From the sequence record NC_047815.1: DNA of 64,000 bases; one strand, given 5' to 3'. Below are positions 1 through 64,000 of this stretch, piece by piece; the stretch's first letter is position 1, and the number at the start of each line of letters is the position of its first letter. The translations under genes were made by a program, and so were the position numbers. Below the pieces are notes generated by a model. It searched no databases, was not told the DNA's origin, and worked only from the letters and a program-made list of their open reading frames with translations.

Positions 1-613
1 GCAACGTGATAACACTTACACCGTTCTTGATTGCTGTTTGTAAGGCGTTGCACATTGCAGTAGGCAGCGTTTGATTTGGTGCAGACAGCAGCAAGATAAC
101 ACCTGCAAACTGATGGAAGTAATGCTCGTTGCTGTCATAACCATAAGCACCACCCAGAACATCTGTGTAGATGTGAGGCAAGGTGTCAAGTCCACTGCGT
201 CGTAGATAAGCAGCAAGCTGTCCCCAACAGTTGTAGTTTGTCTGATCATCAACAGAGGCATAGTCAGACATAACAAGCCAAGAAAGTCCGTTAGCTGTGT
301 TAGCGTTGTATCTAATCTGCGTCATCAAGTGGCGCAAGCAACCGATATTGTTGTATGTTTTATTTTGATAGTCACCCACCCAGCCTTGTCCTGCTACAAC
401 AGCAATCGAACCAGCACGGGTGAATTGACCATTCATAAATACGGAGCCAAATCCGCAAATGTAACCAAGAGTATGGCCATCAATAACCATAGACGTAAAG
501 CGGCTGCTGTCTACGCCCATAGCATTTGCTTCTGCTTCTGTGCCGCCGCCTGGACTGCCTGTAAACACAGGCGTTATCCCGCGTGCATACAAGCTACTGT
601 TTCTGATTGTCAT
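1..613 (-). CDS. Hypothetical (probably virion) protein, 3' end truncated by window edge
   Basis: Manual translation: ATG at 611-613 after TAAGGA; MTIRNSSLYARGITPVFTG... stays open for 204 codons to the edge. Absent from the ORF track because it has no stop in the window. Confidence 0.75.
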   Translation of the reverse strand, partial: MTIRNSSLYARGITPVFTGSPGGGTEAEANAMGVDSSRFTSMVIDGHTLGYICGFGSVFMNGQFTRAGSIAVVAGQGWVGDYQNKTYNNIGCLRHLMTQIRYNANTANGLSWLVMSDYASVDDQTNYNCWGQLAAYLRRSGLDTLPHIYTDVLGGAYGYDSNEHYFHQFAGVILLLSAPNQTLPTAMCNALQTAIKNGVSVITL

Positions 614-625
614 TGTTGATCCTTA

Positions 626-646
626 AAGGGGAGAACAAGTCTCCCC
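626..646 (-). terminator. Hairpin / probable intrinsic terminator after the 673-aa gene
   Basis: Minus strand GGGGAGA-CTTGT-TCTCCCC-TTT directly after the stop codon. Confidence 0.55.
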
Positions 647-656
647 ACAAGAAGGC

Positions 657-2678
657 CTAACCAAATACGATGTTTGAAATTGCAAGATAGGTCACATCAT
701 TCGAGTTACCGCGATCTCCACCACCAAACGCGTACAGCCAAACTTCTTCGCCTGCTGGAATGTTGGTATCAAACGTAATTGTCTGCATGACGTTGGCGCT
801 GTTGTATACCCGCTGTGCAGCAGCCTCACCAGCATAACGCTCATAGATAGACATATCATGCCATGCTCCGTTGATACCATCAAACACCCACTGGAATGTG
901 ATCTGCTTGATAGGCTTGACGAAGCTGTTGTTGAACTTGAACCAGCCTTGAGAGCCACCCCAGAAGTTCATGTAGCTGCCATCCCACGCTTTGAGATTCG
1001 CTACACTGCCACTAACACCGCGACCATCAACTTGATCGAATGCGTAACAGAACCAAGGTAAATCATCAGCTATTGGCGGCTGTGCTGAACCTCCCTCAAT
1101 AACAACGCAACGATAAGGAACAAGGAAGTCGCTGACGTCAATCTTAGGCGGCTGCACAGGACAGTAAACAAAGTATTGCCAGTCACAACCAATAGCTGCC
1201 GTCACTCGCACCACGATGTTCTGACGCAGCACATGTTCGGGATACTTCCAGAACTCAAGCGTACCAGTAGAGTTAGCTCCAAGAATCTCTGTGTCAAGCA
1301 GGTTCATGCTCTGATCAAACACTTCAAACTTGGTAGCGAAGTTGCCACTGTTGACCTGAATCAAACCAGCACGAATATCTGTCTGCGCACCAAGTGCAAA
1401 GCAGTCTTCTGTAACAGGATGACCCATGCTGCTGACTGTATAGCTTTCACAAGGGTGTCTGTACTCACGCGCACCACGTTCGGACGGGCAGTACAGATTG
1501 TAGTAGTTCGACTGTAAACTAGTTGCTGAACCAAAATCCTTGCTGACTACACGAATCATCAGGTCATAGCAGTTACTGCCACGTGGGTCAAACAGGAAGT
1601 AGAGATAACCGTTTGCTGTTTGTGCGTCAAGCGTTGTAGCAATACGACGACCACTATGATAGACCTCAATAAAGTCATAGGTCTCCCACGATGTGAAGTC
1701 AAGATACATCCAACCAGCAACCGTACCGATATAGTGATAATACTCAAACGCATTAGCATCCTGTATGCGAGCAGCAATAGGATAAACAGATGCGTGACAC
1801 GGTGCTGGGAATACTGGAGTACCGATATAGTCAGGATGCACAACATCTGGGAAGTTGATAACATCATAACTAAGCTGACTGTCTAGTGCTAAATTACCAC
1901 GATCAGAGGTTACAACAAGGCGCGGCGGGAACACTTGCAGCGACCAGTGAGCACCAGCCTCTGTACGCACACGAACCATGATACGCATGTCATCAGCATC
2001 TGGATCGAACTGGAATTTGATACGACTACGACCAGCTACCTTACCGCAAGTTGATGCAACACGCACACCCATATGATACACGTCAACGCTCATGCCGCTA
2101 GCTACATAGGATGCGAACATTAGCTCGACATATCCCTCAACAGCAGGCATAGCAAACACAGTTTCTGTGATTACTGCGCCCCTGCCATGAACACTAGCAT
2201 ACGGTACATTCGGGTTAGCATAGGTACCAAGTCCAGTACGTGAGCTTGCTCCGACGGGATCGTATGACTCGAACGTTTTAATACCAGGACGATTGATAGC
2301 ACGACCAGTCGGCGGCGCGTAGTTATTGAGTAGACCAAAGCCAACACGTCCAGCATCAGGCAAGTCAAAGCCAGGAGGATATCCGATAAGCTGGTCATAC
2401 GTAGGGCCACCACTACCATCGCCAGTACCACTACCCTTAGTTGTTGAAGTAGGGCCACCGCCACACTCACCTGTTTCAAGGTTGAGACACGGATCATCAT
2501 ACGTCGGGTCATAGCTGTCATCAATATCATGCCAACGTTTACCGTACAGATTGCGCACGCTGAACTTGTCAGGCAACAGCGGTGCCCAATCTCCCTCTTG
2601 CGTGCGCACAAACATCGGAGTATCGACGCAATCGAGCCAGCCGTTATTGGCTTTATTTCTTACGCGAAAGCGTGCCAT
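657..2678 (-). CDS. Virion fibre/appendage-like protein with three internal beta-rich repeats
   Basis: 673 aa; AGGAG RBS; three ~90-aa repeats (VDVYHMGVRVAST / IEVYHSGRRIATT / FEVFDQSMNLLDT); lies in the fibre cluster. Confidence 0.55.
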   Translation of the reverse strand: MARFRVRNKANNGWLDCVDTPMFVRTQEGDWAPLLPDKFSVRNLYGKRWHDIDDSYDPTYDDPCLNLETGECGGGPTSTTKGSGTGDGSGGPTYDQLIGYPPGFDLPDAGRVGFGLLNNYAPPTGRAINRPGIKTFESYDPVGASSRTGLGTYANPNVPYASVHGRGAVITETVFAMPAVEGYVELMFASYVASGMSVDVYHMGVRVASTCGKVAGRSRIKFQFDPDADDMRIMVRVRTEAGAHWSLQVFPPRLVVTSDRGNLALDSQLSYDVINFPDVVHPDYIGTPVFPAPCHASVYPIAARIQDANAFEYYHYIGTVAGWMYLDFTSWETYDFIEVYHSGRRIATTLDAQTANGYLYFLFDPRGSNCYDLMIRVVSKDFGSATSLQSNYYNLYCPSERGAREYRHPCESYTVSSMGHPVTEDCFALGAQTDIRAGLIQVNSGNFATKFEVFDQSMNLLDTEILGANSTGTLEFWKYPEHVLRQNIVVRVTAAIGCDWQYFVYCPVQPPKIDVSDFLVPYRCVVIEGGSAQPPIADDLPWFCYAFDQVDGRGVSGSVANLKAWDGSYMNFWGGSQGWFKFNNSFVKPIKQITFQWVFDGINGAWHDMSIYERYAGEAAAQRVYNSANVMQTITFDTNIPAGEEVWLYAFGGGDRGNSNDVTYLAISNIVFG

Positions 2679-2687
2679 GCTAGCTCC

Positions 2688-3545
2688 TTATAAATACGAA
2701 CGGACAACCGATGCAAGCACAGGCCGTCCTAAATGTTTCGATAAGGATTTGGCATACGCTTGCGCAAATTCTTTCTTTGAATCGAAGCGGTGCTTGTGCA
2801 TTTTGAAGTTCTTCCTCAAAGTTTTAGCATCAACGCCAGTGTTGTTTACGTTAAGTTTGCAGAACGGTGCATTGACGTGCTTCCATCCGCTTTTAGCCGC
2901 ACCATATAGAGCATTATCACTCATGTTTAGCCCATGCTTTTCAGCAAACGTCATGATATGGGTTTTGAGCCGAATAGATCCGTCATAAGACACACGCATC
3001 TTTACCACAAGATCATCAGTCAGCTTAGCAGTATGTGTACGCACGCCATTCACACCACTACCGTTTTTCCACATATCCTTATTATTATCGGCGTCTGTGC
3101 CCCAAGCAAGATTCTCAAAACGATTATCCCAAGGAATATCATTCAAATGACGGACGAGGCGACAGCCAGCAGGGCAAGGCGGTCCGAATGTTTCGAGTAC
3201 GAGTCGATGCACACGAACTTTATGCCTTACACCGGAAGTGTCAGTTACGTGAAACTTCTGATATCCTTTAGTGCTGAACTGCATCAGGAAGTTCTTTGTG
3301 TATGACCAAACACGGCCATCGCGATACACAGCATATCGCACACCATAACAGTCCACATCAACATAGTCACCTTTTGGTGGCGCAATGTCTTTGCACTTCT
3401 CACCCTTCAAAATCTTTCTGCAATAAGGCAGTGCGATTTCATACTTCTTGGCAAGAGCTGTCATCGTATCGAACTTACCTGAAACCCAATCTGAACGAAT
3501 GCGCTGCGCTCTGTCAAATGCTTCGGCTGTTGTTAATCTGGTCAT
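2688..3545 (-). mobile_element. Free-standing HNH homing endonuclease (NUMOD4/HNH_3 type)
   Basis: YAVYRDGRVWS...VHRLVLETF...VRHLNDIPWDNRFENLAWGT..DN is the typical phage HNH signature. Confidence 0.85.
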
Positions 3546-3575
3546 GGCAATCTCAACTATAGGAGCAATGTGGGT

Positions 3576-3581
3576 AAATTA
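3576..3581 (-). promoter_or_regulatory. TAATTT candidate late-promoter element (HNH gene)
   Basis: 31 nt upstream of the start; one of nine similarly placed copies. Confidence 0.5.
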
Positions 3582-3616
3582 CTAAATGCGTACCCAAACT
3601 GCCCCTTAAATTAAAA

Positions 3617-4105
3617 TTATGCCCTCACCCAAATTGCACCTGCGCTGACGGTCTGTGTGAGTGATGGATCATCTGCTTGAACATACACTTCTAACACTCC
3701 ACTTGCGCCAGTAGGTCCAGTAGCACCAGTGTTGCCTGTAGGACCAATCCAACCACGAATACCCTGAATACCCTGCTTGCCTTTATCGCCTTCACGACCA
3801 CGAGCACCTGGACAGCCATCAGTGCCTCGACGACCATCAGTACCCATCAGACCGTTGATACCGTCTGAGCCATCAGAGCCAGGGATACCTGCTGGGCCAT
3901 AGCCAATATCGTTAACAGTAGGCAGTCCATTGATAACTAGCTTACCAACGTTTGGGATGTTGATAGAAAGCTGGCCATTCTGTCTGTCAAATACTCCATC
4001 AAGCGTATCAGTAGACAGCGTGCGTACTGATAGTCCTGTTTCTTGGGAAACGACTTCACCTGTTGAGTCGGCTTTAATCATTCCCACATCAATTTTTTGT
4101 ACCAT
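3617..4105 (-). CDS. Collagen-like (Gly-X-Y) fibre protein C
   Basis: 162 aa with 22-23 uninterrupted GXY triplets. Confidence 0.85.
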   Translation of the reverse strand: MVQKIDVGMIKADSTGEVVSQETGLSVRTLSTDTLDGVFDRQNGQLSINIPNVGKLVINGLPTVNDIGYGPAGIPGSDGSDGINGLMGTDGRRGTDGCPGARGREGDKGKQGIQGIRGWIGPTGNTGATGPTGASGVLEVYVQADDPSLTQTVSAGAIWVRA

Positions 4106-4118
4106 AACCTTTTACCTC

Positions 4119-4748
4119 TTACGGCCAGACGGCACCTTGATCTACATTTGGGTTAACCCAGATCGTCCCGACCTCTACCGCCCCTGGATTTGTAGTTGAA
4201 ACGATAATCCTTACGCGACCTGCAGGACCCGCAGCGCCAGTTGGGCCAGTAGGTCCCGTTGCACCAGTTGCACCAGTTGGGCCAGTACCGCCACGAGGAC
4301 CAGTAGGGCCTACGTTGCCATCAGGGCCAGTAGGGCCAGGCTCCCCACGTTGCCCTTGTTCTCCAGGCAGTCCGGGACGACCATCTTTACCAGCTAGACC
4401 CTGATTGCCATCTGGACCCTGAGCACCAGTACAGCCAGCAGCACCAGCAGCACCGTCGCGTCCGTCACGCCCATCTTTACCGTCAGCACCTGTAGCACCA
4501 CGAGCACCTTGACGACCTACTGGAATATCGCTTGCTGTTGGAAAGCCCGAAACACGTACAGACTCACCGTTAGCAAACGTTAGAGTCATGATACCGCTTG
4601 TTGAATCATAGCTACCGCTAGAGATTTCAGCAGCAGCCGTAGATTCCGCAGTAGACACAACCAACTTGCCGGCCTGTGCTCGCAACGTGGCATTCTCAAG
4701 CGAAGTGCCAGCAGCAATCAGACCGCTTTTAACTTGAACTAATGGCAT
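4119..4748 (-). CDS. Collagen-like (Gly-X-Y) fibre protein B
   Basis: 209 aa with 33-34 uninterrupted GXY triplets. Confidence 0.85.
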   Translation of the reverse strand: MPLVQVKSGLIAAGTSLENATLRAQAGKLVVSTAESTAAAEISSGSYDSTSGIMTLTFANGESVRVSGFPTASDIPVGRQGARGATGADGKDGRDGRDGAAGAAGCTGAQGPDGNQGLAGKDGRPGLPGEQGQRGEPGPTGPDGNVGPTGPRGGTGPTGATGATGPTGPTGAAGPAGRVRIIVSTTNPGAVEVGTIWVNPNVDQGAVWP

Positions 4749-6182
4749 TTACGTTTTCTCCGCTTGCGCAACGATATCCGTATTATGTACCAGAACGTCA
4801 CCAACGTAATAACAATCATAAGGCTCAACGTCTATGTCAACTGTCATGACCTGCTCATAGATGCGCTCGACTTCGTACACAAGAACAGGGCCTTTACGCC
4901 CAGCAACCTTCATGCCTCGACGAACATCACGCGCTGGTACATATCGCCACACAGTGTCGTTTACCAGTATTGGATGCTCATGCGTGAATCGCTGACCGTT
5001 GATCAAGTAGTAGTGGTCTTCTTGACCGTAGCGCAAGGCACGCACAGCAGCATGTTCGTTGTGACCACGCAGCGATTTGCTTGTGTAGTCACGGAACTCT
5101 TTGGGCTGTTCTGTACGAGCAAGCAAGCTATCACCTACTACAAGTTCTTCGACACGACGATCACCCAGCACGGTCTCAACTACGGAGCCGAACACGATAC
5201 AGCCAGATTGAACACCTTGAGGGTTACGTGCAACAAAGGTGATTGTGGCAGTAGCAGTAGCTGTGGGGCGACTTGTTTGACCTAGGTCAGTTACAACACA
5301 GGTAATCTTGCCTGTAAGTATCTTCTCAGAACCAGGTTCAACACGACCATCAAACTTAATCTGAACCGTGCTGGTGGTGTCATCTGCAATAGAGATATTC
5401 TCCATCTTGCTGATTGACCACTTGTACTTGTAGCCACCACGACCGCCACGCACGTTGACAGGCAAGTAAGCTAGGGCATTAAACAAGTCACTTCCCTGCA
5501 CCGATCGCTGTCCAACCATACTGACGTTTGAAGCACTAGCACTCAGTGTTTGAATCGTAGGCAGTGCAGGAGCAGGAGTACCTGCCGCTGTTGGATAAAG
5601 CCACGCAAACACACGACTGTCTGTTGGAACAACTGTTGATACTACGGCTGTTTCAATAGGAGCGGGCCCAGTAGGACCCGTTGCACCAGCAATACAGCTC
5701 GGACCATCATTGCCCCGTGGCCCTAAAGGACCAGTAGTGCCAGTAGCACCAGTCGGGCCTTTTCGTCCTACGGGGCCGGGATAACCAGGATAACCAGGCG
5801 GTCCTTGCTCACCATCTTCACCATCTGTACCATCTGTACCATCGAGACCCCGATTGCCAGAACCGCCTTCGCAGCCACTGACACCAGTTTCTCCGTCACG
5901 ACCATCACGTCCGTCACGACCAGTAGCGCCCGGCGCTCCTCGCTGACCGGGCTTACCTTCACCAAAGCTCGCTATAGTAGGTAGGCCACTGACTTCGACA
6001 ACTTCACCGTTCAGTTTGATGAACGTCAACACGCCGTTAGCACTAGAAAACTTTATCTTGGCTATCTGCGTTTGTGTCTGCAAGTCAGTGGTTTCAAACT
6101 GTAGCGTACCATCTGATGCAATGGCTTCTTTACCACTATCGTTAACATCTGTTGAGATCTGAGTGATACTCAAAGTTGTCAT
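4749..6182 (-). CDS. Collagen-like fibre protein A with Ig-like domain and C-terminal Hint (intein-like) domain
   Basis: 33 GXY triplets, a beta-sandwich-like segment, then C328-IVFGSVV...THEHP...VLVHN467-T. Confidence 0.85.
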   Translation of the reverse strand: MTTLSITQISTDVNDSGKEAIASDGTLQFETTDLQTQTQIAKIKFSSANGVLTFIKLNGEVVEVSGLPTIASFGEGKPGQRGAPGATGRDGRDGRDGETGVSGCEGGSGNRGLDGTDGTDGEDGEQGPPGYPGYPGPVGRKGPTGATGTTGPLGPRGNDGPSCIAGATGPTGPAPIETAVVSTVVPTDSRVFAWLYPTAAGTPAPALPTIQTLSASASNVSMVGQRSVQGSDLFNALAYLPVNVRGGRGGYKYKWSISKMENISIADDTTSTVQIKFDGRVEPGSEKILTGKITCVVTDLGQTSRPTATATATITFVARNPQGVQSGCIVFGSVVETVLGDRRVEELVVGDSLLARTEQPKEFRDYTSKSLRGHNEHAAVRALRYGQEDHYYLINGQRFTHEHPILVNDTVWRYVPARDVRRGMKVAGRKGPVLVYEVERIYEQVMTVDIDVEPYDCYYVGDVLVHNTDIVAQAEKT

Positions 6183-8506
6183 CTAGGCTCGACCTTAATG
6201 CATAGATTACCAATCAGTTTGCTGCTGTAGGCACTAACCTGACTGTCGGTCACGCGAACCTTAGCAACGATTTCAACGTAACCTTGAGGCTGGTTCTCAA
6301 TCGTGATGTTGAACATCTGCGTCAGGCTGGCGTTAGCGTAGGCGATAGCTTCTGTGCCGTTAGTATCAACAACATTGAAACCCGCTGAACCTGTACCTTT
6401 AAGACCACGAGCGTATGCTGCTTCTGGACTGCCTGGCGTCTTGACACCAACAACAAACTCAATGTGTTCTTTACCGCTTGTGACAGCAAAGCCAGGACCG
6501 AGTTGACACGCAAAGTCAGCACTAGCAGTAATGATAAGTTCTTTCTTGAACTCAATGCGCTGCGTGATAACCAGTTCTTCTGTGTCTTGTTCAACGTTCT
6601 GAATGTTGTACACAGCTTTAGGGTCAACGGATGCCGCTTCTGCTTGCGTGTTAACGATTGTTACTTCGGGCCACACACCGTCAATACGAATGCCTTTACC
6701 TTGAATCATAGTAGGAACAGGCATAGGCACAACAACAGGTGTTTGTCCTTGACGCTTGAACATGTAACCGTTAGGAGTAGGCACAACGTCAATGATAACG
6801 CCATCAATCGAACTCTCTTTTGAGCCAACTGATTTAACGTTTTCAAACACTGTGATTTCAACTAAGGTATTCGCCTCAATAGGAGTGCTCAGTTTCAGCG
6901 TGTTGGTAACAAGACTGAACTCGCTGTAGTGGGCAACAACACCGCCAACGTTCACAACACAGTATGCTTTACTTACTGGTGTGATTGGCAGAATAAACGT
7001 GTCTTGCTGGAACGGGAAGGTATACTGTGCAACACGAATGCGTGTAGACCAGCCTTGACGTTCTTCATAGCGAGCACAATACAGGCTGACACCAATACCA
7101 CTTGGAATAGATTCAACAAAAGCAAGGCTGTTGCCGTTGTTGATCTTGTAGCTGATTGATGGCTGCCACGTATTACCAACAATGGCAAACACGTGGTCTG
7201 CTGAATCAACAGCCGTTCCGAGATTGAATGTATCAGTCTGACCATCACCGATAGTGTCGATAACGTCAAACAGTACAACGTGTCCCTGAGTTGGTTCAAG
7301 ACGGAACTGACGCAGGTCAAGTGTGATTGATTCAGGCACACTACCACTAAGCTGCATCGATGTGCCTTGCGCCAGATAAGCAGTGCGAGGCTGCAAGATA
7401 CCACTAGTACCAACAAACAGGTCAGTAGCACTGTCAACGTCTTCCGTTAAAGCATACACAAGCTGCTCAGGTACTGCCGTTGTTACAACAGACGAGAACT
7501 GCAACTTGCCTGGAGGCGTAAACAGCGTAGCAGTCGATTGACGTGCGCTGCTTGAATTCGGAGCCCAATAAGGTTCGTCATTTTCACCGCGACACAGCAT
7601 CCACTCTGTTGGAACATCGTTGTTGAGCGGCCACGGAATACCTGGTGTTGGTGTAATAGGATTCGTGATACGCTGCCAAACAGCAACAGTTGTCTGGGCA
7701 CTAATGAAAGGAATAGCTTGTCCTTGATTAACAAGCTGACCTGTCTTGTCGTATTTGAAATGACGACATGCGCCAGCACCAGGACCGCTTACCGTTTGAA
7801 CGATAACTGTCTCACCCTGTTTCAGACTGAGGTTAGCAATCTTAAACGTGTTGGCATTGATGAAAGCAGTACCCAGCAGATCAGCATACACTCGGTCGTG
7901 CTCACTGAAAGCCCAGTAATATCCACCAGCACCATAGCGTGACGCTGTGCCTGGACTTGATGTACCGTCTGAGTTCGTGTGCAGGTCAAGAACCGATACA
8001 ACGTTGAACTGGTTGTCATTCAGGGACGGGAGATTATCAAGCGTGGCCACACTTGGTACGGTTGCATAGTCATACATTTCAACAGCAAGAATCTTTTGAA
8101 TATCTTGCTGAATGTGAACCAAAAGGCTGATGCGCGTTACAGCATTAGGTACGGCAATAATAGGCTCATTAAGCACAACATGCCCAAAGGCACGATTGTC
8201 TTTGAGCAAAATGAGGATTTCACCGATTTGTTTTAAGTCGTCGCCTGCGTTGAACGTAAGTTTTACGTCAAAGATGAAGCGGGCACTGTTTTCTGTCAGC
8301 ACTTGCACATAGCTCAGTTTGCCTGATGCAAGTTCATTACCAAGTAACTGTTCAGGTACGTCGCTGGGTTCTGCTCCAACGAAATCGCCAACCTTAAAAG
8401 CTACTGGCTGGACAGCAATACCTCCACTATTAGCATCGGCAACGGCCTGCTCACCTTGTGATGTAAGTCTTAGCGCATCAACATAGATAGAGGATGTGGC
8501 AGCCAT
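6179..8506 (-). CDS. Baseplate/tail-fibre attachment protein
   Basis: 775 aa; N-terminus resembles tail-collar/fibre proteins; three GDGxTxxFxL-type wedge repeats; follows the wedge genes. Confidence 0.55.
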   Translation of the reverse strand: MAATSSIYVDALRLTSQGEQAVADANSGGIAVQPVAFKVGDFVGAEPSDVPEQLLGNELASGKLSYVQVLTENSARFIFDVKLTFNAGDDLKQIGEILILLKDNRAFGHVVLNEPIIAVPNAVTRISLLVHIQQDIQKILAVEMYDYATVPSVATLDNLPSLNDNQFNVVSVLDLHTNSDGTSSPGTASRYGAGGYYWAFSEHDRVYADLLGTAFINANTFKIANLSLKQGETVIVQTVSGPGAGACRHFKYDKTGQLVNQGQAIPFISAQTTVAVWQRITNPITPTPGIPWPLNNDVPTEWMLCRGENDEPYWAPNSSSARQSTATLFTPPGKLQFSSVVTTAVPEQLVYALTEDVDSATDLFVGTSGILQPRTAYLAQGTSMQLSGSVPESITLDLRQFRLEPTQGHVVLFDVIDTIGDGQTDTFNLGTAVDSADHVFAIVGNTWQPSISYKINNGNSLAFVESIPSGIGVSLYCARYEERQGWSTRIRVAQYTFPFQQDTFILPITPVSKAYCVVNVGGVVAHYSEFSLVTNTLKLSTPIEANTLVEITVFENVKSVGSKESSIDGVIIDVVPTPNGYMFKRQGQTPVVVPMPVPTMIQGKGIRIDGVWPEVTIVNTQAEAASVDPKAVYNIQNVEQDTEELVITQRIEFKKELIITASADFACQLGPGFAVTSGKEHIEFVVGVKTPGSPEAAYARGLKGTGSAGFNVVDTNGTEAIAYANASLTQMFNITIENQPQGYVEIVAKVRVTDSQVSAYSSKLIGNLCIKVEPR

Positions 8507-8534
8507 TTTAAACTCCTGTTAGATTAACACTAAG

Positions 8535-8542
8535 AAATTAGC
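8535..8542 (-). promoter_or_regulatory. GCTAATTT candidate late-promoter element
   Basis: 29 nt upstream of the start at 8506. Confidence 0.55.
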
Positions 8543-8550
8543 AACAAATG

Positions 8551-8591
8551 AAAAAGGGCCCTAGGAACATCGCGCTCCCAGAACCCTTTTT
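8551..8591 (-). terminator. Intrinsic terminator (possibly bidirectional)
   Basis: AAAAAGGG-TT-CTGGGA...TCCTAG-GG-CCCTTTTT on the minus strand, just after the 1509-aa gene. Confidence 0.7.
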
Positions 8592-8593
8592 GT

Positions 8594-11500
8594 TTACTCG
8601 TAACGCACAGTCACAACAGCAGGACCGAAGGCACGCACGTTGGTGCGATACACATTCCAGCTCTCTGTGAGATTGTCATACGTTTTTCTCAGCACAAGAG
8701 GACCACGCTGTCCGTCATTACCAGTTACAGGCCACTTAGCTCCATCAAACGCTGTCCAGTCTGGATTGATGTTGCCCTGAGCATCGGCACCAGCAGCAAA
8801 CTGCGCTGAACCGTAATCAGCACGCGAAATGAAATAGCCGTACTCATCAGTTTTAGGACTCAACACAAACGTACCGCCAACTGAACTACGCAGACGGTTA
8901 GTTATTGCGGTTTCTACACCAGCAACGGTGTTCACACCAAACGGTGCTGTACCGAAACGTGGGTAGCTTGAGTAGGCACGCATGTAGTGTACCTGAGTAA
9001 GTCGCACATTGTTTTCGATATAAGTTGCCTTGACACCGAAATCAACGTCTGCCAGTATCTTGCCAATAGTCAACATACCTGTTTGCGCATTGATCGAGAT
9101 ACCAGTAAGAGTAACCGTGTCACCCTTGCTGTTGGTAGTCTGCCAAAGAGTAGATGCGGTAACATCATCTTTAACAAACGTACCTGTACGGCCAAGCTGC
9201 GCTTTCATCTGCATGGTGCTATCGTCACGCACATTAACAAAGCCAACGACTGTAAGATCTTGTGGGAAACCAATACCCGGACAGGTTACATCAATCGCCG
9301 TAGTGATGGACGTGCGCTGTTCGGTAACAGTGACCTCGATCGTTACTGTTTGAGGCTGCTCACTGGGTGCAAACTGAAACTTGCCTGTCTGCGCATCAAT
9401 CGTAAAGCCGGGCACAGAACTTGTTACCTGCCAGTCAAAGCTGACCGTATCTGAATCAGGAACTGCGCTTGAACCAGTCTGTTCATCACGGCGTTCATAG
9501 CTAGCAACAGCCTGATACTCTCGGTTCGGCTCAATATTTGATGCAGGTAAATCGATAGCAACGCCAGTGATTGTGCGCGTAGACTGCATCTGAATAACGC
9601 GTGTACCACTGATGGTTTCTACAGCCTGAGTATCTGGATTGATTTTCTTGTAGACAGCATTGATACGAATCCTACCGTCCGACAGTTGAGCATCAGCCAA
9701 ATAAACATAGCCGTTGAGTGCGTCAATAGATACGCCATCAACGTTTGTATCATCACCGATAGACCACGTTGCATCTGTGGTTTCAATCTCTGTGGTATCT
9801 TGAAGAATAACACGCAGAGAATACGGCACGTACCAACGACCATCTTTGTATGCAAGAGTTGGGTTTCTGTCTGATTGATCCCAATACACTTCAGGACCCA
9901 CAATGCTGATACTACGAAGATATGTATTAGCAAGGTTGATGTACACAGTCAGGAACTTTTCAATTGCATATCCATCACAGATAAACTGCGCACGAATACG
10001 CACAGCACAGTTTGCGTTGACATTTACTGTGAGGTTACCGTCTTGGTCGATCTCCGCAACAGTATCGTCTGTTGGTTCAAGCACAATGGCGCTGTCGTCG
10101 TTGCGTTCAAAGTACCAACTGTTAACGATAGACCAGTCCGATGAGACCTCAACATCAAACTGTTTCTTTTCGCCTTCAACATAACTACCATCAAGCTGTT
10201 GAACAATGCCGCCTGATTCGTAGGTGTTTACCAGCGCATAGCTCTCACTGAGAATAGCAGCACTGATGCTGGTGGCACCCTCGATACGACTGTTGAGAAT
10301 CGTATTGATGCTCGGCATTGGAGTTGGTTCGATTGTTACCTCAAACTGTGTTTCGATACGATAGAAACGCGCACGCACCGCAGCTGAGGTTGTCTCGTTT
10401 GATTTACCAATCTGAACAACAGCACCATCGTACAAGGTAGTAGCAAGTTGCTGCATCGTACCAATCTGGTCAAACATAGGCAGCTTGCTGATCTTCATTT
10501 GTCGGAAGTCTTTAATGTCTGTTGGTGCACGACCTTCAACAGTTTCAACAATAGCAGTACCAGTGTATGTACCAGGAACAAAGCGCAACAGTTCATAGTC
10601 ATCTGTGTCTTGATCAGGCCAAACACCAGACCAACTAGCAGCTTGCACATACTCCTGAACGCCATCTGCATACGTAGCAAACAGACGAGCAAAGGTACGC
10701 GACTGGTCAAACAGTTCGTCAGGCATTTCAATCAAGATAGTATCGACCAATGCACGCACAGGCACAACTTGGAAGTCACGCGTGTTTGTGATTGTTGTAC
10801 CCTCAAACTCATACGTCATTGTCACGCGAGCAACACCATGCAGATCGCCAGTATAGTACAGCAACTGAATAGGTTGTTCACGCTGCAACTGTTTGTCGTA
10901 CAAGGTGCCAGCACCGTTAGAGATTTCGACATTAACCCACTGCGAATAGTCGGGATTGTCTGGGTCATACACAGTCGGATCAGCACCAATAGCAACTGCC
11001 TGCTTTTGCAGTTCAATGATGCGCGCACGGGCTTCTTCTACAGCACTGGCCGAAGGGATATACTCGACGGACATAGCACATGCAGCCGCATAGCTTGAAC
11101 CATCAGACCAAAGAGCAACAGTAGGCAGGTTGATGAAATCACCGCTTTTCACACGACTGCCGCTAACAACGTCAACAATCTTTGGCGTGAGGACAGTATC
11201 ATACACAGGAAAGATTTCGCTGAATGTACGAAGCATCGAACCATCTACAATGGAAACATGCAGAATGAAATCGAGATAGCCATCATCAATCGTAGGTGCT
11301 TGGAACTCACCTGTTTGAGGATTGACTTGAGGTAAGGCGTATATGCCGCTAGGAATATCTTCGCTGCTGAACCAAGTACCTTCAAGTTCCTGATAGGCCA
11401 CAACAACTGAGCTATCGCGATCATTGATCTGCTGCTGTGTTGCTGTCTCAAGCACAAACAAACCCATAGCTTTAGGCGTGATGTTCTGACGTTCCATGAT

Positions 11501-13123
11501 GTTTGCAGGCAGTACAATATCAACGTCAGCAAGAATGTTTAGTGGCGCACGCATCTTGATTTGACGTGTAACAGATACCGAACCGTTATCATCAAACTGT
11601 GCAACGAGGTTTGTCATGTAGTCACGACGGCGAACGTTGGACTTCAACACATCCTCAACAATCTGAACGTCATTGCTGCTGCTGAGATACTGAGGCACAA
11701 CAATCTTGGAAGTACCGTCGTTGTATGTCACCACACACTGGAGTGCAGTATCAGCACCCTGAGTAAGAGTATCATCAACAATCAAGGCAAGCGTTTCAGG
11801 AACGAGTTCACGCACACTGCGCAACACAGGGAAGGTGTCTGTGTGCAGAATATCAGCCTGTCCTTGATACAGCACGGTGATGTGTATTTCTGTATCAGCC
11901 GTAACGCTAGGCAAGACGAGATTGCTGCCGCTCATTGCGCCTAAGTCAGGTGTGATTGTAATCGAACCACTAGCAGTCAGATCACGAGTTGTTCCATCCA
12001 CATACTTGCCATACACACGCAACTTGTTGGTGCTGTTGCCATACAAGGTAGGTGCTTCTGTCCAGATTTCAACAGGGTCTGGCTCGACACCCAGCGGAAA
12101 CAGTCGCGTAGCAATCTGATGCGTGTTGCCTTGATATGTAACTTCAAGGTCAATTGCTGTGATAGCGTTAGGCTCAGAGAATACAACAGCGTTGCCGTTA
12201 CGTGATTCAATGTAAGCATTGTCCTCGACATAGCATTCGTATGTCTGTTCTGTGCCGTCACTGTAGCGAACCATCACACCAAATACAACCTCTTCACCGC
12301 CATGAACATATTCAGGTTCGATAAAGCTCAGGCTGCTTGCAAGAGGTGCACCGACAAAGAATCTGCGCACAGGCTCAACTACCGTATGCGCTGTCATGTA
12401 GATAGCTAGACCGATGTTTACCGCTGTTTGCACGCCATGCAATACTTCTTCGATTGGTGCCCACTGATAAAACAAGGCAGTCATGCGACGATTAAGCATT
12501 ACGTTGCGTGCTGTGCGCTGAACAAGATCAATGTTGACAGGATCAAAGCCGATGTGGTTAGTGTGCCAGTCCGTAGCTTCTTGCTCTGTCATACCAATCT
12601 GCTGTAGGGCTGCAACAATATCATCTGCTGCCTGCACATCAATCGTTAGGTCAAGGCCAACATCGATAAGATGCGCATCGACTTCTAGATCGACGTGAGT
12701 TGTCTTGTACCACGTACCACCATCTTTGATCAACACACCAAGAGGCGTAGGCAGGAATGTCTGATAGTCTGCTGTCCACAGTCGGGTAGTATCAAACTGA
12801 CCACCTAACAGGAAGCTGACAAACTTAGACCAATCACGCGTGCCCGCCAATTGGCTGTAGTCAGGCAGCACATCGATAACACGTTTGTATTGGTCGATAC
12901 GATAGCTCATCATATCACGACTGACATTGATACCTAACTGACGAATGCTTTCTTCTGCAATCTCTGTGGGTGAATCAGCCGTGATGTTACGGATGTCCAA
13001 CAGTTGCTGAATCGTGGAGAGATTGAGGTCATCATTCAACCTCCCCATGGTTTCGAACAACTCTTCCCATGCCGGGTTATCTTGTAAGAAGTCTAAAAAG
13101 AACTGTTCGGTATTTGAATTCAC
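8594..13123 (-). CDS. Large baseplate wedge protein (gp7-like N-terminus) with Ig-like repeats
   Basis: 1509 aa; coupled to the gp6-like gene; repeated 'ATYxDG' Ig-like (Big-2-like) units. Confidence 0.6.
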   Translation of the reverse strand: MNSNTEQFFLDFLQDNPAWEELFETMGRLNDDLNLSTIQQLLDIRNITADSPTEIAEESIRQLGINVSRDMMSYRIDQYKRVIDVLPDYSQLAGTRDWSKFVSFLLGGQFDTTRLWTADYQTFLPTPLGVLIKDGGTWYKTTHVDLEVDAHLIDVGLDLTIDVQAADDIVAALQQIGMTEQEATDWHTNHIGFDPVNIDLVQRTARNVMLNRRMTALFYQWAPIEEVLHGVQTAVNIGLAIYMTAHTVVEPVRRFFVGAPLASSLSFIEPEYVHGGEEVVFGVMVRYSDGTEQTYECYVEDNAYIESRNGNAVVFSEPNAITAIDLEVTYQGNTHQIATRLFPLGVEPDPVEIWTEAPTLYGNSTNKLRVYGKYVDGTTRDLTASGSITITPDLGAMSGSNLVLPSVTADTEIHITVLYQGQADILHTDTFPVLRSVRELVPETLALIVDDTLTQGADTALQCVVTYNDGTSKIVVPQYLSSSNDVQIVEDVLKSNVRRRDYMTNLVAQFDDNGSVSVTRQIKMRAPLNILADVDIVLPANIMERQNITPKAMGLFVLETATQQQINDRDSSVVVAYQELEGTWFSSEDIPSGIYALPQVNPQTGEFQAPTIDDGYLDFILHVSIVDGSMLRTFSEIFPVYDTVLTPKIVDVVSGSRVKSGDFINLPTVALWSDGSSYAAACAMSVEYIPSASAVEEARARIIELQKQAVAIGADPTVYDPDNPDYSQWVNVEISNGAGTLYDKQLQREQPIQLLYYTGDLHGVARVTMTYEFEGTTITNTRDFQVVPVRALVDTILIEMPDELFDQSRTFARLFATYADGVQEYVQAASWSGVWPDQDTDDYELLRFVPGTYTGTAIVETVEGRAPTDIKDFRQMKISKLPMFDQIGTMQQLATTLYDGAVVQIGKSNETTSAAVRARFYRIETQFEVTIEPTPMPSINTILNSRIEGATSISAAILSESYALVNTYESGGIVQQLDGSYVEGEKKQFDVEVSSDWSIVNSWYFERNDDSAIVLEPTDDTVAEIDQDGNLTVNVNANCAVRIRAQFICDGYAIEKFLTVYINLANTYLRSISIVGPEVYWDQSDRNPTLAYKDGRWYVPYSLRVILQDTTEIETTDATWSIGDDTNVDGVSIDALNGYVYLADAQLSDGRIRINAVYKKINPDTQAVETISGTRVIQMQSTRTITGVAIDLPASNIEPNREYQAVASYERRDEQTGSSAVPDSDTVSFDWQVTSSVPGFTIDAQTGKFQFAPSEQPQTVTIEVTVTEQRTSITTAIDVTCPGIGFPQDLTVVGFVNVRDDSTMQMKAQLGRTGTFVKDDVTASTLWQTTNSKGDTVTLTGISINAQTGMLTIGKILADVDFGVKATYIENNVRLTQVHYMRAYSSYPRFGTAPFGVNTVAGVETAITNRLRSSVGGTFVLSPKTDEYGYFISRADYGSAQFAAGADAQGNINPDWTAFDGAKWPVTGNDGQRGPLVLRKTYDNLTESWNVYRTNVRAFGPAVVTVRYE

Positions 13124-14583
13124 TGCATTTTCCTTTCGCTGTAACTGACTACAACACGAATCGTCCTCAGTGCTACGTATTCAGTTTTGCTGTTCGGAAT
13201 AACATCTTGAAGTGGGCTAGGAATACTAACATAGTCAACTTCAGGACGCTTTGTAGGTTGATCAGGATCTGTGTAATCGTACTTAACACGGTCCATTATG
13301 TCGCTGAGTGCAAGACGCTGACCGAGAAGACCTCGACGACGTTCAAACAAGGCGCTGACTGCTGCTGTCAAACTGTCTTCGTTTGATTGCTTGGTACCAG
13401 GAGCATCTTGATACAGATATACATTGATAACGCAGTCAATCAACAACTTGGTTGGGTTGTATGTCTGCACATCGAGGTTGCTGCGAAAATCGCTGAGCCA
13501 ATTAAGGAACTTAGTCCACTGTGCAGATGATGGATTAGGATTAACGCCTCCCCAAGTGCTAGTGTTCTTTGGCAACACACAAACGCGCACAACTCCCATC
13601 CACTCTTTATCGTTTGGTGCAATGTCACGCTGACCTTGAACAACACAGTCCGCAACGTCAGGATAGAGCATGATGCCTGCGTGCCATTCATCTTCACGAA
13701 TCAGTCTACGACGACTACGCCCAACGATAGGTGCAAAGTTACGGTAGTAGCTTAAATCAGTTTCATCACTGGCACCAGTAATGCTCGTAGAGGTTTTGCC
13801 GAGAATACTGCTGTTGTTGTTTGATGTTACTTTCAGACCAACAGCGTCAGTGTTTACTGTAGCGCCTTGTGATCGTACAGCACGCACTTTAAGCGTGTAG
13901 CCCGCAGGCAAAGCTGTTCCCCACTGCTCACCACCAAACAACAGTTCAACATCACCGCTGTCTGTTGTGTTGACCAGATAGATACGCTGACCAGCATATG
14001 CTTCAAACAAGGTCTTGTCGAAACGATCATACGTGGTCTTGTTACCGCGAGTATCTTCAATCCATACAGTAATGTCGTCGGTAAGCTGGAAGTCACTTGA
14101 GCCCAACAGCACTGAGGTGTAATCAGCGGTTGTCGTCACAAGCTGACTGAACGTGAACAGGTCACCAACAACAAAGTTAACTGCTTTTGTTTCACCAGCA
14201 GCCCACTGCGTTACCTCAGCAAGCAGACAATCAACACCATTAACCTGAAACGGTTCGTGCTTGTCCATCGTTACTTTGACAGCACTTTGGTTGATGATCT
14301 GTGCAGTGAATGCACCAGCAGACTTACGCCCAATATCTACACCTAAGAAGCGAGCACCCGCAAGGATTGAGGTGTCACGTCGAGCAAGACGTATGAATGC
14401 TTCGCGTGCTGCAATCAGGCAAGCATAGCTGTTAGAAACACCAATGTCACCGAGAGCATCAGCAATCAGTGACGTGATAGAGGAGACTTGAGCATCGGTC
14501 CAGTAGCTGTTAGCGTTGATACGCGTAAGGAACTCGGATGCAAACTCCTCATGTGTTGTCATTGTAGAGAGAAGGTTGCCCAT
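13120..14583 (-). CDS. Baseplate wedge protein (T4 gp6 / baseplate J-like)
   Basis: 487 aa; AREAFIRLARRDTSILAGARFLG and R..R.IREDEW motifs; follows the gp25-like gene. Confidence 0.75.
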   Translation of the reverse strand: MGNLLSTMTTHEEFASEFLTRINANSYWTDAQVSSITSLIADALGDIGVSNSYACLIAAREAFIRLARRDTSILAGARFLGVDIGRKSAGAFTAQIINQSAVKVTMDKHEPFQVNGVDCLLAEVTQWAAGETKAVNFVVGDLFTFSQLVTTTADYTSVLLGSSDFQLTDDITVWIEDTRGNKTTYDRFDKTLFEAYAGQRIYLVNTTDSGDVELLFGGEQWGTALPAGYTLKVRAVRSQGATVNTDAVGLKVTSNNNSSILGKTSTSITGASDETDLSYYRNFAPIVGRSRRRLIREDEWHAGIMLYPDVADCVVQGQRDIAPNDKEWMGVVRVCVLPKNTSTWGGVNPNPSSAQWTKFLNWLSDFRSNLDVQTYNPTKLLIDCVINVYLYQDAPGTKQSNEDSLTAAVSALFERRRGLLGQRLALSDIMDRVKYDYTDPDQPTKRPEVDYVSIPSPLQDVIPNSKTEYVALRTIRVVVSYSERKMQ

Positions 14584-14999
14584 TATGCCATGCTCCTCAT
14601 TGAGAATTGAACTGTTTTAGTTTGTTCCAAAGCTGGAACACGAAACGCTATTGATACCAGATAAGTCTGATCAACAGCGCGTTCCACACTGACATTGATG
14701 CCAGTAACATCGTTGGTCAGTCCGTTGTATGGGCTTTCAAGCGCATCACGAATGTAGGTCTGAATCCAACCTGCTGTTGTATCATCAAACGGTTCAAACA
14801 ACATGGTATAGACGTCAGTACCAAAGTTCTCGCGCCACTTACGGCTTTTACGACGAGTACCGATAATGAACAGGATTTTCTGCACAATGCTGTCAATGTC
14901 TTGCACTGTGTCTCTGTTCTCCAGCTTGATCATCGAGTTAATATCACTGTATGTAGCGAGAGCTGGTGGAAGGTTAACTGACTTTCTTATGATACTCAT
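14583..14999 (-). CDS. Baseplate wedge subunit, gp25-like
   Basis: 138 aa; IIGTRRKSRKWRENFGTDVYTMLFEPFD pattern typical of gp25/GPW. Confidence 0.8.
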   Translation of the reverse strand: MSIIRKSVNLPPALATYSDINSMIKLENRDTVQDIDSIVQKILFIIGTRRKSRKWRENFGTDVYTMLFEPFDDTTAGWIQTYIRDALESPYNGLTNDVTGINVSVERAVDQTYLVSIAFRVPALEQTKTVQFSMRSMA

Positions 15000-15286
15000 C
15001 CGAACCTCACGTTTTTACTTCCTGCTGAGGCTGTATCACCACAACTGTTAGCATCACCAGCACGTTGCGCAGGCTTGCCATTAACACGCACAGTTGACGA
15101 GCTAATTGCTGTGCCTGTATGTGGCGGGTCGTCTTTGCGATCATGTGGTTGATAGGGATCGCCGTGACGTACAACACCCAAACCATTGACAAACACATTA
15201 CCACTGGCGGCTGTAGCTACGACAGGAAAGTAACCATCATGGCCAGTAGACACATCAGCACTCAATCTAATAACAGGGCTGCCCAT
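14996..15286 (-). CDS. PAAR-repeat spike tip protein
   Basis: 96 aa; GSPVIRLS-D..GH, VFVNG.GVVR.GD..H, VRVNGKPAQRAGD..CG. Confidence 0.9.
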   Translation of the reverse strand: MGSPVIRLSADVSTGHDGYFPVVATAASGNVFVNGLGVVRHGDPYQPHDRKDDPPHTGTAISSSTVRVNGKPAQRAGDANSCGDTASAGSKNVRFG

Positions 15287-15288
15287 AG

Positions 15289-15417
15289 TTAATTTCCTTT
15301 CTTTGCAGGAATCTTTGGTCCCTTAGCTGGCACAAAATTCAATGAACCTAACTGAGGCTTTTCACCTCTTAGCATTCTAAGATAGTTTCGCTTTGCAAGA
15401 TCTGAGAGTCTTGTCAT
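15289..15417 (-). CDS. Small basic protein (42 aa, not in ORF track)
   Basis: AGGAGA-ttggtc-ATG; MTRLSDLAKRNYLRMLRGEKPQLGSLNFVPAKGPKIPAKKGN*; preceded by the TAATTT motif; stop 2 nt before the PAAR start. Confidence 0.55.
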   Translation of the reverse strand: MTRLSDLAKRNYLRMLRGEKPQLGSLNFVPAKGPKIPAKKGN

Positions 15418-15471
15418 GACCAATCTCCTATGTCGATAGCACAAAATTACTCAGAACAGGCCCATAGACGC

Positions 15472-15498
15472 AAAAATGGGCGACCGAAGTCACCCATT
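15472..15498 (-). terminator. Intrinsic terminator with UUCG loop
   Basis: ATGGGTGAC-TTCG-GTCGCCCAT-TTTT on the minus strand, including a G.U pair. Confidence 0.85.
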
Positions 15499-15684
15499 AT
15501 GCCCGACGCTACTTGTTGCTGTTGCGTGTTTGTCTTTAGCAGAACACTATGTGACTAGCTAGTCCCGCCATCGCATCGCAATCAACAACGTCTGCCGTCA
15601 CGGTTTCACACACTCGCCCGTCGGCGCTCTAAAAGTGAAGTAACGGCATTGCTGTGTATTGTCAGAATCAACATGCTCAATGTA

Positions 15685-15846
15685 TTATGCTCGGCGCTCC
15701 CACATCCCTCGAACATGTGCCTCGGTCTCCGTAGAGACAGAAGCCGGAGCGCGTGCCTCGCTGATGACTACGCGCAATTCATCATTTAAGCATGGCTGTC
15801 TGCCGAGCAAACAGACAACCACGAGCATCCAGAAAAAGACGAGCAT
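15685..15846 (-). CDS. Small hypothetical protein with hydrophobic N-terminus (53 aa)
   Basis: AGGAGA-tttc-ATG at 15846; MLVFFWMLVVVCLL... Confidence 0.35.
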   Translation of the reverse strand: MLVFFWMLVVVCLLGRQPCLNDELRVVISEARAPASVSTETEAHVRGMWERRA

Positions 15847-15927
15847 GAAATCTCCTGGTGCTGGTTGTTGTAGCAATTGCTACAATTCTTATTTACAGAT
15901 TAATCGTCAAAGAACCAATCGTTCATT

Positions 15928-16122
15928 TTATTTTTCCGCATCTGGAGGAATCTTGCCGTCAGCACAATCTAAGATATGCTGAATTATCTGATCTCGGTCT
16001 AGACCCTGAGGTACTGTGTATGTAGGACCAGCAAGTGCAGTCTTCATGCGCTCAAGATCAAATCCACCACCAGCACAGTCAAAGCAATTGCAATTAGACT
16101 GCGGTCGACAAGCACTAGCCAT
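15928..16122 (-). CDS. Small hypothetical protein (64 aa, Cys-rich N-terminus)
   Basis: Start overlaps the upstream stop (ATGGCTAG), indicating translational coupling. Confidence 0.6.
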   Translation of the reverse strand: MASACRPQSNCNCFDCAGGGFDLERMKTALAGPTYTVPQGLDRDQIIQHILDCADGKIPPDAEK

Positions 16123-16315
16123 CTTTCTTCTCTAATGCAGCACGCACCAGACAATCTTTTGCTTCAAGCAGCTTGCGTAGACCAGCAGACTTTTCAGCAC
16201 CGTCAGGCAGGTCGTTGTCCATCTGACGTGCAAGGTCACCAATCGGTTTGGACACAGCTTGCAGACGTTCAGGAAGATGTTCGTAATCAAAATACTTGAT
16301 GATAGGACTAGACAT
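16115..16315 (-). CDS. Small helical-hairpin protein (66 aa), candidate nucleotide-signal sponge-like fold
   Basis: MSSPIIKYFDYEHLPERLQ...LPDGAEKSAGLRKLLEAKDCLVRAA; true start taken as the ATG at 16315, which overlaps the upstream stop (ATGTCTAG). Confidence 0.7.
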   Translation of the reverse strand: MSSPIIKYFDYEHLPERLQAVSKPIGDLARQMDNDLPDGAEKSAGLRKLLEAKDCLVRAALEKKDG

Positions 16316-16718
16316 TGCTTGCCTCCACAGTTTTAAGAAATTTATCCCGTGCACCAACAAGATAGTGCAGACCAAAATACTTATCAACACGTTCAGGAAG
16401 TTCATCAAGACCGGATACAAACGCGCTGATCGCTTCTGTTGTTGCCTGTGCCTTATCGTCAACCGCACTTAGACCAGCAACAATTTCCTTACAGTCATTA
16501 GCAGCAAGGTTGTCAGCATCACTGCGAGTAGCACAGTGCCACAGTTGATTACGTGACCACAATACACGGCGCAGGATTTCGTTAACTGTTTGCGTGTCAG
16601 CATCTACAGGCAGTTCATCCACAATTGCTTGTGCAATACGCAGCGTAGGTTCAACAATCTTTTGTTGAATGTCCTCAGGCACATCGCCTTGAGTTTCGAA
16701 CATCGATAAATCAATCAT
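16308..16718 (-). CDS. Tandem double helical-hairpin protein (136 aa), paralog of the downstream 66-aa gene
   Basis: GAGG RBS; both halves align by eye to the 66-aa protein. Confidence 0.7.
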   Translation of the reverse strand: MIDLSMFETQGDVPEDIQQKIVEPTLRIAQAIVDELPVDADTQTVNEILRRVLWSRNQLWHCATRSDADNLAANDCKEIVAGLSAVDDKAQATTEAISAFVSGLDELPERVDKYFGLHYLVGARDKFLKTVEASNV

Positions 16719-16739
16719 GATAGCCTCAATGTGGTGTCA

Positions 16740-17345
16740 ACCCGATGCACACTCAAGGGTGAAAGCCCGAATGCGCACCAGGTTGTCTTTCCAACTGTAT
16801 AGGATTTCACAGCCCCCGTCTCCCCTCTGAGATAGGTCTAGCTGCTTTCAGTGCCTGCGTGAGGTTGAAGTATCGGCCGATAGAAAAACGATAACAAAAA
16901 GCTCGGCTCTACGTACACGCATCACATCCTGCGGGCGTTATTCACTGATTAAGCGCATAGCAAGATTCTATGAATGACTACTAACTGGAATCTTGCGTCT
17001 CGGTGTGCGCCCCGCTAACCACCGTGAATTATGGCACACACTAGTCTCTCCTAGCAGTCCGGTCAAGCGAGTGTTCCCGTCTCCCCACTGAGATAGGTCT
17101 AACATGCTGCCTGTTTTAGAACACGCCCTAATCACAAGACCCGGGAAGAATCTTGCGACGGAGTTCGGACGTTAATACCTGTGGCCGTTATTTATCTCAC
17201 ATTTCAAGAGCAATTCAGCCATCGTCGAATGCACACGCGCCTTGCTCACCACTAGAGAGCGCGAAACATCTGGAAGTTAAAGACCGACGGCTGCGGCGAG
17301 TAGTCCTGTCAGGACAACTTAGAAAAACACGAGTGCTTTGCTAAA
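16740..17345 (-). ncRNA. Candidate large structured non-coding RNA or long structured leader (~600 nt)
   Basis: No credible ORF; at least seven stems, four with G.U pairs that work only on the minus strand; internal 26-nt duplication. Confidence 0.55.
16815..17101. repeat. 26-nt direct repeat (25/26 identical) at 16815-16840 and 17076-17101
   Basis: cccgtctcccc(t/a)ctgagataggtcta read directly from the sequence. Confidence 0.95.
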
Positions 17346-17387
17346 CTGTCTCTGCTATACAATTAATATTTACAGATTTTTAGCAAA

Positions 17388-17425
17388 AGAAAAGGGGCAA
17401 AGAAAATATTTATTTTCCGCCCCTA
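17388..17425 (-). terminator. Intrinsic terminator after the 590-aa gene
   Basis: AGGGGC-G-GAAAATA-AA-TATTTTC-TTT-GCCCCT-TTTCTTTT on the minus strand. Confidence 0.8.
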
Positions 17426-17429
17426 ATGA

Positions 17430-19202
17430 TTAGAATACTTTCTTGCGTCGAACGTTAGAATACAGAACATCATACGGAGCACCGTACAGTTCTGGACCAC
17501 GCTGCGCACGTACTGTTACCATGCCAGTATGAATATTCACAGCAGTGATTTCAACTGTAGGCTGCTTAGGCTTAACAGTCTCATAGCCAGGAGCGTTCAT
17601 TGCAGGCAGTTCATCTTGCAGCAACTGAATCGACTCAAGCTGGGCAGCAGTAGGCTTAGGCAGTTTGAGTTTGATTTCTGCAATCTTACGACCACGTGCT
17701 GTAGGCAGGCGAATATTTGCCACGCCCTGCTGTTGCAGATACGCACTGATACGACGAGCACCAGCAACAACGCGGTTGTAGAGTTCGTCAGTCATCACAG
17801 CAGAGGTAAAGCGAATACCATCAGCAGGCTGTTGTTCAGCAAGATGCAGACCCGTAACAAAGAAGCCTTCCGAGATATTACGCAGCAACAGTTTCTGAAT
17901 GTCGTTGGTGTTAATATCGATAGCAGGTATTTCGAGGTCAGGGGCACCTACAGCAGGCTCAACGTATTCAGGAACTTCACCGTCATCACCAGCTACGCGC
18001 ATTTCAACTGTTTGTGCTTGTGGGTAGGTTGCACGCAGCAGACCCGTAGCGCGAATCACTACACTGCCACCTTTAGCGAGATTGTACAGCTCATCGCTGG
18101 TGGTTGTTTCAAACAGGAAGTAGTCAACAGGGCTAGTCATCGCGGTGATTGTCTGACGCGCACGGTCCTGTACTTCGGCAGCAGTCTTGCCAAACACGAT
18201 ACGACTACGGTTAGGCTGACTTGGACTTACAGGAAAGAATGCACCATACACAGCGGCAAGCGTTTCAGCACGACGTGGTGAAGGCTGCTTGAATTTAACA
18301 GGCTGTGCATTCTCAAGAGCAGGCAGCTTAACGCCTACTTGACGTCCTTTAGCAATCGCTTTAGGCAAGTTCTGCGGCTTGACTGAGGACAGCAGTTTGG
18401 CAAGATCGCTAGCATCAAGAATCTTTTCCAGAGGCACAACAAGGTTCTGCGCAAGATAGTGACGCTTGCGGAACATATAGATGGTTGTGTCTTTCTTGAC
18501 TGCGATAGGGTTTGCCATGTTGCGAGCAACACCACCAACAGGAGTGAACGTGTTGTTCTTGTCTGCACCGACTGAACCGAATTCAGCAGGGAAATCAGAC
18601 TGACCAGCAATGTTCATTGCACGCAAGTGACCACGAATGATAAACTTAATCTTGGGTTCATCTTTCATTACCAGTTCGTAGCGATCACGATTCAGGTAGG
18701 TCATGCTGTACTGTTCGCCTTTACTAAGCTCCAGCTCGTATTCATCGTGGGCATCTTCGATGTTAACACGACGACCGTTATACGTAGCCCATTTGCGTGC
18801 AGCACTCATTGAAGCAGCAAGCAGACTTGATGCAACCGAGTTAGCTGTTTCAGCATACGCTAAGGCCGCTGTCAGCAGTTGGCTACGGTCAACGATAGGT
18901 AGTGGTTCACGCTGTCCGTGCAAGGTTACGTCTACAGCATTTGAAGCAGACATAAACACTGACTTGCCATCATCACGGGTACCTGCAAACTGCATACCTG
19001 TCAGACGACTAATGGTTGCTGCACTAACGCTCGGCAGACGTACAATGTCACCTGGAGCAAATTCATGGATTTCACCATCACGCCAAACAAAAGCACTGCG
19101 TGAGCTTAGTCCAATAAAGGTATTGTGTACGCGTTGTACACTTCTTGGGTCAATGCACAGGTCACGCACAAGGCGATTGCTTTCTTTTTTAATCAAAGCC
19201 AT
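17430..19202 (-). CDS. Hypothetical (probable virion/head) protein, 590 aa
   Basis: Long ORF carrying copies of a ~65-aa module shared with three other proteins in the window. Confidence 0.7.
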   Translation of the reverse strand: MALIKKESNRLVRDLCIDPRSVQRVHNTFIGLSSRSAFVWRDGEIHEFAPGDIVRLPSVSAATISRLTGMQFAGTRDDGKSVFMSASNAVDVTLHGQREPLPIVDRSQLLTAALAYAETANSVASSLLAASMSAARKWATYNGRRVNIEDAHDEYELELSKGEQYSMTYLNRDRYELVMKDEPKIKFIIRGHLRAMNIAGQSDFPAEFGSVGADKNNTFTPVGGVARNMANPIAVKKDTTIYMFRKRHYLAQNLVVPLEKILDASDLAKLLSSVKPQNLPKAIAKGRQVGVKLPALENAQPVKFKQPSPRRAETLAAVYGAFFPVSPSQPNRSRIVFGKTAAEVQDRARQTITAMTSPVDYFLFETTTSDELYNLAKGGSVVIRATGLLRATYPQAQTVEMRVAGDDGEVPEYVEPAVGAPDLEIPAIDINTNDIQKLLLRNISEGFFVTGLHLAEQQPADGIRFTSAVMTDELYNRVVAGARRISAYLQQQGVANIRLPTARGRKIAEIKLKLPKPTAAQLESIQLLQDELPAMNAPGYETVKPKQPTVEITAVNIHTGMVTVRAQRGPELYGAPYDVLYSNVRRKKVF

Positions 19203-19212
19203 TTGAACGTTC

Positions 19213-19647
19213 CTAAAGAGAAACTGGTTTAAAGGTATAACGTTTCAGCAAGTTGAGATTGCCTAACATTAAGCTGTATGCGTTTGTGCCGTATTCATCA
19301 ATCAAGGGTTTAGGCACAACTGAGCCAAAGTAAAGACTGTTGGGAATGCGCTCGGTAATCTCGATACCAAGGCTTTTAATCGGGTCTTCAACAATAAATG
19401 TCCAAGGCTCTGCAAGATAGCGGCCATTAGTGTGTTGAATGCGATAACCAACAGCAATGCTTTGTCCATCGGCAGGAACGTATGAAAAGATGTCCGTACG
19501 ACGTTTCAGATCTTTATTGACAGTAAAAAGAGCCATCGTACGGAAGCGTTGCTCAAACTGCGGAATGTATCGGCTGTCTTCACAAATCTGTTTCAAAATC
19601 ATTTCCTGCCTGGCGCGTGTTTGACGACCAAACAGATTTAGATTCAT
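19213..19647 (-). CDS. Hypothetical protein, 144 aa
   Basis: Coupled to tmk by a 4-nt overlap. Confidence 0.65.
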   Translation of the reverse strand: MNLNLFGRQTRARQEMILKQICEDSRYIPQFEQRFRTMALFTVNKDLKRRTDIFSYVPADGQSIAVGYRIQHTNGRYLAEPWTFIVEDPIKSLGIEITERIPNSLYFGSVVPKPLIDEYGTNAYSLMLGNLNLLKRYTFKPVSL

Positions 19648-20273
19648 GGAAAGATGTGTCCTAAGATTTGGCGAATAACATCGCTGACGGATAGTTCGTC
19701 TGTATCAATCACAAGATCATAACCACCAGGAACGCTGAGATAACGCTGCTTTGTTTGCTCGAAGTTTTCTTCGGTAAGGCGCTGCTCGATACGATCACCA
19801 TAACCACAACGTTGCTTGCGACGTTCGCACGACACGTCATAGCTACAGGTCAGCAGCACGGTCAATCTGTTTTCTGGTGCTAACAAACGCCACGTATCTT
19901 CATACAATTTAGCTGTCTGCTCATCACTGACCTGATAAGCAAACGTCGAAGGAAATCCACGATCAGCAACAACAAAGGTGTTCGGCGTTTCGATAACACG
20001 CTGCACAACAGCCATACTTTGACTACGTGCGGCAAGCATCATAAACATTTCACCAAGAGGCGTAAGGTCTTCATCGTCGGTCAGTTTGAGATAGTCCGTA
20101 CCAAGAACAATGGCACGAAGCTGTTCTGCGATAGGGCTGCCTCCAGGTTCACGCATACGAGCAACATTGTTACCGCGTTTCTGTAAGATTTCAGCAAGGC
20201 TGTTACATGCTGTAGTCTTGCCTGCGCCATCGATGCCTTCGATTAAAATGTATGAGGGTTGTTTGTTAATCAT
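19644..20273 (-). CDS. tmk: Thymidylate (dTMP) kinase
   Basis: ILIEGIDGAGKTT P-loop, REPGG, VADR motifs. Confidence 0.92.
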   Translation of the reverse strand: MINKQPSYILIEGIDGAGKTTACNSLAEILQKRGNNVARMREPGGSPIAEQLRAIVLGTDYLKLTDDEDLTPLGEMFMMLAARSQSMAVVQRVIETPNTFVVADRGFPSTFAYQVSDEQTAKLYEDTWRLLAPENRLTVLLTCSYDVSCERRKQRCGYGDRIEQRLTEENFEQTKQRYLSVPGGYDLVIDTDELSVSDVIRQILGHIFP

Positions 20274-20294
20274 TGTTTTTCCTAAGCCAACTGG

Positions 20295-20786
20295 CTATTT
20301 AAATCTACCGCCACGCCATGCGCACTTGATGAGCATCTTGGCGATAACATCGTTTTTCATAGCGGCACGTTTCGCGTTTGAACGAACGCTTGCGCCACCG
20401 AATTGATCAACAACTATCAGTCCACAACGGTGTTCCGAGATAGCTGCTAAAATTTGAGTGCCATGTGTTATAAACAGCGATTCGTCAATCGCAAAGTACA
20501 TGCGCATACAGAACGGCAGATAGCGATGCCATTTTTTATCAGTTTTAAAATCTTGCCAGCAACTTTTAACCTCAGTGATAACAATATCACATTTGGTGTT
20601 GAGGCAAAACACGTCAGCGCGTAAGTTACCATGCTTAATAAGTCCCAATTCAGCATGGCACGAATAGCGTTTTGAGTTCCAATAGACTTGGACAGCTTCG
20701 GTTATGAAGGCTGTCCTGTCTGGTCTGCTCAACGATTTAAACTCTACCGCTGACGGCGCAATGTAACTACGTCGTCTGGCCATCAT
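20295..20786 (-). CDS. MmcB-like PD-(D/E)xK nuclease-fold protein
   Basis: RADVF...ITEVKSCWQDFKTDKKWHRYLPFCMRMYFA pattern. Confidence 0.7.
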   Translation of the reverse strand: MMARRRSYIAPSAVEFKSLSRPDRTAFITEAVQVYWNSKRYSCHAELGLIKHGNLRADVFCLNTKCDIVITEVKSCWQDFKTDKKWHRYLPFCMRMYFAIDESLFITHGTQILAAISEHRCGLIVVDQFGGASVRSNAKRAAMKNDVIAKMLIKCAWRGGRFK

Positions 20787-20790
20787 TGCC

Positions 20791-21258
20791 TCAGTAGCGT
20801 TTGTGTAAGATCTTCAAGGCACGCTTGAGAATCGGACGGAATCCTTTATCGATTTTGCGCATTGCTTTATCGATTGGAACCCACTTGCGATCACGAGTCG
20901 TTGCTTCCATGTAGTTGGTCTTGAGCTTGCGAACATGCATCAGATACCAAGTAACATGTTGGTCACGGCCCGTCTTGCCTTTAACGTATTCGCTGGTACC
21001 AATCAGGTCTTCTGGAGTACCCAAGGCACCAGCTTCTTCGTCAGCTTCTTTAAGAGCACTGGCCACCAGCGTAAGATGCTCTTCCCAGCCACCTTTAGGC
21101 AAGCCCCAATTGTTCGCGTGCTTGGTGCGAATCATCAGGATTTCAATCTCGCCTGTTTCCATATTGTAACGATATGGAACAACACCGCTTTGAATACGTG
21201 GCTGTAAGTGACTCTTATCGCGTGCTGATAGACTCACAATGATTTCCATTACAGCCAA
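20791..21258 (-). CDS. Nudix hydrolase (Ddp1/DIPP-like box)
   Basis: WGLPKGGWEEHLTLVASALKEADEEAG Nudix box. Confidence 0.88.
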   Translation of the reverse strand: MAVMEIIVSLSARDKSHLQPRIQSGVVPYRYNMETGEIEILMIRTKHANNWGLPKGGWEEHLTLVASALKEADEEAGALGTPEDLIGTSEYVKGKTGRDQHVTWYLMHVRKLKTNYMEATTRDRKWVPIDKAMRKIDKGFRPILKRALKILHKRY

Positions 21259-21752
21259 TCTTGCGCACGGGCGCTGTCAACACGAAGGCTCAGGCTGTTG
21301 TCAATCCATTTACCTGATTGCTTCAACACGTCAAGCGCATCGCTGTAGCTGATTTCAGCCATCACACCGTAATCAGCAGAGAAGTCACGCTCTGGATCAC
21401 CATAGCTGAATACAACGCCTGGAATATATCCCATACGCTGACCTTCATGCGGGTCATACACGACTTCGCCGCTTGAGTCAGTGATAACAGCATGGCAGGC
21501 TTGAGAGTTACCCAAGATAGCAATGCGGTGTTCAGGCTGTAAGCGATAGTCACGCTGTACATACTGAGCGCAATCAGCAAACGGACGAGCAACAACAGCA
21601 GCACGACTTGATTCGGCGCGATAGGCTTGTTCAATCACAGGACGAGCACCTGTCAAGTTCATCGCACCAGCAAATACCATTACAGCAAGATCTTGCGGGT
21701 TAAGTTGCGTAGGAAAGAAGTTAGTTCCCCACGCGCTGTTCAAAGATAACAT
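21249..21752 (-). CDS. Hypothetical protein
   Basis: Start moved to the ATG at 21752 (GGAG RBS; TAATTT motif 29 nt upstream). Confidence 0.65.
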   Translation of the reverse strand: MLSLNSAWGTNFFPTQLNPQDLAVMVFAGAMNLTGARPVIEQAYRAESSRAAVVARPFADCAQYVQRDYRLQPEHRIAILGNSQACHAVITDSSGEVVYDPHEGQRMGYIPGVVFSYGDPERDFSADYGVMAEISYSDALDVLKQSGKWIDNSLSLRVDSARAQDWL

Positions 21753-21783
21753 AGCGTTCTCCACGATTGTTTACACGTAGAAA

Positions 21784-22092
21784 TTATTGACGTTCAAGCC
21801 TATGTGTGGGACAAGTTAAGACCTGTTTACGCCGACTATAAAACGAAGGTGGAGCCGTGCCTATCACTATGCCCAAATCGCAAACAGGATGCTTTTGCGT
21901 AGTGATATTCAGATTGACTCCCTGGCAGTGCAACAAGAAAAATGAAGCAAAATCACCGCGAAGCATCAACATATGGTTGTAGTAGTTACGACCCGAGCGC
22001 CTTTGTGTGCGCAGAACGAGATCACGCACATTCAGCACTTCTATCATTGTTGGTGCTCGACCGCAATAGACGTCAACGTGGAGTGTCGTCAT
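21784..22092 (-). CDS. Hypothetical protein (~102 aa)
   Basis: Fills the gap between neighbours; start uncertain (the track start at 22206 overlaps the upstream gene by 134 nt). Confidence 0.4.
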   Translation of the reverse strand: MTTLHVDVYCGRAPTMIEVLNVRDLVLRTQRRSGRNYYNHMLMLRGDFASFFLLHCQGVNLNITTQKHPVCDLGIVIGTAPPSFYSRRKQVLTCPTHRLERQ

Positions 22093-22726
22093 TAATAAGG
22101 GCTTGGCCATTAATTGCTCCTGCATAATCCACAAGTCCTTTGATAAAGTAGGGGCTGAAACCTCTGTTCTTGGTGCCGTTGTCAATATCAAGGACAAGTG
22201 ATTCACTGTCTAGTACAATACGCCTGTCAGCGACAACGTTTTGAGGCACATCTGTGCGATCAGTCAAGACTTCATAGCCACGTAAAATGCCGTCAGTTAC
22301 GTCAAACAGTTGGACTCGGCGCATCTGTTTAACACTGATCTGTAGGCTGCGTAGCATACTTTTATTGTCGTCAACATCTGCACCGTATGCCTGAACGTCG
22401 CAACTGAATGCGTGGCTTAGGTGGACGCTGAGAGCGTCTGCAATCACATGATATTCGGACAGGTCTTGACTAACAATATCAATACCAAAGCCGAAGTATG
22501 GAAAGCTAACATTACCGAACTGTGCTGTGCCCGATTGATCATCAAGAATCATTTCTTGGTCAAAGAACACAAACACATTCTTTTTCAAATGCTCTTGTAC
22601 TTTTACAAGTTTTTCAGGGCTGTCAGAGAGATCTGCAAACGATACAGTGAAATCCATATTGCGAACATGCGGCGCACCCGCTTCGATATACGTTACGCGC
22701 TGCTGGAAGTTGTGTACAGTTTTCAT
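22073..22726 (-). CDS. Hypothetical protein, 217 aa
   Basis: 4-nt overlap with the upstream gene. Confidence 0.65.
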   Translation of the reverse strand: MKTVHNFQQRVTYIEAGAPHVRNMDFTVSFADLSDSPEKLVKVQEHLKKNVFVFFDQEMILDDQSGTAQFGNVSFPYFGFGIDIVSQDLSEYHVIADALSVHLSHAFSCDVQAYGADVDDNKSMLRSLQISVKQMRRVQLFDVTDGILRGYEVLTDRTDVPQNVVADRRIVLDSESLVLDIDNGTKNRGFSPYFIKGLVDYAGAINGQALINDDTPR

Positions 22727-23418
22727 TGAGCGAGCACCGTGTTGCGGAACATAGCAAACTCTTTGAAGAAAGAAGATAGTGCTGTGAAGCTCGACTGACC
22801 ACTGTCGCCTGTGTTTACAACATTGACACGGAAACCGGATGCAGTCACACTACCACTAGAGTGATTGATAATGATAACCTTCTTGTCCTGTGTTAGATCA
22901 TCTGTGACCATCAGATTGGATTCCCACACGCCTGTAGGCAGTATTTCAATTACAGGCACAGTCAGCATCGCAGGAACCATTTGACCAAACGGTTGTGCAG
23001 ACTCAATCCACATTTCTTCGGCCGAATCAGCAGGGAGAATTTCAAAATCAAAATCACGTTCGGCCTGCGGTACATGCGGATAGGTATGATAGAAATCCTC
23101 GACACTGCAACAGATGCAACTGTAGTTATGCTCTGCCGTAGCACGAACACGTTTGATTTTGGTCAGTTGAAGGCTACAGTTATCAATCGACACGTAATCA
23201 CTTACCAACGTGAGCTTGGCAGTATCTTCTACTTCCACATCTTCATCGGACATACAAAACAGATGATTGGCAATGCTGTTGTGTACGCGAAACAAAAACT
23301 GATTGATGCGTCCGATGTTTGCTTCTGAGCCTTGTGCGACGATCATCGCAGAGGTAACAAACGGGACTCCGCCATCCATGTGAGTAATAAGCACAGGACA
23401 TTGCACTGTGAGTTGCAT
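22723..23418 (-). CDS. Hypothetical protein, 231 aa
   Basis: GGAG RBS; directly follows the spike gene. Confidence 0.65.
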   Translation of the reverse strand: MQLTVQCPVLITHMDGGVPFVTSAMIVAQGSEANIGRINQFLFRVHNSIANHLFCMSDEDVEVEDTAKLTLVSDYVSIDNCSLQLTKIKRVRATAEHNYSCICCSVEDFYHTYPHVPQAERDFDFEILPADSAEEMWIESAQPFGQMVPAMLTVPVIEILPTGVWESNLMVTDDLTQDKKVIIINHSSGSVTASGFRVNVVNTGDSGQSSFTALSSFFKEFAMFRNTVLAQ

Positions 23419-23427
23419 AGCAGCTCC

Positions 23428-24216
23428 TTAGTTGAGATTGATTGCTTGACCATTAACAGTAACTTGACCACCCGTATCAATGTCATAGTTCTTGCCGACT
23501 TTGAGCCGGTCACTGCCTTTAACTGTTGTTTCACGGTTGCCATCAACAAGCACAGTCTGATTGCCCTTGATGTGCGTGTACTGATTGCCCGCCTGACCAC
23601 TAGCTTTACCAAGATACTTGATACGCTTGGCTGGACTTGCTTTCAGTTTACCAGCAGTCATAACAGGGTCACTCAAGATATAGTCAGGAATGTCTGACTT
23701 GTTGCCGGTCACTATCAGGCTTTGGTTACCGATGATGGTCTGATTAACATCGCCAAAGATAGTCTGATTGTAGTCGCCACTCATTATCAGGAAGTGTTCG
23801 TTGGTCTTGCGATCAATGATTAGCTGTGTGCCAGTAGAAAGCTGCATCACAATGCGATGTGGATAGTTAATCAACGCAGCAGGAAGTTGTTCAGCTTCGG
23901 TAGGACGTGCCTGCATCGAATACTGTGCGTCATACATGTTGCCTGTAGGAAAGTTCACAGTGATGCGACTGCCTCTTACAGGAACTGAGAACACACCAAA
24001 CGCGTTTGCTTGCGTGCCGCCGAGATAGCCTTCAATGTGACTGACATGCGGACGAATCCACGGCAAATTCTTGTCTTCAATGTCATCCATCAGACCCATA
24101 ACACGCGCACGGACTTGACTGATACGACGAGGATCGTTGTTGTCGATGACAATCGCCTCGTAGTCCATGTGAGGGTCAAGCCCTTTCTTTTTAACGTTCT
24201 CATTAAGTGGAATCAT
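23428..24216 (-). CDS. Baseplate central spike (gp5/gpV OB-fold plus beta-helix, no lysozyme domain)
   Basis: IVIDNNDPRRISQVRARV..LPW..P..GS.I.V.F..G; C-terminal (I/V)xGN repeats. Confidence 0.8.
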   Translation of the reverse strand: MIPLNENVKKKGLDPHMDYEAIVIDNNDPRRISQVRARVMGLMDDIEDKNLPWIRPHVSHIEGYLGGTQANAFGVFSVPVRGSRITVNFPTGNMYDAQYSMQARPTEAEQLPAALINYPHRIVMQLSTGTQLIIDRKTNEHFLIMSGDYNQTIFGDVNQTIIGNQSLIVTGNKSDIPDYILSDPVMTAGKLKASPAKRIKYLGKASGQAGNQYTHIKGNQTVLVDGNRETTVKGSDRLKVGKNYDIDTGGQVTVNGQAINLN

Positions 24217-26108
24217 GAAGCAACCTTAGGCAAATACATTTCTAACTTCTGACCTGTAGCAGTGCCAGTTGTGCCACTACCATCAACTGTACCATCACCT
24301 AAACTGCACAGCAAGTTACGCAGGTCTTCTTCTGCCTGACGCAGCAACTGACTGAGGTTAGTTTTGGGTCCGAGCAAGCTGCCCATGCTGAGAGCATCCA
24401 TACACTTGTCAGGCAAGGCATCGTCCAATGATTTCTGCAAGTCACTGAGCTTGTTACTGACACAGGTTTGATTGATCTGAGGACCGTCAAGATAGTAGTC
24501 TGGAATGTTGCCGTCAGCCACCAGCCCGTTAATATCTGACGTAAAGCCAGTCATCAATCCTTCCATCTGATCTACGCGACCAGCAAGAGCACTCAAGATA
24601 GTAGGACCGTAGTCGATCACAACATTGATACTTAGCTTTTCAAGTTCGTTCAACGTGCCGCAAATGCTGTTGATAAAACTAGCCATGCTGAATTCTTGCA
24701 TCAAACTCTTGAGGTAATCAGCACCTTCACCATACTTTTCAGCAAGCTCGGGAAAGTTAAACATTTCACTGTCTGTCTGAAACTGGTCAAGCATGAGATT
24801 GAGACGCAGCGTGTGCTGTTGCGACAATAGGTCAATAGGGTTAAGCCCAGCAAGTGACTGCAAGATGTTTGTGTTGATCTGAAACGGACGCAGCACGTTA
24901 GCAACTGTAGGCCAGATGGTTTCTGCAATGTTAGCACCGCCACCAATACCCGTAGTGCCTTCAACTGGCGTGAAGTTACGAGCAAGCAACAACGTTTCGC
25001 TGTACTGACCGCTGTAGAAGCTGCGCGTCTTGCCAATAACAATCCACTTGCCGCTAGACTTGTAGTCCGTACGCTGGTCTTCTTTTGAAGTAGGCAGACT
25101 TGCTTTGACCTCGATGCAATCAAGACCGTTAATAGTAGGTGCACCACCGAGAATTAACACACGAGCAGTTTCTGTATACAGCAGGGCCTGACGCTTCCAG
25201 TTATAGTATGCTTTCATGAAACTGTCATGCATGTTAGCATCGTTGGTCGGTCTGGCATACTGTTTGCGTGCACCAACAATATCACCGCGAGTGTCACTGT
25301 TGATGTTTAGTGGGTCACGCGTTTTAATCTTGATTGATTTAAGGCTGTTTGTTTGACCTTTACTGTCAGACCACAACAGAACATCGCCATAGTTTGACAC
25401 ACCGTTGAATGTACCGCTGGTGGATTTAGTACGCAGCTCCTGCGCCTGATATTCTGTGTTAGCGTTAGCTGTGTTGTAGCAGATTACAGCAGTCGGGTCT
25501 TGCTCAAGCACTTTGTTGAGGTCGCGAATGATCATACGATGATCAGCAGTCACAAGCATCTTAGGCATAGCATCTTCGCCAAGCCACATATGCTTCTCAA
25601 TCTCACCAGCAAAACGTTTTGGACTCTGCGTAGCACTCAGCCACTTCATGTTATCTTTAGGCTGAAGGTCACCGCTATCTAATGACAGACCGCACGCATC
25701 ACACAGCTTTTTCAGTGCATCAAGACTTGTGCCTTGAATAGCCCAGCTACGACTGTCATAGATGAAGGTAGGCGCGTCAAAAGCACAAACGGTGCGGAGA
25801 ATGCGAGTTCCTGAGTCCTCGTATTCCCTCACACCAATCACACGAAAGATAACTTCTTGCACTGCGTCCATACTCGGACCCATTGAGATAGTAATCTGCG
25901 TACCATCAACAATAGCGTTTTTATCACGTAGCACGTTGTTACGATCAGTAAACTCAATAACTGCGCAAGGCACAGTCATCGGGTTTTCAATAACATGAAC
26001 ACTGCGCACAAGACCAGGAGTATTTGGAGGGGCCTTGCCATCCAGCAGCATACCCAAATAGCCCTGACCCTGAACTCCACCTATTGAATGTTCGTCTGCC
26101 ATAGTCAA
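24213..26108 (-). CDS. Baseplate hub protein (gp27/VgrG-like) with C-terminal extension
   Basis: 631 aa; position just upstream of the spike; hub-like beta-rich N-terminal region. Confidence 0.55.
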   Translation of the reverse strand: MTMADEHSIGGVQGQGYLGMLLDGKAPPNTPGLVRSVHVIENPMTVPCAVIEFTDRNNVLRDKNAIVDGTQITISMGPSMDAVQEVIFRVIGVREYEDSGTRILRTVCAFDAPTFIYDSRSWAIQGTSLDALKKLCDACGLSLDSGDLQPKDNMKWLSATQSPKRFAGEIEKHMWLGEDAMPKMLVTADHRMIIRDLNKVLEQDPTAVICYNTANANTEYQAQELRTKSTSGTFNGVSNYGDVLLWSDSKGQTNSLKSIKIKTRDPLNINSDTRGDIVGARKQYARPTNDANMHDSFMKAYYNWKRQALLYTETARVLILGGAPTINGLDCIEVKASLPTSKEDQRTDYKSSGKWIVIGKTRSFYSGQYSETLLLARNFTPVEGTTGIGGGANIAETIWPTVANVLRPFQINTNILQSLAGLNPIDLLSQQHTLRLNLMLDQFQTDSEMFNFPELAEKYGEGADYLKSLMQEFSMASFINSICGTLNELEKLSINVVIDYGPTILSALAGRVDQMEGLMTGFTSDINGLVADGNIPDYYLDGPQINQTCVSNKLSDLQKSLDDALPDKCMDALSMGSLLGPKTNLSQLLRQAEEDLRNLLCSLGDGTVDGSGTTGTATGQKLEMYLPKVAS

Positions 26109-26356
26109 TCCCGTTGTGCAAAAGGACCACTAGTGTATCTAAATGCTGCCTGAGTAATACCATGATTGTTGCAGCGCACAGCAGCACAGGCAGGACACAC
26201 TAGTTCATTGTTTGGATTAATCTTACTCTGCACATAGTCAGACAAGACGTAGTTAGGAAAACGAGGACTGTCTCGGATAGCACGGCAGTCCACACATGTT
26301 TGATAGAAGGTATCTACTTTCCAACCACTTTGCGAGAGTGATAGAGTGATCTTCAT
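26105..26356 (-). CDS. Small Cys-rich protein (putative Zn ribbon)
   Basis: CVDC...CPACAAVRC; coupled overlaps on both sides. Confidence 0.55.
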   Translation of the reverse strand: MKITLSLSQSGWKVDTFYQTCVDCRAIRDSPRFPNYVLSDYVQSKINPNNELVCPACAAVRCNNHGITQAAFRYTSGPFAQRD

Positions 26357-26757
26357 TACTTGCCCTCATCGATCTCCTTCGCAATCTGACGCAGCAGACC
26401 AGCAAGGATTTTGAGTTCGCTGCTGGATGGCTCCATATTGAAGCCACCACGTGCAGGTTTCTTCTCAGGGTCATTCTTGGTTGAATAGAACTTTCTGATA
26501 GCAACAATGGATTTACCCCGATCGTCCTCAGCAAGTTCAACGGTAAGGAAGCTGTGTTCACCTAAACGAATATAGCCAGCAGCAGGTTCAGAAGTCTCTT
26601 GGCGAGTCTTCTTTTTCTTTTCAGGTTCTGCTTTAGCTTTCTTCTTTTTAGGTTTGTCTGCAACAACTTCTACAGGCTTGGAAGACTTTTTCTTCTTGAC
26701 CTCTGTTTCAGCATCGCGCTTGCGTTTGATGATGATCTTACCGTTTTTCATTACCAT
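26356..26757 (-). CDS. PC4/YdbC-like ssDNA-binding protein with Lys-rich N-terminus
   Basis: IRLGEHSFLTV...IVAIRKFY...KPARGGFNM..EL pattern. Confidence 0.6.
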   Translation of the reverse strand: MVMKNGKIIIKRKRDAETEVKKKKSSKPVEVVADKPKKKKAKAEPEKKKKTRQETSEPAAGYIRLGEHSFLTVELAEDDRGKSIVAIRKFYSTKNDPEKKPARGGFNMEPSSSELKILAGLLRQIAKEIDEGK

Positions 26758-26758
26758 T

Positions 26759-27049
26759 TTAGATTGTAACCTGAGTTAGTTTTTTGACAGCAGCTTTCGG
26801 TCGTCTGATAGGTAGGAGAATCGTCATGCCAGCCTTTATCTCTGATGCGTGAACCATGCCGTTAGCAATCAGAATATAGTTCCAGTAAGCGTTCGTTCCA
26901 TACTTGTTAAACGAGATAAGCTGCGGATTTCCTTCCAGTGCTGCGTTGACCCGAAACTGCTCGAAACTGCTTTGGTCAACGTCATCAAAGGCCTGAACTG
27001 TTAGTGGGTCTATGCCCCACTGATCGACGTCTGCGATACTTTCAGCCAT
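26759..27049 (-). CDS. Baseplate protein, gp53/LysM-like
   Basis: LISFNKYGTNAYWNYILIANG...IKAGMTILLP. Confidence 0.7.
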   Translation of the reverse strand: MAESIADVDQWGIDPLTVQAFDDVDQSSFEQFRVNAALEGNPQLISFNKYGTNAYWNYILIANGMVHASEIKAGMTILLPIRRPKAAVKKLTQVTI

Positions 27050-27849
27050 TTTTGTAAGTCCTGTCTGGTGACGGCAAAGTAACTAGATACTTGAAGCACA
27101 AAGTCTGCGCGAATAGGATTACCTGAAACGTCTTCAAACACGTTGTCAAAGTTAACACTAACACTGTCAACTACAGCAGGTTTCATTGTGAAGAAATTAC
27201 CAATATCAACAGTGAACGCTTCGGGATCATCAAACGATGCAGCAGTATCGCCGTTACTGTTTCCAGTAGCATTATTGTACTGCGTCTGCGCCTCGTTAGC
27301 TGCCTGTTTGACAGGTGATGGTCCAGGAGCAATCAACAAACCGCCTAGTGCTTCGGTAGGGGCACACAAGCTCAACAGTTTGACCAAGTTCTCAACGATC
27401 TCAGACTTTGTATCGGAGTACGCGTCCAAGAAGATTGGCAGGTCAAGCTGTAGATAGCTCGGCTGTGTCCACAGTTTAGCAGAAGCCACTTTAAACATCG
27501 AAGTAGCACCACCAAACTTAAGGGCTTTCTCAGCAGCACCGGCACTGTTACCAATGGCTTGAGCACCACGCTGTGCGGCATTGATATATCTGTTACTTGA
27601 TGTAGCGTTGACGCCACTAAGTCCCTGAGCCATTTGACCAAGAGACGTGTCACCGAACGGAGCATTCCAGTTAGACGCAAGACTAAACGAGAAGTCAGGC
27701 GGGATATAACCAGTGAACTGGATTGTTTTCGCAGTGTTATAGATACGGATTTTGTACATGTCATCAACGTGAATGAAGCTGTCCTTGCTGCCAGCAGCTG
27801 GGGCTTGAATCACGCTTTGACCTGTAGCAGGCATGAGATAGTTAGCCAC
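27010..27849 (-). CDS. Tail tube initiator / baseplate cap (gp48/gp54-like)
   Basis: Position between tape measure and LysM-like gene; AVVDSVSVNF...PIRADFVLQV tube-like C-terminus. Confidence 0.5.
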   Translation of the reverse strand: MANYLMPATGQSVIQAPAAGSKDSFIHVDDMYKIRIYNTAKTIQFTGYIPPDFSFSLASNWNAPFGDTSLGQMAQGLSGVNATSSNRYINAAQRGAQAIGNSAGAAEKALKFGGATSMFKVASAKLWTQPSYLQLDLPIFLDAYSDTKSEIVENLVKLLSLCAPTEALGGLLIAPGPSPVKQAANEAQTQYNNATGNSNGDTAASFDDPEAFTVDIGNFFTMKPAVVDSVSVNFDNVFEDVSGNPIRADFVLQVSSYFAVTRQDLQKWLKVSQTSISGA

Positions 27850-27858
27850 GGTCGCTCC

Positions 27859-30600
27859 TTACATATAGCCGACATTAATCATTTGCAGCGTTGGGTCATC
27901 AAGGAACACAGGAATGTCGTCCATAGTGTGCGTCTTGCCTCCACCGCTTGAGCCTTGAACTGCACGCGCTGTGGCCCGAGGCGGTTCAGAAGCAGCAACA
28001 GGTGCGGCGACTGGCGCCGGTGCTTGTCGTTCTGAGGCAGGTGTAACATCATCCACAGTAACAAGAGGCTGACGTTCAACTTCAGGTTCAGGCTTTTGTG
28101 TTGGTGTGATAGCTTTATCACGTTCCTGCAACAGCCGAGGCTCAAACGTATCACGACGAAATTTCTGGCGAGCAGCAGCAAGTTCTTCTGGACTAACACT
28201 GGCTTGTATAGCACTGCGCGGAGTTGCATCAAGAGCAGTTGCTCCCATTTCTCGCGCACGGGCATCAAGTGCTTTATCGCCTACCAACTCTGCTAGTCTG
28301 CGATCTTTATCAGCCTGCGAAGTTGGTGCAGACACAGTGCTGCCTTGTTGAGTAAAATCAGGCAAGTTTTTAAGATTAGCATCAACTTGTGTAGCGGTCG
28401 GGTCGACACTACCATCACCTTTACCCAAACCTGGAAACTTCTCAGCAACCTTGCGGTCCAGTTCAGAATCAGCAGGAGTGAGAGCTTTAGCAACAGCCTC
28501 TTTCCTTTGTTTGCCTTTCTCATCCTGATCGAGCTGGGTCAAGACCTTGCGTTCGTTTTCAGCACGGGCTGCGACACTTGCCTGCGTATCAGCACTGCTT
28601 GAACGGAAGTCTGTACCAACGTTGGCTGCTTTAGATTGCTGCACTGTGTTGATGATTTGCTCGTCGGTCATAGAACTTAGGTCAAGACCATTAAGAGCAC
28701 GCTTGATAGCGTTTGTATTCCCACCATACTGTACGGCAGTGGAGTAGACCATCTCCTGCACAGCTTTACCGCGCTTCGACACATCAAGACCTAAATCGTT
28801 TTGCAGTTTAGCAGCTTGAGGTGCATAGTGCGTGCGGGTAATATAATCATCCTGCGCTTTGGAAAACGCATCGCCCTGAGTTGAAGCAAGGTTCTTGTAC
28901 GCTTCATTGAATCCAGCAGTGCCAGGAGCTTGTCCACCAAACTGAGCTAAGAACGGTTGCCCTTCTTTCGAGTTCAAGAACTTCATCATGCTGCCGTTGT
29001 TTGTAGCAAGCTGGTGGGCACCGTAACTAACACCGCCGTAGTCACCACGACCACTAGACACAGTACCGACACCACGACCGCCAGATTCAAACTGAGCACT
29101 GACTGAACCAAGTCCACCAGCAGCAGCTTTGGATGCAAAGTCGGTGATTTGTTTGCTGTCGAACGCACGAGGAGCAGAAGCACGCTGAGGACCAGAGTAT
29201 GTACCGCCACCACCTGAATTGCCGCCGAACCAGCCGCTCATAAAGCTAGGCATTTGAAAGCCGCGACTTGATTCTTGAGGAGGTTGTGATCTCAAGTCTT
29301 CTTCACGTTTCTTATCAGCTTCATTTACAGCTTTATCCGCGCTGTCTTCTACCTTGTCCGATATAAGCTCACCAACTTTACTACCAAGCAAGTCACCCAA
29401 GATACCGCCAACTACGCTACCAAGTGCAGCACCAGCCGCAGTACCTGCGATAGGAACAACGCTGCCGAGAGCACCACCAACCCAAGCACCAGCAGTAGCC
29501 CCAATAGCAGCCCCGCCAGATGATGTAACATTCTTGGTTTGTTCCCGTTTCTTTTCAGCCTCTGTAAGGGTGTCATCATTTGCTATTTGCTCAGCATTAT
29601 ATCCTGCGCTCAACACAGACACAGCAGGTCCAATTAATGGTATACGTTTCGCACTGCCTACAGCAAGAGCGGCAGTTGAGCTGAGGTCAAACGCTGCATC
29701 TTTTTGTTCTTGCGTCATTCCACCAGCATCAGGAGCGGTCTGTGTGCGTGCTGTTTCTGGTGTGGTAGGAGTTGCTGCTACGTCATCACTGCCGTTAGCA
29801 AACTCTTCACCAGCTTCTTGTTTAGCTTCGCTGCCTGCATATAGTGCAGCACCAATACCGCCAACAGTAAGTGCAGCACCAAGCACACGTCCAAGACGAC
29901 TTGAACCAAAGCCATTACGTCTGTTGCGACGTCGGTTGTTGCGTCTACCACCACGGCCATAACGTCTGCCACGACGACGACCTCTACGATCATCTTCGAA
30001 GTCTGCATCTTCACCGCCAAGCAAGTCACTGAGGCCACCGCCTGTGTTGTTTGTGTTGTCTACAGGTGCAGGCAAGTTAACCGTAGGAGTTGGAGCAGCA
30101 TCATCAGTGCGCACAGAGTTAGCACGACGAAACGCTTCTGCTTTCTCCCAATCCAACCAGTCTTGCAGCACTTTAACTGTTTTAGCAGACATGCCAGCAA
30201 CATCATCCAGTCCTTCAACAATGCGGTCGCTGTTGGAATCGTTAGCAACAAACATGTTTTCAAGTGCTTGGTCAATGTCACGATTAGCAGGACGATCGAC
30301 GGTTGCACGAGCAGCAGGAACAGCTTGAGCGGCAGCTCGACGTTCACGCATTTCACGGTTCTTAGCGCGAGAGCCGGGACCAACATACAGCTCATAATCT
30401 TCATAATCGTGGTCAGTGCGAGTGTTGCCCTCAAGGAAACTCTGCATAGAACGCGCATCTGGCCTGTTGTTTCTTCTGCGTCTGCTTGTACGTGGAGCAC
30501 CGGCTACGTTACTAGCAAGTGTATCGGCGTGCTCCATCATCAGTTCAAGGGCAGACAACTGTTTTTCATCGATATCGGTATCGAAAAGACCAGCCATCAT
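27859..30600 (-). CDS. Tape-measure-like tail protein with glycine-zipper segments and a muramidase-like domain
   Basis: 913 aa; GAAIGA..GA.VGGALG zipper; FESGGRGVGTVSSGRGDYGGVSYGAHQL lysozyme-like motif. Confidence 0.65.
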   Translation of the reverse strand: MMAGLFDTDIDEKQLSALELMMEHADTLASNVAGAPRTSRRRRNNRPDARSMQSFLEGNTRTDHDYEDYELYVGPGSRAKNREMRERRAAAQAVPAARATVDRPANRDIDQALENMFVANDSNSDRIVEGLDDVAGMSAKTVKVLQDWLDWEKAEAFRRANSVRTDDAAPTPTVNLPAPVDNTNNTGGGLSDLLGGEDADFEDDRRGRRRGRRYGRGGRRNNRRRNRRNGFGSSRLGRVLGAALTVGGIGAALYAGSEAKQEAGEEFANGSDDVAATPTTPETARTQTAPDAGGMTQEQKDAAFDLSSTAALAVGSAKRIPLIGPAVSVLSAGYNAEQIANDDTLTEAEKKREQTKNVTSSGGAAIGATAGAWVGGALGSVVPIAGTAAGAALGSVVGGILGDLLGSKVGELISDKVEDSADKAVNEADKKREEDLRSQPPQESSRGFQMPSFMSGWFGGNSGGGGTYSGPQRASAPRAFDSKQITDFASKAAAGGLGSVSAQFESGGRGVGTVSSGRGDYGGVSYGAHQLATNNGSMMKFLNSKEGQPFLAQFGGQAPGTAGFNEAYKNLASTQGDAFSKAQDDYITRTHYAPQAAKLQNDLGLDVSKRGKAVQEMVYSTAVQYGGNTNAIKRALNGLDLSSMTDEQIINTVQQSKAANVGTDFRSSSADTQASVAARAENERKVLTQLDQDEKGKQRKEAVAKALTPADSELDRKVAEKFPGLGKGDGSVDPTATQVDANLKNLPDFTQQGSTVSAPTSQADKDRRLAELVGDKALDARAREMGATALDATPRSAIQASVSPEELAAARQKFRRDTFEPRLLQERDKAITPTQKPEPEVERQPLVTVDDVTPASERQAPAPVAAPVAASEPPRATARAVQGSSGGGKTHTMDDIPVFLDDPTLQMINVGYM

Positions 30601-31434
30601 TTACCGCCTAGGTTTCTGTTGTAGTCTCAGCAAGCGTTCTTCCTCAGCACGCTGTTTGTCCTTGATGAAGCAACTGTGCCAATACAACAGCTTGGCAATT
30701 GGAATATCATCTGGGATATATGCGCCTTTACTTGTTGTCAGGTCGAGTGCCATATTCATCATGGACGTGCTGCTGTGTACACGGAAGAAATTGAGCAGGT
30801 CTATTTGACTGCGTTGTTTGTATGTTCGGAAGCAGTTACCACACTTGAATTCTGTTTCAAGTTCACAACTGGCAAACACATGACGTTCCGCAAACATCAA
30901 CTCTTCTGGTGAGGTGTTATCAAGTGTTGCATCAAGAGACAGATCGCTGTCAATCCACATGGCTTTGAATGCAACGTCACCCTCTGTTTCGGCAAGTTCT
31001 ACAGCTTCAATCCAACGCTGTACCGTGGGATGACGTAGACCGTTAGGCAGCTTGCGCCACGGATTGCCTACGACACGAAACTTTGATACTTCTTCCGTGT
31101 TGAGACGATTGCACTTGACTACGTGATACTTGCGACCAACAGGCCGCTGGTAATAACGATTGTGAGTTGCGTCCACATAGAAGTCCGATTCGCATCGCCA
31201 CTCATACATACGGTGACTCACAATCCAACTATCCTTGTCGAACATTGCAAGCATGTATCGAAAGTCCTCAAGCAACATTTCGCGGACTTTGATGTTGGTA
31301 AAGTGCTGCAACGTGTCGGCAAGTAACTCAGGCAGTTTATATTTCTGCGCGTTGTACAGGCTATTCATGTGATTAGCTGTTATCTGATTGATACGCGCAT
31401 CTTTCCTACCTGAAGGAAGGTATATCTCAAGCAT
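30601..31434 (-). CDS. Baseplate hub assembly chaperone-like protein (gp26-like)
   Basis: Start at 31434 (ATGCTTGA overlap); YLPSG...LLEDFRY.L and CGNC motifs. Confidence 0.5.
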   Translation of the reverse strand: MLEIYLPSGRKDARINQITANHMNSLYNAQKYKLPELLADTLQHFTNIKVREMLLEDFRYMLAMFDKDSWIVSHRMYEWRCESDFYVDATHNRYYQRPVGRKYHVVKCNRLNTEEVSKFRVVGNPWRKLPNGLRHPTVQRWIEAVELAETEGDVAFKAMWIDSDLSLDATLDNTSPEELMFAERHVFASCELETEFKCGNCFRTYKQRSQIDLLNFFRVHSSTSMMNMALDLTTSKGAYIPDDIPIAKLLYWHSCFIKDKQRAEEERLLRLQQKPRR

Positions 31435-32128
31435 TGATAAACACCGATGGCTGGAAGTCCCAGCTACGCAGCGATTCACGAGCACAGTGACTACAGGTCA
31501 TGTTGAGTTCTGTAATGATACCATGACGTGATGCCTGCACCCAATCGCTCAGTCGCGTCCACAGCTCAAGGTCTTGCTGCTGTTCAAGACGAGCAAGGTT
31601 GGCGTCAAAGTTTGGTCCCATGTGAGCCACAAACCAATAGAACATCCCATCTTGTTCGTCTGTGGTGTGGTCATAGTTGCGCATACGAGGCAGGTCAAAC
31701 TCATCAGAGCTTGCATTCAATATCGCCATAGCACAACTGTCTTTGTCTACCACACTGACATTACTGTGTTCACACGGATAAATGTTGGTAGGAGTTGTAT
31801 CGCCCTGAAGTGCAAACATGACCTGCTGTCCGTATTCATATACAGGCTTTTTACACTGCCATGACAGCACAACAGGGCTTACTTCATTCATCAACATACG
31901 CTGATTGAAGATCAAACTGAATGCGTCTGGAATAGTTAAGGCGTCGATTGGTATCGATAAGCAATCAGGCAAGACCCTTTGCAGCACGTCCGACCAGTCT
32001 TTGTCTTTTGCAGCACGCGCTAGCTGGCGTGTGTGTCTGCCACTGAATTTTTCCATCTGAAACGATTCAGGCAGTCCTGACTTCCATCCGCGTGAAGGAA
32101 GATTGCGAGTTTGAATATCAATAGCCAT
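31427..32128 (-). CDS. Baseplate hub assembly chaperone-like protein (gp26-like paralog)
   Basis: Start at 32128 (GAGG RBS); LPSRG...LTIPDAFSLIFNQR and CSHC motifs. Confidence 0.5.
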   Translation of the reverse strand: MAIDIQTRNLPSRGWKSGLPESFQMEKFSGRHTRQLARAAKDKDWSDVLQRVLPDCLSIPIDALTIPDAFSLIFNQRMLMNEVSPVVLSWQCKKPVYEYGQQVMFALQGDTTPTNIYPCEHSNVSVVDKDSCAMAILNASSDEFDLPRMRNYDHTTDEQDGMFYWFVAHMGPNFDANLARLEQQQDLELWTRLSDWVQASRHGIITELNMTCSHCARESLRSWDFQPSVFINA

Positions 32129-32135
32129 AAGTTCC

Positions 32136-32651
32136 TCAACTAAAAATAGGTCGTGCAACATCGCACTCAAATTGAATCGAAATCATACCACGACCGCCTG
32201 TGCCATTCAGTGTAAGCTCCTGCATACCTAAAGGCCACACGCTGCGTAGTTCATGCACCATTACCTGTGTGCCTTGCGTATTAAACAAGGCGACTTGCAG
32301 ATTCTTTTTGTACTGTGATGGCAATCGAAAGCCACCAGTGTACGGGTTCTGAATAAGATTCTGCCACGCTGTGTAATACTTGATAACAGCCAGCTTTTCA
32401 TCAAGACTAAACTGTGCAGTAAAGCCTTCTACCGACGTAGCACTGGGCCAACTCGTGCTGGTAGTTGCTACTTCTTTTGATTTCTGCTGGAACACAGGAA
32501 AAGGCAGGCCAACTTCTTCACACGCTAGTGGGCTAAGAGACACACCGCCAATCTGAGGTAAGGTCAAGAAGCGCCATTTGTCTAGCATGAATGGATCTGC
32601 AAGCCCAGGCTGCGAGGAATCTTGCAGTTCGTCGATAGTTACAGCAGGCAT
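32136..32651 (-). CDS. Tail tube-like protein (paralog of the main tube gene)
   Basis: VTIDEL..LADP...W.NLIQNP...VWP aligns with the 172-aa tube protein. Confidence 0.7.
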   Translation of the reverse strand: MPAVTIDELQDSSQPGLADPFMLDKWRFLTLPQIGGVSLSPLACEEVGLPFPVFQQKSKEVATTSTSWPSATSVEGFTAQFSLDEKLAVIKYYTAWQNLIQNPYTGGFRLPSQYKKNLQVALFNTQGTQVMVHELRSVWPLGMQELTLNGTGGRGMISIQFECDVARPIFS

Positions 32652-32653
32652 AG

Positions 32654-33331
32654 TTACTCCTCAACAATGATAAGCATTGGATGCACTGTGCCGTCATTGA
32701 ACTTGAGGAACGTTGCACCAACTACATATCCCCATGACCGTATCTTAGCGATAACATGGTCTTCTATGTCACGTTCCCACTTAGCACGCTGCGTTGACTT
32801 GTATGAGGCGAAGGTGGAGGTTGCTTCATAGTAGTTGTACAGCTCACCGCTAGGCAGTGGAACACGCGCCATATACTGAATACCACTAGCACCATCAACA
32901 GACAACGTTTGCAGTGCTTGCGTTAGCTTTTTGTTCTCAGGCTTAGAGCCAGGAACAGCGTGCCATACTTTCTGTTTGCCTTTCTGCGATACATCAGTCG
33001 GAGTCTTTGATTGCTCACGAGTACCTTTAGGTTTGGATGATACTCGGGTACCTTTAACTGTGCCTGTGAAAGGACGGCTGCGACCTAACAAGCTGCGTGC
33101 TTGTTTGGCATCAATCTCAAAGCTGGTGGAAGGGTCTTCCTTGTGAAGCAGCGCATAGCTATTCTTGCCTGTGTTGACAATGCCATACACATCATTGTAT
33201 TCAACATCCGCCTCGAACTCATCGTTCTCTACGGAGACTGCACGTTTACCTTCAAAGCGGTACCAGTCGCATTCTTCGATAGTCACGGCGCGTTTCGGCT
33301 TTCTGGCACTGGCGCTGATAAAGAGCAGCAT
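32654..33331 (-). CDS. Hypothetical (probable virion) protein, 225 aa
   Basis: Carries the shared ~65-aa module. Confidence 0.7.
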   Translation of the reverse strand: MLLFISASARKPKRAVTIEECDWYRFEGKRAVSVENDEFEADVEYNDVYGIVNTGKNSYALLHKEDPSTSFEIDAKQARSLLGRSRPFTGTVKGTRVSSKPKGTREQSKTPTDVSQKGKQKVWHAVPGSKPENKKLTQALQTLSVDGASGIQYMARVPLPSGELYNYYEATSTFASYKSTQRAKWERDIEDHVIAKIRSWGYVVGATFLKFNDGTVHPMLIIVEE

Positions 33332-33350
33332 AAAAAATCTCCCAGAAACG

Positions 33351-33372
33351 AAAATGGGGCACGAGGCCCCAT
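33351..33372 (-). terminator. Intrinsic terminator after the tail tube gene
   Basis: ATGGGGC-CTCGT-GCCCCAT-TTT on the minus strand. Confidence 0.8.
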
Positions 33373-33376
33373 ACGA

Positions 33377-33895
33377 TTAAACGGTTCTCAGCGCGTAGTC
33401 GAAGGACCATTCGATTGACACTGGTACTGACTGTGCCGCACCACTGAACTGCAAGTCTGGTACCTGCTTCGGCCATACACCGTAGATTTCATACTCAGCA
33501 ACAACATCGCCCGCCTGATTAAAGATACGGAAGATAGCTTTCACTGCGTAGTCAGCTTTCACAGCACCGAGCTGGGTCTGCGTTGCACGAATAGCGTCGT
33601 GCCACAGCTCCAGTGGTTTGTAGATAGCCATCTCGGCGTTTTCGTTGTACTCAGTAGACAAGGAGTGAGAGAAGATCTTGCGACCAGCATAGTTAAGCTG
33701 ATGGCCGAACGCCTCTTTCAATACTTCTTCTACTGTTGAACCAGGCTTGACACCAGTTTTACACATGATGCGCAGCGCACGAGCGTATTCTGATCCACCA
33801 GTCGCAGCAGGCGGGTTGGGAATCAGAAACTCGAAGTTATCATCTAACAGCGGATCAGCCGTTGATGAGAATTCATCAAGAGTTACCTTAGGCAT
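33377..33895 (-). CDS. Tail tube protein (gp19-like)
   Basis: 172 aa, directly after the sheath; YEIYGVWPKQV..L.FS...SIEWSFDY. Confidence 0.85.
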   Translation of the reverse strand: MPKVTLDEFSSTADPLLDDNFEFLIPNPPAATGGSEYARALRIMCKTGVKPGSTVEEVLKEAFGHQLNYAGRKIFSHSLSTEYNENAEMAIYKPLELWHDAIRATQTQLGAVKADYAVKAIFRIFNQAGDVVAEYEIYGVWPKQVPDLQFSGAAQSVPVSIEWSFDYALRTV

Positions 33896-33906
33896 TTAAT
33901 TGCTCC

Positions 33907-35598
33907 TTACAGACTGCCTTTGCTGATGAGGTCAAGCGCGTACTGAATGTCACCAACAGGCGGAACAATAGCAGTAACGTGAATACGCTTGGTATAACGC
34001 GTCGGGTCAAGGAACACATCGATGATTAGATCACCGCGTGCTTCATCCTCAGCCGTGTTGTTTGTGTAGTCACACACAACAGCATACCAGTCAAGACCAC
34101 GACCAGTTTTAATCGGCTCAAGAATAGATTCCATGCCCGCTTTCTGATTCTGTTTGAGAACGTCATCGTTCGGTTCAAACACAGCACGCAGGTTGTTAGC
34201 ACGAACAGAGGCATGAAGCATTGCCAGCAGACGACGAACACCGATATCATTGAGTGGGCTTTTGGTAGTCATTGTGGTGTCTGCACCCCACATGTAAATA
34301 CCTTCACCTTCAAATACAGCAATCGGGTTAATCTGATTCTCTGCAAGAACGTCACGATCATTCTGCTTGAAGCGATAACGCACGTCAGTAGCCCAATCCA
34401 ACTGACCGCGATTCAAGCCGCCTGGTGCAAGCCACTGAGCAATCTGATCAGTGTTCAGCATACAGTAGGCCATACAGATAGAAGCAGGAACATAAATGTC
34501 ACGGCTGTTATCTGTATCACGGTACAAGGCGTCGCTGTTTGACAAGCAAGACCACGAGCCTGTGATTGAGAACTCTGTGCCCATGTAGGCTTTGTTACCA
34601 CGACGATAAGCAACGGCATTATCACGCTGTTGCAGCAGCACAGGAATACCATGAACAGCAATTGAATCTTGACGACTTGCTGCTAAGGTATCCAGCTTGT
34701 TTGCAACAACAGGATGCTCAAGGCCACCACTGCACAGAATGCCTGCCTGAATGTCTTCCCAGTCTGCATAGTTATCCCATGCAGTCAACACAGCACTCAG
34801 ACTAGCATTAGCAATCAATGCATCCGAGTGATCAATGTCGATTGTGTTGCCATCACTGCCGCCAGTAAACTGACCGTTGATAGCAGTAGGGTTGAGTACA
34901 TCAAGCGGGCCACCAGCAATCGCGTTCAGCACAACGAAGTCTGGATCATCAACCAGCTTGTAGTTAGCAGTATTCAGCTTGACGCGAATATAGCTTGAAG
35001 CATTGTTGATAACGTCTTCGATGTAGAACTGGTTGCCTGAACCATCTTTGTAATATTTGGTTGTGACCGTGTGCTTCTCAACAGGCGTTAAGCTGCCAGT
35101 CAGATACACTTTGATGATTGCCTTGATGCCTAACACGTCATTAACGTCAGGTTCAACGGTAATATAAATGTCGTTAGCACCACTGTAGCCGCTTACTGAA
35201 TACAGCAAACAAATGTCGCGGTCAGTAAACGCAATCTGCTCGGGATCAGTTAAGCCTGCATCACCAAGAGGACGGCAAGTGGTAAAGTTATTATACGTGG
35301 TGAGATACACGCCAGCGTACTTGACGTTGAGACCAACACGCGTGATGTTTAGGCGAGTGGCCTTTCGCATCAGCAATTTGGCGTACTGCACGTTTCGAGC
35401 GTATGGGCTAGAACTTGTTGCAGGTCCAAATTTTAAGTCGATCTCATCGACAGAAGTAACAGTCGTGTTCACACCAACTTCACCCTTAGGGAACGGCAGC
35501 ACCAAGCAGCAATAGCCGTTAGTAACTAACGTCTGCTGGTTGGAACGGTCATTCTCCAAAGAGTATACCCCAGGAGAGGGGTGATTTGGTACGAGCAT
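33907..35598 (-). CDS. Contractile tail sheath protein (gp18-like)
   Basis: SPGVYSLEND start; WLAPGGLNRG, NQINPI, VRRLL, VVCDYTNNT...RG C-terminal sheath motifs. Confidence 0.93.
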   Translation of the reverse strand: MLVPNHPSPGVYSLENDRSNQQTLVTNGYCCLVLPFPKGEVGVNTTVTSVDEIDLKFGPATSSSPYARNVQYAKLLMRKATRLNITRVGLNVKYAGVYLTTYNNFTTCRPLGDAGLTDPEQIAFTDRDICLLYSVSGYSGANDIYITVEPDVNDVLGIKAIIKVYLTGSLTPVEKHTVTTKYYKDGSGNQFYIEDVINNASSYIRVKLNTANYKLVDDPDFVVLNAIAGGPLDVLNPTAINGQFTGGSDGNTIDIDHSDALIANASLSAVLTAWDNYADWEDIQAGILCSGGLEHPVVANKLDTLAASRQDSIAVHGIPVLLQQRDNAVAYRRGNKAYMGTEFSITGSWSCLSNSDALYRDTDNSRDIYVPASICMAYCMLNTDQIAQWLAPGGLNRGQLDWATDVRYRFKQNDRDVLAENQINPIAVFEGEGIYMWGADTTMTTKSPLNDIGVRRLLAMLHASVRANNLRAVFEPNDDVLKQNQKAGMESILEPIKTGRGLDWYAVVCDYTNNTAEDEARGDLIIDVFLDPTRYTKRIHVTAIVPPVGDIQYALDLISKGSL

Positions 35599-35640
35599 AT
35601 TACGTCTCCATGAGAATGTGCAGCGTATTGTAACTGTTTT

Positions 35641-35649
35641 AAATTAGCG
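35641..35649 (-). promoter_or_regulatory. CGCTAATTT candidate late-promoter element (sheath)
   Basis: 43 nt upstream of the sheath start. Confidence 0.55.
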
Positions 35650-35661
35650 TAACCGGCTAGG

Positions 35662-36006
35662 TTAGTATTGGATTACGTTGACTGTTTGCAATTCATCGCT
35701 GACCAACACACATGCAGGGTGTTTACCAGTAACAATATACTGACCTTCAATAGTGATGCTGGCATTTCCCAACTGCAGGATGATAGGTTCTGCCGTATCG
35801 ATATACAGCAAGCCTTTCGATTCAGGCAATTCAACGCCTGTAGGACCTACTGAAAACTGACGCTGTACATAGTTACCGTCAGCAGGAATGCCTACTGCGG
35901 TGTTGTTACTGACTGCGATACCGTTTTGATGTGCTGTAACAAGACGCACACGGGCATCGACAACAAGTGTACGGCTCAGCGTACGGTACTTCTCACGCGT
36001 GTACAT
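35662..36006 (-). CDS. Hypothetical virion protein, 114 aa
   Basis: Coupled ORF between the tail-completion-like gene and the sheath. Confidence 0.6.
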   Translation of the reverse strand: MYTREKYRTLSRTLVVDARVRLVTAHQNGIAVSNNTAVGIPADGNYVQRQFSVGPTGVELPESKGLLYIDTAEPIILQLGNASITIEGQYIVTGKHPACVLVSDELQTVNVIQY

Positions 36007-36689
36007 TACGCCTGCTCCTCAGCTGGTGGAACGATAACGGAATTAACTGTGTAGTCATCAATATCAAGCTTGGTGTTAACAGTTACTTCACCGTAGTTGT
36101 TGATTTTCGCCTCTTCACGATTAAAGCCTATCTTAGTCTGAACAGTGAGAGGGATTGTGATTTCAAAGCTGCCTGGAGTTGAACCTTCATCAAGGTCTTC
36201 AATGAAAGGAAGTGGAATGGATTCACCGTCAAGCAACACACGCACCGTGAACTTAGTTGATGGCATCTGAATCTCAAATGACATAAGCTCAACAATGCTG
36301 GCTATCAAGAACTGTTGCACAAACGCAAGAGCCTCATCAATGCTCATGAACTTAACGGTGGCTTCTGCACTCAGTGTCACAGGAAAGTAATAGTTGTTGA
36401 CAACAACAGCATTCGAAGGGTCAGGAGTTAGCGCCCAGCCTGTACCAAAGCGTCCAGCAGACTTAGGGTTCTGCATCAGCTCACGGTTGAATGCGAGATT
36501 GTTTAACTTTACCCAGCCATATGGATAATCGGTAGACTGTGCATTAAGAGCGCGTATACCTTGTTTTGGGTTGTTGTGCACCATCCACACAAAGCGCGTT
36601 AAGCCATAACCATTACGGAACTGTTGCTGTATTCCATGTATGGTAGCTTTCAGGCTAGTGCTGTTGCGCATCAGTTGGTCGATAGCCAT
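36006..36689 (-). CDS. Tail completion / neck protein (gp15-like, tentative)
   Basis: 227 aa; position between head and sheath genes. Confidence 0.4.
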   Translation of the reverse strand: MAIDQLMRNSTSLKATIHGIQQQFRNGYGLTRFVWMVHNNPKQGIRALNAQSTDYPYGWVKLNNLAFNRELMQNPKSAGRFGTGWALTPDPSNAVVVNNYYFPVTLSAEATVKFMSIDEALAFVQQFLIASIVELMSFEIQMPSTKFTVRVLLDGESIPLPFIEDLDEGSTPGSFEITIPLTVQTKIGFNREEAKINNYGEVTVNTKLDIDDYTVNSVIVPPAEEQA

Positions 36690-36707
36690 CAGGCAGCTCC
36701 AGATACG

Positions 36708-36734
36708 AAAAAGGGGCCCCGTTAAGGACCCCTT
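36708..36734 (-). terminator. Intrinsic terminator
   Basis: AAGGGGTCC-TTAACG-GGGCCCCTT-TTT on the minus strand. Confidence 0.75.
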
Positions 36735-36758
36735 AGGTTTCTTTCCCGCAAACGGGTC

Positions 36759-37157
36759 TTAGTTGAATCGCAACTTGATTAGACTAGAAGACTGTGCAAC
36801 TACAGGAGCTGGGTTATCTTCTTCGTCAACAAGCGTCAGGTCGATTTCAGTGTCGTCATCAAAACTAACAGACAGCGACTCGTCATCACCATACATAGCT
36901 TGTTGCGTTTCTTCCTCAGCGTTAATCTCCAACGCACTCGACAGAGCAGCAACGGAGTCAGCCAAAGAAGGTTTCGCTTCACTTACAGAGTTAACGATAG
37001 CCGAAGCTACGTAGTTGTCTGCAAGGGTTTCCTCAAGAAACAATTCACTGTCAGGAGCAGCAGCAGATTGCGAAAGCAAACGCGCTGCATCCTTCATGTT
37101 TCCGTCACGCACAGCAAGAAGCGCCAGAGCAGCTAAGGAACCGGATAAAGATTTCAT
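36759..37157 (-). CDS. Hypothetical head-associated acidic protein, 132 aa
   Basis: GAGG RBS; follows the capsid gene; several S-x-S motifs. Confidence 0.7.
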   Translation of the reverse strand: MKSLSGSLAALALLAVRDGNMKDAARLLSQSAAAPDSELFLEETLADNYVASAIVNSVSEAKPSLADSVAALSSALEINAEEETQQAMYGDDESLSVSFDDDTEIDLTLVDEEDNPAPVVAQSSSLIKLRFN

Positions 37158-37174
37158 GTTTGTTCCTCAGTGAA

Positions 37175-37196
37175 GAGGGCAGCTTGCGCCACCCTC
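37175..37196 (-). terminator. GNRA hairpin after the major capsid gene (short U tract: stabiliser or leaky terminator)
   Basis: GAGGGTGGC-GCAA-GCTGCCCTC with G.U pairs on the minus strand. Confidence 0.55.
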
Positions 37197-37206
37197 ATGT
37201 CTGGAC

Positions 37207-38319
37207 TTAGCCCTTGACTGCTTTAGCCACGGAACGCACGTTCGCCAGAGTGAAGGAGAAGGTGCTTGACAGCAACCAGCCGCGGTCAGTGTTACCCTGG
37301 TTAGCACCAGAAGTAGGAGTAGACTGCGTACCGCCACGAGTAGTATACATACCGTGGTAATCCTGATCAGCAACAACGTACAGTTCGCCCGGCTCCAGAA
37401 CGCGATGCTCTGGTGCGCGGAAGCCGTCAGTGATCAGTTCCATACCTAGCAGAGTACCCAGACGACCGGTAGTGATCAAATCATACTTAGACACTGGGTC
37501 CAGAGCAGAGGTGAACTGATCGTTACCAACAATGTCGTTCCAGTAGTCAGCGGCCAGAATGGCAGTTGCTACAGGCAGAGGCCAGCTTGCTACGTGGGTT
37601 TTCATCTGAGACAGCAGGCGCGGAGTCAGGTCACCGTGGATGTAGGTTACTGGGTTAGCAACGCCAGCAGCCTGATCTACAGCTTTCTTCCATAGACGGT
37701 CTTCTGCAACCATGATTGCAGACAGGCCATCTTGCTGTGCGCGGTCCAGCAGGTCGCCGTTGATCTGGTCCAGATCCATTTTGCTTACGCGGATGTTGGA
37801 TTTCAGTTCAAACTCAGACGGAGTGAACACGCGGCCACGCAGCAGACGATAACCGTAATCGGTAGGACCGACAGCGATGATACCTTCAGCCTGGTGAGTT
37901 TTCAGCTCGATACGAGCAACGTCACCCTGACGAATGGTAGCGCCTTTACATACGCGACGCAGAATACCCTGACGTTCAGCACGGTCTTCGATAGAGCCAA
38001 CGATTGAAGCACCCAGTGAAGCCCACTTAGCGCCTGATGGATCGTTAACAGCTTCTTCAACCAGTTGACGACGTTCTTCGGCCTGCTGTGCAGCAGATAC
38101 AGAAGTCTGTACGCTAGACTCGGAGTGCACCAGGTTGCCCTGAGCAGCTTCTGCCATCAAACGGCTGATGTTGTTCAGAAGGTCTTTCTGTGAATAGGCG
38201 TTGATTTCGCCGGTAGACTCGGACAGAGCCAGGTCACCTTTACCGCCGAAGCGCAGGTCTTCAATCGGGGCACCGTTGCGCAGGGTTACTTTAGCGTTGC
38301 GCATCATTTGGTTTCGCAT
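37207..38319 (-). CDS. Major capsid protein (HK97 fold inferred)
   Basis: 370 aa; strong AGGAGA RBS; biased codon usage; follows scaffold-like genes; GRLGTLLGMELITD...LEPGELYVV pattern. Confidence 0.8.
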   Translation of the reverse strand: MRNQMMRNAKVTLRNGAPIEDLRFGGKGDLALSESTGEINAYSQKDLLNNISRLMAEAAQGNLVHSESSVQTSVSAAQQAEERRQLVEEAVNDPSGAKWASLGASIVGSIEDRAERQGILRRVCKGATIRQGDVARIELKTHQAEGIIAVGPTDYGYRLLRGRVFTPSEFELKSNIRVSKMDLDQINGDLLDRAQQDGLSAIMVAEDRLWKKAVDQAAGVANPVTYIHGDLTPRLLSQMKTHVASWPLPVATAILAADYWNDIVGNDQFTSALDPVSKYDLITTGRLGTLLGMELITDGFRAPEHRVLEPGELYVVADQDYHGMYTTRGGTQSTPTSGANQGNTDRGWLLSSTFSFTLANVRSVAKAVKG

Positions 38320-38345
38320 CTTAAATCTCCTGAGAAACTTTTCTC

Positions 38346-38351
38346 AAATTA
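38346..38351 (-). promoter_or_regulatory. TAATTT candidate late-promoter element (major capsid)
   Basis: 27 nt upstream of the capsid start. Confidence 0.5.
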
Positions 38352-38379
38352 ATTGTTGTGTGTCACAATGCGCGACGGA

Positions 38380-39087
38380 TTAGCCACCGAAAGAGGAAGC
38401 CATTTCAAAGATAGCATAACCGCGTTCAGCAGTTGGTGCCTGTTTAATCAGAACGCTTTTCAGCAGAGTACCTGTACCGCCAACAGTCAGACGACCGTTC
38501 GGGCCGAGTGAAGGATGCAGTACGGTATCGTCGTTCCAGTCAGCAGCGAAGTCAAACATGTTAGAGGCAACGTTGCCCTGTTTGATATAACCACAGCGAC
38601 CGATTTGGTTCGCAGCCAAACCACCGATAGGCGCATCAGCCAGGAACGAACGAGCTTCAACAGCATTCAGCACGTAACCGTACTGAATGTAAGCTTTCTT
38701 GCCGATGTCAGATTCGTGGAAGTACAGGTTATCTCCATCAACACCAACAGCACCAGCAGCAGAGGCAGCGTCATCAGCTTCCTGAGTTGCTTTGGTGCCA
38801 CCAATTTTGATCAGCATCTGACCAGCTTCTGGCAGACGACCAGCGCGGAAAGTTTTGGTTGAATCGATAACGAATTCTTCAACGCGCACCTGATGGGTAG
38901 GCGGCAGCAGACGTGCGATAGCAAAACCAGCGAACACTTCGCCTTCAGCACCTGTAGAAACTTTCAGGTACATTTTACCATCTTCTTTAGCCCATACCAG
39001 AGCCTGACCTTCTTCCTGGATTTGTTCGCCCGGCAGCAGATCAGCTTCGTTGGTCTGAACGATATCGGTAGCATTAGTAAACAGCAT
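38380..39087 (-). CDS. Head structural/decoration-like protein, 235 aa
   Basis: Directly upstream of the capsid gene with similarly biased codon usage. Confidence 0.5.
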   Translation of the reverse strand: MLFTNATDIVQTNEADLLPGEQIQEEGQALVWAKEDGKMYLKVSTGAEGEVFAGFAIARLLPPTHQVRVEEFVIDSTKTFRAGRLPEAGQMLIKIGGTKATQEADDAASAAGAVGVDGDNLYFHESDIGKKAYIQYGYVLNAVEARSFLADAPIGGLAANQIGRCGYIKQGNVASNMFDFAADWNDDTVLHPSLGPNGRLTVGGTGTLLKSVLIKQAPTAERGYAIFEMASSFGG

Positions 39088-39140
39088 GTTTTAATTCCTC
39101 TAAAAGGGATTTGATAACCGTTTAACTGGCCCCTGCGCGA

Positions 39141-41183
39141 TTAACGCAGGAGAGCAGCGGCGCGGCTTGCAAATGAGTCAACAGAAGCTGAACTCTGGGA
39201 CTGAATCGGGTCTGCATCCTGAACAAGCAGGTGCGCAGCAGTTTGTTTCGGCTTAACCTGTTCGACTTGAACTTGAACTTGCTCAGTCTGAGGTAATGCG
39301 CGAGAGATACCGGTTGACGAACTAACCGCTTCTGCGATTTCGTTCTGTGCGACTTCTGATTTGCTCATCAAGGATTGAGCTTGGCTAAGAGCCTGAACCA
39401 GGAAGTCTTGACCGTGAGCGAAGAAAGCACGTTCTACGATAGCGCGTGGTTCTTTAACGCCAGCAGCGGTCAGGGCACTGCACAGACTTTCAGCAACAGG
39501 GTTGCGGCTGTTCTGCCAGAAACCTTTAGTCAGACCCAGCATAGCAGTAGACAGTGCCGCTTCAAAACGTTCTTGATGCGCAGACACAGACTGCTGGATG
39601 GTGGACTGAACTTCGCTTGTAGCACTTTCAATGCGTGCGTCAGCTTCACTTGCGATCAGCTTTTCAACAGGCATTTCGATTTTGAATGGTTCAAAACCAA
39701 AGTTGCTGCAAGTTTCAATAACGCCTTCGCTTGACAGACTTGAGCGAACTGCACGCAAGAAATTATCAGATTCGAAGGTTTGGCGTGCGGCTTCTTCACC
39801 AACAGCGTTAGACACTGACTGGAAAGTAGCCAGAGCAATTGGCAGGCCATCGTAGTACATGTGTACCTGAGGTACAACACCGCCTACGCTACGGCTCAAG
39901 CTAACCATGCTCGGGTTCAGATTCGAGTGCTGGGCAACAGCAGAGCTGAGGCTATCAAACACACGGCTGACTGGTTCGTTGACTTTGGAATCAGATTCGA
40001 ATTCGCTGTCATCAATATCGTCTTCGCTGTCTTCCAGCTCGTCGAGATCTTCATCTTCTAACAGCAGATCGTCGTCTTCATCTTCGTCGGCTGACGCGGA
40101 TTCAGAATCGAAGTCTTCTTCCTCTTCATCTTCGAGGTCTTCGTCGTCTTCTTCAAGATCGTCGAGGTCTTCATCAATATCATCGAGGTCGTCTTCGTCA
40201 TCTTCTTCCAGATCTTCGTCGTCGAGATCATCAAGGTCGTCTTCGTCGTCAAGGTCATCCTCGTCGTCGTAGTCTTCGTCCTCTTCCTCGTCTTCTTCGT
40301 CAGAAGCAGATTCTGAATCGAAGTCTTCTTCGTCCTCGTCTTCGAGGTCCAAATCGTCTTCGTCTTCGTCATCAAGGATATCAATGTCAGCGCCTTCGTC
40401 GTCATCGCCAGACAGTGATTCTTCTTCCTCAATGTCAATCAGAGGTGCAGAGCAATGCGCACAGAACACAGGCTCTTCATCGCTAGACACAGTGAACGGC
40501 TGATCGCATGACGCGGAGCAGCTATACATGTGAACATCGACTTCTTTGTCGCCACCAACGATAGCGTTGGACAGCGCCTCAACTGTTTCTTCATCAGCCT
40601 GCGACACAGACTCAACTTCAACCGCAGTATACGGATTGAACTTGGCAGCGACAGCAGCTTTAAAAGTACCAGTAGAAGACTCGGCAACAAAGCTGGTGGA
40701 ATTCGACAGAGCAGCAACAAACGCTTGCTGCGCTTCTTCGGCAGTAGCGCCAGTGGCTACAAGACCGTCATGCGACACAGACTGTTCGGACATTTCGTTA
40801 CCCAGATGTTCTGTGATGCGCTCGTCAGTGATTTCGCTAAGGTCAGCAGAGCATGACGGACAGTTCGTCACTTCTACAGAGCTTTCGCTAACGATGTGTT
40901 GACCACAACCATCTAAACAGATGTGGTACTCTGCGCGAACGTCTTGGCCAGATGATTCGGATGCGAAATCAGCTTCCTCAACCAAACCAGGTTGCTCGAC
41001 CAGCAGCGCATTGCCGCCGTTCGGGCTGTAGAGATCCGTGCCGCTCTGCGATGCAAATACATCACCACTTTCAGAAGCGAACAGCATAGTACCAGCGCCA
41101 ACAGCGGTACGACGGAAATTTTCTACTGCCTGATTATGGTTTTTGCCTACGCATACGATCCCCTTGAATTGGGAAATCTTCAT
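39141..41183 (-). CDS. Scaffold/prohead-core-like protein with Cys clusters and a long Asp/Glu tract
   Basis: 680 aa; CLDGC, CPSC, CSASC, CAHC; ~145-aa D/E tract; located between protease candidates and capsid genes. Confidence 0.55.
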   Translation of the reverse strand: MKISQFKGIVCVGKNHNQAVENFRRTAVGAGTMLFASESGDVFASQSGTDLYSPNGGNALLVEQPGLVEEADFASESSGQDVRAEYHICLDGCGQHIVSESSVEVTNCPSCSADLSEITDERITEHLGNEMSEQSVSHDGLVATGATAEEAQQAFVAALSNSTSFVAESSTGTFKAAVAAKFNPYTAVEVESVSQADEETVEALSNAIVGGDKEVDVHMYSCSASCDQPFTVSSDEEPVFCAHCSAPLIDIEEEESLSGDDDEGADIDILDDEDEDDLDLEDEDEEDFDSESASDEEDEEEDEDYDDEDDLDDEDDLDDLDDEDLEEDDEDDLDDIDEDLDDLEEDDEDLEDEEEEDFDSESASADEDEDDDLLLEDEDLDELEDSEDDIDDSEFESDSKVNEPVSRVFDSLSSAVAQHSNLNPSMVSLSRSVGGVVPQVHMYYDGLPIALATFQSVSNAVGEEAARQTFESDNFLRAVRSSLSSEGVIETCSNFGFEPFKIEMPVEKLIASEADARIESATSEVQSTIQQSVSAHQERFEAALSTAMLGLTKGFWQNSRNPVAESLCSALTAAGVKEPRAIVERAFFAHGQDFLVQALSQAQSLMSKSEVAQNEIAEAVSSSTGISRALPQTEQVQVQVEQVKPKQTAAHLLVQDADPIQSQSSASVDSFASRAAALLR

Positions 41184-41265
41184 GGTAAAAACCTCTCGTG
41201 AAATTTTTAAAGTCGTTGTTTCGACATGGGAAAATTAACGTATTCGAGAAAATTGAGGTAAAAAA

Positions 41266-42348
41266 TCAAATTTTCTTAGAATCAATGTCTGCTTGAGGAA
41301 TATAGCGATTTTCGAAGTATTTTTCGACGATCTCTATGCCATTCAGCGTATATACACGCCGTAGGCTGTTTCCCCACACCATTAGCTCAGCCAGCGTTGC
41401 AAAATGCTCGGCAGGCACAGTGCTGATAGCACCCGGACGCAGTGTATCTGGATGTATTTTCTTGCCACGAATAGCCTGTTCAAAGCGCATACGGTCAACG
41501 TTACGTATCATTGTATGGTCAATAAAGTGGGCTAGTTCGTGTGTTGTTGCGTGGGCCACACTAGCACTGTTAAAGCCACCCATCAGAGCGATAAGCTGTT
41601 TAGGGTCAACTGAGATAGCACCGTACAGGATTCCACTGACGCGATACGTAACAATGTGCGTACCGTCACGCAGATCAGAAGTAATGCCGAAATAAAGACG
41701 CTTGAACGGGAGAGGTATCTTTAGTCCTAACGCAGGCATAACGTTGTCTTGAATATCCTGCATAACATAGTCAGGAGCGTCATGGCCATGCAGCTTTGCT
41801 ACTTTACCTTGCAGCTCACTGATAGGACGGATTTCAAGAGCAACTTTACCACAGCGAGGCAGCTTTTTAACTGAGTAGTTAGCCATGCTGCCGCCACTAT
41901 AGATAGGCGTTGCATACTCAAGAGGACGCATCTTGCCGAAGTCAGGGCTGTTCTCCTGTTGATACTGGCGCGCAGCACGAGTTGCTTCGTCTTCGCGTGT
42001 TTCGTTTTCTGTCTTGATCTTGACAGGTTTGGGCTTTGCAGCAACAGGCTTAGGTTGCGGCTTATCTACTTCGCCACTCTTGCGTCCACCCTCTGTTGGT
42101 AGTGTGAAATCAAAGTCACCAAACAACTTGCCGGGATCAGCAGTAAACGCACGCGATGATTCCATGATTTGATCATACATAGAACCATCAATAGCACCCA
42201 CGACAGGATAACGAGTGCTTGCAATATAAGCCAGCCCCTCATTGACTGGCATAAGGCCAACAACATCACGAGGCTGAACTTCCACGCCGTTAGACCTTAG
42301 TACATCAGCACCAAGATAGCGGCGAAATTTAAAATCAAATATGCTCAT
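41266..42348 (-). CDS. Putative zincin metallopeptidase (HExxH) with shared N-terminal module
   Basis: THELAHFIDH ... EHFA. Confidence 0.6.
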   Translation of the reverse strand: MSIFDFKFRRYLGADVLRSNGVEVQPRDVVGLMPVNEGLAYIASTRYPVVGAIDGSMYDQIMESSRAFTADPGKLFGDFDFTLPTEGGRKSGEVDKPQPKPVAAKPKPVKIKTENETREDEATRAARQYQQENSPDFGKMRPLEYATPIYSGGSMANYSVKKLPRCGKVALEIRPISELQGKVAKLHGHDAPDYVMQDIQDNVMPALGLKIPLPFKRLYFGITSDLRDGTHIVTYRVSGILYGAISVDPKQLIALMGGFNSASVAHATTHELAHFIDHTMIRNVDRMRFEQAIRGKKIHPDTLRPGAISTVPAEHFATLAELMVWGNSLRRVYTLNGIEIVEKYFENRYIPQADIDSKKI

Positions 42349-43121
42349 TAGCCAATCTGCATCAGGTGATCAGAGTAAGATGCGGCGCACGCAAACGCAG
42401 GGTCATCAACGGAGCTACACTCAAAGCCGCGCAGGCCGATGCAATCACGATACGTCAGTTTGCCGCTACGTGGGTCGAGGAATGCAGGCTTGTTAAACGC
42501 TGTGTGCTCACAGAAGTTACGTTGACGAGGAGTTACCAACGCACCACAAATCGAACACTGATACGCCTTGTACGTAGTGCCTTTGCTGTATGTATTCAAT
42601 TCACCGCGCAGAATACGATCACAACGTTCAGGACAACGAGTACGGTCAAAGCCCATCAGCAAGGTAAGACGCGCATGATCACCACGGAAACCGCGCAGAG
42701 GACTTAGATGACTGTCAAAGATGATACCCATTGCTTTGGTATGGTCTTTGTTGTTGTGTTCAATAAACGTCGGCTTGCCTTTAAACGTCTGATAAGACAA
42801 TCGTCCTTCATCGTGATTGAAGCGCAGCCATTCACGTTTCGAGAACGCATCACCGTTAGTGTTCGGCAGTTCACTGATGTTTACAGGAACAGGAACAATG
42901 ATGTAGTCACGAATATCGCTGCTGGTGTTGTAGACTTCTGAGGCAGGGCGCAGCCACGTATTAATATCAATATCGAATGCTTGACTTGAACCTACGCGAT
43001 TGCCAGCAAGACGAATAGCAGAACCTTCACGTGATGCGCCTTCTTTGTGAAGATCGATTGCAGGCATACCCGTAAGACTCAGGTCAAACGAATGGCTTGG
43101 AATTTCAAGCTGTGTTTTCAT
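42348..43121 (-). CDS. Putative prohead protease with C-terminal Zn-finger-like segment
   Basis: PNTNGDAF, FKGKPTFIEHN, SKGT..YQCSICG...CEH; position ahead of scaffold and capsid genes. Confidence 0.5.
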   Translation of the reverse strand: MKTQLEIPSHSFDLSLTGMPAIDLHKEGASREGSAIRLAGNRVGSSQAFDIDINTWLRPASEVYNTSSDIRDYIIVPVPVNISELPNTNGDAFSKREWLRFNHDEGRLSYQTFKGKPTFIEHNNKDHTKAMGIIFDSHLSPLRGFRGDHARLTLLMGFDRTRCPERCDRILRGELNTYSKGTTYKAYQCSICGALVTPRQRNFCEHTAFNKPAFLDPRSGKLTYRDCIGLRGFECSSVDDPAFACAASYSDHLMQIG

Positions 43122-43130
43122 TACTTTTCC

Positions 43131-43550
43131 TTAGTCGAAATACTGAAGGTTGTATTCGTTGGATTTGACAATCTCAACGTTGCCTTCAGGCGCGATAAAA
43201 CAATTCATGTTGCAGTCACGCACGCGATAATACAGACGACCACGTTCAATGTAGGCTGCCTCAATAAGACACAACACAGGAGGCTCATCGCGGCCAAAAC
43301 GAAAATAATTGACCTCAATACCAGGATGCATCACGTCAAACGACTTGGTGCTATATACGGCGCGAACAACGTCTTTGACATTAACGTAGTTAGTGCCTTG
43401 TGTAGTCTCGATGGTGTAGCCGTATGTATCATCACCAACAATGATAGTACGAATAGTGCCGCGCAGCGTGCCACCACAGGTACCTTCGTCGTTTTGAAAG
43501 CGATAGCAAACGATATCGCCGATGTTGTGATCAAATTGAAAAGTAGCCAT
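43131..43550 (-). CDS. Hypothetical protein (two small SH3/KOW-like repeats)
   Basis: 139 aa; two similar beta-rich halves. Confidence 0.6.
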   Translation of the reverse strand: MATFQFDHNIGDIVCYRFQNDEGTCGGTLRGTIRTIIVGDDTYGYTIETTQGTNYVNVKDVVRAVYSTKSFDVMHPGIEVNYFRFGRDEPPVLCLIEAAYIERGRLYYRVRDCNMNCFIAPEGNVEIVKSNEYNLQYFD

Positions 43551-43551
43551 G

Positions 43552-44550
43552 TTATGCCCTCAATGCACCACGTGCCCAGCTACGAGCAAGATCAAGTGTC
43601 ATACGACTCGGGTTCTGTAGCTTGACTTCACCCTTGTGTACGGCAGTAAAAGGCTCGTTAGCATTCTGCCCACGACCGCTGCGATATGCTGTTTCATTAA
43701 AGCCATCAAACAAGGTAACTACCCAGCCTGTTGACTTCTCGCTGCAAGAGCCACAGCTTTTATCCCAATTGATGACACCACAGTTCTTGCCTGCGCGATT
43801 GATAACGTAGGTAGTTTTCTCTGAGTCATCGTATGGGCTACGCGCTGTAATCTTTTTAAACGTGATGCGTGCCGCAGCAGAAAGGGATTCAGTCTTGCTG
43901 AGGTCTTTCAGACGTTCAACATCAAGGCTTGACCACCAGCTATCAAACAGGCGTGCAAGTTTATCCGTGATTGGTGCAGCGATTGAGTTGAGACGTGCGA
44001 CGGTGCTGGTGGGATCATCAATAATACGGTTGATAAAATACGCACCCAGCAGCAGGGGCATCACACTACCAGAAGCAGCGGTAGCAGCAACAAGCCCAGC
44101 ACCAGTAGCAGCGACAATGCTTAGGCCAATAGCAACACGCGCTAGGGTCTTGAACGTGTTCTGTTCACCAGTACCAGACACTTCGGCCATGATACGGCTA
44201 GCAACACCAGGGTTAGAAGTACGCTTGATAATATCATCAATCTCTTCTTTGGTAAGACCCTTGCCTAGCTTTTTCTTAGCAGCCAATCGAAGGGCGTTTT
44301 CAAGAGCAGCTTTATCGTCGTCCTTCAGATCTTGGTCTAAGCGTTCTTTCAGTTTTTCAGAAAGGCTACTCAGATTTGGCTGACGAGGCGCTTTCTTCTT
44401 GCGTACTACTCGGTTCATGGGTTGTGTCCTTGATTTCTGACGGGCTGTCACCTTGTACTTCGAGCGTGGGTGACGTTTCAGATAACGTTCCTGTTCCGCT
44501 CTTGTTAAGCTGTTCCACCAGTCCTGATTCTGAGATAGACTGATTAACAT
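43552..44550 (-). CDS. Hypothetical protein with hydrophobic central segment
   Basis: ATG at 44550 after GAGG; DWWNSLTRAEQERYLKRHP motif; VAIGLSIVAATGAGLVAA hydrophobic stretch. Confidence 0.7.
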   Translation of the reverse strand: MLISLSQNQDWWNSLTRAEQERYLKRHPRSKYKVTARQKSRTQPMNRVVRKKKAPRQPNLSSLSEKLKERLDQDLKDDDKAALENALRLAAKKKLGKGLTKEEIDDIIKRTSNPGVASRIMAEVSGTGEQNTFKTLARVAIGLSIVAATGAGLVAATAASGSVMPLLLGAYFINRIIDDPTSTVARLNSIAAPITDKLARLFDSWWSSLDVERLKDLSKTESLSAAARITFKKITARSPYDDSEKTTYVINRAGKNCGVINWDKSCGSCSEKSTGWVVTLFDGFNETAYRSGRGQNANEPFTAVHKGEVKLQNPSRMTLDLARSWARGALRA

Positions 44551-45595
44551 CTTCACCTCTCAATTGTGCAAGTTGAGCGAGATAAACAATAGCCTTATCG
44601 ATCATACCTAGACGTTCGCAGGACAGTTTAGCTACCTCAAAACATAAGTCTAAATTAGATAAGGCCGAATCAAATAAGAAAGTTTTAGCTGTGCCAGATT
44701 GATATGCTGCAATGCCTTGAATAGCAAAGCCAAGAGCGTTTACGTTGTCGCCTTGACGCAAGAAAGCATCTGAGGCTGTACCGTAGCACTCAATACGATC
44801 AGGACGAGAGGCGACTGCTGCATAGGCAGACTGTTGCCAGTTACGTCCAGCCATATATAAGGCTTTCAACAGTTCGATGTGAATCAAGGCAGTGTAGTCT
44901 CGCCACTGACTGATACGTTCCAGACGTGCTACTTCACTGATGGCTTCATCGATAAGATTGTACTGACCTTCAACAACGCGGTAGCAGATCTCACGCGCAT
45001 AATAGAAAGCAGCACGGTGATCATGAGGATAGTGTGCAGCATCCGCAGCAAGCTCATTGATATAATCACGAGGCTTGTCATAGTCAGGGAAATGGTCTGT
45101 GTGAAACGCTTCAATCGAGTAGCTACCAAGACCCGGTTGGTCATCAGGCCGACGACTGATCAACACTTCATGCGCATGATAACGCCATTCGAAAAACGCT
45201 TTACGATAGGCTTTAGTCTGACCGTAAACGCTTGTACCGTTGTGCATTGTAATCCACAAGCAACGCAGGTCAGGCGCATGGAGAATGCTATCACGCAGCG
45301 TCTGTACCCAATCAGGATCAGAGAAGCGTTCATCAATATCCAGCCATACTACAAGGTCATCGTCAGAGAATGGCGCAGCGGCCAAGTTTCGACTGCGTGA
45401 CAGATCACGAACACCTTCTGCAACGTCATAGCTGAGGTAGAAGTTAGGGTGATCGTATTGTTCAAAAGCAAGAGACGTGTTGTCCGTACTGCCTGTATCA
45501 ACGATAGACACAGCATCGGCACCACGCACATGCTTTAGGAACTCTGTCATGTTCTTTTCTTCATTTCGACAAATAGCCGCTACGCAAATTCTCAT
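44366..45595 (-). CDS. Glycosyltransferase family 2 with TPR-like C-terminal region
   Basis: CVAAICRNEE, IVDTGSTDNT, WLDIDE (DxD), then helical repeats (FYYARE...). Confidence 0.85.
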   Translation of the reverse strand: MRICVAAICRNEEKNMTEFLKHVRGADAVSIVDTGSTDNTSLAFEQYDHPNFYLSYDVAEGVRDLSRSRNLAAAPFSDDDLVVWLDIDERFSDPDWVQTLRDSILHAPDLRCLWITMHNGTSVYGQTKAYRKAFFEWRYHAHEVLISRRPDDQPGLGSYSIEAFHTDHFPDYDKPRDYINELAADAAHYPHDHRAAFYYAREICYRVVEGQYNLIDEAISEVARLERISQWRDYTALIHIELLKALYMAGRNWQQSAYAAVASRPDRIECYGTASDAFLRQGDNVNALGFAIQGIAAYQSGTAKTFLFDSALSNLDLCFEVAKLSCERLGMIDKAIVYLAQLAQLRGEDVNQSISESGLVEQLNKSGTGTLSETSPTLEVQGDSPSEIKDTTHEPSSTQEESASSAKSE

Positions 45596-45604
45596 TGTGT
45601 TTCC

Positions 45605-46525
45605 CTATACTAAGATGTTACCACTTTCCCACCAGCGAGCACCATAAATATCAGACGCACGGAAGATGAGATTGATTGGAACTGAAAGATCTACCTGCTG
45701 AATCTTGGCGCCGGTAGTAGGATTGGTTACTGTTTTTTCTGTGCAGTACAAACTGATTTCAACTTCAACATCACCCTGAGATCCGAAGGGCGAGAAAGGA
45801 ACGTTTGTATCTCCATCAAATGCCTGACCAAGTGACGTATCAAAATAGGTGCTGAATGTCACTTTATCATACTGATTGATAACGGTAGGCTTTGTTGCAG
45901 TCAGACCGTTATAGCCAGTAGAGTTAGCAATGGTCTGTTGTACTAAGGTACGGCGCTTGTACGCACGCTTAACACCACGAGCATCAAGCTCTACAACGTA
46001 TTGGTTGTAGTACCAACGAAACTCCGCATACAATACTTTCTGTAGACCAACAGAAACAAAATCAACAGTAGGCTTTGCATAGAACTCGTTGCGTGTGCCG
46101 TCCTGATAGCGTTTAGTAATCTGCATGAAATATTGATACCACTGATAAACCTGAAAGTTAATCTGTGCTACAGCAGATTGTTGAGTACCGTTCGTGAGTG
46201 CATAGTTGCAACAATCGACCCCAATATAACCACTGCGCGGTCGATAGATAATCTCGTCACCAAATAGGTTGAGACTAGTATCGCCGCGCACGGTGTTTGA
46301 GATCAGGATGGCGTTTAACCGCCACCCACGTTGCACAGGCACCTTGTCGAGTATACCTTCTGTTGGGCTGTGACCAGTTTCGTGATCACGACTGCCTTGA
46401 AGAAGTAGCTCGGCTAGACTGTAGCGCGTCTCCTCACTGTTCTTGACTGGAATGCTTAGGTCAGGAGCGTAAGGAACATAGTTGCGCCAGTAGTCAAACA
46501 AACAGGGTTGTGCAAGCATAATCAC
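45605..46525 (-). CDS. Hypothetical (probable virion) protein, 306 aa
   Basis: Coupled to the ligase stop by a 4-nt overlap. Confidence 0.65.
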   Translation of the reverse strand: MIMLAQPCLFDYWRNYVPYAPDLSIPVKNSEETRYSLAELLLQGSRDHETGHSPTEGILDKVPVQRGWRLNAILISNTVRGDTSLNLFGDEIIYRPRSGYIGVDCCNYALTNGTQQSAVAQINFQVYQWYQYFMQITKRYQDGTRNEFYAKPTVDFVSVGLQKVLYAEFRWYYNQYVVELDARGVKRAYKRRTLVQQTIANSTGYNGLTATKPTVINQYDKVTFSTYFDTSLGQAFDGDTNVPFSPFGSQGDVEVEISLYCTEKTVTNPTTGAKIQQVDLSVPINLIFRASDIYGARWWESGNILV

Positions 46526-48474
46526 TCCAGTTTGTAACGTCGTTTGAACTCCGCGACTGAATAAATCGGGATGCCTTTGTCCATAGCTTTTTGCAGCTTG
46601 GCGCTACCGCTGCCAGGATCTTTAGCAATCAAGATGTTTGTGTCAGCCTTCATGGAATCAGTAGCTACGCCACCCAACGCTGTGATTTGCTGCATCAGTT
46701 CACGATCACGAACACCAGTAAACGCAACGTTGACGCCTTTCAGTTTGCTTGATACAACAGCAACACGTTCAGGTGCCTTCAACTTGATACCGATTTGGGT
46801 TGCAATCTCATAGGCAGCAATACACGCTTCGGCTAGGTCAGAGGCGCGAGATTTAACTCCATGAATACTGGATATCAGGAACGCGAGATCACCAGTATCA
46901 CCACGACGCAGCACGTTAGACAGATCAGGAATGCTGTCTACAACTTTATCAAACGTAGTGTTTGCACCGCGCATGTAATACGGCGCTGTAGCTTTTAACC
47001 ACGAATTGATAGGCAGTCCAGAACGCATCTGCTTGAGGTCAATAGCAAGTTGCTTGCCTCTTGCATCACCCAACACAGCACGCAGCGTAGCCATTGAAGC
47101 ATCAAACAAGGCAGCAGGATCAGTGATACCGCTATCCACCAGCATCTTCGCTGTAGAAGGACCTGTGTTCTTGACGTCAAGCGATTTCAAGAAGCTGCCA
47201 AGCAAACGCGCAGTAGCAACACTGGTCTTTTTCTTAGCAACGAACTCTACGCCTTTCAACGTGTACGGTACGTCAGGCAGTTTCGGCTTGCGTGCAGGTT
47301 TGATTATATCCATGATGTATGGAATAACCTTGCCGCTGCGTATCAGCTTAACTTTAGCCCCTGGTCCGAGAGGTCTGATTTCGTGCGGTGGCTGCTGATT
47401 CTTTTTAGGCTTGAGATATCCGTGCTGAACATAATAACCATTGTGGCCATTAGCCCGGGTAACAGTAACACCGCCAGACATAACAGTAGGCGCAAATACG
47501 GCAACAGGTTGGAGAGTTCCATATTTAGTTTCCTGATAGATAATGTCTTCAACGGTAGCGATTACTGCATCAGCGTCCACGTTCATCTTGAACTTGAATG
47601 CATGTGATGGATTGCTCGCAGTTGACTTGTGACCTGGTGTGTCTTCTGTTACGACAACACCATCAAGCTCAAAGATAGACTTGGACATGCGGCGTTCAAG
47701 CCACGCAATCAACTCGTCCTGATCTGCAAACTGTAGAGGACCAAAGTGACGTACTACTTCGAATCCCCAACGCTCAAGCAGTTTAAACTGCGCTGATTGT
47801 TTGAGATTAGCACCACGACCACCGATGATGCCAAAGCATACCTGACGAACGTACTTGAACTCTTTGGCTGTTTCAAAGTTACGAATCAAACCGGAGGCTG
47901 CGTTACGTGCTGCTTTAAAGCGACCACCAGCAGATTCATGCATCTTGGACATGAATGTTTTCTGCGGGATAAGTGCTTCACAGCGAATCACAACTTGACC
48001 ACGTTCAGAAATAGTTTGTGGTATGCGCATTGAAGGCAGATGGTGTGATACATCTTTACCGTGCGTAGCATCACCGCGAGTATAAGCAGCGACAGGACGT
48101 CCACCTTCATACACAAGTTCAATCGACAAACCATCGAGCTTGTCAGTCAGCACCCACTCAACGTCCTTGTTGAGTGCTCGTGCCAATTGTTTTGAGTCAG
48201 GCTGGAACTGATTGAGACTTGCCATAGGTACAGGCAGCTTCACATCAGCATCGTCGCGTTGACCTATCTTGCGTGCCAGCTTTGACTTAGGCCACTTCTG
48301 ATCAATGTATTTACGAATAAAATCGTAAACAGCATCACTGACCATGCCTTCACCATCAACGTGATAGGCTTCGTCCAGCTTGGTCACTAAGGTTACGACT
48401 TGCTTTTGCGTCAGTTCATCCAGCACCTTCTCAGGGTACTTGTTCAAACGTTTAAGAGACAATTGCACGGCCAT
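46522..48474 (-). CDS. ligA: NAD-dependent DNA ligase
   Basis: Domain Ia (YH...SDAVYD), KLDGLS, RCE, RNAASG, DGVV, AFKFK, OB fold, HhH, BRCT (FTG...GG). Confidence 0.93.
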   Translation of the reverse strand: MAVQLSLKRLNKYPEKVLDELTQKQVVTLVTKLDEAYHVDGEGMVSDAVYDFIRKYIDQKWPKSKLARKIGQRDDADVKLPVPMASLNQFQPDSKQLARALNKDVEWVLTDKLDGLSIELVYEGGRPVAAYTRGDATHGKDVSHHLPSMRIPQTISERGQVVIRCEALIPQKTFMSKMHESAGGRFKAARNAASGLIRNFETAKEFKYVRQVCFGIIGGRGANLKQSAQFKLLERWGFEVVRHFGPLQFADQDELIAWLERRMSKSIFELDGVVVTEDTPGHKSTASNPSHAFKFKMNVDADAVIATVEDIIYQETKYGTLQPVAVFAPTVMSGGVTVTRANGHNGYYVQHGYLKPKKNQQPPHEIRPLGPGAKVKLIRSGKVIPYIMDIIKPARKPKLPDVPYTLKGVEFVAKKKTSVATARLLGSFLKSLDVKNTGPSTAKMLVDSGITDPAALFDASMATLRAVLGDARGKQLAIDLKQMRSGLPINSWLKATAPYYMRGANTTFDKVVDSIPDLSNVLRRGDTGDLAFLISSIHGVKSRASDLAEACIAAYEIATQIGIKLKAPERVAVVSSKLKGVNVAFTGVRDRELMQQITALGGVATDSMKADTNILIAKDPGSGSAKLQKAMDKGIPIYSVAEFKRRYKLE

Positions 48475-48518
48475 CTATGTTGTTCCCCATGAATACATCT
48501 AACAACTGTATTTACAGC

Positions 48519-50465
48519 TTAGGACGCGATAGGCTCTCGATTCACAGGGTAATCTTCTGCCATGTCCAACACTCGGTTGAACAGCTTAGGCGTCATATCC
48601 TTAATGTGTTCGCAGTAGTCAAACAAGTTCTGCTTACGAGCACGATTAACGCGCACCTGACGTACTTCATCAGGGCTGTTGGTAATGTCGTAGACTGTGT
48701 ACACAACAATGTTGTCCGAAGCATTGTGCGTAGAGATCTTGAGGACTACCCAATCACGTCGAAGTTTGGCATCAGCTTTGAAACGAACAACGTCACCTTC
48801 TTCTGCTTCGGAAGCGGCTGAACCTGCAGGACTAGCATTAGCGGCAGCAACCTCACGGGCAGTTTTAGCAGCTTCATCTTCGGCTGCGGCAACATCGTCG
48901 TCTTCTGCGTCATCCTCATCAGTTTCTTCTACGGCATCTGAGGTGTCGGCGTCATCGTCACCGTCCTCATCTGCTGCTTCTTCGTCTTCTTCCTCGTCTG
49001 CGTCAGAATCCTCAACATCAGAATCGTCATCCGTCTCTGCGTCTGGATCTTCTTCGTCCTCTGCATCCTCGTCATCCTCAGTTTCATCATCAGACTCCTC
49101 ATCGGTGTCTTCTTCGGATTCATCAGATTCTGCATCCTCATCATCCTCTTCTTCAACGTCATCGAGGTCAACGTCCTCTTCGTCGTCAGAAGATTCATCG
49201 GAGTCATCAGAATCATCTTCGGTTGCTTCTGGACTTGCTGCTACAGGAGCTGTACCTTTCTGCTTTTTACGAACCTTTGAACGTGCTGGTGGTTCTTCAT
49301 CATCTTCGGGTTCGTCAATGTCTGACATATCAAACGCGCCGTCATCATCTTCTGGCAGTTCGTCGTCATCATCTTTGCCAAACATCTTGGCAACACTGTT
49401 TTCGATGTTGAGCACATCAGCAACAAAGGGACTTGAACCAAACAGGTTGGCTAGTTGCTCATCTTCCTCTGTCGCGTGCTCAACAAGTGCCTCATCGAAT
49501 TCAAGATCTTCATCGTCTAAGATTTCTTCCTGAAGTATACGACGCACACGGCTACGCAGCTTGACAGGCTTAGGCAACAAGTCATCTTCGTTTAATATCT
49601 TAGCACGAGGAGCTTCCATTTCACCACTGCGTACCTTAGCACGCATTTCAGCAAGCCGTTGTTCTTCGGCACGAGACGCTTCACGCTCTTTGTTACGCAA
49701 CAATTTAGCTTCGGTCTTGACAGCGATACGTTCAGCGCGAGCAGCGAGACGACGTGATTCCGCTTCTTCGGCTGCTGTTCGACGATGCGCAATCTTAGAC
49801 GCACGACGATATTCCATAACGTCTTCTTCACTGAGATGACCTTGAGGCCAATCAGGATAAGGCAGCACGTTGCTGTTAGCCACCAGCATGTCGTAATCTT
49901 CTGTAGGAACTTTGAGATACAAGCCTTCAGGATTGATTACGATACCGCCTTTTGAATCACGCAAGAAGCGTAGACCAACCAGCTCGTTTCGTGAAAAGGT
50001 TTGGAGACCTTTACTGTGACGTAGCTTATAGTTAGCGTCAGGCACAATACGCCACTGATAGTTCTCAAAGTCAATACCATTAACTGATTCGACTGGAACG
50101 CGTCGTGGTGCAAAGCGTGGATTGTCAAACGACTTACGAGCAAGTTGACGCTCAATCGTCGTCACACCGGCAGCTTTAGCACGTCCTTGACGTTGAGCAA
50201 CCTCAGGCGGCTTGCGCATCTTTTTGCTGCGGTCCATGAGAAAGTCCGCTGTATTGCGATCAGCAGGAAACTCAACGTGCGGCATGTCAGGGAAAATCAG
50301 CGTATAGCGTGCACCACCACGGGTAGCAAGCAGGCCATACACATCGCCTTTCTTGATCATTCTTTTATGGCTGCGCTGTGTTACTTCACGACCACGAGGG
50401 CCGTCAAAAGTATACCAAGCAAATTTGCCTACAGCGTCATCATACGTTGCAGATAACGAGTGCAT
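48519..50465 (-). CDS. Hypothetical protein with two shared modules, a basic coiled segment and a long acidic tract
   Basis: 648 aa; D/E-rich tract at ~48890-49375. Confidence 0.75.
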   Translation of the reverse strand: MHSLSATYDDAVGKFAWYTFDGPRGREVTQRSHKRMIKKGDVYGLLATRGGARYTLIFPDMPHVEFPADRNTADFLMDRSKKMRKPPEVAQRQGRAKAAGVTTIERQLARKSFDNPRFAPRRVPVESVNGIDFENYQWRIVPDANYKLRHSKGLQTFSRNELVGLRFLRDSKGGIVINPEGLYLKVPTEDYDMLVANSNVLPYPDWPQGHLSEEDVMEYRRASKIAHRRTAAEEAESRRLAARAERIAVKTEAKLLRNKEREASRAEEQRLAEMRAKVRSGEMEAPRAKILNEDDLLPKPVKLRSRVRRILQEEILDDEDLEFDEALVEHATEEDEQLANLFGSSPFVADVLNIENSVAKMFGKDDDDELPEDDDGAFDMSDIDEPEDDEEPPARSKVRKKQKGTAPVAASPEATEDDSDDSDESSDDEEDVDLDDVEEEDDEDAESDESEEDTDEESDDETEDDEDAEDEEDPDAETDDDSDVEDSDADEEEDEEAADEDGDDDADTSDAVEETDEDDAEDDDVAAAEDEAAKTAREVAAANASPAGSAASEAEEGDVVRFKADAKLRRDWVVLKISTHNASDNIVVYTVYDITNSPDEVRQVRVNRARKQNLFDYCEHIKDMTPKLFNRVLDMAEDYPVNREPIAS

Positions 50466-50495
50466 GTTTTGTTCTCTGTTGGTTGCGATTAGTGA

Positions 50496-50504
50496 AAATT
50501 AGCG
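50496..50504 (-). promoter_or_regulatory. CGCTAATTT candidate late-promoter element
   Basis: 31 nt upstream of the start at 50465. Confidence 0.55.
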
Positions 50505-50515
50505 TCCTTAGGTAA

Positions 50516-50537
50516 AGCGGGGCTATTAACCCCCGCT
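50516..50537 (-). terminator. Hairpin overlapping the stop of the 1367-aa gene
   Basis: AGCGGGG-GTTAATAG-CCCCGCT-TT. Confidence 0.55.
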
Positions 50538-53500
50538 CAGATAACCCCTTGTATCGCACCCATAAACGCCACAAGTATTCTCACACGGAATAACTTGTGC
50601 CCACGTCCAATATCCATTAGGTTGCTTGATAGCATACACAGCGGACGGGTCGTGGCCCCAGACCTGAACAGCATTTTGCAACGCTAGTTGTTCAGTTTCA
50701 AAGTAACCCTGTTTCAGTGGATCAGTTTCACCTTGAGATACCTCAGTGACAAACGTAACGATTTCAGCGCGAGGTACATGTATCGCCTTAACAACAGGGC
50801 GACGCGGTTGCTGACGAGTAACTGCCAACACTGTTGTCTTAACCCGATTAGAAGCAGCAGGTTCAACAGATTTGACTAGTGCTCCAACCGTATAGCCAAC
50901 ACTCATTGCAATAGGATTCACTTTAGGTGCATCTATCTTGCGTGGTTCGTTTGTGTTTTGCGAGGACACAGTGTTGGAGAACGCGCGATCAGCAGTTAGT
51001 TTCTGTTGATAGCTCTTAGGAGCCTGAACAGTTCTTGCCGCTGATCCATCTATCTGCGACAACTGGCCAGAAGACTCAACGTAACGAGCCTCTAGATCAA
51101 GACTGAACCAGCGAGTCGCCTGAGCCACCTTACCTACAGTGCTTAACTGATACGGCTTGCGCTTGTTACTGTACGCAACAGTCATAGCATACGTAAACGT
51201 TACTCGTGGTATATGCGTCCAGCGAGGCGTCATGTTGGTATACTTGTTAGGTACTTTGTACTGACGCCAAACAGCGCGTCCAGTATCTATTGCATACTGC
51301 GGCATTGCCTTAAACACGTCAGGCGTAGCTGTGTCCGTGTGATACACAGTGGCAGTGGCAACGTTATGCTGCAAAGAAGATTGCTGAATCAAACCAGAAG
51401 GACGCACAAGACTCAGACGGTCGTTGTCTAGCACATAAGGTACAACGCCTTTAACAAGCTCAGCATTCGCCTGATCAACACGTTCTGGCCTCAGCATAGG
51501 AACGGTTCGAGGCGCCAAGCTGTCTATGTTGTTCGCGTCACCTGCACGGGACAAGTTGACTTGTGCAGCATTCTGATGTAATGCTTTACCGGAACGCAAC
51601 AGATTGGCTGAGGCAGCATCTACGTGTAGGTATTCAGCGATAGAAACTGTGTTAGGGCCCCGCATCTGGAACATGGCGCTATCAAAACCGCTACCACCTT
51701 CTTGATACTGTTGATCGATTTCTGCATCAAGAATTAAATGAGATTGTTTGTCGCTGAAACCACGATCAAACGCAGTTGAGATAACGCCCGCCTCGATAGG
51801 AATGAAGCGGCTGTCAAACTCTGCTTGATTGAAATCCGCACGCGTTTCAAACTCACGAATAAACACAGTGTCTATCCAAGCTGTTGACTCAACAAACATA
51901 CGGTCATAGCTAGAGCCAACAACGCTGTCCATATGTGGTTCAAAACGTGAGGCAAACGACGCGACAACAACACGGCTGTCTTGAGACTCAAATGCCTGAT
52001 CAAACTCGGCAGTCATGCAATCTACTTCGACAACATGTTGCTGATCGACCGTCTGAATCTCAGTGCTGTCTACTGTCTCATAGTGTTGAGCAACAGGCAG
52101 GATTACAGAATCAGCTTGTCCACTATATGTAGGGTCCTCAGTGAAATCATACAGCCACTCAAGAGCGGCATCGCCCAACATGATTGTGTGAGGCTGATCA
52201 TGACTAGGCAGACCTTCCATTTTGAGTACGGTTGTGCTGCATTCAAGGTTACGGATTTCAGTCTGCTCTTTGTAGACACCACGAACATCAAGCGGTAGAT
52301 CTACATACTCACCGTTAACTTGCAGCAAGATACCAGCAGGAACACGGATATGCGTGTAGAAGTTCTCTGGGATGGCATCAAACGAAATATCACCGCTGTC
52401 TGCGAACACATAGCGTTCAGCACGGTCGGTTTCAGGCTGAGGATCAAGCCAATGATCATCTGCCCACACCTGCCACTCATAATGATTCTGCTCTGTATCA
52501 AACGGAATCACATACTGCTCGTTGGCTGGTGGCGTAAATGAAATAGTTGCAGACTGACCCGCAGCAAGCGTCACAGTCTGTTGATCGTTATTGAACTTGG
52601 CAGTGGTGTTTGTGATAGTCAAGGTAAGACGCTGTGGACCAGGGTTGGTTATAGCATCACTGACTACTTCAACATCGCGCGGCTGATAAGCCCAATTACG
52701 AATAGTGTTGAGTCGTGGTTCAGGCACAGTGAAAATGCCAAAGTCACATACGCCGGAGCCGACGCTAACAACAACACGGCTAGTATCGCCTTCATGCAGT
52801 ACCTCTAGTCGTAGCTTACCGCCATTCGAAATCATGAATGGTTCGATAGCTTGTTCACCGTTGATAAAGATCTGCACGTTGTCTTCGGCGGGTTGGCCGT
52901 TGACTGTTACACTGACAGGCACGCGTGTGTTGATGCCAGTGATTGTTATTTCTTCTGTTTGATACACTTCACCATCTTCGATACCCGACACATCAACAAA
53001 GTCGAATGCATCTGGCATGGTATCAGGTTGCTGCTCAAACAAGGTAGTCGAGCGGCCAATAGAGATAGGGAAGCTGTGTTGCGTAATGTTCGGATGGCTT
53101 ACAGTGAATTCTACTTGATCGCCGTCACGCACATAGCGAACGGATTCGCCGTTTATCTTAGCAGTCCATACAACACCGTTAGGCAATTTGATTTCAAGAG
53201 GAATATCGGCATCACCGCTCTCGACTACAAGAGTGAAGGTAACGCTGTCGCTGCCAGCCTGATCGAACTGAGGCAAGGTTGCACTGTAATCACGAACATT
53301 GAGATGCGTTAGATTGTTTGTAGGACGCGCTACAGAAAAGAATCTACGAGTAGTCGAATCACTGACCTCGTAAGGAGTACCGAAGATTCCAAGATAAGAC
53401 CAGCCATCACGATTTGTGGTGACACTGCTAGCAGCGTTTGCAAAATCAAATACACCATCACCGCCAGTAGTATCAAACCCACCAGCAGGCACAATACCAG

Positions 53501-54629
53501 CAACAGACCAATCGGATGTAGTGTTGTAAACAACACGGTCGTTTTTAACCAGATTACGAGACGGCGCATATTCAGCATTATCCCGAATGTTGAACTGGCA
53601 AATATCACCGGTTGTCGCACGCACACCAATTGCAATCAGGCTGCTTGGTACGAACTGATAGAATGCGAAGTCGGTGGGTGCATTAGATACAGTCTGACCT
53701 ACAAGCTGCCCGCTGCGAGTACACAACACATCATAGCTGTCAGAGGCGTCGGTGTAAAACTTATCCTGACGCGTGTTCTGTTCCGCAAATGAGGCATCTA
53801 AATAGTGCGCAACGCCAAGTGAGGTCAACAGCACAACAGAATCAACAGTGTTGGAACCTATACCTTTGCGGCGATACACAGCACGAGTCACATCTGAGGC
53901 TGTAGCCTGAACGATATTAATAAGAGCAAATGATTTATCATATACTCGAATCTGGCCGTTAGTATAGAACAACACAAACTGACGTTCAGTGCCTGCTGGA
54001 TCAATACGTTCAATGGCAGTAGCCAGAGTGCCATCTTCATCATCAGTGAACTTGTATCCCACACGAAGATCAGCTACGGTATCAGCCGCGTTTAAAACAT
54101 ACAAGGCACCGTTAGGCTTATCGTGAATCAGGTACGGACTGCGTGTTGTATTGAAAGGTGCAGACGGCATCTGAGCCAGCGCACGATAATCACCAGCTTC
54201 GATAGCAGCTTTGAGATTCGCATCTGTAGGCTGTGCAACACCGCCACTGATAATTGCTCCGTAATAAGGAGAAGTCAAAGCAGCGTTTTTAGGCAAAGCA
54301 CCGAAGCCGCTACGCTGAATGCGGTAGTCAATCTCTTTTGTTTGCTGTCGGGCTAAGATACGGCTTGCATCTTGAGATAAAACCCACTCACCTTCCATTT
54401 CATAGTAGACAGCTACCTGTTGAACTGTGCTTTGATCTGTAGGTGGTGTTCCTTTCAGAGCAAGAGAATAAACGCCAACGTTGGGGCTAATAGTCTTTTG
54501 CGCAGAGCCGTCAGAGAAGGTACCGCCAACAACGTGAAACACAAGATCGCCAGACACATTCTCAAGAGGAAGGTCTGTGGTCCAGCTAGTTTCAGCATTG
54601 GCGATTATTGTTTTAATCTGGTTGGACAT
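50526..54629 (-). CDS. Long fibre-like virion protein, 1367 aa
   Basis: Beta-rich N-terminal domains, then a ~16-aa periodic C-terminal shaft. Confidence 0.6.
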   Translation of the reverse strand: MSNQIKTIIANAETSWTTDLPLENVSGDLVFHVVGGTFSDGSAQKTISPNVGVYSLALKGTPPTDQSTVQQVAVYYEMEGEWVLSQDASRILARQQTKEIDYRIQRSGFGALPKNAALTSPYYGAIISGGVAQPTDANLKAAIEAGDYRALAQMPSAPFNTTRSPYLIHDKPNGALYVLNAADTVADLRVGYKFTDDEDGTLATAIERIDPAGTERQFVLFYTNGQIRVYDKSFALINIVQATASDVTRAVYRRKGIGSNTVDSVVLLTSLGVAHYLDASFAEQNTRQDKFYTDASDSYDVLCTRSGQLVGQTVSNAPTDFAFYQFVPSSLIAIGVRATTGDICQFNIRDNAEYAPSRNLVKNDRVVYNTTSDWSVAGIVPAGGFDTTGGDGVFDFANAASSVTTNRDGWSYLGIFGTPYEVSDSTTRRFFSVARPTNNLTHLNVRDYSATLPQFDQAGSDSVTFTLVVESGDADIPLEIKLPNGVVWTAKINGESVRYVRDGDQVEFTVSHPNITQHSFPISIGRSTTLFEQQPDTMPDAFDFVDVSGIEDGEVYQTEEITITGINTRVPVSVTVNGQPAEDNVQIFINGEQAIEPFMISNGGKLRLEVLHEGDTSRVVVSVGSGVCDFGIFTVPEPRLNTIRNWAYQPRDVEVVSDAITNPGPQRLTLTITNTTAKFNNDQQTVTLAAGQSATISFTPPANEQYVIPFDTEQNHYEWQVWADDHWLDPQPETDRAERYVFADSGDISFDAIPENFYTHIRVPAGILLQVNGEYVDLPLDVRGVYKEQTEIRNLECSTTVLKMEGLPSHDQPHTIMLGDAALEWLYDFTEDPTYSGQADSVILPVAQHYETVDSTEIQTVDQQHVVEVDCMTAEFDQAFESQDSRVVVASFASRFEPHMDSVVGSSYDRMFVESTAWIDTVFIREFETRADFNQAEFDSRFIPIEAGVISTAFDRGFSDKQSHLILDAEIDQQYQEGGSGFDSAMFQMRGPNTVSIAEYLHVDAASANLLRSGKALHQNAAQVNLSRAGDANNIDSLAPRTVPMLRPERVDQANAELVKGVVPYVLDNDRLSLVRPSGLIQQSSLQHNVATATVYHTDTATPDVFKAMPQYAIDTGRAVWRQYKVPNKYTNMTPRWTHIPRVTFTYAMTVAYSNKRKPYQLSTVGKVAQATRWFSLDLEARYVESSGQLSQIDGSAARTVQAPKSYQQKLTADRAFSNTVSSQNTNEPRKIDAPKVNPIAMSVGYTVGALVKSVEPAASNRVKTTVLAVTRQQPRRPVVKAIHVPRAEIVTFVTEVSQGETDPLKQGYFETEQLALQNAVQVWGHDPSAVYAIKQPNGYWTWAQVIPCENTCGVYGCDTRGYLSGG

Positions 54630-54659
54630 TTATCACCTCGTGGCAGATAAAACGACGAA

Positions 54660-54679
54660 GGGGAACCCGAAGGCTCCCC
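54660..54679 (-). terminator. UUCG hairpin / terminator
   Basis: GGGGAGCC-TTCG-GGTTCCCC-TT. Confidence 0.7.
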
Positions 54680-54685
54680 AGTGAA

Positions 54686-55864
54686 TTAAACGCCGCCACC
54701 TTCGGCCAACAGGAACAGACGCATCCCTGTGTTCTTAGGGCTGTTCGCAGATACAGCTTTGTACTTACGCAGCTTAGGCTCATCGGCTTCATCAACTTCG
54801 CCGTAAACCTGAGTTTCGATCACGACACCGTTCGAGATAACGTCAGCACTCGCAAAGCCAACCATATCCATTTCGTATGGATAGCTGTAACGCTGAGTGT
54901 TGAAGCCCTGCGGCAGGCGGAAGTCAAACTTGTTGTCTTCACTGAACGGAACCTGCTGGAACGGGTTGATTACTGCAAACGCATCAGAGCTATGAGCGGC
55001 CGCATTGATAGGTGCAGTAGGTGCGTTAACGTCTGCCTCACGCACAGTAAAGCGCATGATTGCATAGTTAGTGTCTGGGTTAGCGTTTACCAGAGTTGTG
55101 GTGATAGGATACATCTTGTTATTATCAGGACTGCCTCCACCATTTACACTGAACATGCAGAACAGAGGTGCTTTACCTTCCGTAACAACAGTACCATCGC
55201 TGTTGATAGCACGCTGAATAACAACCCAATGTTGACGACAGCCGGCATCATCTTGACCTTCAACACGAATATGCAGTGCGAAGCCATGATTGCTCAGAGA
55301 CAAAGTATAGGTAAACGGAGTTGCGGCCTGATCACCACGAATCAAGCTGTCTGCTACGGTTTGCGCTACGGTTGTGCCGTTGTTGATAGTGCTGAAAGAC
55401 ATAGTACCAGCATAGGAAGTATTTGCACTACCGCTATCGCTGTCAATTCCGCGATGGTAGAAACAAACTTCGTTAGGGTCCAGCTTATCGCCGTCTTGAT
55501 TGACAGCAGTACCGAAGTAACGACTACCGATAGCACCAGCATAGTTTGCTTTGCCGTTGCCACTGATAATGATGCTGCTAACTTTAGCAACTTCACCCAA
55601 ATCGCTGATCTGCTCAGGAGCACCGGCATACATGCGAGTGGACAGTGGATTGATCTTGAGGGCTAAACGCCAAGGCTGTGCATCAATCAGAGGGTCAATT
55701 GTATTGGTCGGTTTGACAACAAACGAGGTGATTGCGCCAGTAGGTACTGTATTGCCCAGAGTACCATTGACGCTGACAGCAGTAAAGCCGTTAGCAGTCA
55801 GGTCAGCCAGAATTTGTTTCCACATTTTCTGGTTGTCGATAAAGCCAGTTCTTTCAATAAACAT
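54686..55864 (-). CDS. Virion structural protein (paralog 2), 392 aa
   Basis: Shares HGFAL.I..EG.D, PLF...S..GGG, INP.QQV, SADVIS.G and GMRL motifs with the 323-aa neighbour. Confidence 0.7.
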   Translation of the reverse strand: MFIERTGFIDNQKMWKQILADLTANGFTAVSVNGTLGNTVPTGAITSFVVKPTNTIDPLIDAQPWRLALKINPLSTRMYAGAPEQISDLGEVAKVSSIIISGNGKANYAGAIGSRYFGTAVNQDGDKLDPNEVCFYHRGIDSDSGSANTSYAGTMSFSTINNGTTVAQTVADSLIRGDQAATPFTYTLSLSNHGFALHIRVEGQDDAGCRQHWVVIQRAINSDGTVVTEGKAPLFCMFSVNGGGSPDNNKMYPITTTLVNANPDTNYAIMRFTVREADVNAPTAPINAAAHSSDAFAVINPFQQVPFSEDNKFDFRLPQGFNTQRYSYPYEMDMVGFASADVISNGVVIETQVYGEVDEADEPKLRKYKAVSANSPKNTGMRLFLLAEGGGV

Positions 55865-55879
55865 TGTGCTTGTTCCTTA

Positions 55880-56851
55880 TTACGCAGAAATAGGAGTATC
55901 GATTGGGAACATCAGGCGCATACCACGGTTATCTTTACCGTTAGCATTCATGCCGCGATACGTGATTTTAGTTCCAGCAGGAGTCAGATCAACAGTGGAA
56001 CCGGCAGAAATAACGTCCGCTGAGGTATAGCCCAACAGGTCCAGTGTAACGAAGTACACATAACGCTGACTGTTAATCAGTTTCGGGAACAGCACGATTG
56101 CCTTGTTGCCTTCTGCCAGCATTACCTGCTGCATAGGGTTGATGATAGGCGCAGCATCTGCACTTGGTTGACAAGCAGAGATAGACTTGGTTGCTGAGTT
56201 GATGCCTTTCTCGATAACAGTGAAACGCTGAACAGCAGTTGCTACTGAGGTATCTGGGTCACCGTTCTGACCACCACCGTTGCTGTAGATAGCAAACAGA
56301 GGGCTGCCTTGACCCGCGGTTTCTTCGCCGTCAGTCAGACCACGCTGCACAACAGCCCATGAGAATGCTGTACCTGTGTTATCGTAACCTTCTGCGTTGA
56401 TTTGCAGAGCAAAGCCATGATCAGTAATAACCAGATCATAGCTGAGCGGATAAGCTGCGAAATCAGCACCAGCATCCATCTTCCAATCAGCAACAAAGTC
56501 GATGAAGTGGTTTGCAGTCAGACCGTCACGACTCAGGCGACCGATAGACTGCGTTGCGTTGCGGGCGGCAGCTTCAAACTCAGAAGTCATCTGTAACTTA
56601 GGCAGAACGCTTACGTCCAGATACTTGTCGGTGTCATCGGCGGCAATCAGCACAACCCATTTCTGGTCTGCGGCTTGGGTATCGACGGTAGCAGTTGCTT
56701 CAAGCGCAAATGACTTAGAATCACCATCAATAACTGTACTCGCATCGCCATTAACACCGATAACGGTGAAGCCCGCGCCTTTCATAGCGTTGACGAGACT
56801 GATGGCCAACTGTTGCGGGCCAACAATACTGCGTCCGGTTAAATATTGCAT
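55880..56851 (-). CDS. Virion structural protein (paralog 1), 323 aa
   Basis: Tandem paralog of 54686-55864. Confidence 0.7.
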   Translation of the reverse strand: MQYLTGRSIVGPQQLAISLVNAMKGAGFTVIGVNGDASTVIDGDSKSFALEATATVDTQAADQKWVVLIAADDTDKYLDVSVLPKLQMTSEFEAAARNATQSIGRLSRDGLTANHFIDFVADWKMDAGADFAAYPLSYDLVITDHGFALQINAEGYDNTGTAFSWAVVQRGLTDGEETAGQGSPLFAIYSNGGGQNGDPDTSVATAVQRFTVIEKGINSATKSISACQPSADAAPIINPMQQVMLAEGNKAIVLFPKLINSQRYVYFVTLDLLGYTSADVISAGSTVDLTPAGTKITYRGMNANGKDNRGMRLMFPIDTPISA

Positions 56852-56855
56852 TGAA

Positions 56856-57632
56856 TCACTCCATTACCAAATAGGTTACTGTGAGTTTTGGTTTTGCTGG
56901 TGCAGTACCGATGTTTTTAAATGACCAATACTGCAACTGCGAACCGTCGGTGTTTGAAATGAACGAGTACCGTCTGCCTTTAACAAACTCACCATCTTCT
57001 TCCCGAACACCTTCATCAGATAAGAAATTAGTTGATGAGCGGAATAAATACGGATTTCTGTCGTTTCTTTCGTTAGTCGTATGGCAGGTAAGTTCAATAT
57101 CAAATGCATTCAGTGTAACTTCCAACAACATGTTGGTACGTGCCATCTGCAATTCAAAGTTGAACGACTGACCAGGCGTGAGATAGTCGGACATTTCATA
57201 TTCTTTGGTATAGCGCACACCTTGATTAGCATTCGCACTAAAGTCAATCCAAAGAAGTGTTTGGTTGGGACCAGACACAAGCGTGTAGCCAGCGCCAGGA
57301 CTGCCTGGAATAGAGTTATTAGCATTAAGTCCAACAATCACTTTCCCATCAGCATCTACAGCACTAACGAGAGGTGACTGGAATTCATATTCCGCGCCAC
57401 CGCCCAATTTAGCTTCCTCCCAAGTAGCAAGGTCCGTAGCCAGTTGATAGATCTTCTGTGTCTCAGTGACATAGACAAGCATACCAGCTTTCTTCGAACC
57501 TGCTACTATGGCATCACGGTCTGCAATAGCAGCCAGACAGCGCATACCACCTCGAACATATTTATCTTCGATAAGAAAAGGAAGTGCTGTAGATACCGGC
57601 ACCAGAAACGAGTTCATAGTTACCGGCATCAC
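56856..57632 (-). CDS. Virion structural protein, 258 aa
   Basis: GMLVYVTETQKIYQL fibre-type N-terminal motif. Confidence 0.6.
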   Translation of the reverse strand: MMPVTMNSFLVPVSTALPFLIEDKYVRGGMRCLAAIADRDAIVAGSKKAGMLVYVTETQKIYQLATDLATWEEAKLGGGAEYEFQSPLVSAVDADGKVIVGLNANNSIPGSPGAGYTLVSGPNQTLLWIDFSANANQGVRYTKEYEMSDYLTPGQSFNFELQMARTNMLLEVTLNAFDIELTCHTTNERNDRNPYLFRSSTNFLSDEGVREEDGEFVKGRRYSFISNTDGSQLQYWSFKNIGTAPAKPKLTVTYLVME

Positions 57633-57641
57633 ATTCTCCTA

Positions 57642-60600
57642 TTACGGTTGACCAGACAGCGGATCAGCACTGCCGTACACAACGCTGTATTTGTAGTAGG
57701 TCTGATCGAACGGGAAGTCATTACGATAGATAATGTAATCACTGCCGTCAATCGTTACCTCAGCAGCACCGACGAAGTTAAAGTCGTCATACTCCTGAGC
57801 ACCATCCCACGAACCAGCAAAGCCGTAGCTACCACTTGAATAATCGCGGAAGTAACCATAGCCCAAACTCTTCGGCCAAATGACATAGAAGAATTTGCCG
57901 TTACCGCTAGTAGAGCCACCAGCAGGACACTCAATGAACTGCTCACCAGTCGTTGTCAACTGAGTAGCAAGTGCCATTGCCCAAGCTTTGGTATAACCCG
58001 CAGCTGAGGTAATCTTGTTGCTGACACCGAAGCGAGCACCAATCGCATCACCACCGCCACCTGACGGAACAGACACAGCAACATCTTTTGTCGCAGTCTT
58101 TGTTGAACCGTTACGGGTATAGCTCACAGTCACAGTGATAACACCTGCAACAGTAGCGCCACCAGTTTGCAGCAGACCACTGTTAGAGATAAGTGGGTTA
58201 GTGATAGAACCCGACTTGACCTGCATGGTCCACGTAGCGTTTGTACCAACGTCAACGATAGTACCGTCACTGAGAGTAGCAGTACCTACATACTGACCGT
58301 TCTGACCGCCAACGATTGAGTCTGGACCTGTCAGCACAAGGCTATCAATGGTCACAGGCGTAACGCTGTTGGTAACAAACTTGCTTGCTGTGTAGGTCTG
58401 ACCGTTCTTGGTAGCAGTCACTTTGACTTGAGCCTGCTTGGTAGCAGAGATAGTGTTACCAACAATAGTATCATTGCCTGGATAGGTAAACACTTTGTCT
58501 GTGTCAGTGCCCGTACCGCCATAGCTTGTTACAGGAGTCAGGTCTTCTGTAGCACCAGTGTCAGGATAAGTCAGACGCAGGATATACGTACCTGTTTGAC
58601 CAGCATTCACTGTGTCAGGACCAACAATTGAAGCGACTGGTGTTGACGCTACGTTAAGCAGACGAATAGACTTCGTAGGCTTGTACGTTGAACCTTCAAT
58701 TGTCAGAGTAGCAACAGTAAGCGTTGCGTTCTGATCAGCGGACAAGGCATCTTTCGCCACGGCAACTTTCTTGGTGTAACCGTAAGTACCAGTAACGATA
58801 GTAGCATACGCACCACCAGCAGACAGTGAATATGTCGGGCTAGTTGCTGTGTATGTTTCAACTTTACCACTAGCACGAGTAATCTGCACAGAGTAGTCAC
58901 TGGAAGTTGAGTTCTCAGTCACAGTGTCTGGACCGATAATATCAACAGTTGCAATGCTGTCAGTAGGACCTTTAACAGTAAACACAGCAGTGCTGGATTT
59001 GCTATCAGTTCCAACCTTAGCAACTACATTTACAGTAAACGTTTTGTCACCGTACCAACCATTCAGCACGCGCTTGGTGCGAATCTGCCAGACGGTGTTT
59101 GCAGTCGGTGCAACCAGTTCAAAGTAAGTCTGCGTATCACCAGCGGCCAGAGTATAGGTAAGCTCGGACGCAAGGCCATCACGCGTAGAGCTATCGCTGA
59201 ACGTCAGAATGGTTTGCAGAGACTTAGCCAAAGCTGTTGCGTCGTTGAACGCGTAGGCTGGAGTAGGTTGCTGTAAGGCAGCAGCGGTCAACGTGATAAC
59301 AATAACGTTCTTGATTGTCACGGTCTTTTGTGCAGTCAAGCCATTAGAAGCAGCACGCAGCAGCACGCTAGAATCAGCAGTAACCGAACCAACAGTCAGC
59401 ACACCAGTCTGAGCGATTGTTGCAAAGGCACTGCCCTGCACAACAGTCCAAACAGGATTCGAGACTTTAACTTCTGAACCATCCGAGTAGATAGCATAGC
59501 ACTCAAATGTAGAGGCAGTTTCCTCATTCATTTGGTCAACGCCACGTACTTCCAGATTAACGATAGTTGGCGCTTGACCCACCAGCGTTACGTCCAGCGT
59601 TGCAGTCTTGGTGATGTTGTTTTCGATGTAAGTTGCGCTGATAGTCACGCTTGACGTAGCCACGTTAACAGCACCAACAGTCAACTTACCATCGGCAAAC
59701 TGTGCATACTGATTAGCAGCAGTCAGTTTGAAATCGTTCGGTGTAACTGTTTTGGTAGAACCATCAGTGTATGTCGCAAGCACCGTGTAGTTGCTTGTGG
59801 TGTTTTGATTCACTGAGTTGCTGCCGATGATCTTGATACTGGCCAGATCAACAACTACAATCACGTTCAGGATGTTAACATCCAGCGTAGCAGTTTTGGT
59901 AATACCGTTATCGGTGTAGCTTGCGCTCAACACAACTTTCGTGTCTTGCTCAACACTGCCTGCTGTTACCGTCTTGTTCACGATAGTAGCAAACTGTGCA
60001 AGGTCCACAGTAAACGTCAGCGGGTTAACAGTTTTGGTAGTGCCGTCACTGTATGTAGCAAGGAACGTATAGTTCGCGCTGTTGTTTTCCTGAATGCTGT
60101 TAGCGCCCTGAATTTCGAGCTTGCTCAACACAGGTGCAACCGTTGCATGAATGATAGTGATTGGCTTGGTAGCTTCAATCGTCTGACCATTCGAGGTATA
60201 AGCTGCTTTCAGGTTAACTGCACGATCAGCAGTCTCTTCCTTGTTAGCAGTTACCTTATTTGCTGCAACGACAGTGTAGGTTGAAGGCTCAGCACGGAAA
60301 TAATCAGGCGTTACAATCTCTGTCTTGCCGTTGCTGTACGTCACACGGAACGTATAGCTAGCAGAGGCTTCACTGTTGATTGTATCAGCGCCAACGATTT
60401 CCAGCTTGGTCATGACCTGAGCTTTAATCGTTACTGTCTTCTCGGCAGTCAGCGCAACACCGTTATAGGTGTAGGTAGCAGTCAGCTTGACAGGCGTGTC
60501 TGTGCGAGCAGTACCGGCAACACCAGTCAAGCCAGTAAGCGCAAGCAGCGCATCGTCAGCAGAGGTGAAGTTGTCCGGCACTACAGGGCTTGAGCTACCT

Positions 60601-61706
60601 GACTTGAACGTTGCAACCACGCTGAATGTTTCTTTCTGCGCGGCGAACATGCTGTCAGCACCAATGATACGAATGTTAACGATCTCATCATCGGTAACAA
60701 ACTTGTTCTTGATCAACAAGCTGTAGGTAGCAGTTATCCAGTCACCGTAAACAGGGTCACGTAGTTTTGCAGTCACAGTCAACACAACATCGGTCTGCAA
60801 ATCAGGAGCGGTCACGACACCATCTTGATCGATAGTCACGCCAACAACGTTCTCTTGAATAGACCACACAATGCCTTCAGGACTCTGCTCAACGCGGTCT
60901 TCCCACTCGGCAGTAGCAACCATCTTGACAGTGCTGTTGTCTGACATAAAGCTAGCATCACCAGGCAAGCTGAGACGCAGATTAAGCAGACGAGGACTTT
61001 CCCAATCGATGTTCTGACTGATAGGCTGAATCCACTGACCGATATACTTGTTCACGTTCGTAGGGTCACGATCAACGATAGCAAGTACAGAACCGGCAGC
61101 AGGCGCAACGCTTGAACCGACTTCAACAAAGTCTTTTGCGTTGAGACGAATCATTGTGCGCGGATAGTCGTCGTGATCGTGAGGCAGCGGATAGCGGGCA
61201 TCAGTCATACGAGAGTCATCAGTTGACACAACAACAGGGTCTTGTACGTCGCGTGCATCTTCCGCAGATTGGTCTTGCAGTGCCTGAACAACAACGGTAC
61301 CGAGACGTGACGTGTTAGCGTGAGGCAGCACAACGTCGCCCGCTTCAATACCTAAGTCCGAAGCGTTCTCAACAACCAAACGATAATACTGTTTGCTGTT
61401 GAAGATCTTGCTGTAGTCATCGATGGTCATCCAGCTACCGCGATGGTTGCCGTCTGATACGTGACTGGTACGAATAAGAACAAACTTGTACTGAGGGCTG
61501 CCTGCGTTAGCATCAATCCACAGCAAGTTATACGGCTTGTCAGCAAAAGAAGGCTCGGTCATTGAAACAACGACACGATACACATCGGTCTGATCGTTAG
61601 CATTCGGACGGAATTCAAATTCAATCGGATTGCGTGCAGTCAGGCCGCGAGTACGAGCAAGCTGAATATATTTCGCCGCAAAATCAGCGATATTGGTAAC
61701 AGCCAT
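57642..61706 (-). CDS. Ig-like repeat fibre/whisker protein, 1354 aa
   Basis: About ten L..I.I.G.D.....Y...ATY.DG repeats. Confidence 0.75.
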   Translation of the reverse strand: MAVTNIADFAAKYIQLARTRGLTARNPIEFEFRPNANDQTDVYRVVVSMTEPSFADKPYNLLWIDANAGSPQYKFVLIRTSHVSDGNHRGSWMTIDDYSKIFNSKQYYRLVVENASDLGIEAGDVVLPHANTSRLGTVVVQALQDQSAEDARDVQDPVVVSTDDSRMTDARYPLPHDHDDYPRTMIRLNAKDFVEVGSSVAPAAGSVLAIVDRDPTNVNKYIGQWIQPISQNIDWESPRLLNLRLSLPGDASFMSDNSTVKMVATAEWEDRVEQSPEGIVWSIQENVVGVTIDQDGVVTAPDLQTDVVLTVTAKLRDPVYGDWITATYSLLIKNKFVTDDEIVNIRIIGADSMFAAQKETFSVVATFKSGSSSPVVPDNFTSADDALLALTGLTGVAGTARTDTPVKLTATYTYNGVALTAEKTVTIKAQVMTKLEIVGADTINSEASASYTFRVTYSNGKTEIVTPDYFRAEPSTYTVVAANKVTANKEETADRAVNLKAAYTSNGQTIEATKPITIIHATVAPVLSKLEIQGANSIQENNSANYTFLATYSDGTTKTVNPLTFTVDLAQFATIVNKTVTAGSVEQDTKVVLSASYTDNGITKTATLDVNILNVIVVVDLASIKIIGSNSVNQNTTSNYTVLATYTDGSTKTVTPNDFKLTAANQYAQFADGKLTVGAVNVATSSVTISATYIENNITKTATLDVTLVGQAPTIVNLEVRGVDQMNEETASTFECYAIYSDGSEVKVSNPVWTVVQGSAFATIAQTGVLTVGSVTADSSVLLRAASNGLTAQKTVTIKNVIVITLTAAALQQPTPAYAFNDATALAKSLQTILTFSDSSTRDGLASELTYTLAAGDTQTYFELVAPTANTVWQIRTKRVLNGWYGDKTFTVNVVAKVGTDSKSSTAVFTVKGPTDSIATVDIIGPDTVTENSTSSDYSVQITRASGKVETYTATSPTYSLSAGGAYATIVTGTYGYTKKVAVAKDALSADQNATLTVATLTIEGSTYKPTKSIRLLNVASTPVASIVGPDTVNAGQTGTYILRLTYPDTGATEDLTPVTSYGGTGTDTDKVFTYPGNDTIVGNTISATKQAQVKVTATKNGQTYTASKFVTNSVTPVTIDSLVLTGPDSIVGGQNGQYVGTATLSDGTIVDVGTNATWTMQVKSGSITNPLISNSGLLQTGGATVAGVITVTVSYTRNGSTKTATKDVAVSVPSGGGGDAIGARFGVSNKITSAAGYTKAWAMALATQLTTTGEQFIECPAGGSTSGNGKFFYVIWPKSLGYGYFRDYSSGSYGFAGSWDGAQEYDDFNFVGAAEVTIDGSDYIIYRNDFPFDQTYYKYSVVYGSADPLSGQP

Positions 61707-62341
61707 CAGTCATCCTCCGACAAGATTTCTGTGGTACGCACTTTATCGTACTTGGTAGTTGTAGCATCAATGCCACGAAGTGTTGTACCGTTCTCACCGA
61801 GGTCATCATCGACAAGCACACTGCCGCTAGCAGTACGCAAACGCACAGCAGGCTTTTCAGGATGCATTTCATCGTGAGGCAGAGGTGTACGTGCATCCGT
61901 GTTGCGTGGGTCACTAACCGATACAAAAGTAGGACGACCAACATTCTTCGGACCAGTAGTGAGACGAGCAATACCATATTCATCAACGGTTGCACGCTCA
62001 TAGTTGTCTGAACCAGGCAGGTCAGCGGTATCGTAATACTGCGGTGCCCACATCAGATTGATGTTTGTCACTGGTTCCCAAGTGTTCTGGAAAGGTGCTG
62101 TCGCAGTCTTTGATTTACGTGCGAGGAATGTGCGATAGTAATCGCTGTTCTTGTCCATGCACAGCCAGATAACATTCATCGGCAGTACATAGTCGAACGG
62201 TTCTGTTTCGCAGACGATCTGAGTGCAACTGATATTCAGTACGGGATTGATTTGACGAGTGGTCTGTGCCACAGTCGTATCATCCAAGAAACCAGTAATG
62301 CTCAACAGGGCATCCGCAAGCTGATTAAGCGTAGGCGTCAT
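61706..62341 (-). CDS. Virion structural protein, 211 aa
   Basis: Paralogous to 62352-62984 and to the N-terminus of the 1354-aa protein. Confidence 0.65.
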   Translation of the reverse strand: MTPTLNQLADALLSITGFLDDTTVAQTTRQINPVLNISCTQIVCETEPFDYVLPMNVIWLCMDKNSDYYRTFLARKSKTATAPFQNTWEPVTNINLMWAPQYYDTADLPGSDNYERATVDEYGIARLTTGPKNVGRPTFVSVSDPRNTDARTPLPHDEMHPEKPAVRLRTASGSVLVDDDLGENGTTLRGIDATTTKYDKVRTTEILSEDD

Positions 62342-62351
62342 GCTGTTTTCC

Positions 62352-62984
62352 TTAGCTGTTGCTCAGTTCATCTTCACGAATATGTCGCCATTGAAGGCTG
62401 TCATCTTCCAGCACAAGGACTTGATACAAGGCAGGCTTGTCTTGGTCTTTGATTGGAACGTGTTCTTCACCAGTCGTGCCGTTGATGCTTAACATCGTTG
62501 CAGGCTTTTCTGGATGAGTGTGATCAAGAGGCTTACGATCATCAGTAAGTGTCTCATCACCTTCAAGAATAACACGCGAGCTGGACTCAGGATAGCTGAG
62601 ATAACCAACACCGTGAGTCAAGCTGGTGGCAAGTGGAGGCAGTTCAGTATTGATAACACCAAGATCGCTTGGGTCATATGTCTGTTCGCCCATAGCGTCA
62701 TCATAGAAATATAACGCTGTCCACACATCTTGATATGGGTCTGAGGCGTGCTTCGTTGTACGCTTGAACACTTGTTGGAAAGTGTCTGACTCTGGATTCA
62801 TATCAATCCAGATAGCGTTGATTGGAAGCACGACGTAACGCGGACACGAATACGCGCAATAGAACAACAGACCCAACGTGCTGCCTTGCGCAGGCAAGCG
62901 GAACATAATCGGGTTCTTGTTCTGATTGTGAATGTTCGTGAGAAGCTCGACGTTACTTACGAACTGGGTAAGTTTCAGTTCCAT
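62352..62984 (-). CDS. Virion structural protein, 210 aa
   Basis: Paralogous to 61706-62341. Confidence 0.65.
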   Translation of the reverse strand: MELKLTQFVSNVELLTNIHNQNKNPIMFRLPAQGSTLGLLFYCAYSCPRYVVLPINAIWIDMNPESDTFQQVFKRTTKHASDPYQDVWTALYFYDDAMGEQTYDPSDLGVINTELPPLATSLTHGVGYLSYPESSSRVILEGDETLTDDRKPLDHTHPEKPATMLSINGTTGEEHVPIKDQDKPALYQVLVLEDDSLQWRHIREDELSNS

Positions 62985-63017
62985 CGTTTTCTCCGTTTAT
63001 CCTAAATCAGGTAGTTA

Positions 63018-63026
63018 AAATTAGCG
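63018..63026 (-). promoter_or_regulatory. CGCTAATTT candidate late-promoter element
   Basis: 34 nt upstream of the start at 62984. Confidence 0.55.
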
Positions 63027-63034
63027 AACATCGG

Positions 63035-63736
63035 TTATTCTACGCCAGAGCCGGGATTAGAAGAACCATAAACAATACTAAACACATAGTCCACGCTGTC
63101 AAACGGGAAGTCGTTACGATAGATAACGTAGTCGAAACCTTCTAGCGTTACTTCGGCTGGTCCAGCAAAGTTAAAGTCATCAAACTCTTGTGCACCGTCC
63201 CAGCTACCAGCAAAGCCATAACTGCCGCTTGTGTAGTCACGGAAATAACCGTAACCCAGCTCTTTAGGCCAAGCAACATAAAAGAACTTGCGATTGTCAC
63301 TGGTCGAAGCATCAGGAGGACATGTAATGAACTGTTCACCCTCTTTGCTGAGTTTGGTTGTGAGTGCTTTGAAGAATGCGCTGTTGTATTGGTCGATCGA
63401 GGTTACTTTATCCAAGATACCAAAGCGAGGACTGAACTGACCACCCTCAGGAACAGACACATGCACAGGTGAGGTGCGTAGTACCTCTTTCTCACCATTG
63501 TCCAGCACAACGGCAACCAAATCGTATTCACCGCTATCGACTGTGAGAGCAAAGCTCGTCACCAACTGTGCGTCAGCAGCGGCTACTGTTTTTAACGCAC
63601 GATTGCTTGCAGTGTCAAACAGTTGTAGGCTACCACCAGCAGGTACGGCTGTGTCTAGTGCGATGTGAAAAAGGCATTGACTGTTTAAGTTAACAAAGCA
63701 ATAGCTAAGATTGCCATTTGCGCTGAGACTTGCCAC
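63035..63736 (-). CDS. Virion structural protein, 233 aa, sharing its C-terminal domain with the 1354-aa protein
   Basis: KFFYV.WPK.LGYGYFRDY.SGSYGFAGSWDGAQE.DDFNF nearly identical in both proteins. Confidence 0.75.
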   Translation of the reverse strand: MASLSANGNLSYCFVNLNSQCLFHIALDTAVPAGGSLQLFDTASNRALKTVAAADAQLVTSFALTVDSGEYDLVAVVLDNGEKEVLRTSPVHVSVPEGGQFSPRFGILDKVTSIDQYNSAFFKALTTKLSKEGEQFITCPPDASTSDNRKFFYVAWPKELGYGYFRDYTSGSYGFAGSWDGAQEFDDFNFAGPAEVTLEGFDYVIYRNDFPFDSVDYVFSIVYGSSNPGSGVE

Positions 63737-63757
63737 GAAAGGCTCCTTAAACGTGCA

Positions 63758-63780
63758 AGGGGAGAACCGTAGTCCTCCCC
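63758..63780 (-). terminator. Hairpin after the second sheath gene
   Basis: GGGGAG-GAC-TACG-GTT-CTCCCC with a G.U pair on the minus strand. Confidence 0.55.
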
Positions 63781-63786
63781 TGTTGA

Positions 63787-63999
63787 TTATGCAGCTTCAC
63801 CCAGAACTGTGGAGGTGCTACCTTTCGGGTTGATATTGAAGCGATAGATCAGACGCTTGGTAGTACGCGTCGGGTCAAGCACAATATCAAGAACCAGATC
63901 ACCGTTAGCGATTGTCGCATTGGTGTTGTTCGTACGGTCACACACAACCACATAACCCTGACTGCCGCTCTTGCCGCTACGCAGACCACGAGCAAGTTT
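63787..63999 (-). CDS. C-terminal 70 aa of a second tail-sheath-like protein (5' part outside window)
   Basis: Manual translation KLARGLRSGKSGSQGYVVVCDRTNNTNATIANGDLVLDIVLDPTRTTKRL... matches the sheath C-terminus GRGLDWYAVVCDYTNNTAEDEARGDLIIDVFLDPTRYTKRI. Confidence 0.85.
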   Translation of the reverse strand, partial: KLARGLRSGKSGSQGYVVVCDRTNNTNATIANGDLVLDIVLDPTRTTKRLIYRFNINPKGSTSTVLGEAA

Positions 64000-64000
64000 A

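Follow-up and report, generated by a model that had tools for sequence, protein, structure and literature searches.

The window analysed here, meaning the whole stretch of 64,000 nucleotides, belongs to the genome of the jumbo phage Erwinia phage vB_EamM_Yoloswag (KY448244), and a window coordinate is obtained by subtracting 62000 from the corresponding coordinate of the KY448244 record. All genes in this region lie on the minus strand. A gap of 711 nt (16719-17429) is longer than any other part of the window free of ORFs of 80 aa or more, the runner-up being 15287-15658, which bears out the original prediction, made by reading the sequence alone, that this is the largest non-coding gap. The gap is situated among baseplate genes, between gp113 and gp112, and holds the intrinsic terminator of gp113, a short conserved P box and a minus-strand RNA structure of ~630 nt (Table 1), close in length to the ~600-nt RNA that had been predicted and on the same strand. 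No anomaly of base composition or skew was observed at the gap. Two sequence blocks are each present twice within it, one of 26 nt (copies 96% identical and 261 nt apart) and one of 15 nt (copies 250 nt apart), and the core of the 26-nt block occurs two times in the window against an expectation by chance of 0.00.

Table 1. Positions of the RNA, its structural elements and the neighbouring genes and signals in the window
Feature	Positions	Strand	Description
gp113	17430-19202	(-)	590 aa, Pfam KMPT-N domain; upstream neighbour of the RNA
Intrinsic terminator of gp113	17385-17423	(-)	Arms 17413-17423 / 17394-17406, followed by a U tract; direct reading
P box	17361-17379	(-)	AAATCTGTAAATATTAATT; 19 nt, AT-rich, conserved; candidate promoter or start signal
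Structured RNA body	16732-17360	(-)	~630 nt; alignment A5, RNAalifold, covariation statistics, no conserved ORF
5' domain	17216-17293	(-)	P1 (17285-17293/17216-17224) encloses P2 (17258-17263/17236-17241)
Module-a pseudoknot	17181-17252	(-)	X and Y helices from the P2 loop
Helix P3	17122-17173	(-)	17168-17173/17122-17127; closes variable hairpin 17133-17156
M1-a	17062-17114 (core 17071-17106)	(-)	Covariance model R1, 57.9 bits, E 1.7e-14
Module-b X/Y counterpart	16931-17015	(-)	GCGG 17012-17015 pairs with CCGC of M2-b 16931-16934
Module-b helix	16851-16925	(-)	16916-16925/16851-16861, conserved AU/AGG internal loop
M1-b	16801-16853 (core 16810-16844)	(-)	Covariance model R1, 47 bits, E 3e-11
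3' domain	16732-16795	(-)	Invariant ACAGUUGGAAAGACAAC, long hairpin 16738-16785, ACACCA tail 16732-16737
gp112	16308-16718	(-)	Downstream neighbour of the RNA
Second P box	15884-15901	(-)	Upstream of the small membrane-protein gene gp109

The syntenic gap was collected from ~25 related jumbo phages and metagenomic contigs. The only DNA-similarity match to the gap was in pEa_SNUABM_5, and homologues of gp113 were identified in 57 deposited phage records, the carriers being Erwinia phages of Alexandravirus, Sasquatchvirus, Snuvirus and Rivsvirus, Dickeya phages (AD1, Salmondvirus) and one Yersinia phage. Eleven relatives were opened, ten with a gp113 of ~45-52% identity together with SNUABM_5 at 63%, and all eleven carry a poorly annotated gap of 1.3-2.4 kb between the gp113 homologue and the PAAR spike gene. 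Further loci were obtained from IMG/VR contigs by means of a gp113 profile, and eight contigs through a large protein database. The alignment used for most of the comparisons, A5, comprises eleven sequences of the Yoloswag sub-clade. Since MAFFT misaligns the variable helices, several of them were rechecked by anchoring on conserved motifs, and the helices of the variable regions were mostly aligned by hand or with simple scripts and not with a structure-aware aligner.

The coding potential of the gap was examined in the same sequences. ORFs of 31-63 aa are present in the Yoloswag gap, and the annotation of SNUABM_5 places a 46-aa ORF over the 3' hairpin. A conserved small ORF was among the refuting explanations named at the outset; no ORF conserved in position or frame was found across the 11 sequences of A5. 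The indels of the gap are not multiples of three, and one of a single nucleotide falls inside the best-conserved block. The annotation of these phages is also corrected, several deposited or automatically called ORFs overlapping the RNA.

Architecture and covariation of the RNA

The RNA is built of two homologous modules in tandem, each of ~250 nt, with a long hairpin behind them on the 3' side. In both modules there are a long-range X/Y helix, a variable hairpin closed by a helix, conserved single-stranded joiners and a bulged hairpin, M1. In module a, the loop of P2 supplies the 5' strands of both long-range helices, its segment 17248-17252 pairing with 17181-17185 of M2-a, the first AAC..CC.CAG motif, to form the X helix, and its segment 17242-17247 pairing with 17208-17213 to form the Y helix. 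The joiner UUGAAAUGUGAG..AAC connects this X/Y pseudoknot to P3, which is followed by a second conserved joiner (17113-17121) and by M1-a. In M1, a flank helix of 5-12 bp is joined through an AGA bulge to a conserved 8-bp stem, which is capped by the 6-nt loop A-R-N-N-G-G. In module b, a helix at 17006-17011/16951-16957 closes the hairpin 16988-16996/16960-16968, both lying inside the GCGG/CCGC pairing, the joiner reads UUAAUCAGUGAAUAAC, and the helix 16916-16925/16851-16861 encloses a variable hairpin, located in Yoloswag at 16876-16907. The covariance model of M1 picks out two sites in the window, M1-a and M1-b, with no further match below E = 3, and a near-exact core is absent elsewhere in the Yoloswag genome.

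Thermodynamic folding of the single sequence, which the original prediction had put forward as a test, lends it no support. The full-length minus strand gave z = -2.49 with only 20 shuffles, and its two halves, compared with 200 dinucleotide shuffles each, gave z = -1.25 and +0.30, that is, not above chance; the values for the plus strand were -0.37, -0.82 and +0.02. As the folding energy of the single sequence is no better than that of shuffled sequences, the case for structure rests on covariation. The energy result is not taken as a refutation, since the comparative evidence is strong and specific to one strand and a good deal of the fold is pseudoknotted or long-range; pseudoknotted helices are invisible to minimum-free-energy folding, and the energy model therefore misses part of the fold.

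The comparative evidence was first quantified over the 97 consensus pairs that RNAalifold predicts for A5. Standard pairs occupy 96.1% of the cells formed by these pairs in the 11 close relatives when the minus strand is read as sense and 83.7% when the plus strand is read, with 143 G.U cells on the minus-strand sense and 11 on the plus, in agreement with the earlier argument that the asymmetry of G.U pairs favours a minus-strand RNA. Compensatory changes were observed at 32 pairs, compared with 17 +/- 2.3 for shuffled partners (maximum 23 in 500) and 4-12 for slid controls in which the partners were moved by 1-3 columns. The covariation check proposed with the original prediction thus gave a strong signal, and it did so in two independent sub-clades: the RNA of the sister clade (Alexandra, AD1, the SNUABM phages and Y3) has 225 consensus pairs, 109 of them compensatory against 56 +/- 4, with standard pairing of 94% on the sense strand and 81% on the opposite one. 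Selection of an RNA structure encoded in the gap is accordingly regarded as very likely.

The individual helices of the 5' half show the same pattern. At P1, a stem already proposed in the original prediction, each of ten distinct close relatives has its own contiguous pairing of 6-10 bp, mostly of different sequence, as picked by a best-match search with no chance control and with SNU5 and L032 weak or rich in wobbles. P2, proposed earlier as the hairpin 17236-17263, retains its pairing through nine different stem sequences. The variants of the X helix (GUGGU/GCCAC, AUAGGU/GCCUAU, CAGAC/GUCUG, AUGGGU/GCCCAU) and of the Y helix (GAGCAA/UUGCUC, GACGUU/AACGUC, GAGCGUU/AACGCUC) covary, and compensatory changes occur in P3 at columns 370-374/416-420 of A5 (RNAalifold). 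The hairpin within P3, drawn at 17132-17158 in the original prediction and supported as 17133-17156, has a stem that differs in sequence in most relatives on a reading of A5, outside the RNAalifold consensus.

Both M1 hairpins, which had not been singled out before, have comparative support. Among 29 non-identical instances, all 8 of the 8 flank pairs change on both sides, and the covariation score of the flank helix is 0.509, compared with 0.186 +/- 0.019 for shuffles (0/500 reaching it) and at most 0.166 for slid controls. Position 6 of the stem alone occurs as C-G, U-A, G.U, A-U and U.G.

In module b, the counterpart of the X/Y helices was recovered by RNAalifold on three sequences (columns 385-394/451-456 and 474-477), and compensatory changes are present at columns 570-576/634-640 of A5. 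The stem 16988-16996/16960-16968 seen originally has comparative support. The GCGG/CCGC pair of this module is nearly invariant and hence weakly tested. For the helix 16916-16925/16851-16861, reading by hand revealed three stem sequences (Yoloswag, SNUABM_5 and L032) around the same internal loop, and its inner hairpin, on a reading of A5, combines a conserved CCCUUAA loop with differing stems in several relatives. The 3' hairpin, supported where it had been proposed (16746-16777), extends in fact over 16738-16785 with about 17+3 bp; it carries five double compensatory changes in L067, and in the Salmondvirus, L036 and L038 clades a hairpin of other sequence occupies its position.

All the stems listed in the original prediction are present in the sequence, and six of eight have comparative support. 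The two that are not conserved, 17119-17124/17071-17076 and 17033-17039/17005-17011, are coincidences specific to Yoloswag, and their 3' arms belong to other, covarying helices. The hairpin expected near 17300-17318 is present at 17303-17315 but falls in a variable 5' region. The one expected at 16780-16796 proved unsupported: the G of this GUUG/CAAC mini-hairpin (16782-16795) varies without compensation in L036 and L038, and the region more plausibly provides the 5' side of the base on which the 3' hairpin stands. A pairing of the P box with ACAG before the 3' domain, suggested by RNAalifold, was likewise discarded as spurious, as it consists of only 4 invariant pairs and leaves the second P box without a partner.

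Distribution, family searches and putative transcription signals

The RNA comprises one to three modules in the relatives and reaches up to about 1.1 kb, the RNAs of the sister clade being ~1.0-1.1 kb long. Modules bearing M1 number two in Yoloswag and none to three elsewhere; RNAs of the Alexandravirus type are devoid of M1 and have a different hairpin at the equivalent place. Pattern scans with the M1 core retrieved matches among viral contigs in this clade only. The scan of metagenomes returned 14 loci, of which 3 are genuine and 11 are chance GC-rich matches, and that of 185,579 cellular genomes, one per species, returned 8 matches, all due to chance. The RNA family thus appears to be confined to one clade of jumbo phages of Enterobacterales. 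The ORF that follows the RNA depends on the clade. Homologues of gp112 were found among deposited phages in Yoloswag and SNUABM_5 only, and elsewhere unrelated ORFs or, directly, the small membrane-protein ORF take this place while the RNA motifs persist.

A search of the whole window with Rfam 15 (4227 models) gave no match at the gathering score, and at E <= 10 nothing was found in the RNA body within the region 16500-17600, which agrees with the original failure to recognise any family. The weak, chance-level matches at 17383-17479 were two, ctRNA_p42d on the terminator, with 17.8 bits where the gathering score is 50, and a snoRNA model on the stop of gp113. Seven whole relative loci searched at E <= 5 yielded three weak matches (mir-70, PhrS and CrcZ), all outside the RNA. 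No match in Rfam 15 was obtained to OLE, HEARO, raiA, phi29 pRNA, 6S or tmRNA, nor to RNase P, group I/II introns or known ribozymes, and ARAGORN detected no tRNA or tmRNA in the 64-kb window. A literature search found no paper describing this RNA. Short tandem RNA repeats of ~30-40 nt, of the type III antitoxin or CRISPR-like kind, were considered and rejected, as Tandem Repeats Finder finds none and only two copies of the motif exist, 261 nt apart; a CsrA/RsmA sponge was likewise set aside, there being no obvious enrichment of GGA in the loops on an uncounted reading by eye. On the best reading of these results, the RNA is the founding example of an undescribed family, matching no described RNA family.

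The signals that flank the RNA are conserved along with it. The terminator of gp113 is kept in all 11 close relatives, and in L067 its stem differs in sequence while retaining most pairs. A copy of the P box directly follows the stop or terminator of gp113 in every relative examined except L036, where the sole copies lie ~600 nt and 1.5 kb downstream; it is exact in the relatives save for one mismatch each in L024 and L066, and in L067 two copies stand in tandem at the 5' end. The box occurs only twice in the 64-kb window; in a scan of IMG/VR with it, chance matches swamp the signal among the matches listed, so that the scan yields no count per genome. Most relatives with inserted genes have a second copy at a long distance downstream of the RNA, L065 and the truncated contig L066 being exceptions; that it lies immediately before the membrane-protein gene was checked in Yoloswag only. 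The transition from the RNA to the small membrane-protein ORF was read directly in Y3 and L067 only, and there the RNA runs straight into a small hydrophobic ORF resembling gp109, with no second P box downstream. Downstream of gp109 there is a strong terminator.

No canonical sigma-70 site was predicted in the gap, and the P box is unlike such a site. A sigma-70-family factor of its own has been reported for this phage group (PMC7412058), which makes a phage-specific promoter plausible. We infer that the P box is the dedicated promoter of the RNA or another start signal, and that the P box, the RNA, optional cargo ORFs, the membrane-protein gene and the terminator form one small operon.

The upstream neighbour, gp113, always adjoins the RNA and is co-distributed with it as far as sampled. 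It belongs to an entry of unknown function in PHROGs, has no match in NCBIfam, carries KMPT-N alone in Pfam, and gave no match in a sequence search of the PDB; its AlphaFold model (pLDDT 74.8) has no Foldseek match at E <= 0.001.

Possible function of the RNA and alternative explanations

With moderate confidence, the locus is taken to encode a discrete, highly structured minus-strand non-coding RNA of ~630 nt that functions as a stand-alone RNA or ribonucleoprotein and not as a leader. This reading is favoured by the conservation of the RNA across clades with unrelated downstream ORFs, by a size and pair count like those of ribonucleoprotein or scaffold RNAs, by the fact that the least variable portions are single-stranded joiners and a bulged hairpin shaped like a protein docking site, by the variable copy number of the modules, and by flanking signals of its own, namely the upstream terminator and a P box specific to the locus. 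The RNA would start at the P box behind the terminator of gp113 and would be made as the first part of the small operon, the 3' hairpin either separating it from the downstream mRNA or stabilising it, as a processing or stabilising element. It would then act in its own right, most likely as a folded protein-binding scaffold, the invariant bulged hairpins and joiners of which may bind a phage or host protein. The obvious first candidate for such a partner would be gp113, a guess based on its being always adjacent and, as far as sampled, co-distributed. A bolder form of the proposal, advanced only tentatively and somewhat doubtful as it stands, would make the RNA a new class, a very large modular pseudoknotted RNA forming an essential ribonucleoprotein with gp113, each module of which binds a protein or ligand.

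The main rival reading, possible although rather unlikely, is that the RNA is a giant cis-acting leader whose tandem riboswitch-like or protein-responsive modules control the downstream genes, ultimately gp109. Between the RNA and gp112 there is no terminator, and the ribosome-binding site of gp112, GAGG (16724-16727), begins 4 nt past the structure, so that co-transcription as a leader is the simplest model of the transcript; in the other clades, too, only a few nucleotides and no terminator lie between the structure and the ribosome-binding site of the next ORF. The way in which the RNA of Y3 and L067 leads directly into the small membrane-protein ORF, the usual reappearance of a second P box far downstream wherever genes are inserted (before gp109 in Yoloswag), and the likeness of tandem homologous modules to tandem aptamers are all in keeping with such a role. 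However, known leaders are much smaller than this RNA of 0.6-1.1 kb with up to ~225 pairs, the ORFs that directly follow it have no relation to one another from clade to clade, and no alternative pairing that sequesters a ribosome-binding site was seen. Moreover, the membrane-protein gene of the Yoloswag clade has its own P box (position checked in Yoloswag only), and a leader would therefore not be needed there. As for an expression platform, a non-systematic look at the alignments brought no mutually exclusive pairings to notice.

An improbable alternative to the stand-alone reading is that of a decoy RNA for anti-defence or host takeover, in which the RNA, with its M1 hairpins, would titrate a host factor that binds RNA or targets tRNA. 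Counter-defence functions are common in jumbo phages, the M1 hairpin is repeated with its loop and bulge invariant, and its core presumably resembles the D-arm sequences of bacterial tRNAs. A tRNA-like M1 was nevertheless rejected, given the negative ARAGORN result and a covariation that fits an 8-bp stem with a 6-nt loop and not the register of a D-arm; the decoy would, in addition, leave the remaining 500 nt unexplained and is at odds with the relatives of the Alexandravirus type, which have no M1.

An element acting at the level of DNA (a replication origin, a packaging site or a protein-binding array), to which the two exact repeats of 22-26 bp placed 261 bp apart and the conserved AT-rich P box might point, is very improbable: pairing differs sharply between the strands, the sense strand alone having the excess of G.U pairs, stems change in sequence and yet pair, which duplex DNA sites do not need, and base composition and skew are unremarkable. 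Unannotated small protein genes, or chance stems in a decaying region, could account for the short ORFs of Yoloswag and SNUABM_5 noted above and for the unremarkable minimum-free-energy z-scores but can hardly be credited, as no ORF position or frame is kept in 11 relatives, a 1-nt indel lies within the best-conserved block and covariation exceeds all controls.

Comparison with known RNAs

To our knowledge, only a few non-coding RNAs longer than 500 nt are known from bacteria and phages (OLE, GOLLD, ROOL, HEARO, raiA and some others). Work on each of these has led to new biology, with ribonucleoprotein assemblies and RNA cages as examples. The present RNA has several of the features by which large structured non-coding RNAs are generally recognised, namely a length above 400 nt, many covarying helices, restriction to one strand and the lack of a conserved frame. 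If the ribonucleoprotein reading is true, it would represent a phage RNA machine without counterpart among the described RNA families. Members of the family are carried by cultured phages that grow lytically on laboratory hosts (Yoloswag, Y3, Alexandra, AD1 and the JA phages), in which the RNA could be deleted, tagged and purified; the variable number of tandem modules offers natural points of dissection, and the pseudoknotted modules with their invariant joiners hint at a well-defined fold in three dimensions that would suit cryo-EM.

Several smaller or more specialised systems share single traits with it. Tandem riboswitch aptamers such as those for glycine, and long 5' leaders, likewise place two homologous modules directly upstream of a ribosome-binding site, but the modules here are ~250 nt long and partly pseudoknotted and the downstream genes are not conserved between clades; of the marks of a riboswitch or leader, the position in a 5'-untranslated region is found, and the same or related regulated genes across members are not. 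M1, with its 3-nt bulge, conserved upper stem and 6-nt loop, is similar in shape to HIV TAR, boxB and HK022 put, although it has no sequence similarity to them and is embedded in a much larger fold. A helix with a bulge and a conserved loop is a typical docking site for proteins on nascent phage RNA. The pRNA of phi29 is, like this RNA, a structural RNA encoded by a phage, with no match of the present RNA to the Rfam pRNA model, and the RNase III hairpins of the T7 early RNA are, like the 3' hairpin, long imperfect hairpins between polycistronic units, cleavage of the latter being hypothetical; unlike in phi29 and T7, the locus here lies among baseplate genes and not at a genome end.

A closer likeness is offered by OLE and HEARO (the omega RNA of IscB), large structured bacterial RNAs that form ribonucleoproteins with dedicated neighbouring proteins. 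This RNA differs from them in giving no Rfam match and in having no OapA/B/C, IscB or TnpB-type gene nearby, its neighbours being gp113 with the KMPT-N domain and small ORFs, and a partnership with gp113 is suggested by adjacency and sampled co-distribution.

The nearest parallels are GOLLD (RF01998) and ROOL (RF03087), which were brought up in the original prediction. Like the present RNA, both exceed 500 nt, possess many helices, are non-coding, are borne by phages or prophages, were recognised through covariation and have no known biochemical function. The RNA described here matches neither covariance model, belongs to jumbo phages of Enterobacterales, stands at the head of an mRNA and is composed of homologous modules, one to three in number, repeated in tandem within it, in contrast to the single asymmetric fold of GOLLD and ROOL. 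GOLLD, moreover, frequently adjoins tRNA genes in phage genomes, whereas ARAGORN places no tRNA gene beside this RNA in the 64-kb window. The parallel therefore holds as an analogy of kind and not as homology: judged from sequence and comparative structure, the RNA of Yoloswag and its relatives appears to constitute a family that resembles GOLLD and ROOL in general kind and is unrelated to both.

Recurring loop of the RNA and the reading frames annotated over it

A 7-nt loop, CCCUUAA, was repeatedly found on hairpins of differing stem sequence in the structured non-coding RNA, and may constitute a tertiary-contact or kissing-loop motif. It is carried by the Alexandravirus loci and by the syntenic loci L002, L015, L036, L062, L063, L065 and L066 fetched from related jumbo phages and contigs, and the position of these hairpins within the RNA varies by clade: in most of the Yoloswag clade the hairpin lies within module b, the second of the two tandem homologous units, and in Salmondvirus the loop is carried on the 3' hairpin. 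The Yoloswag RNA itself is devoid of the loop. Three reading frames have been annotated over the RNA in relatives, one deposited and two called automatically (see table). Since no reading frame is conserved over the 3' hairpin or the bulged hairpin of module b (M1-b), these three are probably annotation artefacts.

Location of the features in the Yoloswag window and in syntenic loci of relatives
Feature	Location	Strand	Remarks
41-codon ORF	window 15291-15416	-	good ribosome-binding site; just upstream of PAAR spike gene
Non-coding stretch, ~240 nt	window 15445-15684	-	3' of gp109; conserved blocks
P box, AATCTGTAAATA..AATT	window 15884-15901 and 17361-17379	-	only two copies in 64 kb
gp113, 590 aa	window 17430-19202	-	Pfam KMPT-N domain (PF20294)
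Small hydrophobic ORF, unannotated	L007 (phage Y3) 6272-6418	+	N-terminus resembles Yoloswag gp109
Comparable small hydrophobic ORF	L067 ~5640 onward		
46-aa ORF pEaSNUABM5_00121, deposited	L002 5983-6123		overlaps conserved 3' hairpin or M1-b
Automatic gene call	L062 5337-5927		overlaps conserved 3' hairpin or M1-b
Automatic gene call	L064 5380-5895		overlaps conserved 3' hairpin or M1-b

Genes in the vicinity of the RNA

As far as sampled, gp113 is confined to the phage clade that has the RNA and invariably adjoins it. At E<=0.001, nothing of similar structure was retrieved from the PDB with its AlphaFold model (pLDDT 74.8). In Y3 and L067, the ORF resembling the small membrane-protein gene gp109 is placed directly 3' of the RNA and is followed by a terminator; its N-terminus is identical to that of Yoloswag gp109 at 8 of 15 positions (E 1e-4, for a single comparison). 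The small ORF preceding the PAAR spike gene has no gene annotation in the Yoloswag record; a 41-aa gene is annotated at the matching position in that of pEa_SNUABM_5, and gene calls place a product of 41-42 aa there in most of the fetched contigs.

Non-coding gap downstream of gp109 and the P box

The gap downstream of gp109 shares 74-98% identity with its relatives, in some of which the equivalent gap reaches about 500-600 nt, and may represent a second conserved element, either an RNA or a regulatory region. Its conserved blocks include the perfect palindrome GACUAGCUAGUC, and the terminator and the sequence downstream of it are nearly invariant. The P box, the conserved AT-rich box inferred to be the start signal of the RNA, is found in relatives at positions equivalent to those of the Yoloswag copies. 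L067 carries copies at 4830 and 4937 (+), 107 nt apart, where its RNA begins. The P-box core, TGTAAATA, differs at a single base from the T4 late-promoter octamer.
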